This document shows, piece by piece, positions 1-64,000 of a DNA stretch of 64,000 nucleotides. The first letter of the stretch is position 1; the number at the start of each line of letters is the position of its first letter. The stretch is from Octopus sinensis. Lineage: Eukaryota. The DNA is taken from positions 13,764,001 through 13,828,000 of the forward strand of contig NC_043002.1 in assembly GCF_006345805.1 (NCBI RefSeq), given 5' to 3'. Below the pieces are notes generated by a model that saw only the letters and a list, made by a program, of their open reading frames with translations, was not told the origin of the DNA and did no database searches. The translations under genes were made by a program, and so were the position numbers.

Positions 1-291
1 TTTGTAAGATATTTGTTGTTTTTTTTTCTTCAATTTTTGCAATTTCAACCAATCACTGACGTCTGTTGAGGTAAAAGTATTCTGTGTCGTATGAATATGT
101 CCCTCGTTTAAGAGACAGATTGGGTTTATTTAGATTTGTGAAGAAATAAAGATACCCTTTCCCCACCCCTAACCCTAACCCTAACCCTAAAACATATTGG
201 AATGCAATAGATCGATACTAGGGTCATAATTATGGGTGACAGTTTCATATGACACCGCTAGAAAAAACTGCCGTTCAAACCGAAAAGATCC
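1..291. mobile_element. MITE with internal telomeric (CCCTAA)n, copy 1, truncated by the window start; Merlin-like
   Basis: Ends in TIR AAAACTGCCGTTCAAACCGAAAAGATCC; CCCTAA x4 at ~167-190; colinear with the copy at 32924-33365. Confidence 0.85.
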
Positions 292-1971
292 GACGAGTGT
301 TTTGGGAATGCCTGAATAATAGTGACACTAACTAGTAGGCTTGTGAAAAAATGCGAGGAAGAATTTAGGAAACTACCTATATTTTGATATAAGGATGAAG
401 TTCTGGATATCTGTTGCAAAATTACATTCTCTAGCATAATTTTAAGTATATAGAACGAGGGCAGAACAAATACATTTTCAAAAGAAGTAGTTATACTCTT
501 TTATTTTACGGCTGCGAAATATGGATTTTATATTTAATACTCATTTTAGAGACAGCTTATTTAGCAAAAATGTCATTGTCACAATTTCCATCTTTCTTGG
601 ATAGCTTGTGAGTAATGTTAAAAGCCTTGGATTTAGCAAATGCTCTATGAGTAAAAAGTCTTTTGCGACATAGCAGACAACGGTTGGCGGGTTGTGTTAA
701 TTATTCTATGAAAAACAATGTTGTGGCCAATGGCATCCTTACAAATCTAATATTTTGATACAATGCTGGACAATTCCAAGCCCTTTCACCATCCATACGT
801 TTGTGGCAGCCCGAGAGAATATAAAAGCCGGAAGTGTCATTAGTTAAAGTGGAAGGTAAATGACTAACTCAAAAGCAGTCTAACAAATAGCTCCCAAATA
901 GTCGTTCCACTGAAAGTGGTAGCAAATTCTGAAACGCTGGTTTTTATAACTGTACCCAGCAAACTAACTACAGAGGAGGAGATTATGAAGGAACAAACCA
1001 GAAGTGCAATGTATATATCAAATACTCAATTTTAATAAAACTTCATGATTATCCAGAGAAACAAGTCACACAGGACGAAATATCAAAGCAGGTGAAAAAC
1101 TAATCATGATTACTAACATGAAGTTATGTATTTTCAATAAGTATGATACATATGTGACCATTTTAATGAAATTCTGAGTCTGTTGCGCATCATGTATTTG
1201 ACGAAATAATACTGATTCTATACATACATACATCAACAAGTATTCGAAAGATTAGAATTACGACTATAAATGTGTTGGAAAAAGAAGGCAATTGTATTTA
1301 AGCATAAGTTCTTGAATTAGGAATAACTACGATGTTGGGTTTTCTGCAGAGACATATGTATAAGGTGTAAGAAAAGGATACATGTTCATTCCAGTTGGAG
1401 AGATACCTTACTGAAAGTGTATAAAGACAGACGTAGAAAAACAGGTTTTTCATTCATTAGTATTACAGTTAAAACATTGGAGCAAAATTAATCTAGAGTG
1501 GTTCATTCAATATGTTGGATAATATATTTTCGAAGAGTAGACTACAAGAGAAATAAAATGACAGAGATTTCACCATCCTTAATGCTTCGGTAGCTATATA
1601 ATTCATAAATGATTTTATACGTCTCTGCAGTGTTTTCACACCACACATTTTAAACAAGAAAAGCATTACGTAATGGATATTCAACTTTTGGTTATCCATG
1701 TTTCACCTTGATTAGGGCTAACAAGAGTAAAACGTTTACGAATTTTTGGTGTGAGATGTAAACAGGACATTACCGTGCTGCAGGAGATACCAACATATCA
1801 GCTGTGCAAAAATTACAATTCTTATATGACATGTTTCAAGACAAAACTGCCGAATTCGCGAAGGGCTTTTCGGATGACGCAATACACGGTTTGACTTTGT
1901 TTCTTCAGCCACGTTAATGACCAATGATATGCGTATGTTGCAATAAGAGAATACATTTGTTCTGTATTCTA

Positions 1972-2537
1972 TTGGGTTGTCGGGAAAGTTCTTGCCGATT
2001 TTTAAAGGAAAGAAAATGGTCAATAAATACTTGCCATTATATTCTTAATCAACCAAATATGAACCATTTCGTTGCACAATGCATCTCCATCTTTCTTTAA
2101 ACTTGAAAATACCCTTTTCCCAGAATTGAGGTGGTCTCATGGCAAAGAATTCATCAAGGTATCTTTTTACGTCATCCAAGAAATTGAAATTTTGACCATT
2201 AAGACTATTCTGCAGGGACCTGAATAAGTGGAAATCCGAAGGAGCAATATCTGGTGAATATGGAGGGTGGGGTGACACATCCTAGCCGAGCTTCAGAAAT
2301 TTTTGTCTCGTTTCCAAAGCATCAAGAGCGGAAAATGAACTTTCTTATCTTCCATTTTAAAGGGTTACAGAATTAATACAGGTTATAGGAACATAAACAT
2401 TCTTCCACGAAAAGATAGCTTAAACTGTGCTCTAAATTGCGGTGAAGTTAAATCCTATTTTATGGATTCAAACATGTTCTAAAATAAGTCGAAAGGTAAG
2501 CTACTATAAATCGGCATGAACTTTCCGAACAACCCAA
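1972..2537 (-). mobile_element. Internally deleted mariner transposon
   Basis: ~30-bp TIRs TTGGGTTGTCGGGAAAGTTCTTGCCGATTT / AAATCGGCATGAACTTTCCGAACAACCCAA with TA on both sides; ORF 2045-2278 has HPPYSPDIAPSDFHLFRSLQNSL and FWEKGIFKFKERW (mariner transposase C-terminus). Confidence 0.92.
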
Positions 2538-2813
2538 TAGAATAGCATTCAAACTTCTCTCTAATTACATTGTACAGTCTTTTATAAAAAGAAAAATAGA
2601 ATATGAAGAAAAATTCGATTGGATAATGTAGTCTGAAATATGTTATGCTTGAATATAAGCGGTCCTAGCCGGAGCGTTTTTCGTAATAAATGTATTTAAT
2701 GAAAGTTCAGTTGGGAATAAACAGCACCAACGACGACAAGAACATGACGACGGTGCCCAACATCATCAGTAACAAACCTTTCTATTATAAGCTCAATGCT
2801 GAAATTCTGGCGG

Positions 2814-3160
2814 AGGGCATTGGTCGATTACATCAACCCAAGTGTTTAACCGAGACTCATTTACTTATTTTATCGACCCTCAAAGATAAAAGGTAAAGAC
2901 TACCTTCACGGAATTTGAACTCAATTTAAAGACGGATTAAATGCTGTTAAACATGTTGTCCATCTTGCTAACGTTTCTTATTTCTTTATTGCCCACATAG
3001 AGGGGACAAACAAGGACAGACATAGGAATTAAGTCGATTCCATCGAACCCAGTGCGTAACTGGTACATATTTAAGCGACCCCAAAAGCATGTAAGGCACT
3101 TCTTATCGACCCCGAATTGATGAAAGACACCGTCGACATCAGCAGAATTTAACTCAGATA
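2814..3160 (-). mobile_element. Degenerate SINE, family C, dimeric
   Basis: Reverse-complement similarity to 36992-37408 (TCGACCCC...AAAG...GGAATTTGAACTCA motifs occur twice). Confidence 0.65.
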
Positions 3161-3172
3161 TAGGGTGTCGAC

Positions 3173-3226
<54 letters not shown>

Positions 3227-3269
3227 TAATAATAATAATAATGATAATAATAATAATAATAATAATAAA

Positions 3270-4085
3270 CGCAAAAGAAATAGACAAAGAAAAATCCCAG
3301 CAATGGTTGAGAAGCTCAGGACTCAAAGCAGAGACAGAGGGATTTTTAATTGCAGCACAAGACCAAAGCCCCCCCCAGAAATTACCAAAATCATGTAATG
3401 AAAAGAAATATAACAAGTAACTGCAGAATATGTGGAGATGGACAAGAAACAATAAATCATATTATCTCTAGCTGCCCAGTCCTGGCTAAGAAGGAATATA
3501 TTCACAGACATGACAGAGTTGGAACCTACATACATTGGAAGCTATGCCAACATTATGGAATAACAACAGAAAAAAGATGGTATAGGCACACACCAGAATA
3601 GGTCACAGAAAACGAGAAAGCAACCATACTCTGGGATATGCCGATACACACAGATAGAGAAATTAAGGCCAACAGACCAGATATAGTTGTCAGAGATCAT
3701 GAAGAAAAAAAATGCTTTCTAATTGATGTATCAATACCGGCAGATGACAACGTGTCTGTAAAAGAAATGGAGAAACTCTCAAAATACAAAGACCTGGAAA
3801 CAGAGGTAACTAGAATATAGAATCTGAAAACAGAAACAATTCCTATCATAGTAGGTGCATTAGGCATGATAAAAAAATATTCAGACAAATACATAACAAA
3901 AACACCAGGACTTACAAACACATATAACATACAGAAAATTGCACTACTAGGCACTGCACACATCCTACGCAGAACACTTTCCATACAATAACCATCAGAG
4001 CATCACAACAAATCACAGCACATACCCAAGGCACACAGAGCTGCGCTCGGTAGTGAAGTGAAGGCACGCTATAAAAATAAAACTA

Positions 4086-4088
<3 letters not shown>
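3270..4088 (+). mobile_element. 5'-truncated R4/Dong-type LINE (zinc knuckle + restriction-like endonuclease) within an (AAT)n tract
   Basis: WLRSSGLKAETEGFLIAAQDQ, CRICGDGQETINHIISSC (CCHC), RHD, RPDIVVRDHEEKKCFLIDVSIP, KLSKYKDL; frameshift and stops; (AAT)n on both flanks (3173-3268, 4089-4291). Confidence 0.88.
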
Positions 4089-4122
<34 letters not shown>

Positions 4123-4169
4123 TATAATAATAATATAATAATATGATGATGATGATGATGATAATAATA

Positions 4170-4207
<38 letters not shown>

Positions 4208-4224
4208 TGATGATGATGATGATG

Positions 4225-4264
<40 letters not shown>

Positions 4265-4301
4265 TAATAATGATAATAATAATAATAATAATTTCAAATA
4301 T

Positions 4302-4513
4302 TGCCACAAGACCAGCCATTTTGAGGTAGGGGATGAATCGATGACATCGACCCCAGTATTTAACTGGTACTAAATTTATAGACTTCGAAATGATGAAAAG
4401 CGAAGTCGAACACAGCGAATTCGAACACAGAATTTGAACTCAGAACGTAGCGGCAGACAAAATACCGTTAAGCATTTCGCCCGGAGTGGTAACGTTTCTG
4501 CCAGCTCGCCGTT
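4302..4513 (-). mobile_element. SINE, family C
   Basis: Reverse complement begins GGCGAGCTGGCAGAAACGTTA and matches the 36992 and 63671 copies. Confidence 0.75.
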
Positions 4514-5448
4514 TTAGAACCAATAATAAAACAAAACACGTAGCAGAAATGTGAAGCTTTGTACCAGTAAAGGAAATCACATATATTCTTCTCACCATGT
4601 GGCTCCATCTGCTGCTTCTGTTGCGCTTACTTTTCAATCAAAATACCGATGGTAATAATGATTATAAAACTAATGTTATTGTTATTGCTATAGCTACTAC
4701 TGCTGCTACTACCGCAGTTGTTTTTTGCTGCTGATGTTTGTTAAAAGAAAACCAGAAGAAAAAAAATCCAGCTGTAATTAAGCTTATATTATCTTTGTAG
4801 CGTATATTATGAGTTGATATAGGTAAAAAATATAAATGGAAGAAAAACGTATGCCTATGATAAGAAAAAATAAATAACAAGACAAATTATCCCATTCCAA
4901 CGGATTAGACTGTAAGAATTCGATATATCTTGGTAATGGATCGAAGTTTCCATTCAATGGTAGATTTACGATTGTCAATCGGACGGAGAATAAATCTTCA
5001 AGAACTGCCATGGAAAACGATATTTGTTCCCGGCGGATTACGTTTAGTATAAAGCTTATCAAGTCATTTTAGCTCCGTCTTCATTCATGTTGAATATAAT
5101 ATCCATTGTAAACTTGAAAAATCTATGTAATTCCACTACTGACTTACCACAGAGATAGACATACAGAAAAAAAAACCCAACAAAACAAAGTGAAAAGGAA
5201 AATATAAAAAATAGGAATCTTTGAGAAAAAAAGTGAAAAAGAATTCTTGCATCGTCTTGCATAATTTCCCTTCAATAAGAAGCTTAACCACCAGCAGAAC
5301 TACTCTTTAGAAGCAAGGAAAAGAAAATACTAAACTCTGATATCTGTCCTCTATACTGTATCTGTACTCTGTTGTAGGATATACAGTGCAGATAAATTTA
5401 TTTGCTGAATTATGCAATAAATATTGCACTCAAACATGAATACACCTC

Positions 5449-5843
<395 letters not shown>

Positions 5844-6239
5844 ACTCACGAGCGTACACTAACACACACACAAACACTCGCACACACATACAGAGTGAGC
5901 AAATGCTAATGAATAGACCAAACAAGTAACTAAATATTGTACAACCTGGTCATATTCTCAATTCCAAATTTTTAATCGAGGTAGATTTGTTCAGCAGAAC
6001 AAGATTTCACTATAAGAAACGGTTGTGAAAGGTATTTTTTTACATTATGTAATATCTTTATGTAACGTCTTATGTAAAAAAATATTATTGCTTGTCCATC
6101 TACATCCAGAGGGAAAAATTTAAGGTTTATGTATGGTGATCGTAATGATGTGAAAATGGAGTCGCTAAGTCAAAACGAAATTTCAGATTCAATCAATCAA
6201 TCAATCTAACTATATATGTATATATGTTAGTTAGTAAAT

Positions 6240-6470
6240 TTTTTGGCACAAAAAGCAAAAAGCAAGGCCATGTAGGGGGACATGGAGTTATGTACAGGGT
6301 GGTGTTCATGTAAAGAGTTCAGGCCACTTGTGGTCAAGGGAGACTTTGAACCGAGCGGTCGTCGGCATCCTCACCATCTCGACCGGCAGCTTATTCCACG
6401 GATCCGCAACCCGGACGAAAAAAGCCCCTCTCCTTCGATTGAGATGAAATCGTCGCAGATAGAGCTTTGG
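6240..6470 (-). mobile_element. CR1-clade LINE 3' fragment
   Basis: Minus strand translates RRRGAFFVRVADPWNKLPVEMVRMPTTARFKVSLDHKW, matching the CR1 ORF2 terminal F..RV...WN.LP...FK..LD motif. Confidence 0.75.
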
Positions 6471-6520
6471 TGTACACACTCAAACACACATATATATTTG
6501 AATATATATATATACACATA

Positions 6521-7189
6521 CAAAGGGTGCGAGGAGTAAATTGTCGCCATTTTGTATTTTCAATTTGGCGCATGTGCATTGTTTATTTCTGATTTTGTCG
6601 ACTACACAGTATAGTAGGTTCAGTTGGGCACCGCACGTGAGATAAACAGCAACATGACACAATTCACTGTCCCAAAAATTTGGAAACGACATGCTATACT
6701 GCTTGGCATTCGCACCGGAACCTCCAGTACGAATATTTCAGAGCGTTTGGGTGTCAATATGAAGATACGTACCGAGAGTGATAAAAATCAAACATACAGT
6801 CAACATCATGATGTTTGGTTTGATGATTAGTGATGGGGATGTCGTGCTTCTATTCGTCTTCCCACGCGGCCTCAGACCCAATTCACCTAAAATCTGGTCG
6901 TTTAAATCACCAGACTACAACTCCCTTGATTATTGTGTAGGGCGCAATTGAGCAAGAGACCAACAAAATTTGTAACACCTATGATGAAGTGAAGGCAAGT
7001 ATTATGACAGCATTCACCAACTTAAACAAGGAGACCATCCAGAAAATTTGCAGGAGATTCTGTTTTCGTCTGGAGGCCATGGCTGAAGCCAATGGTGACT
7101 TTATTGAATAAATTTACTATTTAGTATTCTAAGATATATATATTTTCATTTTGGCGTAATTTAGACGACAATGTATTCACCGCACCCTG
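6521..7189 (+). mobile_element. Tc1/mariner (maT/DD37D-like) deletion derivative
   Basis: Imperfect TIRs AGGGTGCGAGGAGTAAATTGTCG / CGACAATGTATTCACCGCACCCTG; remnants IMMFGLMISDG and WSFKSPDYNSLDY (cf. WPPNSPDLNPLDY). Confidence 0.7.
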
Positions 7190-7200
7190 TTTATATATAT

Positions 7201-7273
<73 letters not shown>

Positions 7274-7860
7274 GAAATGAAAAAAATTTTTGGAAATAAT
7301 TTTGGGAAAAAACTTTTTAAAAAATCTCTGAATAACTCTTGCAAGGGGAAATTACTCCCCTTAGGCGATTGGTCGGTTTTTTAGAAGCAAACGCTGGAAT
7401 TATATACCCTCCTAATTTTAGACAAGCAAGCCACAGACGGACACATGAACACAGAATTATTTCAGCCGCCTGACAGGCTTTTTTCAGCAGTGCTCATTAT
7501 CTAGCGCCCCTCGCCAACAAACGGCGGCGCACACATAGGCTAGTATACACATACATGCTTTTAGGTAGGTACTGTCTCGCCCCTAAAAAATACACCCTGT
7601 ATTCTTAAAATATCAGAACATTAGTTTTGGTCACACAGAACATCTCCACACCCCTTGTTCTCATTAATTCCTCACCTACTAGATTTGACCGCGGCCTGAC
7701 CTGGATTTATTCCAACGGACCCTTTGTCGGGCCCCCACCAACCCCCCGATTTCAACGTACATTGATAAACATTTACCCATGGGCTCTTAAGGAGCGTCCT
7801 CATTCGAATTGCTTTGTTGCGCCTCTGTTTTGTTTGTTCTGACAACGTAATTCCTGGTTT

Positions 7861-7940
7861 TTCCTGAAGAGAAAGCTGCAATATGGTATCCTTATTTAAT
7901 CAGAATTTGGAAAATTGTGGCCTTTGAAACATGTGTAGAA
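7861..7940 (+). ncRNA. Type I hammerhead ribozyme motif
   Basis: TTC-CTGAAGA-GAAAGCTGCAAT...ATTGTGGCCTTT-GAAA-CATGTG-TA-GAA; inside a ~700-bp insert (~7270-7998) between (TA)n tracts. Confidence 0.7.
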
Positions 7941-7994
7941 TGTAATAAAAAGAATTCTGTACAATCTTCGTTCAACTCCATTTCTTCCATTCAC

Positions 7995-8076
<82 letters not shown>

Positions 8077-8254
8077 AGGTGACAACTGATGAAGGGAGTG
8101 TTCTTTATGTTGCATGTCGCGTTTCTCATTCTGTCCTCTTTCTTTTTTGATGTCCTGTACCGATATATGCATGTATATATACGTGTATGTCTTGGTATGT
8201 ACATATATGTATGTATATATGCATATATTTATATATTTGCAATATTATATATAT

Positions 8255-9228
8255 ATATATATATAAAACTGAGAATATGTGTCTGTCTGTCTGTCTGTGT
8301 GTTTCCCTAAAACTTGAGAACTACACAACTAATTTCATTCAAATTTTACACATGCATTACTTAGGGTCCATGTAGTGTCATGGGCAAAAAAATGTTCAAC
8401 TTCTTGCCTAGGGCGAACCCATAGCAATATCATATCTTCTCCACTATGATTTCCTAAAACTTGAGAACTACACAACCAATTTCATTCAAATTTTACACAT
8501 GCCTTATTTAGGGTCCATGTAGTTTCTTGGGCAAAAAGAAATGTTCAACTTCTTGCCTAGGGCGAGCCCATAGCAATGTCATATCTTCTCCACTATTTCA
8601 GTATTACGCGTTAAAAGTGAAACAAAAACATTTGTCTATTTTATGTCAGATCCTTTCACTTTAATCTAGGATAACACCACCAAACGAAATTAAAAATTAA
8701 ATTAAAGAAAAGACTATTGTCTATAAAGTATACAATGTAGAGGAAAAATAAAAACTTTTTCACCTGGAGGAAAGCATCATTGAAAAGTGTCTTGGTGGGA
8801 CTATGAAAGACATCAAGTATCTAACCAGAGGCGGTAAATTCGCCACAATAGAAGCAAGGTTCGAGTCAACGGAACGTGCAAGGGAGTACTCGACTCGAAC
8901 CTTGCAAAGTGGAAATATTTTATTTTTACCTTTATATCTGGGACGTAGGACGTCCCGGATAAAAATTTAAAATATCCCCCCAGACGTAGAGGTAGGCTGG
9001 ATTGTAGCCACTCTTCTGTACAAGAGGGAGGACAAGATGCAATTGATCGAAATTGCAAGAGACGAGCCTACAATTCCAGTCTGTATTATATTTTGAGTAT
9101 TGTTATCACTAGCGATATCAAGATATAACTTTGTGTTTTGTGTTTTATGTGTAGATGTATATATATAGATGTACATGTAATATGTACACATATATACATG
9201 CACTGGCAACGCCGGGTCATAATGCTAG
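8255..9228 (+). mobile_element. Non-autonomous Helitron with an internal ~147-bp tandem duplication
   Basis: 5' ATATATAAAA..(GTCT)n; 3' CTGGCAACGCCGGG hairpin then CTAG|T; duplicated block 8302-8447 / 8450-8596; 5' end blurred by (TA)n. Confidence 0.7.
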
Positions 9229-9335
9229 TATATATATATATATAATAAGTGTAGGTGGTATACAAGTGGTTATATATTTATAAAAAAGAAGTTTGAAAAC
9301 GCCACTATATAAGATAGATTTTAATATTCTTAGAA

Positions 9336-9383
9336 ATTTTACGAGTTTCGGTTCTTCTTGAAAAAACGAACCTTATCAAAAAT
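9336..9383 (-). ncRNA. Degenerate type I hammerhead motif
   Basis: Reverse complement ATTT-TTGATAA-GGTTC...GAACC-GAAA-CTCG-TA-AAAT; stems intact, two core substitutions. Confidence 0.5.
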
Positions 9384-9549
9384 ATTTTTAAAAAGTAAGT
9401 GTAATAAAAAAGTTCATAATTGTTTCTTATTAGTCTCAACAGAGTCCACGTGGTGGTATTTTGTGTGTGTTGGGGAGCATAACAGCTGTCTTGTGTGTTC
9501 ACGAGGTTCTTTGGCTGGAGTTAGGGAAATATATATGTATGTATGTATG

Positions 9550-10076
9550 TACATATATATGTATATATTCTTTTACTTGTTTCAGTCATTTGACCGCGGC
9601 CATGCTGGGACACCACCTTTAGGCGAACAAATCGAGCCCTTGACTTATTCTTTGTGAGTGTATTACTTATTCTATGGGTCTTTTTGCCGAACAGCTAGGT
9701 TAACACACACCAGCATCGGTTGTCATATATATATATATATATAAATTTGTAGGGAAATATATGTAAATATATATTTACCTACACATTTTTTTATATACTT
9801 TTGCAACATTTCGTATATATGTATATATTCTTTTATTCTTTTACTTGTTTCAGTCATTTGACTGCGGCCATGCTGGAGCACCACCTTTAGGCGAACAAAT
9901 CGAGCCCTTGACTTATTCTTTGTAAGTGTATTACTTATTCTATGGGGTTTTTTTTGCCGAACAACTAGGTTAACACACACCAGCATCGGTTGTCATATAT
10001 ATATATATATAAATTTGTAAGGAAATATATATATATATATTTACCTACAAATTTTTTATATACTTTTGCAACATTT
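9550..10076 (-). repeat. ~270-bp tandem duplication containing the 3' half of SINE family B
   Basis: TTTTACTTGTTTCAGTCATTTGAC at 9571 and 9839; CATCGGTTGTCATATAT at ~9714 and ~9984. Confidence 0.85.
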
Positions 10077-10589
10077 CCTGTTTTTTTTTGTTGTTGACGG
10101 AATTACTGATAAAAGTAAGTTCATAATTTACTGACAGAAGCAACTTCAAAAATTTCACTTAAATCCGTGCCCTTGGTAAATTTCCCTAAAAATTTCTATT
10201 TTACCTTTGCAACGGTTTTGAGGTGTTCTGTTGTTAACGACTTTTTCCTCGTTCCTTCGATACTGGCTCTTTGGTTCACTGACAAATTTCACTTCATCCC
10301 ATACAATTCCTTATTTTCCGTAAAATGTTCATGTTTGCTTTCTGCCCGTCGTATTAAGAAATATTATTTACGTTACTCAGTTATTTCATTGTCTAGTATT
10401 GTCCTGGGGTCGATTTCTTCGACTAAAGTATGGTGTCCCAGCGTCGCCGCAATCAAATAACTGAAACGCGCGCGTAAAAAAAAATAGAAAAGAAATATGT
10501 TTTTTGTGTACATGTGTTTCTATATATGTATTCTTTTATTCCTTAACTTGTTTCAGTCGCATGAGTACTGCGGACTTGAATATGGATAT

Positions 10590-10633
<44 letters not shown>

Positions 10634-10689
10634 ATACATGTTTGTGTATATAAATACATACATACACATTGGTCAGAGATTTATTATTG

Positions 10690-10761
<72 letters not shown>

Positions 10762-10776
10762 TATATATATACAAAG

Positions 10777-10814
<38 letters not shown>

Positions 10815-11486
10815 TAAGATAGTGAGAAAGAGAACGAAAGAAAGAGTGAGAGAGAGAGAGAGAGTAAGAGCGAGAAGGAATAGTTACCATCCCCATCACT
10901 GTCATCTCCATGACATTCTGCCTTAACATCCCAATACATGAACTAATATATGGCCACGGTTACATACTATAGAACGATATATTTAATGGCAGACGGTCGA
11001 TTTATTTGTTGAGGTATTGCTTTCTCTCATTGTTCACATATTTACATATAGCATAGTAAATATAATAAAAGTTTTACAGACAGATGATAAATAGAAAAAA
11101 AAAACTGGGTAAATGGAAGAGGGCAATAGACGGAAACAGAGGCAGAGAGGAATTGGATGATAGACGTAAAAGCGAAGGGAATGAGATATAGCGAATGAAG
11201 GGAAAGGAAAAGAGGGCGAGAGAGAGAAAGAGGAAGGAAGATATAGTGAAATAGATAGAAGAATAAACAGGTTGAGAATGTGCGGTGCCAGATGGATGCT
11301 GTACAGTAGGTTGACTCACAGAAACAGACAAGGAGAGGGAAAACAATGCAGAAAATAATATACAGCGATTTCCAAGATTTGGTGCAATAGAATCTATGTA
11401 TGTTTGTAAGGAGAACGGTAAAGAAAAACAATATGAGAGAGAGTGAGAAGAATGAAAAGGAAACAGAGGAAGCGAGCGAAAGGGTC

Positions 11487-11525
<39 letters not shown>

Positions 11526-12465
11526 GTGTGAGAGAGAGAGATGCAATGAGACGACTTAGACGAATTGAGAGGCATAATAGAGTAGAGCGAGGGAAAAACC
11601 AGAGAACTGGACAGGCGAAATGAGAAAGAGAGCTTGAATGAGCGAGTGAGTGAGGGAGAGAGAAAGAGAGAGAGAGAGGGAGAGAGAGGGGAGAGAGGGA
11701 GAGAGAGAGATTTGTCTGCAAAAGATGGTGTGATCGTGTTTGAGAAAGACTTTGCATTTTCGATGTAGATAGTGATATATAATGTGAAATTTCAATAAAA
11801 GAATGGAAAATAGAAAAAAAAATAAATGAAAAAAATCAATGAACACAGAAGAAACAGAGAAGCGAGGAATTAATATGTGACAGAGACTCCCGAGGGTTAG
11901 GAGATAAAATCATACAGAAGTTAAGAGAATATTCTTAAGTAATAGATAGAACACTAGAAAGACACACCAAGTATATTTGTTAGTAAACGTGATAATGAAT
12001 TAGCTTGGCAGAACAGAATATGCTTAAAAATTAGTTGGGCGATGATCCGTTATTCCAAGGAAACTGTAATACTGGGTTAGTTACTATTGGTGAGGTGAAG
12101 AGGGAAGAAGGTAAACATTCAACTCCTTTATTTCTAAGAGTAAAGAAATGGGTAAGACTTACTGTGTTGCGAAAAAGGTAATAAAGTTTTGCAATTTATA
12201 TATATATATACCTTCGAAACACGGAGTAGATGAAGCAGAGGCGGCTGAAGAAGGGGAATTTTCCTTGTGTTGTATGTCTTTTACTCTGTTTTTATGTTGT
12301 TTAAGTAAATGTCCGTTTCCATTGTTTTGTTTTTATGTTTTCGTTTCTCATCGTGTTCGACGTTTTTTTTGGTGTCCTGTACCCATATATACATGTATAT
12401 ATAATATAGGTGTAGGTACGTACATATATGTATGTATATATGCATATGTTTTATTTATTATTTGT

Positions 12466-12515
<50 letters not shown>

Positions 12516-12935
12516 TATATAAGCCCTACCCACTTTAATGCTAGTTTAAGCAAGTGTAGGTTATTCTTGAGAAAATCGTATCTAATTATTAAATGTTTTG
12601 AGCCCAAAACACAATGAATTTTCTGATGTGGTCCCCTTTTGTAATCACAAGTTTTTCTAAACCTTCTTGAGTAAATACAAAAATAAAAATAAGGGTAAAA
12701 TTAAAAAGAGATATTTCAGAGGACCGCCTGAGCCTGGATCTAGAATTGAAGTTAAGTGGAACCTGCTGCAAATTCTTTCTCTTAATTTAATTATTGAAAT
12801 GGACAATGGACTAATCCTCACTTGAATCCACTAAATTCTGTCCAATTACTTTTGTCATTGAAAGCTATGTATTTTACTTCCATGCAACGTTTTGGAACAT
12901 ATTAACAAACAGTAATGTGACACCTTCGTAAGTTT

Positions 12936-13025
12936 TCTCCTGATGAAAATATCATTACCGTTTGATTTCCTTAATGGATTTACATTGACAAAGTAAGGCA
13001 AGATCCTTTCAAATAATCGTAGAAA
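12936..13025 (+). ncRNA. Degenerate type I hammerhead motif
   Basis: TCTC-CTGATGA-AAATATC...GATCCTTT-CAAA(for GAAA)-TAATCG-TA-GAAA. Confidence 0.4.
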
Positions 13026-13384
13026 TGCATTTGAACAGATTCTTTTCTGGTTATCACTTTGCACTTCATATTTATATTAATATTATTTTGGTTTCAATGC
13101 CTTAAATTTTTAGTCGCTTTTATTGTACATTAATTTAATCCATATATTTTTCTTCATTCGACTTCACTCGTATTACCCTTTGAGGTTTTATTCCCTTTTA
13201 ATCATATATATGTGTATATTATATACTATCGGGTTTTACGTTTGCGTGCCTTAATGTTTTAATACACACACACACATATATATTTATATTTGATTTATAA
13301 TAATATGGGGGTGTTATAAAGTTGTGTTGACCAATTAGAGCGTTTATTCATTATACCTTTCAACTTATGTATCTATACAGAGAG

Positions 13385-14940
13385 AATTTACGAAAAAAAC
13401 AAAAAACAAAAAATGAAGAGGGATGTGTAAGCAACAAACAGATGTGTTAGTTTAACGCTCGGGAAGTGAGAAAGTCTTTTATATTTCGAGCCTACGCTCA
13501 TCAACAAAAAGGAACACAGAAATAAAAGGAGAGAGAAAATATAAAAAGGTTTAGTGGCGAGCAATCTATCATGGCGAATGTCGGTCAGAGGAGTCACACA
13601 AGAGAGCTAGGAAGAAGGGGGAGACAATAAAGTAGTGGTGATCCCAAAATGAAGGTGCGCTTGCATGTGTATGTGAGAGTGTGTATGTGCGTGTGGAAGG
13701 GGGATGGTCACGTTGACATGTGCGTGTGGGCATGTGTAGGTGTGTGGATGATGGTGTGGATGCTGGGAAGTGGTCAGTGCTAGTGTGGGGGGAAGCGTGA
13801 GCGGGGAAGGAATGGTGGGTATAAGGGATGGGGTTGGGTTGGATGGGATGTATAGGGATGGTGGGTTGAAATGTGTAGGGGTGCGATAACGGGGGAGGGG
13901 TGACGATGAAGGGAGAGGGTGGAAAGGAGAAGTAGAGTAGGAGTGAAGCGGGGAAGTAGGAGTCAGAGCAAGCGAGGAGACGTGGGTGGGAGGAATTAGG
14001 TGTCAGGACAAGAGAAGAGAGAGGAGGAGAGTTGAGCCCATGTAGCGCAAAGGAGCGAAGAGAGAAGATTAATCCCCCATCATGGCGAAGACGGTAGTCC
14101 GGATGACCCCTGTGCAAGAACAATCCGAACACAGACAGATGTTGTAAAGAATGACCTGTAGAGCGGAAATGGCACGAGACCGGGTGTTGTTGCCGAGTCG
14201 GATGTCTCGGAGATGTTCCGTGAACTAGTCAGCCAAGCGGCGTTCCGTTTGACCGATGTATAGAGGACAGAGAGAGGGAGAGAGAAAGAGAGAGAGAGAG
14301 AGAGCAAGAGATACAGTAGGTGACGTTGCCAGAAGTGAAGGTGAAGGAGTTAGTCATATGATAGGGTCGACGATGGGTGCCAGTGAGGAGGGTGGTGTTG
14401 GAGAGGTAAGGGCAAGTGCAGCGGCGTGGGCGGGAGCAGAGAAACGAGCCGAGTTGGGAGGTTGGGTTAGGGAAGAAGCTGTGGACCAAGAAGTTTCGTA
14501 GGTTGTGAGCCCGCTTGAAGGAGGGGAGGGGTCAGTTAGAGATGTTCGGAGTGGAGGGTCGGATTGGAGTGCCGGAAAAATCGGAGAATGGTTGGAGAGG
14601 TAGGGTGGTGGTGTGGTAGGTGAGGGGAAACGAGAGATGGGTGACGGCGGGGACCAGGTGGGGTGGGGGTGAGTGGAGAGAACAAGGTCCACGGAATGTG
14701 CTCTGTCAAGGGCGGTGTGGATATTGGTGAGGGGATATGCCCGTAGGATGAAGTGGCGAGCCATGAGTTGAGGCCGAGTCTCAAACTCATGCTCGTCATT
14801 GCAGAGCCTGCGTAGACAGAGGAATAGGGAATAGGGGATGGAAAGCTTGGTGTGTTTAAGGTGGGGGAGGAGAAGTTGATGTATGAGTGGGGGTCTGTGT
14901 GTTTTTAGTGGATGGAGGTGGTGAGAGTGGAGTGATGACT
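13385..14940 (-). mobile_element. Penelope-like element 3' portion (RT thumb/linker + GIY-YIG endonuclease + pLTR), pseudogenised
   Basis: LRRLCNDEHEFETRPQLMARHFILRAYP; CISCSL..(CT)n expansion..LCPLYIGQTERRLAD*FTEHLRDI; terminal degenerate hammerhead at 13476-13511 (TTGTTGA-T-GAGC-GTAG-GCTC-GAAA). Confidence 0.82.
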
Positions 14941-15073
14941 ACTGACTGAAATGTCGAGAAATAGGGCAGAAGTGGAGGACAGAATGGAAAGATTTGACAA
15001 AAGAGAGGAAAGTGTCAAGTATTGCTATTTTTATACTGTCAGTATATATGTATACATACATACACACACACAC

Positions 15074-15147
<74 letters not shown>

Positions 15148-16049
15148 CAATACGGAGCAAACAATTCACGAGAAAAAATAAGTTGCGAAGATACGATTGA
15201 CTCTGGTATTATTTAGTGTAACAATTAGAAAATAAAAATAACTGAATCAATAATATAGGAGATTGCAAGCTCCACCAAAAGCATTAAATAGCTGAAGAAT
15301 TATAATTAATCAAAGGACAATCAACCGTTGATATCTCAAGTTATTATCAGTATATTTTGGCGATTTAAATGAGACTTTTGACTGTTATTTCCAGCCGTTA
15401 GACATATTTGGTATGTCCCATGATTAATATATATATATATATATAAATATATATATGTGTGTATATAGTTAGATATGTGCGTGTGTGTGTCTATATATGT
15501 ATGTAAGTGTGTGCATATATATATGTACATATATATGTATACACACATATATACATGTATATATACATATATGCATACATATATGCACACATAAATACAT
15601 GCATATACACACACAGATACACTCACACACATGCGCGCGCACATATACGCACATATATACATGTTTTGCTACATATCGCTAGAATTGTTTCAGCGCATCA
15701 TTTCCAGCTGTTTTTGCCCGGATATTAACAGATTTCCACATGAATTTCTAGTGGCAGAAGAAAGCCCCTGTATGATAATGTTCATCAGGCAATACAAGCA
15801 GAGGAACATCTGAAAACACACTGTAAGTTTTTGTTTTAACTATTTCTTAACAAGAAGTGTATTGACAGGGACTTTGAAGTTTCGGTGAGTTAAGCCCTCA
15901 TCGGACAGAAAGAGTGGAAGCAGAAAATTTGATAACATAGAACAAGCCCAAATGTGATTGTATAATCGGGCAACACAAATGAAACTCTGGTATGTAAAAG
16001 AATCTGCTTATAGCTGTTTTTTTTTTTTCTTTAGCACAATCTCGAACAC

Positions 16050-17480
16050 ATAAATTATATAAACTCTTGCGCCGAAACCAAAATATCTACCATATTCCAA
16101 ATAAATTATCAAAAAGAAAAAAAAAATCGTAGATAAATTCTGGCCAAAATTAAAAGTAAATTTGACTTCATCCCTAAGACTTAACACAAGTGAAGTAATA
16201 GTTTGGTTTAACAAAGATGCATACCATTCCTTCCTGTTTGACATCAAAGATTATTACGCGTCAATAACGAAACCTATTCTCATGGCTGCTTTGAGGTTGA
16301 CAAACACAATAACCACAATAGAGGTTATTAAAATAAAGACAATATTACAAATACGGAAATGGGATCAAAGGACTCAGTAGAGGTAAGCGAAATCGTCAGC
16401 ATTTAAATATTAGCAAATTTACACAGTAAGTCTCCATTCATCTCAGGCAGTCTCTACAGGAATGAGTGTCTACTTCAACTAAGAAACTACAACCCATGAA
16501 CCCGATAAATTTAAGAAAAAACTACATTACAACTAATGCTTTCCCATCACATTTAAAACACACGTAAAATCAAATTTCTTGATGCTTCCTACGTCTGAGA
16601 CTCTTACAAAGAAAAATAACGCAAGATAACGAAAATTTCCAGTACCCAGTACAGTATATACATAGACAATCGCAAAAGCATAATTATAAACCCGAGTAAA
16701 GAACATATCTGTAAGGCTTCCATTTTTTATCTTCTAATGAATCCATATAGCAAAATCCATAAAACGAAAAAGTACAGTATATGGACTATAATACATTCAC
16801 AATGAATATAAAACTTTAAGAATAGAAAGAGGGGAAATTATATGGTTTAATTCCTCTTTGATATACAAGTCTCCATAACAATATTAAAATTTGTTTTCAT
16901 GAAACTCTAAAACACTACCACCTCAAAGCATACTTATCACGAGGAAATGAACAAATATAACATAAAATTATCATATTCCCCAACTAAGAACTTGGAATAA
17001 AATGCATCCAGTTAAAACCACCAAAATCTGTGAGAACTTAAACTACACATAACAGTAATAATTGACTCTTCGGAAACATTTCATCCAACCCTCTCAAAAT
17101 CATTTTCTCAAAAGCAATATCGTCTATAGCACAATTGCAATATTGAACACTACCCCAACTACAGGACCTGCATATATATAGTTTACAGCAAACCAATTCA
17201 AGACACGTTACAAACAACACAGACAAACTTTTCAAAACCGAAATTGGATGAAGTGATACTCCACTATCCGAACGTCAATGGACATGAAAATAAACAATGT
17301 TCTGCTTAGCGATAATTGGAAAGTACTGTCTGTCTTAAAACCATAGCAAAAGAGAAACAAATTTATCTTATCCCATTCTCATTTCCAGGAATCAAATTCT
17401 GAATTAGTCTCTTATATATTGTGAATTAGTCTGTTCTTGCTTACGCAAATCTTCAAAAGACGAAAACATTTGAATGGAAG
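16050..17480 (+). mobile_element. Highly decayed Penelope-like element (RT + GIY-YIG)
   Basis: FDIKDYYASIT (RT motif), EIIWFNS (cf. IIWFNPP), TANQFKTRYKQHRQTF (GIY-YIG region); many stops and frameshifts. Confidence 0.7.
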
Positions 17481-17674
17481 AGAATTTTGCTGATACTAAA
17501 CACGAAAATATCTCACCACCTTTTCTCCCCTGATCTTCACCACAAACTAACTACTCCCAATAATATATATAAATATTACCATTACAAGTTTACATTAGCA
17601 GGTACTGTGGAAATTATCTAAAATTTCTCCAGCAACAACACCAGCGCACACATACGCACACACACACAAACACA

Positions 17675-17733
<59 letters not shown>

Positions 17734-19071
17734 ACATACAAACACTTGGTTTGACTAATTTTAATTATATTGTTTTCATAATTAGATGTACACATATTAT
17801 ATATAATGCCACCCTTTTGCATATGTTCATGAGTCAGAATAATATATTATAAATTATCTGGGTTCGATAAATTAAGCACCAGAAGCGTACTGGGTTCGAT
17901 CTAATCGACTGGCCCCGCCCAAAAATTTCGGACTTGTGTCTAGAAGAGAAAAGAATATTGTAAAATATCTACACCCAAAACTGAGCTGCAGAAATATATA
18001 ACACATACCCTACAAAATTGACTCCTTTTGAAATAGTACCTTTTAAAATAGTAACCTAATAATATCTTGAAGAATTAACTCCTTGATAGAAAACCGCTGA
18101 CAAGCCAACCAACCAACCTTCATTCTTACTTACGTCTGTGAACATTAAAGCAGCAGATAGATACATTTCTGTACTAACAACACCATGACATGCTTTACTG
18201 ATAACCTCAACCTCCCCGAAAGAAACAGCTGAAATCTCCGTAATAACATCAGCTAGTAAAGAAATTTGATGAATATTTAAGCTATCTACTTACATTCTTT
18301 GGTTAATCCTGAAGTACTTCATGACCTGAAGTATTACTCAAATAAATACGCATTTGATTACAACGGTTGAAATACTGGGCTGAAATCTGAATTTTAACCT
18401 CCACATTCCCAAAATAAAAGATTAAAACTCATATTTGTATCTAAATAAAACCAACAAAAGCTAAATCTAATGACACGTTTGCTGACGATATAAACCCTTC
18501 CGTCAAGCTACGTTTTATTGAGAAACACGCAGAATGAATCACATAATGTGAAGCTGACAGAATTAATTAGACACACCTAATTACAAAGAATAATTTCTGA
18601 ATGATAACACGAACCTAAATTCAATCAATAACAATTTTCTGTTAAACCTATAAATCACAGTCTGTTCTACAACATAATTATAATTGAAAGAAGCTACACC
18701 TTCTCCAGAAATTCCTCACTTAACAGTGACTTAAAAGTCAAGATGACCCTTGGCCCGTTGATGATTAAGAAGGCGGAAATTTCGAAGTCATTATCGATAT
18801 TATTCTTGCTAGCGAATAATGAATATATATTCTGCAAAAGGTATAGGGTAAAATTTATAACTTAGGATTAAAGCTGCGAGTTCACAGACTCGTCAGTACG
18901 ACAGATATAATATTTTGAGTAATTTTGCCAGTCTTTACGTTGTAAGTTCAAATTCCGGATTCGATGAAAAATCTTGCCCCTTCCCCAAATTTTCAAGCCT
19001 TGTTAGACATGAATATAACTTTACATAAAAACGTTTACATACATACATACACACATACATATACAAATGTG

Positions 19072-19175
<104 letters not shown>

Positions 19176-19378
19176 CTTGCCTGTGTGTCTGTCTGTCTGT
19201 TCGTCTATCTATGTTTCAATCTGCGTGTGCATATATATATATATATATATATGTATGCATATAAATATATATATATATATGTATACATATATATACGTAT
19301 ATGCATATGTGCATATATATGTATGCATGTATGTTTTTATGTATGTATATATGCTAAATTAATAATTATATATATATA

Positions 19379-19458
<80 letters not shown>

Positions 19459-19555
19459 ATGTATATAATTATTATTTGAGGGAATAAAATCCAAACTTAC
19501 AAGGAAAAAGAATTTAATTTAGAAATACTAAATTAAATTCCACACAATATAATAT

Positions 19556-19820
19556 ATATAAAATATTAGAAAAAAAACACCTTTTATCAATTCAAAATGA
19601 ATAATTAAATTACACTATCTAGAAAATTACATATAATGTACTGTATAAAATAGGTAAATACCTATTTTATACGTTACATTATTCTTGTAATTTACTTAAT
19701 CTTTACTTTTTAATTGTTATTTTAATTTTAACTTTTCTATTATATGTAGTTTTCTAGATGGTGTAATTTAATTATTCATTTTGAATTAATAGAAGGTGTT
19801 TTTTTCTAATATTTTATATA
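19556..19820. repeat. AT-rich fold-back element: ~80-bp inverted arms plus an inner hairpin
   Basis: TATAAAATATTAGAAAAAAAACACC...CTAGAAAATTACATATAAT (19556-19637) is inverted at 19740-19820; inner palindrome GTATAAAATAGGT-AAAT-ACCTATTTTATAC. Confidence 0.8.
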
Positions 19821-19824
19821 CATA

Positions 19825-20907
19825 CTAGCAGTATCGCCCGGCGTTGCCCGGGTTTGTTTCGACCCGCTGGAATTGTAATTTTTAAAAGTAAAAATTTTGT
19901 GAACATTTTTCTGGTCGAAATACACCGAAAAATGGCGACACAGCAGTGAAAAAATCGTAAAAAATAGGGATTTTCATAGAAAAAAGCATCTTTTTGATGT
20001 AAATAATTTTTGGTGTTAACATGGTCCGATTTGAATTTTATGTTCTACGGAAGGAAGAGCAACCGTTCTTCTACCATACACTCAATTTTGGTCAACTTGC
20101 GCCGCAGGGTCTCGGAGGAGATAGTGTTAGTTGAAGGTTACCATTCTAGGTGCCTGAGTAACAACCTCGCGGATTTACAGATAAATGAATTAATTACTAT
20201 TTTACAGAATAAAATAAATAATTCTTGAAGATTAATTAATATTAATATTTTTTGAACAAAGTAAATAATTTTTAAAACTTAAATAATAATTTTTTTTACA
20301 CAAACGCGAACGGGGAAAAGGGGGTGGCGAATTCGATTTACATACCTAAATTTTTTCTTTTTCATGACATTGTAGCAAAATAGTAGTGAATTATATAAAT
20401 ACCAGCAGTACATTTTTTTTTCTGGGGTATTTTTTTTCAACCTCGTCACATATTTGCTCCTTTCAATTAAACAAAGTCTTAATTAAGCAATTACAGCAGC
20501 TTAGCAATGGTTTCAATACAGGCGTGACATCTGTATCTCAATTGTTCAAAACCCATCGAATTTTTTCGCACGTGATGATATCATAGTGAAAACTTTCAAT
20601 TACGCGCGCTTAGAAGTACGCTCGCAAATTAATACTACCAAAATTTTGAAGTTCGCGCTCCGCTTGTGTGTGTGTGTGCGTGCTTTAGGTGTACGTAGGT
20701 ATGTGTTTTTGTGTATGTGTGTCACTGAAGCCATACATACATATATACATACATAACCTCTCTCTCTCTTTTCTCTCTCAGTCACTCACTACAAAAAGTG
20801 AAAAAAAAAAGTGCAGTTATTTCTGTCTTTCACTCTGTCTGTCTCTTTACACACACTAACAAAAGCACTTCACTTACACACCACACTTTCTGTGTCGCAC
20901 AACCCAT

Positions 20908-20944
<37 letters not shown>

Positions 20945-21491
20945 GCACGCACACATGTACATCAATGCTTTCGGAGTGAAATGTTAAAATATTGAGTTTT
21001 CTCGAATTTTGTCTTAATTGGGGGTGAAATTGAAAGAAATATATTATGGCATGACCGAATGGAGTACTTTGAAAAATCTTAGGTAAATTCTAATTGAAGA
21101 AATTGTGTGAGGAGTAAATCGTTATGCATTTATTTGTTTCTGTTTGCTGTGTTTTTTTATTTTTTGAGTAGTGGTTTAAATACTTTCAGTTTAGTCTTCC
21201 TCAAATCACTCTGTCGTTATTTACTTTCATTTTATTCGTTGCACACTGTGTGTGTGCGTGTGCGTGTGGTGTAAACCACATTAAGAAAAGCATTTGACAT
21301 ACACACCAGAATGTGAGTTTTCTGTAAATTTTGCTTAATTGGAGTTTAAATTTTAAAAACTGGACCTGGCATGACCCGATGCATTCTACTCTTAAAAATG
21401 CTAGGTAAATTGTAATTGAAGAAATCCTATATTGTAGATTTCTATAAGTTACAAAGGGAGGCAGATAAAATCTGCCTTTTATAATAAGAGA
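19825..21491 (-). mobile_element. Complete non-autonomous Helitron (~1.67 kb)
   Basis: Minus strand reads A|TCTCTTATTATAAAAGG ... CCCGGGCAACGCCGGG hairpin-CGATACTG-CTAG|T; A|T target, no TSD. Confidence 0.88.
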
Positions 21492-22376
21492 TGAATATAT
21501 ATATTATAATTGTTAATTTAATATATAAACTGTTATAAATTCCTTTTTTCCATGCTGACTACCCGATAATTATCATTAACGGGATTGCTATCCTTATTGT
21601 ATGTGTGTGTATATATGAACACAATATTTAAATCTTAGCTGGTTTAAGTTTCGTATTGTGCCGTGATAGAACGAACTTGCGTTGTGTACCGTGTGGGTAA
21701 TACACGGCACGCAATACAACATATAATGGAGCACACACACACAGATACACCCATATATAAACATAAGTACACACACACTCACACTCATATATATATATAT
21801 ATAGTAAGGGAAGGTGTGTGAGGGTGGGAGTATGTGTGAATAAGAGAGGAAACTTAGCAGTGTTTTTCTTGAATATAAATTTCTTAGGAAGACACTTCTG
21901 AACGCCAGAGTATAGGTAGAGAGAAACAATAACATGGTAGTACACTTTCGTTGTCTTTAAACCAGAAAAACGTAGAATAAATTTATGACCAAAAAGAAGA
22001 AATAAACACAGTGTTATTGAATTTCTGGTTTTGGTAAAATTTTACGTTTTATCCGCATTTGTAAGCATGGAAATAAACATGCATATAAAGTAAATTATAT
22101 GTATGCGTGTATATATATACAAATATTTGTATATATGTGCATGTAAACATGTATGTATGCATGCCTACGTACATACATAAACACAACACACACATATACA
22201 TATATATGTATACATACATACATACATACATACATACATACACATATATATATATACATACATACATACATACATACATACATACATACATACATAAATA
22301 CATACGAATCAGTTGAATTAGTTACTTATATTGATGGACCATGTTAGGTCAGATCAGAAATACAAATGTATATATA

Positions 22377-22439
<63 letters not shown>

Positions 22440-22564
22440 ATATATGTATAAGTATGTATGTATATATATATGTGTATATTTGTTTTTTCGTTTTAATGTT
22501 TCAGTTGCAAAGCTGTGATCATACTGGAGCAGCACCATTGACTGAGCTATACCATTATTTGGAA

Positions 22565-23200
22565 CCTACTCTAGTATGTGGCATTTGGTAAATGAGGGAC
22601 TTTGATGCTGCTCTCCTCATCTGTGTTTCCCGCCGTGAGGTAGGCTCATCTGGAACCTGTAACAGGAAGAGATCCAGATTTGTTTTAAAGACACTTACAT
22701 CCATACCATGCAGGTCTCTCAGGCATTTTGGAAGGATATTAAAGAGCTGTGGGCCCTTGAAGCCCAAGTTGTTGCAGTATTTGATCTTGTATTATGATGG
22801 CGATGCTGGGATCCTTGGTACTATGCAGTGGCACCCCGTTCTGCAGTTTGAATAACTTTCAATGCCAATGTTTTGTACAAGAGCTTCTAGGATTTTCTGA
22901 TGTATGTCACTGCATATCTCTCTCGCTTTCATTCCAGGGAGAAGAGTTTTAATTCTTTCAGTCTTTCCCAGTAGCTGACATGTTGCATCGAGACGATTTT
23001 CTTAGTGTAGCTTCGTCGGATTGCTTCGAGTTCTGCTGTGGATTTTTTTAATTATGTGGTGAATATAGTTGGGAGCAATAGTCTAAGCGGCTGAGAAAGG
23101 TATGTCCGCCAAAGGGTCATCAATGTCTCCTTTTCTCTTGTTTTGAAAGTTTGTAGGATCCAACCTGCTAGCCGTCTGCATTTTATTACCAAATTGGTAT
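22565..23200 (-). mobile_element. CR1-like LINE 3' fragment
   Basis: KCRRLAGWILQTFKTR, SYWERLKELKLFSLE, GPQLFNILPKCLR..FKTNLDLFL..VPDEP. Confidence 0.8.
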
Positions 23201-23748
23201 ATATGTATACATTTACTGACGTAGAAAATTGATGGTAATACATGCATATGTATAAACGTGTCTATCTTTATATGAGTGCATCATTACGCAACAATAAAGT
23301 CACACATGCTTTAATCTCGTCGATGTTGATGCTGTTGGTTATTGCCTTACACATACAAAATTGTAAGCACACAGGCACATATACCCTGCAGATATAATAT
23401 TACATATATACACGCATACATAGATATATAAGTGCATTTACAAATACACGAAGACCTATGATATTATTCCGCTTGTCGCGATATGTTTCTGTGTATGAAA
23501 AGTTTCTATATTAACTACGCCACCGTATCGAAGATATAATCGGAATTTAAATAAAAGAAAGCTATTTCGAGTGTTACGCTTTCAACAACGTTAACTACTG
23601 AACGAAGTTGACGGCATTACGTGTTTACTAATGTGAATTTACATCACAAAACAAACTGTTTGATGGTATGTAAATTTATGTACGAAAAGAGAACTAGCAA
23701 AATTGTATAAAACTGGACGTTCTAAGGGACCTAGTACTATACGTAATT

Positions 23749-23856
<108 letters not shown>

Positions 23857-24026
23857 GTATTTATATGTATATGTATGTATGTATATGTATATATATACAT
23901 ACACTTAAGTATTAGAAAGGACTTTAATATGGACACAATGCACGCATTCCTAAAATAGTCATTTATCCATCTGTCCACGCATCCATCCACACACACATAC
24001 ACACACATATCAGTATGTACATATAT

Positions 24027-24104
<78 letters not shown>

Positions 24105-24865
24105 ATATCTATGTATATATATTTATGAATATATATGTATATATATATATATATATTATGAATATACATATATATATACATACACGCACACAAGCACACA
24201 CACACGCACATATATATGAATATATATATATATACACATACATACACTGACACGTATATAACCATATGTATATGCAAAAATAGAGTCACATTCGTACATA
24301 CACACACGAACACATAATTGCATGTAACTATACGCGCAGTACACATTGTAGGCTATATGAATTATTTTCTTCTAGCTGTCTACTTATAGAGAGTCTGAAG
24401 AGTTGGGGAATAGAATGGGGAAAGCAGCATCGCGGAAGATTCCAAGTTTGATGTAATGACAACACTGTCGCCTTATAGTAATCCGATTTGGTTGATAATA
24501 CGGAATGAATTCACCTGTCAAAAGAGTGATGTTAAAAGCGATGAAGTGAAGAATGTATCTGTCTTTGGGAAAATGGAAGCAAAATACAGAATGTTTTATG
24601 TTAATTTTCTTCTCTGAACTTACCATAAATCAATAATGTTGAAAATCAAGAAATGTATCTTCGATGTAAAAAGGGAACAAAAAGAAGAGCACAAAGCGAA
24701 GCAACATATGTTATTTTTATGGATTCTGTTTATCAGAGAGAATATGAGTGGTGAATAACTACGCAGGGGCCTACCTACATATATCAATGCATACATTCAT
24801 ACACGCCTATGGATGTATATATATATATATATTCATACAAACACATACGTACATATATATATATA

Positions 24866-25075
24866 TTCTTTTATTCTTGTATTCTTTTACTCTTTTATTT
24901 GATTCAGTTATTTGACTGCGACCATGCTGAAGCACCGCCTTTAATCAAACACATATTTCTTGTAAGCCTGATGCTTATTCTATTGGTTTTGTTTTGCCGA
25001 ACGGCTAAGTTCCGGAAATGTAACATAGCAACATCGGTAGTCAAGCGATGGTGGGAGGACAAACCCAGACAAATG
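24866..25075 (-). mobile_element. SINE family B, 3' part
   Basis: TTGACTGCGACCATGCTGAAGCACCGCCTTTA; matches the reverse complement of 39352-39773. Confidence 0.7.
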
Positions 25076-25269
25076 TATACAGGCTCTACATGAAGAGAGA
25101 TAAGGGTGAACGGGGCATATTAACGTATGGGAGTGCGGTGAGAGAAGAAACATGGTAGATTATTTGGTAAAACCTGCTACAGTATGCTGCTAGTGCAGAA
25201 GAAATTAACAAAAATGGACTTGCGAGTGCTCATAAATTCCGAACAAGAACAGCCAAGGAGAGAAAAGAA

Positions 25270-25960
25270 ACCTTACTCTGTATAGAATTACATGGTGAGT
25301 TCCACCGGGAAATCAATAAATTAGAAGTGCAGGGAGCATCATGGAGGTGGCTCCAGAAGAGTGACCTAAAAAGAATACTGAAAGCCTAATCATCGCGGCC
25401 CAGGACCAGGCATTGAATACTAATTCAGTGAAAAAGAATATATACCACACTAGTGCGTCGGACGTATGCAGAATGTGTGGGAAGAGGGTCGAAAGTGTGA
25501 CTAACATTGTTAGTGTTTGTGAAAGACTTGCGCAGAAAGAGTACAAGCGTAGACAAGACAAAGTAGCCCAAAACTCCACTGGCCACTATGCCGTAAGTAT
25601 AGATGTGAGGTTACTGATGCTTGGTATCAACATATACCGAAAAAGGCAATGGACGAAAGGGGGGAAACAAAATTTCTCTGGGACTTTGATTTCCAGACAG
25701 ACAGTGTTAGAGCACCGAAGGCAGGATATAGTAACCTTTAGGAGGGACAAACAAGTGTGCCTAATAATCGAAGTAGCAATGTCAGGAGATCAACATATCA
25801 TCATGAAAGAAATAGAATAAAATTGATAAATATGGAGACCTGAGAATTGAGATCGCTAAGATGTGGCAGTTGCGAGTGTCGAAACTAAAAGTTATCCTTA
25901 TTATCATCAGAGGTTTGGGTTCAATATCACCCAATATGAAAAAAACCCAAAACATCTGAA
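25270..25960 (+). mobile_element. Decayed R4/Dong-type LINE C-terminal fragment
   Basis: TESLIIAAQDQALNT, CRMCGKRVESVTNIVSVCERLAQKEYKRRQD, RRQDIV..CLIIEVA, KYGDL. Confidence 0.8.
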
Positions 25961-25984
25961 ATTTCATACCTTCATAGCAATCAT

Positions 25985-26400
25985 TAAGAAAAATGTTAAG
26001 TCATCATTGAAAAGAATATAGCGTAAAGTACGGGAGCTAATACACTGCTCTGCATAGTTCCACTGGAAACAGAAAATACCGCTGAACATTGGCCTTTAGA
26101 TATAACTTTTGATCATCATTCCTTCGTACAAGGAAGCGATTACTTTTTCATTTTATGAGTAAGACCAGCATTCGACAAACTTTTCCAGTATGCTTTACAA
26201 TTCATTTTCACATATCCCAAGTACAAATCTCTATTCTGCTTACGTGCTTTTCCTTGAACCTGCCTAAGGGTAAATATCATGTTAACTGCCATGCATGTAA
26301 TCAGCAGACATCCTTTGTCAGTCTCAAGCAAAACCAATATCATCATTATCCCCATTATGCCTTCATTACAAAATTCATACTCTATCCATTACGAACAGAG
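25985..26400 (-). mobile_element. RTE-clade LINE RT remnant
   Basis: NMIFTLRQVQGKARKQNRDLYLGYV (cf. DMIFTLRQLQEKCREQ) and FSVSSGTMQSSVLAP (cf. GVKQG.VLAP). Confidence 0.7.
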
Positions 26401-26477
26401 CCAACTTTATTTCTTTTAATCTTCTATTTTCACATAGTTTTGTTCAAGCACTAATACGTCGAAATCGACAGAACTTA

Positions 26478-26487
26478 TCATCAACAC

Positions 26488-26545
<58 letters not shown>

Positions 26546-26610
26546 GTCGTCGTCGTCGTCGTCACCGTCGTCGTCGTCGTCGTCGTCATCATCTTCGTTT
26601 TCATCATCTT
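26478..26610. repeat. (CAT)n/(CGT)n trinucleotide microsatellite
   Basis: Directly visible. Confidence 0.95.
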
Positions 26611-26689
26611 TATTAATCAAGCGTAGACTATACAAGACAACAGCATCACCTTTGAGTAATCTATATGGAAATTCATTTGAGACGATAAG

Positions 26690-27055
26690 ACATATAATTA
26701 TTCGATGCTCAAAACTGGCCTGCAAGGGATAAAAAAGAAACGTCATGAGAAAATGGTATTGTGAATACACCGGAACAATTGGTATGGGCACCAAGCTATC
26801 CCAGCAGCAGAGAAAGATCAGGTGGATCTCAAATGGAATATGCCTATATACTCAGGAAAATAGCTGTACACAAACGACCAGATGTCACTTTTCTAAGGAA
26901 GGAGTCCAAAGAATGGACCTTCATCGTCATAGCTGTACTTGCAAAGCAGAATATTGTGAAGACAAAGGATGAGACAGTCATAAAGTATTGGAAGAGACAA
27001 GACTTTATAGAGCTTCAAATGTCTGTGTGGTACCTATTGTGATCGGTGTCATTGG
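26690..27055 (+). mobile_element. Decayed RLE-type LINE C-terminal fragment
   Basis: CSKLA..YKKRH-like segment; HKRPDVTFLRKESKEWTFIVIAV..NIVKTKDETVIKY; VVPIVIG. Confidence 0.6.
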
Positions 27056-27058
27056 ATT

Positions 27059-27117
27059 GTTGTGCTGATGACGGGAATGAGTTCTTTATAATTCTAACCC
27101 AGAAACGCGTCTACAAC
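27059..27117 (+). ncRNA. Type I hammerhead ribozyme, intact core, GUC cleavage triplet
   Basis: GTTGTG-CTGATGA-CGGG...CCCA-GAAA-CGCG-TC-TACAAC; 6-bp stem I and palindromic minimal stem III. Confidence 0.8.
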
Positions 27118-27494
27118 TGACCGAAGACTGTTTCTTTGCGTTATTTTTCCTTCTTTTTGCATGTAAATGCTATATGTGGAGATAAAATTGTAGTAAATAA
27201 GCGGTCTTTGACTGCCATTTCTAAATTTTGGGTATGTGGCTAAGTAACTTGTTGCTTAACCCTATTTATTTATGTATATATATATATATATATATATAGA
27301 TGAGTGTATTTTTGCCTTGTTAACAATTAACACGGAAGAAATAAATAAATAGTTACCAGGATACCCAAAATCACACAAGAGGTTATAACTCCTTGTATTT
27401 AAAGGTAGAAACTTCGTGTTTACGTGGAATTTTTTGTATAATATATGAATAAATAAATGGAGTTTAACGCAGGTATAAATCAAATACTTTTACT

Positions 27495-27577
27495 TTCGAC
27501 ACATGTTTCGAAGATTTCCCTGATATTATTCCTAAGGAATAAATGGTATAAAAGAATGCAATATTCTCTTCAATGAA
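27495..27577 (-). ncRNA. Type I hammerhead motif, slightly degenerate
   Basis: Reverse complement TTCA-TTGAAGA-GAA...TTC-GAAA-CATGTG-TC-GAA; same stem III as the 7861 motif. Confidence 0.6.
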
Positions 27578-27737
27578 GAGAAAAAAACGAAAGTTGTCAA
27601 TAAGACATTTTAGCAAAAAATGATGGATATGTATAGTGATTTACTGAACGCTATTAATATTGTTTGAAAAAACGTTATATGATATAACGTCAGAAGTAGC
27701 CTATAGAAAGAGTAGGGATATTTATAGTAAATGTTAA

Positions 27738-27835
<98 letters not shown>

Positions 27836-27836
27836 T

Positions 27837-27881
<45 letters not shown>

Positions 27882-28158
27882 TGTACTTGGAATGACCAAG
27901 TTTAAAAACTGCTAGGTCTCACTCATAAGCTATTGGAAACTTACATTGTGTATAAACTCTATATTTGGAAGGACCCATTTTAAACTCTCTTGGATTTTAC
28001 TCATAAGATATTGGAATCCTACATATATACCATTTTGCCTAAAAATGGATCTGCAACTTCAATATCCCTACATATCTTGTATCTCTTTTTTTTCTCTACC
28101 TCACTCTCTGTTTTATATCTTATCTAAACTAACTATGACTTAACCATCCTCGTACACC

Positions 28159-28210
28159 GTCTCCGATGAAGGGATATAATTAATAAATATCCTGGAAACA
28201 GCTGTAAGAC
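28159..28210 (+). ncRNA. Type I hammerhead motif (U4C variant, extra A after the core)
   Basis: GTCT-CCGATGA-A-GGGATAT..ATATCCTG-GAAA-CAGCTG-TA-AGAC; inside a ~400-bp insert between (TA)n tracts. Confidence 0.72.
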
Positions 28211-28274
28211 CTTCTATCTACAAATGTTCTAATATCTACACAGCCTTCGTTGTTTATCTCATTACGCAAAAAAT

Positions 28275-28322
<48 letters not shown>

Positions 28323-30236
28323 TGTGTGTGTGTACACATGTACACATACGCATACTTGTTTGTCCCTCCACCATCGCTTGGCAACCGATATTGGTTTCTT
28401 TGCGCCCTCCGTAACTTAGCGGTTCGGCAAAAGTGACTTGCTTAAAAAGAACAAGTCTTGGGTGGATTCGTTCGACTAATGGTAGTGCTCCAGCTCGGCC
28501 GCAGTCAATTGGCTGAAACAACTAAAATAATATATATATAGAAAGAGAAAGAGAAAGAGAGAGTGACAAAAAGTAGAAAGAATTGATAGATAGACCCATC
28601 GATAACCTTTCCATTGAATGGGACTTCAGAATTTTACCTTAGTACAAATACACATACACATATATGTGCATATATATATAATAAAGCTATAAATTTATTC
28701 TAAATATATTTCAGTTCTGATTTACGCTGCGTTCTGCAAACTTAGATCTATATTCTCCTCTTATTCTATTCTGTTATTTAACACTTCACTACCGAAAACT
28801 ATACATCAGCATAGTAAGAACAGAAACTTTATATTATAGTTTTACTTGACAGTTCTTCAATACTTTACAGTGAAGTGAATCTTAGAGAAAACTAAACTTC
28901 TAGATGAAGTAAAAGTCCGGGTCAAATGTTTCTGACAATAACTGCATCAAACTGCACAGAAGGCGATTATATAACCTATGCATGAAAATCTCTTTTTAAT
29001 GGTAAAACACACGATGTGCATCAAAATGAGTTTTCTTACAGCCACTGCTGTTTAAAGGTTACAAGTTCTGCTTTATGTTGATGCAAATTATATTTTAGTA
29101 AAAATAATGCACAAGGGATACCTTCTGTGTTTCCGTATTTTTGGCAGATCCTTTATAACTTGCTTGTATTGTTATGAAACTAATAATAAAATGTTCGAAG
29201 TTATGAATTTATGAATAAACTTTCTGAAAACAAATGTTTTATGCAATATAGACATTCTCCTCAAGAAAATTTTTCTAGCTCGTCTTCTCCATCTCCTCCT
29301 TCCAAATAGTTGGAAACAAGCTTTATTGCAAGTCAAATACGACAATTCAAACCTCTAGAGCTGTGTTTCTGTCCTGATTCGACATTATAGTTTCTAGTAA
29401 ATGGAAAAATTTACTTAGTCAAAGTAGTCGACCGTGAGCAATTTCCTGATTTGGCATTATACTTGGCTTCCACGTAAACACACAGGCAGAGATACAGACA
29501 CATAAAACAGACACACATTTATATATGTATAGATACTCACACACACATACACATATGCATATATGCTTATAAATACTTATATATGTATGTAGCTAGGTTA
29601 GGAAGAACTGCATTAAGAAAATCACAATTTAACTAGATACCTTCGGTTCGATCCCACTCTGCGCAACATTTTGAGCAGTGGTCGTTTACTATAGCGTCGG
29701 GTCAGCCGATTATGAAACAATTTGGTAGACGGGAACTGTCTGGAAGCCTGCTGAGTACGTCTGTTCATTTCCTTCCACCGATTGATAACCGGTGTTCGTT
29801 TTTTTACGTTCTGTAATTCCGTAACTTCGCGGCTCGGTAAAGACCCCTATAGAAGAATATATGTATATATGTATACATGTATGTGTGTATACGTATATGT
29901 CTCTCTCTCCCCCTCTCTCTCTCTCTCTCTGTATAGATATATATCTGCATGAAAAACCCCTTATCGGTCTAGATTGGCATGTCTAAGCTGACTGTGGACT
30001 GGTCGATATCATGCACCGTAATTATTAAATGTTTAACCAGTTCTTATTCGTTTTCGCATCGAAGTGATGGCACGTTTCTCTGTGGACATAACTTGATGAT
30101 TGAACGAGATTGTAAATATGGGACTTGAAAGCAAGTGAATATAGAATGCGTATCCAGAAAGTATGTGGACAGTTATAACCTACAAATTGTTAAATCTGCT
30201 GATGTTAGTAGCTGTCAATTTATAAAACGAGTTTTG

Positions 30237-30676
30237 GGATCTTTTCCGTTTGAACGGCAGTTTTGCCTAGCGGTGTCATATGAAATTGTCACCCATAATT
30301 ATGACCCTAGTATCGATCTGTTGCATTTCAATCTGTTTTAGGGTTAGGGTTAGTTAGGGTTCGGGTTCGGGTTAGGGGTGGGGGGAAGGGTATTTTTTTC
30401 TTCACAAATGTAAATAAACCCAATCTGTTTCTTAAACGAGGGACATATTCATACGACACAGAATGTTTTTTTTTTACCTCAATAGACGTCAGTGATGGGT
30501 TGAAATTGCAGAAATTGAAGAAAGAAACAACAAATATCTTACAAACTATCGAATTTTCTCAATAAAGCCAAGTGAAAACGATGTGTTATAAACACATTCT
30601 ACCAGTATACGAAGATTAAAATTTTTTAGTTACCTAGAAATTATGTTAAAAACTGCTGTTCAAACCGAAAAGATCC
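30237..30676. mobile_element. 440-bp MITE with internal (TTAGGG)n, copy 2; Merlin-like
   Basis: 28-bp TIRs GGATCTTTTCCGTTTGAACGGCAGTTTT / AAAACTGCTGTTCAAACCGAAAAGATCC; perfect 8-bp TSD GAGTTTTG. Confidence 0.92.
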
Positions 30677-30699
30677 GAGTTTTGTTCATATGGCTAGCC

Positions 30700-32530
30700 A
30701 TTGATACAGGCGTAGCTAAAATACAATTCTTTTTGATCCCCGTGTATCTGAGACATAATATTATTTCTAGTTTTTTGCTAGTCTTTCTCGACTTATCGTC
30801 TGCAGACTGGTTTTTCTTCCCTACGTTGAAACTTTTTTGTTTTTAATCTTATTTCAATTTTTTTAATGTTTTAAGTATCTAAATCCTATTCTTTGTCGAA
30901 ATACTTTTCTTTAATTCAAATTTATGCATTTTTTGTTTACACTTTTATTATTTCTTTTGTGATTCAGCATTCTCTTTGCTTCTAAGTAATTTTCTCACAT
31001 CACTGTAGTAACTTATCGTGAAAACCCGTCATATATTATCTACATCAGTTTCGGGATTATGGCTTTCGAAAACTGTTAATAGTGTCTTATTGTGTTCTCT
31101 CTAAACTCTTCAACTCAATTAACTTCTAGTTTATTATAGTGATGCAAGTATTTGTAACTTTGATGCCTAGTGTATTATACCTATATTTTTTTTTTATTTT
31201 ACTTCGAGCACTGACTTGGGTTTTTAATATTCAGTCTGATTCTTGTGTAATACTTTTTTTTTCTAATTTTCTCCTTCATTTCCGTGTGTTGTACATTATC
31301 AGTTTCATCTACATCTAAGTATTTATATGGGTGCTTCTAGTTTAATTCTCTGATCTCTATGTTTATATCTGATTCAATTTTCTCACTTTCAGATAATTCT
31401 ATATTTCTTATATCAGCTTTGATGCATTTTCTAATGTTATACTAATTTCAACGAAACAAATTATTAGTAGACTTTCCGACTGAGTATTCTTACTTATAAA
31501 TATTTCTAAGTCATCGATATAAAGAGATGTTGATAACTTTGGCTGTAGATCTATAACCACTGGTAGTTTAATTCAGCATATTTGCTAATATGTTCTGGGT
31601 TAGGCGGAATCATACAGGAATAAAGTAAAATATTCTTCTTCATACGAACAGGACTGGGTTTTAATTATCTTCTATTCAGAGATAATTAAAAGGACATGGC
31701 TATTTCGATTTATCAGAGGCCATTTGATGTACTTTTGTTAGTGTTGTCGCTGTTTTATTTATGTGGAGTCTCTAGTATCCAACAGAGAAGTATATTAATC
31801 AAATGCTATTCGGTAATCAATACGGGCAAATACTAAGTCGTATTTACCGCGATTCGAATATTCTTAACAGCCTCACATCCATTTCCTACACGATTCCAGT
31901 TCTGCAGGAAATACGCTATTGTTGTTGATATGAGTAACTGAATTATTTTGTTGTATGGAAAATTGGTACTTGCAAATTGGTGGTGACCAAGTTACAGTCC
32001 TGGGTTTTATAGTGGATATCGATGATGTTTGTTGTTTTTTGTCTAGCACAAGAATATGGACATTATCGAGATACCGCTAAGTATTTGGGGGAATTACCAA
32101 ATTTTTTACCCCATGAATATTATCTTGTTTGAATTATTTTGCAAAATAATGACTTCGGAATGATTGGATGCGTATCATATTATATAGTCCATAGCCTGTC
32201 TTTTAGATTCTATGTATATATTTTGTTAATGTGAACACGGATATTATACGTTTACAATCTCTTCAACGTGTTTAATACGAGAGAAGCAGGAACTCGTGTT
32301 ATCAAAGAATAAAAACTAGCGATGGAATATATGTTCTGAGAAATACGAAGAAATACTTCCAATAACATTGGATTGAATTGAAAGTGGAAATATATAATAA
32401 AATAAACAGAAAAGCCTTAACAGCTGAGGCAAACAAAAACATCATAACCCAAGAAACATAAATTTGTTCGTCAAAACAATTTATACTTAAAATAATAACC
32501 TCAGAAAACGTGTGCTGTATTATGAAAGCC
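30700..32530 (-). mobile_element. Highly decayed R4-type LINE RT region
   Basis: Minus-strand remnants LVFARIDYRIAF (cf. AWIDYKKAFD), LYIDDL, PYKYLD. Confidence 0.55.
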
Positions 32531-32923
32531 ATCAGCCATATTTTATTTTTGTTAGCATTACAATCGAAAGTGAAATTTTAGATATGTGTCGAATTATTTC
32601 TAAAAAGGGAATGTTGCATGTAAGTCACAAATGCGCGACCCACATTGCTTTATAAATGTCTTTTAGTGGCTAAATGAATGATCGTGATATAACTGTATCG
32701 GAGCGGGTTTTCTCGAGTCACGAAATGAACATCAAACAAAAGACACAAACAATGCATGACATGATGTGTGCTCCATTAATACTGTTAGAAATGTATACAT
32801 AAACTTCAGAAGTGATTATGACCTGATACTGAACAATATATTCCTATTTTCTTTTTACATAAAATTTAATAATTGCTAAATCTGCATTAAAATGACCATG
32901 TTAGTAGGTAGGATTGGTGCGTT

Positions 32924-33365
32924 GGATCCTTTCGGTTTGAACGGCAGTTTTTAACATAATTTCTAGGTAACTAAAAACTTTTAAACTTCGTATACTGGTA
33001 GAATGTGTTTATAAAACATCTTTTTCTCTTGGCTTTATTGAGAAGCATCTATGGTTTGTAAGATATTTGTTGTTTTTTTCTTCAATTTCTGCAATTTCAA
33101 CCGATCAGTGATGTCTATTGAGGTAAAACCCATTCTGTGGCGTATGAATATGTCCCTCGTTTAAGAAACAGATTGGGTTTATTTACATTTCTGAAGAAAA
33201 AAAGATATCCTTCCCCCCCAACCCTAACCCTCACCCTAACTAACATTAACTAACCCTAACCCTAAAATAGATTGGATTGCAATAGATCGATTCTAGGGTC
33301 ACAATTATGGGTGACAATTTCATATGACACCGCTAGAAAAACTACCGTTCAAACCGAAAAGATCC
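32924..33365. mobile_element. 442-bp MITE with internal (CCCTAA)n, copy 3, opposite orientation to copy 2
   Basis: Same TIRs; 8-bp TSD GGTGCGTT / GATGCGTT. Confidence 0.92.
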
Positions 33366-34219
33366 GATGCGTTTTTATGCTAGAGTTTTTAAACGTCTTT
33401 CTCTGTGTTAGGAGACTTTTTGCTTACCTTCATTTGTTTTCGTCTCGCTTTCACTAAGATTAATGTTTGCTTGGTATAAAATCGGTAGTATCTTGGACAT
33501 TTAGACGTCTAGTTTTGAGGCTATTTATACCTCTTGGTTTGAATTCTTTGAATATAATATCAATATGTAAAGTTCTTCCGAAGACAGCTTGATAATAATT
33601 TACGCTTGTAGATTGTGGTTTTATTTTTGTATGCTTTGTATTTGTCCTTCAACCACTTTACTCGCCTACAATGCATTCCCTTGTATACATTTGTTCGGAT
33701 GAATCACCGGCGCCCGAAACGTTAAGACCCTTTCACTTCCTTTCAAATGTTTAAACCACTTACTGGTCTAATGAATTTCATTTTGAACATTCTTGACCAA
33801 TCCAAAGACTCGAAGTAGCAAATAATTATGATTGGCCTTCTTTGTTGTGGCCGACTGCATGGCAGTGATAGTAACGTAAACACTCCTGATGAGCCTGGAC
33901 AATATTTTTTCATGCTGCGTTGCTTCTTTTAATTTTATTTACATAAGATATTTAATTTGGAAAATTTTACTCCATCAATTGAAACAATGGATACGTCCAT
34001 GCTACTTTACCCAAATAGAGTCTCGACCATACACTAACGAAATACGCACGTCTATGTTGATAATTATGGTTGTACTTTTATAGCCATGAATAATTTTCCT
34101 AAATTATCAGATTATCACAATAAGAACCCCAGAAAATTGATGGGTTCTATTCTATTATCTCAAGGTTGGCCAATACGCAGCTCCTTTCCATTAAATAAGA
34201 AAGCCTATGCTCTTAAACA

Positions 34220-34458
34220 GTGGAGGCGCGTGGCTTAATCGTTAGATTGTGGTTTCGTTTCCTGGACCGGGCGACGCGTTGTGCTCTTGAGCAAAACACT
34301 TCAATTCACGTTGCTCCAATCCACTCAAATGGCAAAAATGCTTAACGCTGCGATGGACAGGCGTCTCGTCCAGCTGGGGAACACGTACGCCATTGAAACC
34401 GGGAAGCCGGGCCCATGAGCCTGGTCATGCTTTAAAAGGGCGCGTTTATTTATTATTA
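34220..34458 (+). mobile_element. tRNA-derived SINE, family A
   Basis: GTGGAGGCGCGTGGC head; B-box-like GGTTTCGTTTCC; 14-bp TSD TATGCTCTTAAACA. Confidence 0.88.
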
Positions 34459-34789
34459 TATGCTCTTAAACATACTTATATCCTTTCAATTTCTTAAACT
34501 TTACATGGAATTTTTTATTGTTGCGTAATATTTTTATTGAAGATATGTGAATGTTTCTCCATCTGCATCTTTCTATTCTAAGCTTCTTAAAAGTTGTCCG
34601 AACATGGTTTATACACGAATTCTATTTCACAAAGGAAAACATTATTCAGTACTGTTAGTGTTTATATGGTTTACACCATACTTCCCTAAAATGGCCCATT
34701 CGGCGTAATACTTCGAGTAGTAAAAAACCCGAGTGATCATACATTAAATATTATATTCTTTGGTTGAACCAGCTTGAGCAGCTTCGGCA

Positions 34790-35148
34790 GTGGAGGCGCA
34801 ATGGCCCAATGGTTAGGGCAGCGGACTAGCGGTTTCGATTCCCAGACCGGGCGTTGTGTGTGTTTATTGAGCGAAAACACCTAAAGCTCCACGAGGATCC
34901 GGCTGGGGGTGGTGGCGACCCCTTTGTACTCTTTTGCTCCAACTTTCTCTCACTCTTTCTTCCTGTTTCTTGTCCCCGACTTCCTACGCAACCGCTGAGC
35001 CTGGACGGGCATTCAGCCATCCGTCGATGCTCTCGGTGTCGGGGGTTGACCTGCTTTCTCTTCTGCGGGTCTTACGAATAGCAAAGGACCACGTTTCGGA
35101 CTTCTCTCACTACAGAAGACCGCTGCGCTCAATATCAACATCAACATC
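34790..35148 (+). mobile_element. tRNA-derived SINE, family A
   Basis: A box TGGCCCAATGG, B box GGTTTCGATTCC; (ATCAAC)n tail; 13-bp TSD AGCAGCTTCGGCA. Confidence 0.9.
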
Positions 35149-35600
35149 AGCAGCTTCGGCATAGACAAACCAAGAGTATATTTATCTAGTTACAGAGATA
35201 GAAATCTGTATTGATTACATTTATTTAGAGATGAAACTATAGTGATTGAACTTCTTAGATATTACTGGATTATAATGATAGATTTAAGGGAGATAACTCA
35301 TACTTTACGACTATAAATATGTTCTGTGTGAGAATGCTGTATTAAAGCTGGCATATTCTATTTCTAATGCAGGCTTATGTTCACAATTTCAACAATATTT
35401 AGACCTGATATCCTGTAAATTTAGTTGGTATATAATTTCCTGAATGATATCGTTTATAGGCAACCAGTATCTGGTGAAATATGTTATAAATTTTCGCAAT
35501 ACATCTGCTGTTTATAACACCAGTATGATTTTCTTTCCTTAAACGATGAACAAAGAATTACGCACACACATACACGCGTACAAATATACGTCTGTATATA

Positions 35601-35665
<65 letters not shown>

Positions 35666-36991
35666 ATGTGTGAGTGTGTGCGCGCGCGCGTGTTTACATA
35701 CGTCTGTATATATATATATATATATATATATACATACATGTATATCATCATATGTATATAACTATATATTTATATCTATATCCACTTCTATATACATATA
35801 TATATATATATACATATACATACATACCTACATACATACATATATATATATATATACATACATGTATATGATCTTATGTATATAAGTACATATATATCAA
35901 CATCTATATACATATACATACATATATACACACACGCGCACACACACACACACAGACACACATATATATATATATATATACATACATATGCACCTACACA
36001 TGCACGCGCACACACCCTCACGTATACACAAACACACGCGCACCATGCCTACGTGAATGCGTGTGCATATGTGTCTTGGTATGTTGATATTTCAGGGTAG
36101 GTTTAAATACCATTAAATGGTTATGCTGTGTGATATATATGGATTTCAAAAGCATTACTCTTACCTCCTGCCATGACATCAAACTTCAAGTTCAGTATTG
36201 TACAATCTTGTTATAATTCTGCAATATTTTAAGTCTATTGTCTGGGCAATTTCGCAAAGTTTATCCGGTTATTGTTCTTGCTGTTGAAAGAATCTAATTT
36301 TCGCGTCTGGATAATATAAAATAATAACATATTATGTGAAGAATTGTCTTTTCAATGCTTATCGTATTTAATTATCTCTTCATCAAGAGAAGCGCAAATA
36401 TTAGAAAAGAAACTCCATTCAGATTTTGACATCGTAATTAACATAATTCGTGAAAACTCAGCGTGAACTATTTCACACTTTATATGTATTATACAAAATT
36501 GTCTTGTTTTGTGTGAAGTACGATGAACCACTCGTGATTGTGCGCATTTAATTTGAACACGATTTAAACTTTTGTTATATAAACTTATTTACTTACGTAA
36601 GGAGGCTTGTGTGATTACGATGCTTCTGTGAATCATCATAAAAACCGCTGTTTAGGTTAGTGTATACACTGGAGAATAACTGAGTGTTAATGAACTTCAG
36701 TTGTGCTTCTTTGTCTGTGTCATTCGTTGCTTTAACTTGTAGTAATGATTGCTTATTTACCAGCTGTCATCTTCATTCAAGGAATTTTAAACTGCATATA
36801 TACAACACGGGTGCTTCGAACAAACCGTAATCTGTTGTTGATACACTTTAAGTAAACTTACACATACTGGTCAAGTGAATTTCATTTTGAACATTCTTGA
36901 CCAACCTAGAGACTCGAAGTAGTCATTATTTATGATTGGCCTTTTTTGTTTTAACCGACCGCATTGCAGTAATAGTAACTTAAACACAATA

Positions 36992-37408
36992 AAGGCGGCG
37001 ACCTGGCAGAAACGTTAGCACGCCAGGCGAAATGCGTAACCGTATTTCGTCTGCCGTTACGTTCTGAGTTCAAATTCCACCGAGTTCAACTTTGCCTTTC
37101 ATCCTTTCGGGGTCGATAAATTAGCTACCAGTTACGCACTGGGGTCGGTATAATCGACTTAATCCCTTTGTCTGTCCTTGTTTGTCCTCTCTGTGTTTAG
37201 CCCCTTGTGGGTAGTAAAGAAATAGGTATTTCGTCTGCCGTTACGTGCTGAGTTCAAATTCCGCTGAGGTTGGCTTTGCCTTTCATCCTTTCGGGATCGA
37301 TAAATTAAGTACCAGTTACGCAATGGGGTTGATATAATTAACTTAATCCGTTTGTCTGTCCTTGTTTGTCCCCTCTATGTTTAGCCCCTTGTAGGCAATA
37401 AATAAATA
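36992..37408 (+). mobile_element. SINE family C, with a tandemly repeated ~185-bp body
   Basis: AAGGCGGCGACCTGGCAGAAACGTTAG head; GAGTTCAAATTCC B-box-like motif twice; same layout at 63671-64000. Confidence 0.85.
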
Positions 37409-38253
37409 ACAATAGAAGTTAAGAAGTGGTTCCACACTCCTTAAAACACGGAAGATCTCAAACCAAGAATCCACTACAAGGTGTATTTTAAAGTCATGCT
37501 CAAGACACCATGTCCTGAGAATACGAATAAATCTGCGCAATAAAACATATATTTTACTTACTCTCATATAACATACACAATTTCGCCTATATTCTTATAA
37601 AATCAATATGCAAAGAATATAATTTATGATGCATTGACAACTCCAGCATCGAAATGTAGAAATTAAAATTTTCTTCAGAGGTGGATTTTAAGGTATGGAA
37701 TAATGCAGAATGAAACTTCACTTCAATAGGGCTTAGAAAAAGATTAGTGGATTCCGTGATAGAGAGATTTCTATTTGTGTCATTTTTGATTCACGAATCA
37801 TTTATAATCTCTGTAATACGCTGAAGGAAGGAGCACATTGAATTGGAAACAACATTGGCTGTTTGACAAGTATATTTACGGAGATGAATTTTGTGTGATG
37901 TTTCCGACTGTGACGCAGTAAATACTGAAGAATGGAGAGTTTAACTGAGCATGATTTGAAGGTTAACAATTTATCTGTTTACTTCTGTCGCTAATTTCTC
38001 CTGCAAATGTACCAGTCTATTATTTGCCATACGTATGACTTTAATGTCATGCAGTGCTTCATTAATGTCTTGCATGAAATACTTGGATGGAAAAATACTA
38101 CTCTAAGGTTAGTAAATAGGCACAACCATAGATTTGTGGTTAGGAAGCTTCCTTTGTAACCACTCGGTTTCGTTTTCAGTTCTTGAGAAATCGTTTTCTA
38201 CTCTAGCCCTGCGTCGACCAATGACTTATGTGAAAGTGTGAAAGAAGCCCATC

Positions 38254-38359
<106 letters not shown>

Positions 38360-38457
38360 GATTCAAAGAAAAAACAACTAAAATGAAATGAAATGAACGA
38401 AAAGTGATGATGTGCACAAGAAATATATTAATTTGACGCTCGATGAAAGAGAGAATT

Positions 38458-38490
38458 GTTAACGTTTCGAGCATAGCTCTTCGTCGGAAA
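38458..38490 (-). ncRNA. Minimal hammerhead-like motif in a PLE pLTR fragment nested in a SINE's (TA)n
   Basis: Reverse complement TTT-CCGACGA-A-GAGC-TAT-GCTC-GAAA-CG-TT-AA. Confidence 0.5.
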
Positions 38491-38680
38491 GAGAAAAGTG
38501 TTAAGAGAAAGAATGAATAATAAGGTATAATCACTAACCATCCACCTGTGGTTACATATCTGTGCGTATCCATGCCTCTGTGTTTATGTTTGTCCCCATC
38601 ACCATTTGCCAACTGGTGTTGGTTTATTAAGGTTCCGTAACTTAGTGGTTCAACTAAAAGATAAGTAAGCAACTCTAAGA

Positions 38681-39147
<467 letters not shown>

Positions 39148-39351
39148 GGTACTGAAGTCGACTTGTTCGATTAAATCCTTCGTGGCGGTGCTCCAGTATT
39201 TCCGTTGTCCAATAACTGGATACAATTAAAAAAAAAATAATCAACTTGCAAAGTCTTGATGAGTGTTAACAAAAAGACTTATATTTTTAATTTGTCAGCG
39301 CGTAAATGTATATTTCTACCTAATTGAATACTTTTTAGAGAACTTGAACAT

Positions 39352-39500
39352 AGGCGTAGGAGTGGCTTACTTAATAACCACATGGTTCTGGGTTCAGTCC
39401 CACTGCGTGGCACCTTGGGCAAGTGTCTTCTACTATAGCCTCGGGCCGACCAAAGCCTTGTGAGTGGATTTAGTAGACGGAAACTGCAAGAAGCCCGTCG

Positions 39501-39536
<36 letters not shown>

Positions 39537-39773
39537 TGTATGTATGTATTTGTGTGCGTATATGTTTGTGTGTCTGTGTTTGTCCCTACCAACATCGATT
39601 CACAATTGATGGTCGTGTGTTTACGTCCCCGTAACTTAGCGGTTCGGCAAAATTGACCGATAGAATAAGTACTAGGCTTCCAAAGAATAAGTCCTGGGGT
39701 CGATTTGCTCGACTAAAGGCGGTGTTCAGCATGGCCATATCAAATGACTGAAACAAGTAAAAGAGTAAAAAGT
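39352..39773 (+). mobile_element. SINE family B with internal (TATG)n
   Basis: Near full-length; GGGTTCAGTCCC B-box-like motif; same tail. Confidence 0.88.
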
Positions 39774-40239
39774 GAATTGTTTATAAGTGTAAAGATGGGG
39801 ATTCAGAAAGGTTTCTATTACAGATTGAGATATGCCGTGTATTCAAAGAACCCAAAATGATGAAAGTTTTAAGATATTGCAACATATCAAGTCCTGTCTA
39901 GATGAATGTTATGTTCTAGCAATTCTTGCCGGTCTTCTGTTACCAGTAATGTCATCGCGGTTGGATTTCATTTATATATTTGTCATTGGAGGGGTTCAGG
40001 AAAAATATATGAAGTGAGGGATTTGCAGAGAATTTATGGATAGGAGAATAATGTGTGGGCATAGAGGTTAGTGCGGGATTCTAAGTTTTGAGGACAAATT
40101 ATGGATGACTAGAGAGGACGCGTGGATCTGCAGTACCTGAGAGAAGGTGATACAAGACTAGCTAAATTCATAGAGGAAAGGCACCTCTAGTGGTGGTTAA
40201 AGAATGTGGAATGGCAATATGTATTTGAGACAAGACTTA

Positions 40240-40748
40240 CCGTAAATCCTCGAGTATAGTCCACTCTTGAGAATAATATGCAGGTTATTTTTAGGGTGCT
40301 GTACTTCTGAAAAACCTAAACCTTTTGTATAATATGCACCCCTCTAACTTGAGTCAAGGAGGTCTATATACCGTCCTTGGTTTGTAAAACTGTATACGAT
40401 AACGTCCTATATTATTATTGTATATATAATATAATGCAAACGTGTAGCTTTTTTGTGCATTTTGTTTGCAGAAACTAAAGAAATAACAGTAATAACGTTT
40501 AATAAATGTTGCTTATTGCAAGTTATGGATGATTCTTTTATGACTTCAATGATTTCAGGCTTAGCTTAAGATATTTTCGCACCCGACATCTCAAAATGCG
40601 TCTGAATAAACATTGCCGGACAGCAAATAGAGACTCGGACATTGCTTAGAAAATAATTTTCATTTTTAACCACGTATATAGTACGCACTAGGGATTTTGA
40701 CCTTTAAATTTTGGGAAAAAAATGCGGATTATACTCGAGGATTTACGG
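40240..40748. mobile_element. Tc2/pogo-like MITE (509 bp)
   Basis: TIRs CCGTAAATCCTCGAGTATAGTCC / GGATTATACTCGAGGATTTACGG; TA TSD. Confidence 0.88.
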
Positions 40749-42159
40749 TATTTTAGGACAATCAGTTGAGTGCCGTTTTCCTTTTGATACCTTGTCGGAA
40801 ATCTGCGTATAAGTAGCAGCGTTGTGATGGCAATTGTAAGAGTTACACCAATGTAAGGCTCTCGCGATGTCTCTAGAGCGGTGGTAGTTGTATAATGAAG
40901 TAACGTACCTTTTTATCTCTGGCGAAAACCACTCGTTATAATGTTGCATTGGACGAGAGGCAGATGGAATCCATACATGGGTAAATTTGTTTGGAAATTC
41001 GAATGCTAGAAACCTGGTAATTATTGTTAATACCAAGTGTAGGAACTCAGTATTTCCCTTGTGCTGTAGCAGTGAAGGCATCTTGTAGATCTGGATTACA
41101 AAATTTATAACTATTGAGGAAAGCATTAAAAATGGAAATAAATGTATGCGAAATGTATATACATATGTAAGTAAACGATAACAAATACCTGAAAAATATT
41201 AAGTATATTAATGAATTTTTATTAGAAATACTAAACTATTTGGAAGGAAAAGTACCGTGGAAAAATTTTTCTTTCTATCTGTTGATGTATTAACTTTTCA
41301 ACATTTATGCGCATTCAAGGCAGCGAAATAAACGAGACAATATGTCGTATAAAAATAGGAAAACTTTCATATCATTATATTCACAATACATGACTTCATC
41401 AAGATAATGTTCTTTTTTTTCAACATCCCGATTGCATCTTTATGGGTTTATATTACAGAACAACGAAATACAATAAAGAAAAATGAAATAATTTAGACGT
41501 GACAGAACATGGAAGAAAATAAAGGACTTTTGTTTTGTTCAGTGGAATAAACTGACACTATTTTTTTCAAAGAACAGATAGTATTGGAGATATTTAGGTT
41601 ATTAAGATTAACATACTGATATAATAATGGCGGTTGTCGTATACGAAGTTTTTTTGTGCTGCACTAAAATTTCCAGTAAATACAGGCAAATATCTCGGGT
41701 CTACTGGAATTATTTCAGCCAGAGATAACTGTCGGTGTAACACAAAATTTATATATAAACAGTAAGTGTTTTTAAAAGATATTTTATTAATATTTTCGAG
41801 CTAGAATAGTTAGTTCCTCTTAACGTAGGCGTTGAATTTTTAGAGTTAACAATATAAATTTTGCGATGAAAGAAATAATCCTCAAACGATTACAAGGTAT
41901 GGATTTATGTCAATTTAATACACAAGAGAATATAATTCATTACTTTTTCAGAGTTTATTTTTATGCCTTATTTAAATGTTTATAATTTTCTACTCCTTCT
42001 ACTCACAAACAACACCACAAGAAATATTCACCCGATTTTGAATTTACGCCGAAATTGTAAATTAACTTGATAACCAAGCTGTGATAATCGTATTAATTTA
42101 TGCTTAACGAATGACGACGACACTATGAGAACAACAATACCGATCGTATGAATATTAAT

Positions 42160-42161
42160 TA

Positions 42162-42251
<90 letters not shown>
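42160..42251. repeat. (ACT)n microsatellite
   Basis: Directly visible. Confidence 0.95.
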
Positions 42252-42779
42252 TAAATAATAAATGATAGTAATAATAATAGCAACAACAACAATAATAATA
42301 ACAAAAATTGAAAATAGAGAACATTTACAATATTTTTTAATAATAGATGGAAATAGTAATAATGGTAATAATAATAGTAGTGGTGGTAATGGTGATAATG
42401 ATAAAGCTAAAAATAAAGATATGTGCTGTAGCTGCTAATACTACAACTACTGCTATTCTGATAGCACAGGAACATGAGGCCCTACTACTAATACTAGCAC
42501 ACCTGTGTAACATCTGACTCTGTTAATATAACAGTGACAAATAGTAAAAAAATAAAAACAATAATATCAGTGATATCAGAGAAGATAAAAATAATTATAC
42601 TGAAAGGAAGCGGGTGGAACCTCTCCATGTCCTGATTAATAATATATCTAGTGATGTCGTCAGAATAAAAACACTGGTAATTGCGCAACCTGATATTCGC
42701 TACCTCACACGAGTGACAATTAAAAAAAACAACAAACAAAATATTGTGAATGACGGTGGTAATGAAACTGAAGTCAATG

Positions 42780-44718
42780 ATGGTGACAATGTTGCACCCG
42801 GCAGGCTCAGAGATTATTGTCCGGTTCCAGCCTGACGATGTCCAGAAAGGGACCACCACACACGGCGTAGACGGAGCCAGAAAATTAATGCTGTGGTCAT
42901 GGAGTGTTACTACATAATAAAACCGGTAGATGAAAATGATGCTCCAATTTGGGGTTACTGACAACGTATGCATGATCATTGTAGATAAAAATGATTGTTT
43001 CAACACACAGAACATAGATTATGTTATGAAGCTAGAACACGAAGAAGAAAATCGTTGGTTTACAGAAGTAGAGATCGATACTATCAAAGGATGGGCCTTG
43101 GGAAATAGCAGCAGAGATAACGATGAAAATACAATTTATACTAATATAAGTAATCTCATAGCACAGGAAAGGAGCACTGGTAGCTTACTTGACGAGAGGT
43201 ATAAAGATGATCTAAAAGAAGACAATAAATCTAATGGCGACATGACAAAGGAACAAAAGGCAATCTACGACAGAATACAAGAGAACGATAGCGACATAAT
43301 TTGCAACCTTAAAAGGTTGATCGGTGGAAACTGAGCCAAGAAAGGAAAAAAAAGAAGAATACACGCAGGGTTAGACATGCCCTCGAAAGAAAATTTCTGT
43401 GTTAGACCGAAAAGACAAAGGGAGCTTAAAAGCAAGCAAAATTACAGGGCGCTGAAAAAGAAGTATAATATTGAAAGAAAGGGCCTGAAAGTGATATTGG
43501 TGGAACTGAAACAGCGCCTTGTTGCAAAGAAGGCAAAGATGGTAAGATAGGACCAAAGAATGAAGGATTACCACCACAATAGATCAGAATAAATCAGAAG
43601 CGATTCTACAAAGAAATAAATGGAGAGTGTAAAGATGAAAAGATGATACCAGATAAAATTGAAAGTGAAAGGTTTTGGAGTGACATCTGGAGCAGACACG
43701 GAGCACAAGAAGGATGCTGAATGGTTGCAAGAACTGAAACAACCAGAAGCCTGTCCAAAACAGGCAGAACTAGTCGTCTCAGTCAAGGACGTGAAGGAAA
43801 TCAGCAAACAAAATAAGCAACTGGAAGGCTCCGGGACCACATGGAGTTCAAGATTACTGGATCAAAAGACTTGGTGAATGTCATACACAAATTGCTGCGT
43901 AACTCAACACCTTGTTTAATGCCGACCTAGGAACACCAGGGTAGGACAGTGCTGTGCCTGAAAAACATCGAAAAAGGTGATAAGGTAGGCCGATATCCTA
44001 TTTGTCACTTATGTGGAAGTTATTGACTGGAATACTCACAAAGTCAATGTACGAACATCTGCCAAAAAAAAATGGAGTACTGCCACATGAGCAGAAGGGT
44101 TGCAAGCATAAGCGCAGAGCTACCAAGAATTAACTCTTGATAGACAAAACTGCATTTAAAGATTGCAAGGGAAGGGAATATAAGTTAGCCATGTCATGGA
44201 TCGACTATCGTAAGGTGTTCGATAATGTCCCACACTCTTCGATAATGAAATGTATGAACCAATTTGGTATTGCATCGAATATTGAGCAATTGCTTGGAAA
44301 AAGTATGGTGAATTGGAGGACGGACCTAACAGCATATGGAAGAAGTTTAGGAACAGTAGGAATCAAGAGGGGCATCTTCCAAGAGGACTGACTGTCCCCA
44401 CTGATCTTTGTACTCTGCTTGATACCACTAACATTGAAACTGAGGAAAGACAAGATGGGTAAGTATTCAAAAGCCGCCAGCAAAAAGTCAACCATTTGTT
44501 ATTCATGGATGACCTCAAACTTTATGGTAAAAATGAAGCCCAAGTTATTTCCCTCGTTGATACGGTTATATCTTCAGTTCTGATATCAGAATGGAGTCCG
44601 GATTGAGAAAGTGTGGTGCGTTAGTCTTGAAGAGGGGCAAGATCAACATGCATGAACGGGCTATCGATACCGTCGGGGGGAGATTATGAAGTAGATAGAA
44701 GAGACGGGCTACAAGTAT
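42780..44718 (+). mobile_element. R4/Dong-type LINE, N-terminal and RT region, pseudogenised and 3'-truncated
   Basis: RRRRSQKINAVVMECYY; EQKGC; IDK..KDCK..LAMSWIDYRKVFDNVPHS; RGIFQED*LSPL; VNHLLFMDDLKLYGK. Confidence 0.88.
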
Positions 44719-44810
44719 ATATATATACATATTTATATATATTGTTTATATTATTATATGATCGAACGCCACGCATCATTTTTCAAGTTTCATATATGTA
44801 TATGTGTGTG

Positions 44811-45066
44811 TGTGACAATTATTCGGTAGCCAAGATAAACCTCCGAGTTTCGGATGCCGAGGTGGAAATCCACGCCACCATCTCTTCAGTTATCCGATGG
44901 CCGGATAACTGAAGAGATGGTGGCGTGGGTTTCCACCTCGGCGTCCGAAACTCGGAGTTTCATCTTGGCTACTGAATAATTGTCACATAATACATTTACA
45001 GATAAATACCTCTATTTACATAATATCGAGGTCGCTTTCTTTCTTTTGATAGCTTACCGTTTTTAT

Positions 45067-45070
<4 letters not shown>
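44811..45070 (+). mobile_element. Fold-back non-coding element (177-bp hairpin + tail) carrying hammerhead-like motifs on both strands
   Basis: 44811-44895 is the reverse complement of 44903-44987; GATAA-CTGAAGA-GATG..CGTCC-GAAA-CTCGGAG-TT-TCATC; shorter relative at 48539-48680. Confidence 0.8.
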
Positions 45071-45106
<36 letters not shown>

Positions 45107-45109
<3 letters not shown>

Positions 45110-45388
45110 CGTGACCGGCCAGGTTATCAGATGAGCTACACAATGCTGGTCATAATGCGCTTCGCATTGTTTTAGCCTTCAAATGACGCCACCCCGCTGG
45201 CTAAGCGAGTAGGCCAACAGAAGAAAGAGTGAGAGAAAGTTGTGGCGAAAGAGTACAGGAGGGATCGCCACCACCCCGTGCATGAGCCTCGTGGAGCTTT
45301 AGGTGTTTTCACTCAATAAACACTCGACGCCCAGCCTGGGAATCGAAACCGCGTTCCTACGACCGCGAGTCCGCTGCCCTAACCACTG

Positions 45389-45391
<3 letters not shown>
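45107..45391 (-). mobile_element. tRNA-derived SINE, family A (head clipped)
   Basis: Reverse complement CCCAGTGGTTAGGGCAGCGGACTCGCGGTCGTAGGAACGCGGTTTCGATTCCC. Confidence 0.85.
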
Positions 45392-45465
<74 letters not shown>

Positions 45466-45585
45466 CAACAATCAAGGAGGCCATAATAGGCCATTCACCC
45501 ACTAGAAATAACAGCCAAAGCTTCAACCGCAAATAAAAATCAATTCCGTAAACCAGGAGAAAATTTAAAAAACATTTACCCTGTA

Positions 45586-45692
45586 ATTTCTTATACGATG
45601 CACCGTTTCATCTGCTGTTTAATGGTAAACTAACCTGATTAAATTAAATCAAGCCAATCTTCCATAGGCCCTCAGATTCTTCAGTAAGAAAT
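45586..45692 (-). ncRNA. Type I hammerhead ribozyme (mirror copy)
   Basis: Reverse complement of 46170-46276. Confidence 0.85.
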
Positions 45693-46169
45693 AGCCAAGA
45701 CGGAACAGATATTTTCACGAGGCATTTCCGACCCTGCCAAGGCAATATCTGACCTAAAATTTTCAAATCATCGCACTCGCGCCAAATTATCGGCAGCAAA
45801 TAAATATAAGCCGTCGATTCCATTACGGAATTAACCAGAAAATCATAATTAATCAATATAGGGTGGCAAAAAAATTTTGTAGAATTTTTTTGCCACCCTA
45901 TATTGATTAATTAAGCCGTCGATTCCATTACGGAATTAACCAGAAAATTCATAATTAATCAATATAGGGTGGCAAAAAATTTTGTAGAATTTTTTTGCCA
46001 CCCTATATTGATTATGAATTTTCTGGTTAATTCCGTAATGGAATCGACGGCTTATATTTATTTGCTGCCGATAAATTTGGCGCGAGTGCGATGATTTGAA
46101 AATTTTAGGTCAGATATTGCCTTGGCAGGGTCGGAAATGCCTCGTGAAAATATCTGTTCCGTCTTGGCT

Positions 46170-46276
46170 ATTTCTTACTGAAGAATCTGAGGGCCTATGG
46201 AAGATTGGCTTGATTTAATTTAATCAGGTTAGTTTACCATTAAACAGCAGATGAAACGGTGCATCGTATAAGAAAT
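46170..46276 (+). ncRNA. Type I hammerhead ribozyme, intact, GUA triplet
   Basis: ATTTCTTA-CTGAAGA-ATCTG...CAGAT-GAAA-CGGTGCATCG-TA-TAAGAAAT; 8-bp stem I, 5-bp stem II base, near-palindromic stem III. Confidence 0.87.
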
Positions 46277-46500
46277 TACAGGGTAAATGTTTTTTAAATT
46301 TTCTCCTGGTTTACGGAATTGATTTTTATTTGCGGTTGAAGCTTTGGCTGTTATTTCTAGTGGGTGAATGGCCTATTATGGCCGTTCCTTGATTGTTGAT
46401 GTTGAACTTAAAAATGGTCTATGACTATCTAATTTTTTCCCACTAGGCCGCTGGTGGCAAAAAAATTCTACAAAATTTTTTTGCCACCCTATATTGATTA

Positions 46501-46558
<58 letters not shown>

Positions 46559-46566
46559 CTTGCATG

Positions 46567-46615
<49 letters not shown>

Positions 46616-47170
46616 CATATATATATATACGTATATATATGCATACATATATGTTTGTATGTGTGTGTGATTGCATTTGCTTGTATGCGTATGTGCGCTT
46701 TTAGATATGTCTGTTTAGACTGAAATGTTTTCTTGTGATCATACTTCTGACAGAATATGCATAACATTTAATATCTTTCAAAAAATACTTCAGCTATATT
46801 TGCATAAATCCATTGAGAATTCATTCACATTATGCAATTTTCTGAAATCACCCATATATATATATATATATATACATAAATACATCACTTGTTTTTTTCA
46901 CAATACATTTCTTATATAAGTGTATTTGTTTATTGATGATGAAGCCACTTATAAATTATTTGTACATTTGCTACTTGAATGAGTAAAGAATTAGTTAATA
47001 TTTTTACTATTAAAATTAACTATTCGGAGACTTTTAACCTGTCGCTGTGAAATGAAAGAAAAATTATGAATATAAATATCAGAGGAAAAGAGAATGTTTT
47101 CCTTATTGATCTAATGCACGCATTATATAATCGCAGTTCATATAATGTACAACATTGATGATACATAATG

Positions 47171-47554
47171 GATGGAAGCACTCCGTCGGTTACGACGACG
47201 AGGGTTCCGGTTGATCCGATCAACGGAACAGCCTGCTCGTGAAATTAACGTGTAAGTGGCTGAGCACTCCACAGACACGTGTACTCTTAACGCAGTTCTC
47301 GGGGATATTCAGCGTGACGCAGAGAGCGACAAGGCCGGCCCTTTGAAATACAGGTACAACAGAAACAGGAAGTAAGAGTGAGAGAAAGTTGTGGTGAAAG
47401 AGTACAGCAGGGTTCCCTCCACCCTGCCGGAGCCTCGTGGAGCTTTTAGGTGTTTTTGCTCAATAAACACTCACAACGCCCGGTCTGGGAATCGAAACCG
47501 CGATCCTACGACCGCGAGTCCGCTGCCCTAACCACTGGGCCATTGCGCCTCCAC
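47171..47554 (-). mobile_element. tRNA-derived SINE, family A, full length
   Basis: Complete head GTGGAGGCGCAATGGCCCAGTGGTTAGGGCAGCGGACTCGCG; 12-bp TSD TGATACATAATG. Confidence 0.92.
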
Positions 47555-48308
47555 TGATACATAATGCGTCGTGTGTTATGAGAATTTCTTTGCATAAGCG
47601 AAACTCAGTACTAATCGATGGTAAACTATTGTATAATCTACTCTTTATTTAATTAAAGTATTTATTTTCTTGCCTTATAAACCACTCATGAGTTTCGGTA
47701 AATTAGTATCAGGAGTACATACTTGCAGTTGAAATATATAATTTTGTTTACTCTCTTCAGTATTCAACAAAAGAACGGGGAATTTTAACAGGCTGATATA
47801 TATACAAACTATATAATCATGGCAACAGTTTCAATAAACACATGTATGTTTTATAAAGCATTGAATATCTTACATATGCCTGTATTTTATCATTACTGTC
47901 ATGCGGCTAGTATTCTTCATAATGGACTATCCTTCCGTGGTCTAATCCTTCGAGTCAGACAACACTGAATATAAGAGTAGAGTGAGGGACACTGAGATCC
48001 AAATGTGGATGTGTCGTATTTCATAGGACGTGTATTATATATACACATACACGCATATTTGTGTGATTTAACTAAAGAAGGAGGCGGGTAGATGTTTTTT
48101 TGCGAATATATTTATATATATTCTTTATTTGTGAATTAAGGGTGTTTTTCAAAATGGAGGCGAAAACCTTCTTGCGATTAGTTTAAAAATTATTGGCACT
48201 AGTATATTTTCCTACTTTTATTAGCATGAACTAAATAAAGAAATTATATATCCACCAATGCGGTGTTGAGCAGTCATTTCATCGTTCGACATTTATGTAT
48301 ATATATAT

Positions 48309-48351
<43 letters not shown>

Positions 48352-48382
48352 ATATATATTATATATATATATATACATACAT

Positions 48383-48427
<45 letters not shown>

Positions 48428-48538
48428 TATATATAAATATATACATATATAGATAAATAAATATATATATGTATAAATATATATTTATATACATATATAT
48501 ATTTAAATATATATATACATATATATGTAAATATAAAC

Positions 48539-48680
48539 TGTGACAATTATTCGGTAGCCATGATAAAACTCCGAGTTTATCATGGCTACCGAATAAATGT
48601 CACATATATTTACAGATAAATTCCTCTATTTACATAATATCGAAGTCTCTTTCTTTTGTTGTCTTGTCATTTCTATCAAT
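48539..48680 (+). mobile_element. Short fold-back copy of the 44811 family
   Basis: TGTGACAATTATTCGGTAGCCATGATAAA..TTTATCATGGCTACCGAATAAATGTCACA, followed by the same tail as 44988-45070. Confidence 0.8.
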
Positions 48681-48696
48681 ACACACACACACAACA

Positions 48697-48734
<38 letters not shown>

Positions 48735-49466
48735 TTTATAGATACGCATAGGCTAAATCTGGTGGGAAGTGATGAGTATCTATTAACCTCCTCTGAGTAA
48801 GCTGGGTTCTTATCACTTCCACCAGATTGTAGTGACCAAACCGAGGAGACGACATGTCCATAACTAAAATATTATAAATTGATTGTGAGAGACATTTTAT
48901 GCAGTTTTTTCCCCAAAAACAAATGCTTGAGGTCTACTTAGAAGGAAACGGAAATGTCTTCTAGATTGAGAGAAAGAGAGAAAGTGAGAGATAGCTTAAA
49001 TCACTATTATAACTGAGAGGAAAAGGAGACGATGTTAGTGAGTCAGAGAATGCAACAGTTTGAGGGAAAATGCTATAAAAATATAAATTGCCTTATGATT
49101 GGATAAAAACTCAAGAGATAAACTCTGCGCCTGGGAAAGGAAGCTGGTGATATATATGTTTTTGTTTTAGTAATGAGCCGAACAATTGTTTATGTAGCAA
49201 CAACATCTGGACATGTGATTCAGGCGAACATTCTGGAGTGTTAGTAACTACGGGACATAAACTATATTTTCTGAAGCATAAACGTCAAAATGACTTTGTG
49301 ATGCAGATTTTACATTGGTGTGAGATTTACTAGGTGAGATAGCTACTAAATTTTAGTACAAGCATTCGGAAATTTTTTACTAGCATAACTAACTAGCCTT
49401 CCAGAATCAATTGTGTTTCGAATATCATATTTTAGATCACATTGGAAAATATATAAAGGATATACA

Positions 49467-49672
49467 CTTTTACTATTTTATTTGTTTTAGTCATTTGACT
49501 GTGGTCATGCTGGAGCACCGCCTTTAGTCGAGAAAATCGACCCCAGGACTTACTCTTTGTAAGCCTAGTACTTATTCTATCGTTCCATTTTGTCGGACCG
49601 TTAAGTTACGGGGACCTAAACACACCACCATCGGTTGTCAAGCAATGCTGGGGAAGGGAATACAAATACACA

Positions 49673-49760
<88 letters not shown>

Positions 49761-49915
49761 TACGACGGGCTTCTTTCAGTTTCCGTGTAACAAATCCACT
49801 CACAAGGCTTGGTCGGCCCGAGGCTATAGTAGAAGGCACTTCTACGTAGTGGGACTGAACCCAGAATCATGTGGTTTGTTAGCAAGCTACTTACCACACA
49901 ACCATTCCTACGCCT
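49467..49915 (-). mobile_element. SINE family B with internal (CA)n(TA)n
   Basis: Reverse complement of the 39352-39773 consensus. Confidence 0.88.
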
Positions 49916-49957
49916 ATACATATACATAGACATACATACTTACATTCATATGTACAT

Positions 49958-50275
49958 AAATACCAATCTTGAGAAATTGGGCTTCTCAAAACTAGAAAGG
50001 AGAAAGCTGATTCGAAGACTACTGGTGCAAGCCATCACTGGAACTGTAAAAATCTGTAAAACTTTCCTTAAGTTTATCATTTTGGTATATATGAGCCTGT
50101 CTAGATATACAAGTATATATATGAGAAGACATACATAAAGCAAAACATACTAATCTACACGAATACATACATACAAAAATACCCTGTTGTTGAAATCCAA
50201 TGAAAGAACTTTGGATCTTTGAATCGGCCCCTTTCTAAATTGGCAAGAAATCTTGGAATAAAACTGAATAATCAC
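49958..50275 (+). mobile_element. Probable LINE extreme 3' end with a (CATA)n tail
   Basis: TNLEKLGFSKLERRKLIRRLLVQAITGTVKICKTFLKF resembles RLE-LINE C-termini; CATA repeats on both sides. Confidence 0.45.
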
Positions 50276-50296
50276 ATACATACATACATACATACA

Positions 50297-50328
<32 letters not shown>

Positions 50329-50457
50329 CATACATACATACATACATATATACATACATACATAGACGCATACATACATGTATATACGACTGGCAGCTGA
50401 AGTGTTTCTGTCTACGAAGTTCACTCACAAAAGAATTTTGGGCCCAGGTTTATAATA

Positions 50458-50584
50458 CAGCGTGTCCCCAAAATCTGGGTACATAGAGTAAATAAAATCA
50501 GAACATAAAGAATTAAATAAAAGAAATAATAATTTCTTGAAGTATGTGTTAATCCCCATGTACACAGACTTTGTGGACACCCTG
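50458..50584. mobile_element. 127-bp Tc1/mariner-type MITE
   Basis: TIRs CAGCGTGTCCCCAAAATCTGGGTACAT / ATGTACACAGACTTTGTGGACACCCTG; TA TSD. Confidence 0.8.
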
Positions 50585-51402
50585 TAGAATATATGCAATA
50601 TATTAATATAGTGAAGTTTTTTTTTCTGTTGAATAGAATCCAAATTCTCATCCCTCTTCTTCACAGCAACTGTGAAGAAATGAAACGAAACATACATATA
50701 AAGCGTCTGTCATACACCTAAATGCATACAAACTATCACTAAGACACAGTCAAAAATAGAGAAACACACAGATTCACAAACACACAAACACATATTTCAA
50801 ACACAAACACACACAAGCACACACACATATACAAATTTATCTACTGTTTGATTTCCAAGGCGTTTTTTTAAACTTTGGGCGTCAGTGAAGAAGTTACCGA
50901 TAATTGCGGCATGTTTCTAGTTTAGTGGTATTTGAGAATATAAAATTACATTGCTGTAATAAATATGAGATCAATACTGTACCTCAAGTGATTCTTAAAT
51001 CCATGTGGCGCAATATCATTTTATATACACCCACATATACACGTACTTCCCCAAATTTACAACAATTTGCCGTACTAGGATTAAAATGAAGGACAAACAC
51101 ATCGATATGTATTCTCTTCGTGTTCTCAATTCACTCAGATGCACTTAGATAAATGGATGTACATACATGCGTACAGTCTCAGTTATATTGCACTGACTAA
51201 AGTGTACGCATGGTTGTTGTTCGTGTATGCGTATGTGTGTGTATACATATTGATTGATTGATTGATTCCAGTTCCAGCCTATGAGCTGTGGCCATGCTGG
51301 GGCACCGCCATTTATATATATATATATTATTATTATTATTATTATTATTATTATCATTATATATCTTATGTGTCTGCACACGCTCAGCAAACCTGTATAT
51401 AC

Positions 51403-51441
<39 letters not shown>

Positions 51442-52467
51442 CATACATATATACACACACATACATATATATTATGTATATATATACGCTCAAACCAACC
51501 TGTATATATTATATATATATATATGCGCGTATATATGGATATATATGCATATAATATATGTTTATATCTAATGTATATATCTATATCTATATCTATATCT
51601 ATCTATCTATCTATTCTATCTATCTATATATATATATATACATACATATATACATATATACGTATATGGCCACTTACAAACATATAACTTATACATAGGG
51701 TGTGTGGTTTGTGTGTGTGGGAAAAGAGAGAAGAGCTAAGGCATATTACGAGATATATATATATATAGAGAGAGAGAGGGGAATTGAGAGAGAATGAAAG
51801 ATAGAGAGACCGTGACAGAAAAAGAGTGACGGACTCGAAACCTGCCTATATTGATAATCCCGACGAACATTTTGTGTCTATTTGAAAATGGTGGAATCTG
51901 TTTGAAATCCTCTATGCGTAATAGAACACACCTTTTTGAAAACATGAATACTTGGTCTTTGCAACGTGGCTTGGCTTCGATTCAACTATAAATTGGATAC
52001 TGCCTAAAGAAAGAAAAAAAAAATAGAGAGATAAAAAAAGAGAAACAAATTTATCATTAATTCTTCTGGTGCCAAAGCAATCCAGTACCAATTAGAATAT
52101 ACCATCAATAGTTGTGTAAAATGACAGTCTTTGAGCTGCCAATCTCCCTATTTGTTTCTCTTTCATTTTCTCTCTTGGTTTATCTCCTCTCTCTCTCTCT
52201 CTTTGATGCTTTATTTCTCTTTTGCTTATGTCTTTCTTGGTGTCTCCATCAGTGTCTTCACAACGTACAAATATTCTATTAAAGCTGTTCGATATTGCCA
52301 TCTAAGTTATCAGACTTTTAATATACTTAGCTACCAAATACACACAAACCACGCATACACATATACATTTATACAAAAATATAGTGACGAGTACTTCTCA
52401 AACTTCCAGACATACGCGCATATATACCTACCTACCTATCTACACATTTATATACATATATAAATAC

Positions 52468-52517
<50 letters not shown>

Positions 52518-52591
52518 ATATATATTATATATATTATATATATATTATATATATATATATATCTATTTATATCATACATATATATATATAC

Positions 52592-52641
<50 letters not shown>

Positions 52642-52905
52642 ATATTATATGAATATAGATATACGCAAGCATACACACACTCACGGACACGCATACACAA
52701 ATATATGATATATACATATGTATATATTAATATATATATGGGTGTTGTGTTTGTATATATATATCTGTTTGTATATATACATTTGTGTGTGTATGTATTT
52801 ATATATACTTTTAAACCAAACATGGACACAGAGCAATCTTGCTGAGTAATAACCTAATAACTGCGTCACTTAGGCGCTATCGAACTATAGCTAGAAATAT
52901 AAACA

Positions 52906-52940
<35 letters not shown>

Positions 52941-53409
52941 ATGTAAAACATAAACGAATTCATATATGTATGTTAACGTATATTTGTATAAACTGCACTA
53001 TATAATGTCAGACCAATACTTTCTCCCATATATGTATGAACAATTATGTTAAGTTTCCGAAGGATGAAACTGAACTTAGCCGAAACTTTGAATTTTCTTG
53101 TAAAAGCGTGTGTATCTTTGTGCTTGTGTGTGTGTGCGTGTGTGTGCCTGTAAATACGTGTATGAGCGTGTGTGTGTCAGTGTCTGTGTGTGTGTGTATA
53201 ACGTTGCCCCTATATTAATAATGATTGAACGCTATTATTATTTAGTTCTTACTGATCTCACCTATGTTCGATTATTTTCGAGTGTATTCCGGCCAGGCGT
53301 GACCATCGTTTTCTATTTCTCCCACTCATATCAGCTCTCTGCTTTCAATCCCGCCGCAATAAAATGTAGATTTTTATACCTCCAAGCGGACTACAAATGC
53401 TATTCATTA

Positions 53410-53845
53410 GCGCAGCAGTGGCTGTGTGGTAAGTAGCTCGCTTACAAGCCACATTTTCCGGTTCACTCCCACTGCGTGTCTTCTACTATAGCCTTGATGG
53501 TGGATTTCGTAGGCGAAAACTGAAAGATGCCCGTCGTATATATATATATTATATATATATATATAATATATATCACATCAAGGAACGGCCATAATGGCCA
53601 TGGACCCACATGTGGGTGAATGGCCTATTATGGCCGTTCCTTGATTGTTGATGTTGAACTTAAAATGTCTATCTATCTATTTCTTTTTTCCTCACTATCC
53701 GCTGGTGCTAAAAGAATTCTATCAAAATTTTTTTCACCACCCTATATTTATTATGTATATATATATATATCTATGCTGAGACCCCCTTCGGCCATGAGAC
53801 AGACCATGGAAGACCAGCAGTCGCCCATGCATATATCTATCTATC

Positions 53846-53888
<43 letters not shown>

Positions 53889-53889
53889 A

Positions 53890-53940
<51 letters not shown>

Positions 53941-54110
53941 ATCTCTATCTATCTATATTATGTACATATGTGTGTGTATGTTTGTGGTCTGTGTTGTCCC
54001 CCCACCTCACTTGAAAACCGATGTTAGTGTGGTTACGTCCCGTAACTTAGCATTTCGGCAAAACAGATCGTAGAATGTAGTACTAGGTATGTACAATAAT
54101 ATCCTGGGTC
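53410..54110 (+). mobile_element. SINE family B interrupted by nested inserts
   Basis: Head 53410-53537, tail ~53975-54110; fold-back element 53576-53752 sits in its internal (TA)n. Confidence 0.75.
53576..53752 (+). mobile_element. Short fold-back copy of the 45464 family
   Basis: ATCAAGGAACGGCCATAATGGCCAT..CCCAC-AT-GTGGGTGAATGGCCTATTATGGCCGTTCCTTGAT, then matches 46400-46500. Confidence 0.82.
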
Positions 54111-54424
54111 GTATTCGTTGTACTGGAAATGTGCCCATGTATTCCATATTCAATGTAAGGGCTCGGTTTGTCATGCATGTATTAAGTATGTGATGTATGT
54201 ATGTATTGTACATGTTGTGCGTATGGTTGTACATGTCCACATGTATGTATGGTATGTATGTATGTGAAAGATAATATCAGTATGTATGTATGTTCCTGCA
54301 GTATGAAATGGTATGTAATGTCCTGCATGCATAATGTATCGGGTGGTTTCAATGTATGAGTATGTAACACTGTTCTATCAATGATGTATGCAATCGTGTA
54401 ACGTATGTATGTATGTATGTATGT

Positions 54425-54459
54425 ATTTCTGACGAAGAGCTCCACTCGGAACGTGAAAT
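54425..54459 (+). ncRNA. Degenerate minimal hammerhead in a PLE pLTR fragment (54425-54556)
   Basis: ATTT-CTGACGA-A-GAG-CTCCA-CTC-GGAA-CG-TG-AAAT; downstream TTCCTGAGCGT matches the 13385-13510 pLTR. Confidence 0.5.
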
Positions 54460-54835
54460 CCTCCTTCTTTCTTACCTTTCCTGAGCGTCCAATAGCACTA
54501 TACTTATTCCACGTCCTCGCGTTGCTGTTTTCTTTTTGTTCATGTTTGGATTAAAAGTATGTATGTATGTATGTATGTATGTATGTATGTATGTATGTAT
54601 GTATGTATGTATGTATGTATGTTGCATGTATGTATGTATGTATGTATGTATGTATGTATGTATGCGACAGGTGGAAATCTGCGAAGTAGTAACAGTAATG
54701 TATATTTATTTTTATAATTTTAAAAATTTGTACATATTTATTTTATTATAAAGGCAAAACACCACGAAGTATTCGACGTAAGATTAAATGATAAACCGCG
54801 ATATGGCGAGGGTGTACTATATATGTATATATGTA

Positions 54836-55270
54836 TTCTTTCACGTGTTTCAATCATTTTGACCATGGCCATGCTGAAGCACCACCTTTAGTCGAGCAAA
54901 TCAACCTCAGGACTTATTCGTTGGAAGCCTAGTTCTTATTCTATCTTATTCTATCTTTTGCCGAACCGCTAGGTTATGGGGACGTAAACACACCACCCTC
55001 GAAATATATTGTTTCTGAGTGTGAATTTCAAGTGAAGTTGGGGTGACAAACGCAGACACAAAAACATATATACACACACGTACATAGATACATATATATA
55101 TGTATATATATACATACATATATACGTCAGGCTTCTTTCAGATTCCGTCTACAAATCCACTTACAAGGCTTTGGTCGGCCCGAGGCTATAGTAGAAGACA
55201 CGCGGTGGGAATGAACCCGGAACCATGTGGGGGGTAAGCAGCTACTTACCACAATGCCAATCCTGTGCCT
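54836..55270 (-). mobile_element. SINE family B
   Basis: Reverse complement of the family B consensus. Confidence 0.8.
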
Positions 55271-55395
55271 GTATATATATATATTATATATATAATATAT
55301 ATATATATTATATATAGATAATTATATATATATATATATATAGTATATATATATATATATATAGTATATTATATATATATATATATATATGTATA

Positions 55396-56069
55396 TGGCA
55401 GGGCTGGACTGCTAGGTAGTCGGCCGTATGCTAGAAACATATCATCAACGATCAACTACAAATTTTAAATTGGAATTAAAATTAATATGTAATTTATCTC
55501 CCTCTTATTTTAAACTATTTGAAATAAATACGTTTTTTCTCTATTAGTAACACCTACAGCAGTGAATTATTTACTGCAGCCCGTCGCTTCAGGAATTTCT
55601 GAGCGCGCCAGAACCAGACATTGGAAATTTTATCCCTAATGTAATCGGTAAAACTAAGCACGTGTCTGTCTTGGCACAGAAAGCTGGGGTTAGTTTTTCA
55701 GTTTGCATTCACACGGAACAATGCACTGATGAAGCCACGGACATTTGAATTATGTAAAGTAATTCTTTGTTTAAAGGCCGAAACCGAGGTATGCATTTAA
55801 TTCTGTTTTTTTTTATATAAATTTTCATCTGTCCTGCCGCCTAAATTTTGGTTCTGGTGTCGCGTGAATTTTTTCCTCTAGAGAATTTCCTTTGTAGTTT
55901 GATCGTTGATGATCGTTTCTAGCATACGGCCGACTACCTAGCAGTCCAGCCCTGCCAATATACACATATTTAGAATTTTCTCTGACTTCTCGGATTTTTT
56001 GTATGCTAGACTACTGGTTTTAAATTGATATTAAAATTAATATTAATTTATCTCCCTCATTATTTAAAT
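55396..56069 (+). mobile_element. Non-coding hammerhead element with an inverted 5' piece and a terminal direct repeat (PLE pLTR-like)
   Basis: 55396-55462 is inverted at 55891-55957; 55463-55513 is repeated directly at 56018-56069; flanked by (TA)n. Confidence 0.82.
55720..55797 (+). ncRNA. Type I hammerhead ribozyme, intact core
   Basis: AATGCA-CTGATGA-AGCC...GGCC-GAAA-CC-GA-GG-TA-TGCATT. Confidence 0.82.
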
Positions 56070-56337
56070 ATATATATATAACACTGTTATATTTGTGGAA
56101 TGAATCTCTTCCCACTCTTACTTCTGCCTACACCGTCTGTTGCGTGTGCGTGTGTGTGTATGTGTGTATGCATGTATATATATATATGCATGTATGTATG
56201 TATGTATGTAGGTATGTGTGTGTATACATATGCACGAACTCACATGTATATACATATATACATGTATGTTTATGTATACGTGAGTGTCTTGGGAGAGTAA
56301 TTTTCTTTTTGTGCCTTATTATATATATATATATATA

Positions 56338-56373
<36 letters not shown>

Positions 56374-56873
56374 TGTGTGTGTGTGTGTGTGTGTGTGATG
56401 CGTGTGAGTCAGTATACGCCGAAATATATTGTTTCTGAGTGTGAATATCTTATATTCCAACGTGAACATATCTGTTGACTGGAAAAATATGTTCAGTTAA
56501 GCAAGAGGTAAACACATTAATTGGCCGCCAGACTCCCATGCCATTAGATGAAGAGGTCAATGCAGTATTTCATAGTGAGACAAAGAGGCCAGCAGACAGC
56601 CAATCATGTTTATCAATAAAACTGACTTAACATCCACAACTTGACAATTCTCTACGCTTTCTAATGACACGAGTATTAGATATGGTCGTTACGTCTCTGT
56701 GCATAGCTTTTGTACGAAGCTGATTGCAAATGTCTCTCTATGTATATTTGTACGTAATTATGTGTGTATTCAACCTAAGCATTGATGTGTATATGTATAC
56801 GTTTATGTTTATGTGTGAGAGAGCAGCGTATGTGTGTGTGTTTATACAGATATCTGACACACACACACACACA

Positions 56874-56926
<53 letters not shown>

Positions 56927-57075
56927 TTATATCGGGTCTCCAAAGCCGTTGACTGGGCACCAAGACATTAAGCTTTTTCTGAAAAAGAAGACATAAATAT
57001 TCGTCAAATTAATCCGAACATACTCACACTCCCTCCCTCCATCTCTCTCTCTCTCTCTCTCTTTCTGTTTCTGTA

Positions 57076-57106
<31 letters not shown>

Positions 57107-57351
57107 TGTGTGTGTGTGTGTTTGTATGTGTCCAAATAGCACCTATAATTACTAGAAATAAGAGCTCTTATTGTATTCGAGCACTTATTTCAAGCAAGTG
57201 TAGGTGCTGCTTGCACCCTTATTTATGTATTCTACATTTTTGGTTTTTGATTGCTTTAGCTACCTATATTATAACGTGTTTACTATACCACAATATTAAC
57301 TTATCGTTATAATATCATATTGAAGGTGTGTGTATGTGTAGTGTTCATATA

Positions 57352-57870
57352 TAGAGTGTTCAGGCTAAGTTTGACGATTTCTTGTATTTCCTTTTTTCAG
57401 AATCAACTTAACATATTGGTGAATAGTTAACGGCATTGGAGGACATAAAGATTAACGTAGTGCTTGAAGAAGCTGACAAGGATTGGAATACAAGAATTCG
57501 AATACAAGAAAAGAATACAAGAAAAAAGATACTGTATCATGATGAATCTATCAGTACGAACTTTTGTATAAGCTATGTTTGGTGCGCTGTTGAGACACCA
57601 ACCGCTCTGCATGTGACATGAAGGGCGAACTGTTGTCGAGAGCATCAAAGAGGTGTTCGAAGATCTTTCTAGGGATACAGTAGGGAACACATGAGCCAGG
57701 TTCCGGAGTCGTCATGAGGGCAAGGTGAAGACAGAGGGCGGCTACTTATAAACTGTACCTCTTTGCTATAATCTAAATTTTTGATCCTTAAAAAATAATT
57801 AAAATTTTTGATGGGGTTTTGGTTTTATTTCCTTTTATGCAAACTGTCAAACTTAGTCGAACCAACACTT
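57352..57870 (+). mobile_element. Tc1/mariner (maT-like) deletion derivative
   Basis: TIR remnants AGTGTTCAGGCTAAGTTTGAC / GTCAAACTTAGTCGAACCAACACT; YVWCAVE..IKEVFEDL..RFRSRHEGKVKTEGGY. Confidence 0.62.
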
Positions 57871-58176
57871 ACAGAGTCGCTCTCTCATTGTTTCTCACCC
57901 TCTGTGTCTCTGACTCTCTATCATTCCGTCTCTCTCTGTCTCCCTCTTTCTATACACACACACAACACACATATATAAATATGGACCTAATCTCTTCTTA
58001 AGAAAAAATATATATTCAAATAAATTAAACATAATATCATGAACAGCGATAGCGAAACCGGTCGATATATTTAAAATTATATTAAAACCATGTAAGTGTG
58101 CGTATTTTCCTTTTTTAATTTCTTATATACATTACAACCCACTACGTGGGGACAATCGAAATTCCTCTTTTCTGTT

Positions 58177-58231
<55 letters not shown>

Positions 58232-58235
<4 letters not shown>

Positions 58236-58606
58236 TTTTCATTCTTTTATTTCTTTCAGGCATCTGACTGTGGCTATGCTGGAGCACCGCCTTTTAGTCG
58301 AACAAATCGAGCCCAGGACATATTCTTTGTAAGCCTAGTACTTATTCTATCGGTCATATTTGCCGAACCGCTATTTTACGGAGACGTAGACACAGCAACA
58401 TCGACCGCCAAGGGATGCTGAGGGAACAAACACAGACACCCAAACATATATATATATTTATATGTTTGTGTTCCGTTTCCGTCTATCACATCCACACAGA
58501 AGGCTGTGGTCGGCCCGATACTGTATTAGAAGACACTTGCCCAAGGTGTCACGCGGTGGGACCAAACTCGGAACCATTTGGTTGGTAAGCAAGCTACTTT
58601 CCACAG
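58232..58606 (-). mobile_element. SINE family B
   Basis: Reverse complement of the family B consensus. Confidence 0.8.
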
Positions 58607-59165
58607 GTGCATATGGAACAAACAGTGCGACGGCTGGCATACAAAATTCGTAAATGTCACGTGTACGTGTGCAAATTATGAAAATTACACAGGATGAATA
58701 GTAGCTGCTATGACGAAAGGTTTCAGGTAAATAGGTAGATTAATAAAGAGGTGAATAAATCGGGGGATAGACAGAAGAACAGATACCTAAGTAGACAGGA
58801 TGAGAGAGGTGCAAAAGGGGTAGGAAGAGATAGAGTATTAACACAAGAAGAAAGTAGTGAAGATGGAGAAAAAATATGCGAAAAATATTGGAAGAAAAAT
58901 GAGCCAGAAATAATATCGATAGTTCGATTAATGAATTGCATCATAGATCAATATATAAACAGATAATTGCCTGCTATATAGGTCTTCAACACACCTTATG
59001 TGTATATATATATGGTTGTCGAGTTTTACAATTCTGTGAATAATAATAATGGTATTTTTTATAAGCTTAAATCTTATATACATATAAGCTTTAAGTTTAT
59101 AAAAAATGCATGTATATATACATATATATACATGTATGTATATATATGCATATATACATACATAC

Positions 59166-59198
<33 letters not shown>

Positions 59199-59294
59199 TA
59201 TATTTATGTGTGTGTGATTATATACACATGCACACATGCACACACACACACATATATATATTTATACAAATATAGATATATACACGCAAAGACC

Positions 59295-59540
59295 TAAGCC
59301 CAAAGTAACCTGGATGATGACAATCTATATGATGAGTGATGAAACGTTCCTTTAAGGATATGGTGAGATGCCTGGTTGGAGGCCCAACATTCTGAGTTAT
59401 TTTTGCAAGGCTTAGAAAAATGGAAGGCTCGCTGCAATAAACGTGTGACCGTGAGAAGGTAACTTGTTCAATAATATCATATTTAACTGATCCTTCTGAT
59501 CCTTTTCCCCAAAATCGGGAACCTTTTATCATTCCCTCAT
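59295..59540 (+). mobile_element. mariner transposase 3' remnant
   Basis: FLQGLEKWKARCNKRV (cf. F..GI.KL..RW.KCV), then a TIR-like end ..CCCTCA|TA. Confidence 0.5.
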
Positions 59541-59661
59541 AAGATATCTAACTTCAACAGTAGCAGTCGTGCATACATATATGCATACAAGATATACCAT
59601 ATATAATACATATACATACACATATATAAGTGCTTATCTATATATATGCATATATGTATAC

Positions 59662-59692
<31 letters not shown>

Positions 59693-59907
59693 TGTATGTA
59701 GTATGTATGTATGTATGTATGCATGTATGTATGTATGTATGTATGTATGGTTGTATGTATGTATGCATATATGCATTTCTCACTCTATACCTATCTATCT
59801 ATATAAATTAAAATACTGCGGGTAGAAATTAATATCAATCAATTAACATCAATTTAAATCAGTGGTCTAGCATATTAAAAACAAATCCGAAGATTTAAAA
59901 ATTATAT

Positions 59908-60203
59908 TACAATTACTAAGAGGAATGTCACTAAAGTGCAATCCTATACACTAGAAATAGACGTCAAATCGCCCTACCACAAAGAGTGTGTTCTCAAGAA
60001 AAAACCCAGCAAACGCCAAAATTTAAAAGTTTAGCAAGGCAAATGAAAATTTACAAAATAAAACGATTATCTACGTATCATGATTTCATAACTAATGAAA
60101 TCATGTTTTTTTTTCTTGAGAACACCCTCTTTGTTGTAGGGAGATTCGACGTCTATTTCTAGCTTATAGGATTCCACTTTAGTGGTACTCCTCTTATTAA
60201 TTG
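59908..60203. repeat. Fold-back element with ~95-bp inverted arms
   Basis: AAGAGGAATGTCACTAAAGTGCAATCCTATACACTAGAAATAGACGTC..GTTCTCAAGAAAAAA is inverted at ~60107-60203. Confidence 0.8.
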
Positions 60204-60361
60204 AAATATATATATATATATATCCCGTATTAATAGAGAGTGTGAAATATATATGTATTCAGACACATACGTGTACACGTGTACACACAAACACACGTAT
60301 ATATATATGTGTGTGTGTGTATATATATATCAAAATAAGCAACAAGGATACCCAAAGATAG

Positions 60362-60445
60362 TGTAGTACAATCGTTTCATGCTACTTCATTTTATTAAAC
60401 AATATATTACATCAATTTTATAATGTAGAGCACTCTTCAGCCACA
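60362..60445 (-). ncRNA. Type I hammerhead ribozyme, intact core
   Basis: Reverse complement TGTGG-CTGAAGA-GTGCT...AGCAT-GAAA-CGATTG-TA-CTACA. Confidence 0.78.
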
Positions 60446-61245
60446 TATGGAATTTTAAAAAATTAAATTGACAATGTTCATTATTATACTTATTCCATTT
60501 GCCAACACTACAAAGAGGGTAGGTATAAAGACAGAGAGGTGAATTTCATCAAGAAAAACATGGTAGTAGAAGAACTTAGTACATGGGCATATTTTTTATC
60601 ACTGAGTTCACTTGGGGAGGGGATTTTCTATTAAGTTCAGTGGAGACAATCGCTAACTCTTGTTTCCCCTATGTCTTGGAGTGAAGGTGTAAAACAATTC
60701 TGTGGATGGAGTCTACATTTCCTATCATGAAAATGCAGCTGCATTGTATCCCTTCTCACCAGATGAGCAGTAAATGAAGTAAATATATGCTTTCCTTAGT
60801 TTCAACCGTCTCCAGCAGATCAGAGTATATTTTTCCTCTCCTCTCCTTGAAATCGTGCGTTAACTGCTGATGTATCGTCTTGATATACAATTTATGACAC
60901 TTAATACCATGTTATGTAATGTATTCTGATCTCAGTCTCGTTGTGCAGTAAACCTGCAGCTGTGCGTAAGACTGAACTGCGTGTCCGAGGTAAACAGCTC
61001 TTCCAGTCGCTGGCTATTCGCATCAGTGGACGCAGATGATTGCGTAGTCTGTCTTCAATGCTGTTCATTGTGTCATCTCTGCCAACAACCTTCACCGGAC
61101 AGACAGTACTCCCTCTTCATCAAGAATTCAATAAAGGCACGTCGCTTTTCCTTGGATCCCCAGGGTTGCCATGAGGAAAGAACAAAAAGGAAGAATTACA
61201 ATAGAGGAAAACTAATAGACGTAGGTGTGTAATTTGAACGGTTGT

Positions 61246-61278
<33 letters not shown>

Positions 61279-61510
61279 GTTTAACGTCCGTTCTCCATGC
61301 TAGCATGGGTTGGACGGTTCGACCGGGGATCTGGGAAACCAGAAGGCTGCACCAGGCTCCGGTCTTATCTGGCAATGTTTCTACAGCTGGATGCCCTTCC
61401 TAACGCCAACCACTCCTTGTGTGTAGTGGGTGCTTTTTACGTGCCACCTGCACTGGTGCCAGGCGAGGCTGGCATCGGCCACGGTCGGATTGGTGCATTT
61501 TACATGTCAA
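61246..61510 (-). mobile_element. SINE/RTE-related 3' fragment with an (ATG)n tail
   Basis: Reverse complement GGCGTTAGGAAGGGCATCCAGCTGTAG...GCATGGAGAACGGACGTTAAAC(GAT)n. Confidence 0.65.
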
Positions 61511-62000
61511 CTTTAGCATTACTTTCTCAATAATCATCGTGTGCATGGGTATATCTACCACAAGCATTCATGTGTGTATGCTCCAAGCAAGCATTGGAAA
61601 CAAATAATAAAACTTGTGGTAAAGATGACATGAAATTCCGTTCGCAATACTGCGACGGTTGGGAAACTAAGTAGTTCCAACCAATTTATCGAGACGAAAA
61701 TCAATACATAAGTAAACACACACTTACACACGTACACGCACACACACACACACACATACATACAAATGCAGTAAATACACACACATGTAAAAGTTTCCGC
61801 AAGTATAAGTGCATAATTGCTTACACACATGGGTATATGTATCTATACGTATGTATATATACATACATACATACATACATACACACACACACATATATAT
61901 ATATATATGTTCATGAATATATGTACACATGTATATATGCATACATATACATATATATATATAGATAGACTTATATATATATATAGTTAACACATGCATA

Positions 62001-62044
<44 letters not shown>

Positions 62045-62920
62045 AATATATACATACATATACATATATACATAGATATACTTATATATATAGTTAACAC
62101 ATACACACGCATATGTATATATACATACATATATACATGTTTAGTTATTTTTATATATTTATATACATATACATATATATCTATACATGTATATGTACAT
62201 ACATAACCCCCCCCACACACACACACATACAGACATATCCCACGAGAGACAGGGTGAGAGAGACAGGGAGAGGGAAACAAAAAGACAGAAGAATAAGTAA
62301 AGGGAAGATAAATTGCTAAAAAGATAAAGAGATTGAATGCTATTAAGACAGATCTCTTCTTTCATAGTCAGAGTGCAGTATGCATTTCTCATCCACCTAT
62401 ACTTTAATTTGTTCTTGTTAATAATATCAATTTCTATTCCAACCACTCACGTTCTTATCATTCACATTGCAGCAATTTCTGTCAGTTCTTTGCTCAATGA
62501 AATTCCTCCGAGACTGATTGGTTTCGTCGATTCTTCCAATTATTCATTAATATATTAGAATTTCAAATACCTGAGCAGAACGTGTTTCAATCCGACTTCT
62601 CTGATTAGTGTGTTTTGTAACACACTTCTAATTGAACTATACTGAACAATTATTATTGAGATAGGTCGTTACAGAAGACGCCGATAACAATAGTAAGGGC
62701 TTAGTTTGGCAGAAACGTGTCTCTATCTTTCAAATCACACTTATGCTATTGCCTTCTATCTATCCTGCCGTTGTTAATTTGTTTATCGTCAATGTAAACT
62801 TCCTTAAGAGAAGATACACGTTATCAGCAAATCCATTCCAGCCATGACCTCTCCATCCAGAATAATTCTGTTTTCAGTGATATCTATGACGTGTGTTTGC
62901 TCCATCAACCAATGTGCCAA

Positions 62921-63094
62921 TGTGGGTATGTGTTCATTTAAGAGAGATTTGGTCGTTATTTCTAGCAGGTAGACAGGTTTTATATTGACTCTTACTTCTG
63001 ATATGTATGTACCAGTGTGGGCATGGGTTCATTTAAGAGAGATTTGGTTGTTATTTCAAGCAGGTAGACAGGTTTTATGTTGACTCTTACTTCT
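62921..63094. repeat. Tandem duplication, ~96-bp period
   Basis: GTGGG..TTCATTTAAGAGAGATTTGG..CAGGTAGACAGGTTTTAT.TTGACTCTTACTTCT occurs twice. Confidence 0.85.
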
Positions 63095-63670
63095 ATAGAG
63101 AATCTATATATACATACAAAAGAGAGAAAAATATCAAATTAATGACTCGAACACACACACACACACACACACACAAATGATAATCAATAACATTTCAAAT
63201 GAAACAACTACAGAAGCCAAGTCTCAAAATAAATCTCTGTTCAAAAACTATGATCAGATAAATTAGAGAATTAACGGTTATTATGAACCATTTGTTCAGA
63301 TGTGCTGGAGGCACCTCTTTTGTGTATTTACCATTCACAATACATTTTACTGCTTTCCTTTATATTCATACCAGAAATTACATTACTCGCCCACAGTGTG
63401 ATATAGTTTCAGCCCCCATAACATCATAGAATCCTCAAGCGAATCACCTGCATCATTGTGTAGCATTAATCATCATCGAAAGATTAAATTTCCCAACATA
63501 CTTTCATAGTCTGGTTCTGGCTGCTTAAAGTATAATGTTATCTCGGCTTTATATTCATTTGTTGCGCTCGTTCTAAAATATAAAATTGCGAGAAAACCGT
63601 CTTACCGCTCGTTATACTCGTTAAATAGGTTTCTGAAGAAGTTTAGCATAGGCGCAGACATAGTGGTTTG

Positions 63671-64000
63671 GGCGGTGAGTTGGCAGAAACATTTGAGAAG
63701 CATATAGGGCGGTTTAGTTAGCAGAAACGTTAGCACGCCGGGCGAAATGCTTAGCGGTATTTCGTCTGCCACTACGTTCTGAGTTCAAATTCCGCCGAGG
63801 TCGACTTTGCCTTTCATCCTTTCGGGGTCGATTAAATAAGTACCAGTTTCGTGCTGGGGTCGATATAATCGACTTAATTCGTTTGTCTGTCCTTGTTTGT
63901 CTTCTCTGTGTTTAGCCCCTTGTGGGTAGTAAAGAAATAGGTATTTCCTCTGCCGCTACATTCTGAGTTCAAATTCCGCCGACGTCGACTTTGCTTTTCA
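63671..64000 (+). mobile_element. SINE family C, dimeric, runs off the window end
   Basis: Matches 36992-37408. Confidence 0.85.

What the first reader, a model, noticed from the sequence alone, without database searches (positions are those of the whole stretch)
45464..46502. 1-kb palindrome with an intact hammerhead on each strand and hairpin-delimited ~490-bp units
Seen: ~390-bp near-perfect inverted arms. A complete type I hammerhead lies at 46170-46276(+) and is mirrored at 45586-45692(-). The segment 46014-46502 is bounded at both ends by the hairpin ending TTTTGCCACCCTATATTGATTA. The hairpin occurs three times, with its loop flipped in the last copy (TTTTGTAGAAT vs ATTCTACAAAA). There is no ORF. 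Known: PLE pseudo-LTRs and non-autonomous retrozymes carry type I hammerheads, and PLE insertions often include inverted copies. Inference: a young non-coding ribozyme retroelement whose 3' hairpin may self-prime second-strand synthesis and so create the fold-back. Transcription from either side would give a self-cleaving RNA, and read-through would give long dsRNA.
Basis: partly seen in the sequence, partly recalled or inferred. Interest (0 to 1): 0.85.

Follow-up and report, generated by a model that had tools for sequence, protein, structure and literature searches.

The report
Two-armed insertion of a hammerhead retrozyme
This 1-kb palindrome is one of about a thousand similar insertions of a 490-base non-coding repeat that carries a predicted self-cleaving hammerhead RNA, and its two outward-facing arms were likely copied separately from two fixed start points by a Penelope-type retrotransposon enzyme; the element is of a known kind, but its copies help test how such inverted insertions form.

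Summary
The arms match over 383 nt at 99%. A type I hammerhead lies at 46170-46276(+), mirrored at 45586-45692(-), and the hairpin occurs three times. The locus is not unique. It belongs to a young family of 490-bp non-coding tandem units (1,826 exact hammerhead-core copies, about 1,000 insertions) sitting in (TA)n: a non-LTR retrozyme. Hammerhead stems covary across copies. In 66 of 68 single-inversion loci one arm ends at unit position 387 and the other at 489, 102 nt further: the Penelope-like element (PLE) 'tail' signature. An ORF-bearing PLE family here shows the same in 3 of 3 inverted copies. Inversion points are scattered, and in 20 of 66 loci neither arm is contained in the other, so hairpin self-priming is not the general cause. 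It explains only two inner junctions of this locus (2 of 96 loci show it). The 'flipped loop' is just strand orientation. Best model: a borrowed PLE enzyme primes both cut target strands at two fixed RNA sites, and the two cDNAs join by microhomology. Not shown: cleavage, circles, expression, the partner PLE. Known class, with modest mechanistic value.

The parts
45392..45465 (.). (TA)n target, left side
45464..45897 (-). Left arm: unit positions 440-490 then 1-387, ending at the fixed 'short' end (q387) against (TA)n
   Evidence: exact-match parse
45586..45692 (-). Type I hammerhead, mirror copy
45862..45897 (.). Junction 1: reverse-complement hairpin; its 13-bp stem is shared by the minus arm and the next plus piece (likely cDNA snap-back)
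45898..45913 (+). Short sense piece (q476 to q1), likely made by snap-back extension
45912..46002 (-). Second antisense piece (q440-490, q1-41); junction 2 overlaps by 2 nt, junction 3 lies in the hairpin at 45967-46002
46003..46502 (+). Right arm: q476-487, a 4-nt deletion scar, then a full unit q1-489 ending at the fixed 'long' end against (TA)n
46170..46276 (+). Type I hammerhead (8-bp stem I, long stem II, short stem III with UGCA loop); cut predicted after 46268
   Evidence: covariation
46366..46387 (+). 8-bp stem-loop 13 nt before the short end, kept by compensatory changes in the sister family; candidate protein-binding signal (inferred)
46401..46502 (+). 102-nt 'tail' between the two fixed ends, present on one arm only
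46453..46488 (+). Native terminal hairpin, 14 nt before the long end
46503..46551 (.). (TA)n target, right side
53577..53753 (.). Older, decayed short insertion of the same family with the same two-arm layout in (TA)n

Best explanation
This is one insertion of a young, non-coding 490-bp tandem repeat family with a predicted type I hammerhead (a non-LTR retrozyme), likely mobilised by a borrowed Penelope-like (PLE) reverse transcriptase-endonuclease that would cut both strands of a (TA)n target and prime one cDNA from each. Shown: the family, its (TA)n targets, two fixed ends 102 nt apart used one per arm, scattered microhomology junctions, and two arms of the same sub-lineage. Inferred: one cDNA starts at unit position 387 and the other at 489. 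Each runs a variable distance (70 nt to 11 units) along a circular or uncleaved multimeric RNA, since arms run through the predicted cut site. The two growing ends then anneal by microhomology and are filled in, which gives a palindrome whose arms point outward. In this locus the left cDNA likely snapped back twice on its own hairpin before it annealed to the right cDNA, which gives the 105-bp central duplication. The hammerhead likely cuts multimeric transcripts to unit length for circularisation.
For: Family: 890 first-look candidates, 40 scored, the 150 listed matches 96-100% identical, period 490. There are 1,826 exact 27-mers, 936 short-end+TA matches and 1,110 long-end+TA matches, the latter with some double counts. 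Of 96 distinct loci, 68 have one inversion, and 66 of these have one short and one long end. Nesting: neither arm contained in the other in 20 of 66, short arm within long in 32, long within short in 14. Of the 31 junctions without an insert, 20 overlap by >=2 nt, against 17% in a random null. Arms share non-majority variants in 51 of 69 inverted loci and rare variants in 19. Hammerhead covariation by locus: stem I T-A to C-G in 6 and A-T to G-C in 9; stem II G-C to A-T in 28; the only recurrent core change is at the free N7 position. A sister family about 71% identical keeps the stems by compensatory changes and uses the homologous two ends in 8 of 8 loci. An ORF-bearing PLE family here shows one short and one long end in 3 of 3 inverted copies. 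Literature: tandem plus inverted 5'-truncated copies with a tail on one end are typical of PLEs (bioRxiv 2021.04.23.441226, passages). A purified PLE cleaves and extends both target strands and starts at two RNA sites that bound the tail (PMC11167929, main text parts 1-2 of 4).
Against: No autonomous partner was found: BLAST and an nhmmer profile over 39 PLE-ORF loci matched only sister-family pieces lying beside an ORF. The tail is 102 nt, against 30-40 nt reported for PLEs. In vitro the anole PLE showed no difference in start site between the two strands, whereas the rule here is strictly one of each. 46 of 66 loci are nested, so each of those alone also fits fold-back copying. Twelve of 69 inverted loci show 1-4 discordant markers between arms (mostly near homopolymers, possibly errors). 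Of 96 loci, 26 show no BLAST-detectable second arm, though some have 10-20-nt stubs by eye. Cleavage and circular RNA were not shown, and 8 of 9 Xenopus retrozyme dimers did not cleave in vitro (bioRxiv 2026.07.22.740005, part 3 of 5).
Confidence: 0.72

Rival explanations
1. Self-priming fold-back: one cDNA folds on the 3' hairpin or another palindrome and copies itself, which makes the second arm.
For: Junctions 1 and 3 of this locus lie exactly in the hairpin stem, and L156 is similar. Seven of 66 loci have inner arm ends within 12 nt of each other, against 3.4 expected. Arms share variants. PMC3846280 infers self-priming from junction palindromes (passages). Over all three sets 17 of 132 inner ends fall in the hairpin zone against 10.8 expected (P=0.04).
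Against: In 20 of 66 loci each arm holds sequence the other lacks, so neither can be a copy of the other. Either arm can be the longer one (20 of 51 had the short-end arm longer). The hairpin excess disappears in the two sets not chosen for a full unit (8 of 76 against 6.2, P=0.28). The model does not explain why the outer ends are two different fixed sites.
Confidence: 0.12
2. The units are pseudo-LTR ends of a coding PLE family, or a satellite grown locally from them, and are not mobile on their own.
For: Retrozymes are homologous to PLE pLTRs in Xenopus, and local tandem growth is proposed there. Some arrays have repeating haplotype patterns that could come from unequal exchange (L058, L059, L068).
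Against: None of 100 fetched loci links the unit to an RT gene. ORF scans covered 60 of them; the other 40 were judged from the BLAST parse of their unit segments, with one 158-nt insert seen. About 1,000 dispersed insertions have precise ends.
Confidence: 0.06
3. A DNA-level rolling-circle or MITE-like element (Helitron/Helentron type, recalled) with a 3' hairpin and an AT target; the hammerhead is incidental.
For: A hairpin 14 nt before one end, tandem arrays and an AT-rich target (sequence; resemblance recalled, not tested).
Against: The hammerhead core and stems are under compensatory constraint. Inner ends are randomly truncated as in reverse transcription. A family encoding an RT-like ORF shows the same two-end layout.
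Confidence: 0.05
4. Long-read fold-back chimera or assembly artefact.
For: No contig in the four laid runs spans this whole locus. The best-covered run may come from the sample that was assembled.
Against: The two ends are different fixed sites and the flanks are unrelated. The same layout recurs in 66 of 68 single-inversion loci and in a sister family. Contigs of run X15 show many different arm-to-arm joints, and runs X1, X3 and X15 show TA loose ends at the fixed sites.
Confidence: 0.02

Closest known systems
Metazoan non-LTR retrozymes (PMC7229834; bioRxiv 2026.07.22.740005)
   Same: Non-coding tandem repeats of low GC (unit 37% GC) with one type I hammerhead per unit, dispersed as monomers to multimers, in a genome that holds PLEs.
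   Different: The unit is 490 nt, against 150-450 bp reported. Here most insertions are two-armed palindromes with two fixed ends in (TA)n. 'Inverted' occurs 0 times in the main text of PMC7229834 and once, in a reference, in the 2026 preprint. Those papers showed cleavage (and PMC7229834 circles) for their elements; neither was tested here.
EN+ Penelope-like elements (Penelope/Poseidon, Neptune, Naiad) and non-autonomous Chlamys derivatives such as MRC1
   Same: Partial tandems, an inverted 5'-truncated copy, a tail on one end only, a (TA)n target, and two start sites that bound the tail.
   Different: No ORF; the tail is 102 nt rather than 30-40 nt; no sequence link to an autonomous family was found; no target-site duplication can be read inside (TA)n.
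LINE-1 twin priming (recalled, not from a call)
   Same: Both target strands prime cDNA, and the two products join head to head by microhomology.
   Different: In LINE-1 the second primer lands at a variable internal site and the first cDNA stops there. Here both start sites are fixed and both arms can span many units.

Membership tests
Non-LTR retrozyme | Type I hammerhead motif in each tandem unit | tested here: met
   Motif scan; core and stems conserved or covarying over 101 loci. Rfam models did not match.
Non-LTR retrozyme | Short head-to-tail tandem units, low GC, dispersed | tested here: met
   Period 490, arrays of 1 to about 14 units on many contigs. Slightly longer than the reported 150-450 bp.
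Non-LTR retrozyme | No protein-coding capacity | tested here: met
   No ORF over the window feature. No RT ORF joined to units in 60 scanned loci; 40 more judged from their unit parse.
Non-LTR retrozyme | Self-cleavage of the RNA | not testable with these tools
   Only indirect: compensatory changes. Inner arm ends near the cut site number 7 of 132 against 2.4 expected, but two other 9-nt windows reach the same count.
Non-LTR retrozyme | Unit-length linear and circular RNAs in cells | tested here: inconclusive
   No listed holder is on record as RNA. A head-to-tail joint in run X3 fits a tandem array as well as a circle.
PLE-mobilised element | Inverted 5'-truncated copy with a tail on one end only | tested here: met
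   66 of 68 single-inversion loci; sister family 8 of 8.
PLE-mobilised element | AT-rich or microsatellite target | tested here: met
   Both fixed ends abut (TA)n about 1,000 times each.
PLE-mobilised element | Shared terminal sequence with an autonomous PLE | tested here: inconclusive
   No match in 39 PLE-ORF loci, but these sample only a few of the families behind 5,029 and 3,703 first-look candidates.
Autonomous PLE | RT plus GIY-YIG ORF | tested here: not met

The most novel reading that the evidence does not exclude
Two reverse transcriptases of one PLE dimer start at two fixed sites 102 nt apart on a single circular retrozyme RNA and chase each other round it, one from each cut target strand. 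The strict 'one short end, one long end' rule and the non-nested multimeric arms would then be the genomic record of double rolling-circle reverse transcription, and would explain PLE tandem/inverted structures in general.
Probability: 0.3. Interest if true: 0.68.

Novelty: new member of a known kind. Interest (0 to 1): 0.4.

Why it matters
The element class is known, and this locus is one of about a thousand. The value is mechanistic. How PLEs make their tandem/inverted insertions is called undefined in bioRxiv 2021.04.23.441226, and self-priming has been proposed. This short, young, high-copy family gives a large natural sample. It shows a near-absolute one-short/one-long end rule and many non-nested arms, which favours priming from both target strands. 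It also ties a retrozyme to PLE machinery by its insertion footprint rather than by homology. I did not find this footprint described for retrozymes in six full-text searches. These cover open-access papers only, and I read no supplements.

Tried and rejected
Rfam at gathering level and at E<=10: no hammerhead model matched, only generic hairpin hits. My first strict hammerhead regex found nothing and was replaced. Search for an autonomous partner: GIY-YIG search and 20 long loci; a search with the 163-nt 3' end (3 candidates only); end-anchored loci lacking the exact core (all non-coding); a second PLE family; a profile search. None shared sequence with the unit. Two loose ends from run contigs were searched as possible partner sequence: one is a single-copy flank, the other is absent. 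Expression: no RNA holder listed; runs guessed to be RNA hold the unit as contigs, which shows nothing about transcription. Enrichment of inner ends at the hammerhead cut site: nominal P=0.011 but matched by two other windows, so not used. Direct or inverted target duplications: none consistent after masking TA. The automatic end classifier missed many long ends and was replaced by alignment coordinates. Rows dropped before counts: L043, L134, L135 and L113 (repeats of insertions already counted), the second insertion in L050, a separate fragment in L114 and a stray hit in L048. Earlier findings of the scan: nothing returned.

Full report
Observation. The feature is as described. The arms 45479-45788 and 46074-46383 are 310 nt and fully complementary. 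The segment 46014-46502, called the unit below with positions q1-q489, matches the left arm over 383 nt at 99.2%. A motif scan of both strands found a type I hammerhead at 46170-46276(+) and its mirror at 45586-45692(-), with a cut predicted after 46268. The 118-nt region folds better than all 200 shuffles (z -3.6), although the lowest-energy fold does not form stem III. Rfam did not recognise the motif. Both ends of the feature abut (TA)n. The three hairpins are real, but the 'flipped' loop is strand orientation: the two central copies are reverse complements of a hairpin with a symmetric stem.

Family. The genome (2.7 Gb; by recalled SINE-like flanks probably a cephalopod, not tested) holds many copies. 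A search with the unit gave 890 candidates, of which 40 were scored; the 150 matches listed were 96-100% identical and lay in tandem with period 490. An exact 27-nt hammerhead core occurs 1,826 times, against 0 for the control. I fetched 100 loci in three sets: 40 best hits, 40 consecutive core-bearing loci on one contig, and 20 chosen by an end motif. 96 are distinct. None links the unit to an RT gene: ORFs were scanned in 60, and the other 40 were judged from their unit parse. A sister family about 71% identical, with period about 472, has 924 candidates.

The ribozyme is under constraint. Over 101 loci the only recurrent change in the catalytic core is at the free N7 position. Stem I shows T-A to C-G in 6 loci and A-T to G-C in 9; stem II shows G-C to A-T in 28. 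Loci are related, so these are few independent events. One pair at the base of stem II is mismatched in 20 of 92 loci. The sister family keeps stem II, stem III, a stem-loop at q353-374 and, less well, the terminal hairpin through compensatory changes (8 sequences). Activity itself is untested.

Architecture. Insertions sit in (TA)n and usually have two arms whose 3' ends, relative to the hammerhead strand, point outward. Of 96 loci, 68 have one inversion, 2 have three (this locus and L053), and 26 show none by BLAST; several of the last have 10-20-nt stubs by eye. In 66 of the 68, one arm ends at q387 and the other at q489. The exceptions are L121 and L124. Genome-wide there are 936 short-end and 1,110 long-end matches next to TA, the latter with some double counts. 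The sister family uses the homologous ends, one of each, in 8 of 8 loci. An ORF-bearing PLE family in the same genome (L169-L172; RT weakly matched by Pfam; Neptune-like by recalled motifs) has one short and one long end, with a tail of about 57 nt, in 3 of 3 inverted copies. This is the PLE footprint described in bioRxiv 2021.04.23.441226 (passages). PMC11167929 (parts 1-2 of 4 and passages) reports that a purified PLE cleaves and extends both target strands and starts at two RNA sites that bound the tail.

How the palindrome forms. Inner junctions are scattered over the unit. Of 66 junctions, 31 have no insert, and 20 of these overlap by 2 nt or more, against 17% expected. The other 35 carry inserts of 1-28 nt (one of 158 nt), several locally templated by eye. 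A fold-back copy must be contained in its template. In 20 of 66 loci neither arm is contained in the other; 32 have the short arm within the long and 14 the reverse. Self-priming therefore cannot be the only route, and either arm may be the longer. The hairpin is not a general turning point: 8 of 76 inner ends lie in it in the two less biased sets, against 6.2 expected; over all sets the count is 17 of 132 against 10.8. Both arms come from the same sub-lineage: 51 of 69 inverted loci share non-majority variants, 19 share rare ones, and 12 have a few discordant markers. In this locus both arms carry T at q149, where 148 of 156 segments of the best-hit set carry A. Arms run through the predicted cut site and can span up to 11 units, so the template was not a cleaved linear monomer. 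I infer a circle or an uncleaved multimer.

This locus. The parse, left to right: antisense q387 to q440 (45464-45897); a turn in the hairpin stem; sense q476 to q1 (45898-45913); a switch back with 2-nt overlap; antisense q41 to q440 (45912-46002); a second turn in the hairpin; then sense q476 to q489 with a 4-nt deletion (46003-46502). The simplest reading, which is inferred, is that the cDNA from the left target strand snapped back on its hairpin twice and its sense 3' end then annealed to the cDNA from the right target strand. It is rare: only this locus and L156 among 96 show it.

Artefact check. No contig of four public runs spans the whole locus. Run X15 (kind unknown, possibly the assembled sample) shows many different left-arm-to-right-arm joints (15 of 41 joints listed). 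TA loose ends occur at 46400 in X1, X3 and X15, and at 46500 in X1. Different fixed ends and unrelated flanks argue against a read chimera.

What is missing. No autonomous partner was found in 39 PLE-ORF loci. The sister-family copy beside an ORF in L169 is separated from it by (TA)n and is absent from three other copies of that PLE, so I read it as a separate insertion. Expression is open. The tail is longer than the 30-40 nt reported, and the in vitro study saw no strand difference in start site, so the one-of-each rule needs an asymmetry that has not been shown.

Comparison and verdict. By the testable features this is a non-LTR retrozyme as defined in PMC7229834 (passages) and bioRxiv 2026.07.22.740005 (parts 1 and 3 of 5 and passages), and it inserts like a PLE. 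It is a new member of a known kind. Other unrelated hammerhead repeats in this genome show the same layout by eye (L088, L092, L105), so the locus is ordinary for this genome. The interest lies in the family statistics, which argue against self-priming (PMC3846280, passages) as the general origin of PLE-type inverted insertions and for priming from both target strands. I found no description of this for retrozymes in six searches of open-access text. I read no supplements, and older subscription papers on Penelope may discuss the one-ended tail in more detail.

Noticed in passing
L058, L059, L068: Units within long arrays carry recurring haplotypes, roughly period 2 in L059 and period 4 in L068. 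This suggests a multimeric template or later unequal exchange rather than copying of one monomeric circle.
   Followed up: no
L169:5598-6182 and L173-L180: Sister retrozyme family, about 71% identical, period about 472, 924 candidates, with the same two ends and a GUC-type hammerhead.
   Followed up: yes
L088:7286-8370, L092:7860-8960, L105:6290-7045: Three further unrelated hammerhead-bearing repeats in (TA)n with two diverging arms, one short and one long end (read by eye).
   Followed up: partly
L090:2474-6174, L093:3839-7539: A young PLE family with two overlapping open frames (479 aa without a clear Pfam family, and 781 aa RT plus GIY-YIG), many copies about 99% identical, ending in (TA)n.
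   Followed up: partly
L169-L172: PLE family with RT-like frames of 748-907 aa, an asparagine-rich upstream region and inverted arms with a tail of about 57 nt.
   Followed up: partly
window 60367-60448 (-): Another type I hammerhead-like motif with an imperfect stem I, next to (TA)n, unrelated to the unit.
   Followed up: partly
L039:3027-3184: 158 nt of foreign sequence captured at the junction between the two arms.
   Followed up: no
L038 and L057 flanks: By eye the left and right flanks are short inverted copies of each other (about 20-35 nt); the masked alignment did not score them.
   Followed up: partly
window 44811-44987; 48539-48606: MITE-like palindrome with 86-nt arms at 94% and a shorter relative; other decayed palindromes at 19560-19815 and 59910-60203.
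   Followed up: no
window 44000-44720: Broken non-LTR reverse transcriptase fragment, recognised by eye from recalled motifs and not confirmed by a tool.
   Followed up: no
window 45130-45391 and 47170-47540: Two copies of a SINE-like repeat (families D13, D14, D20); the first ends at the (TA)n that holds the insertion.
   Followed up: no
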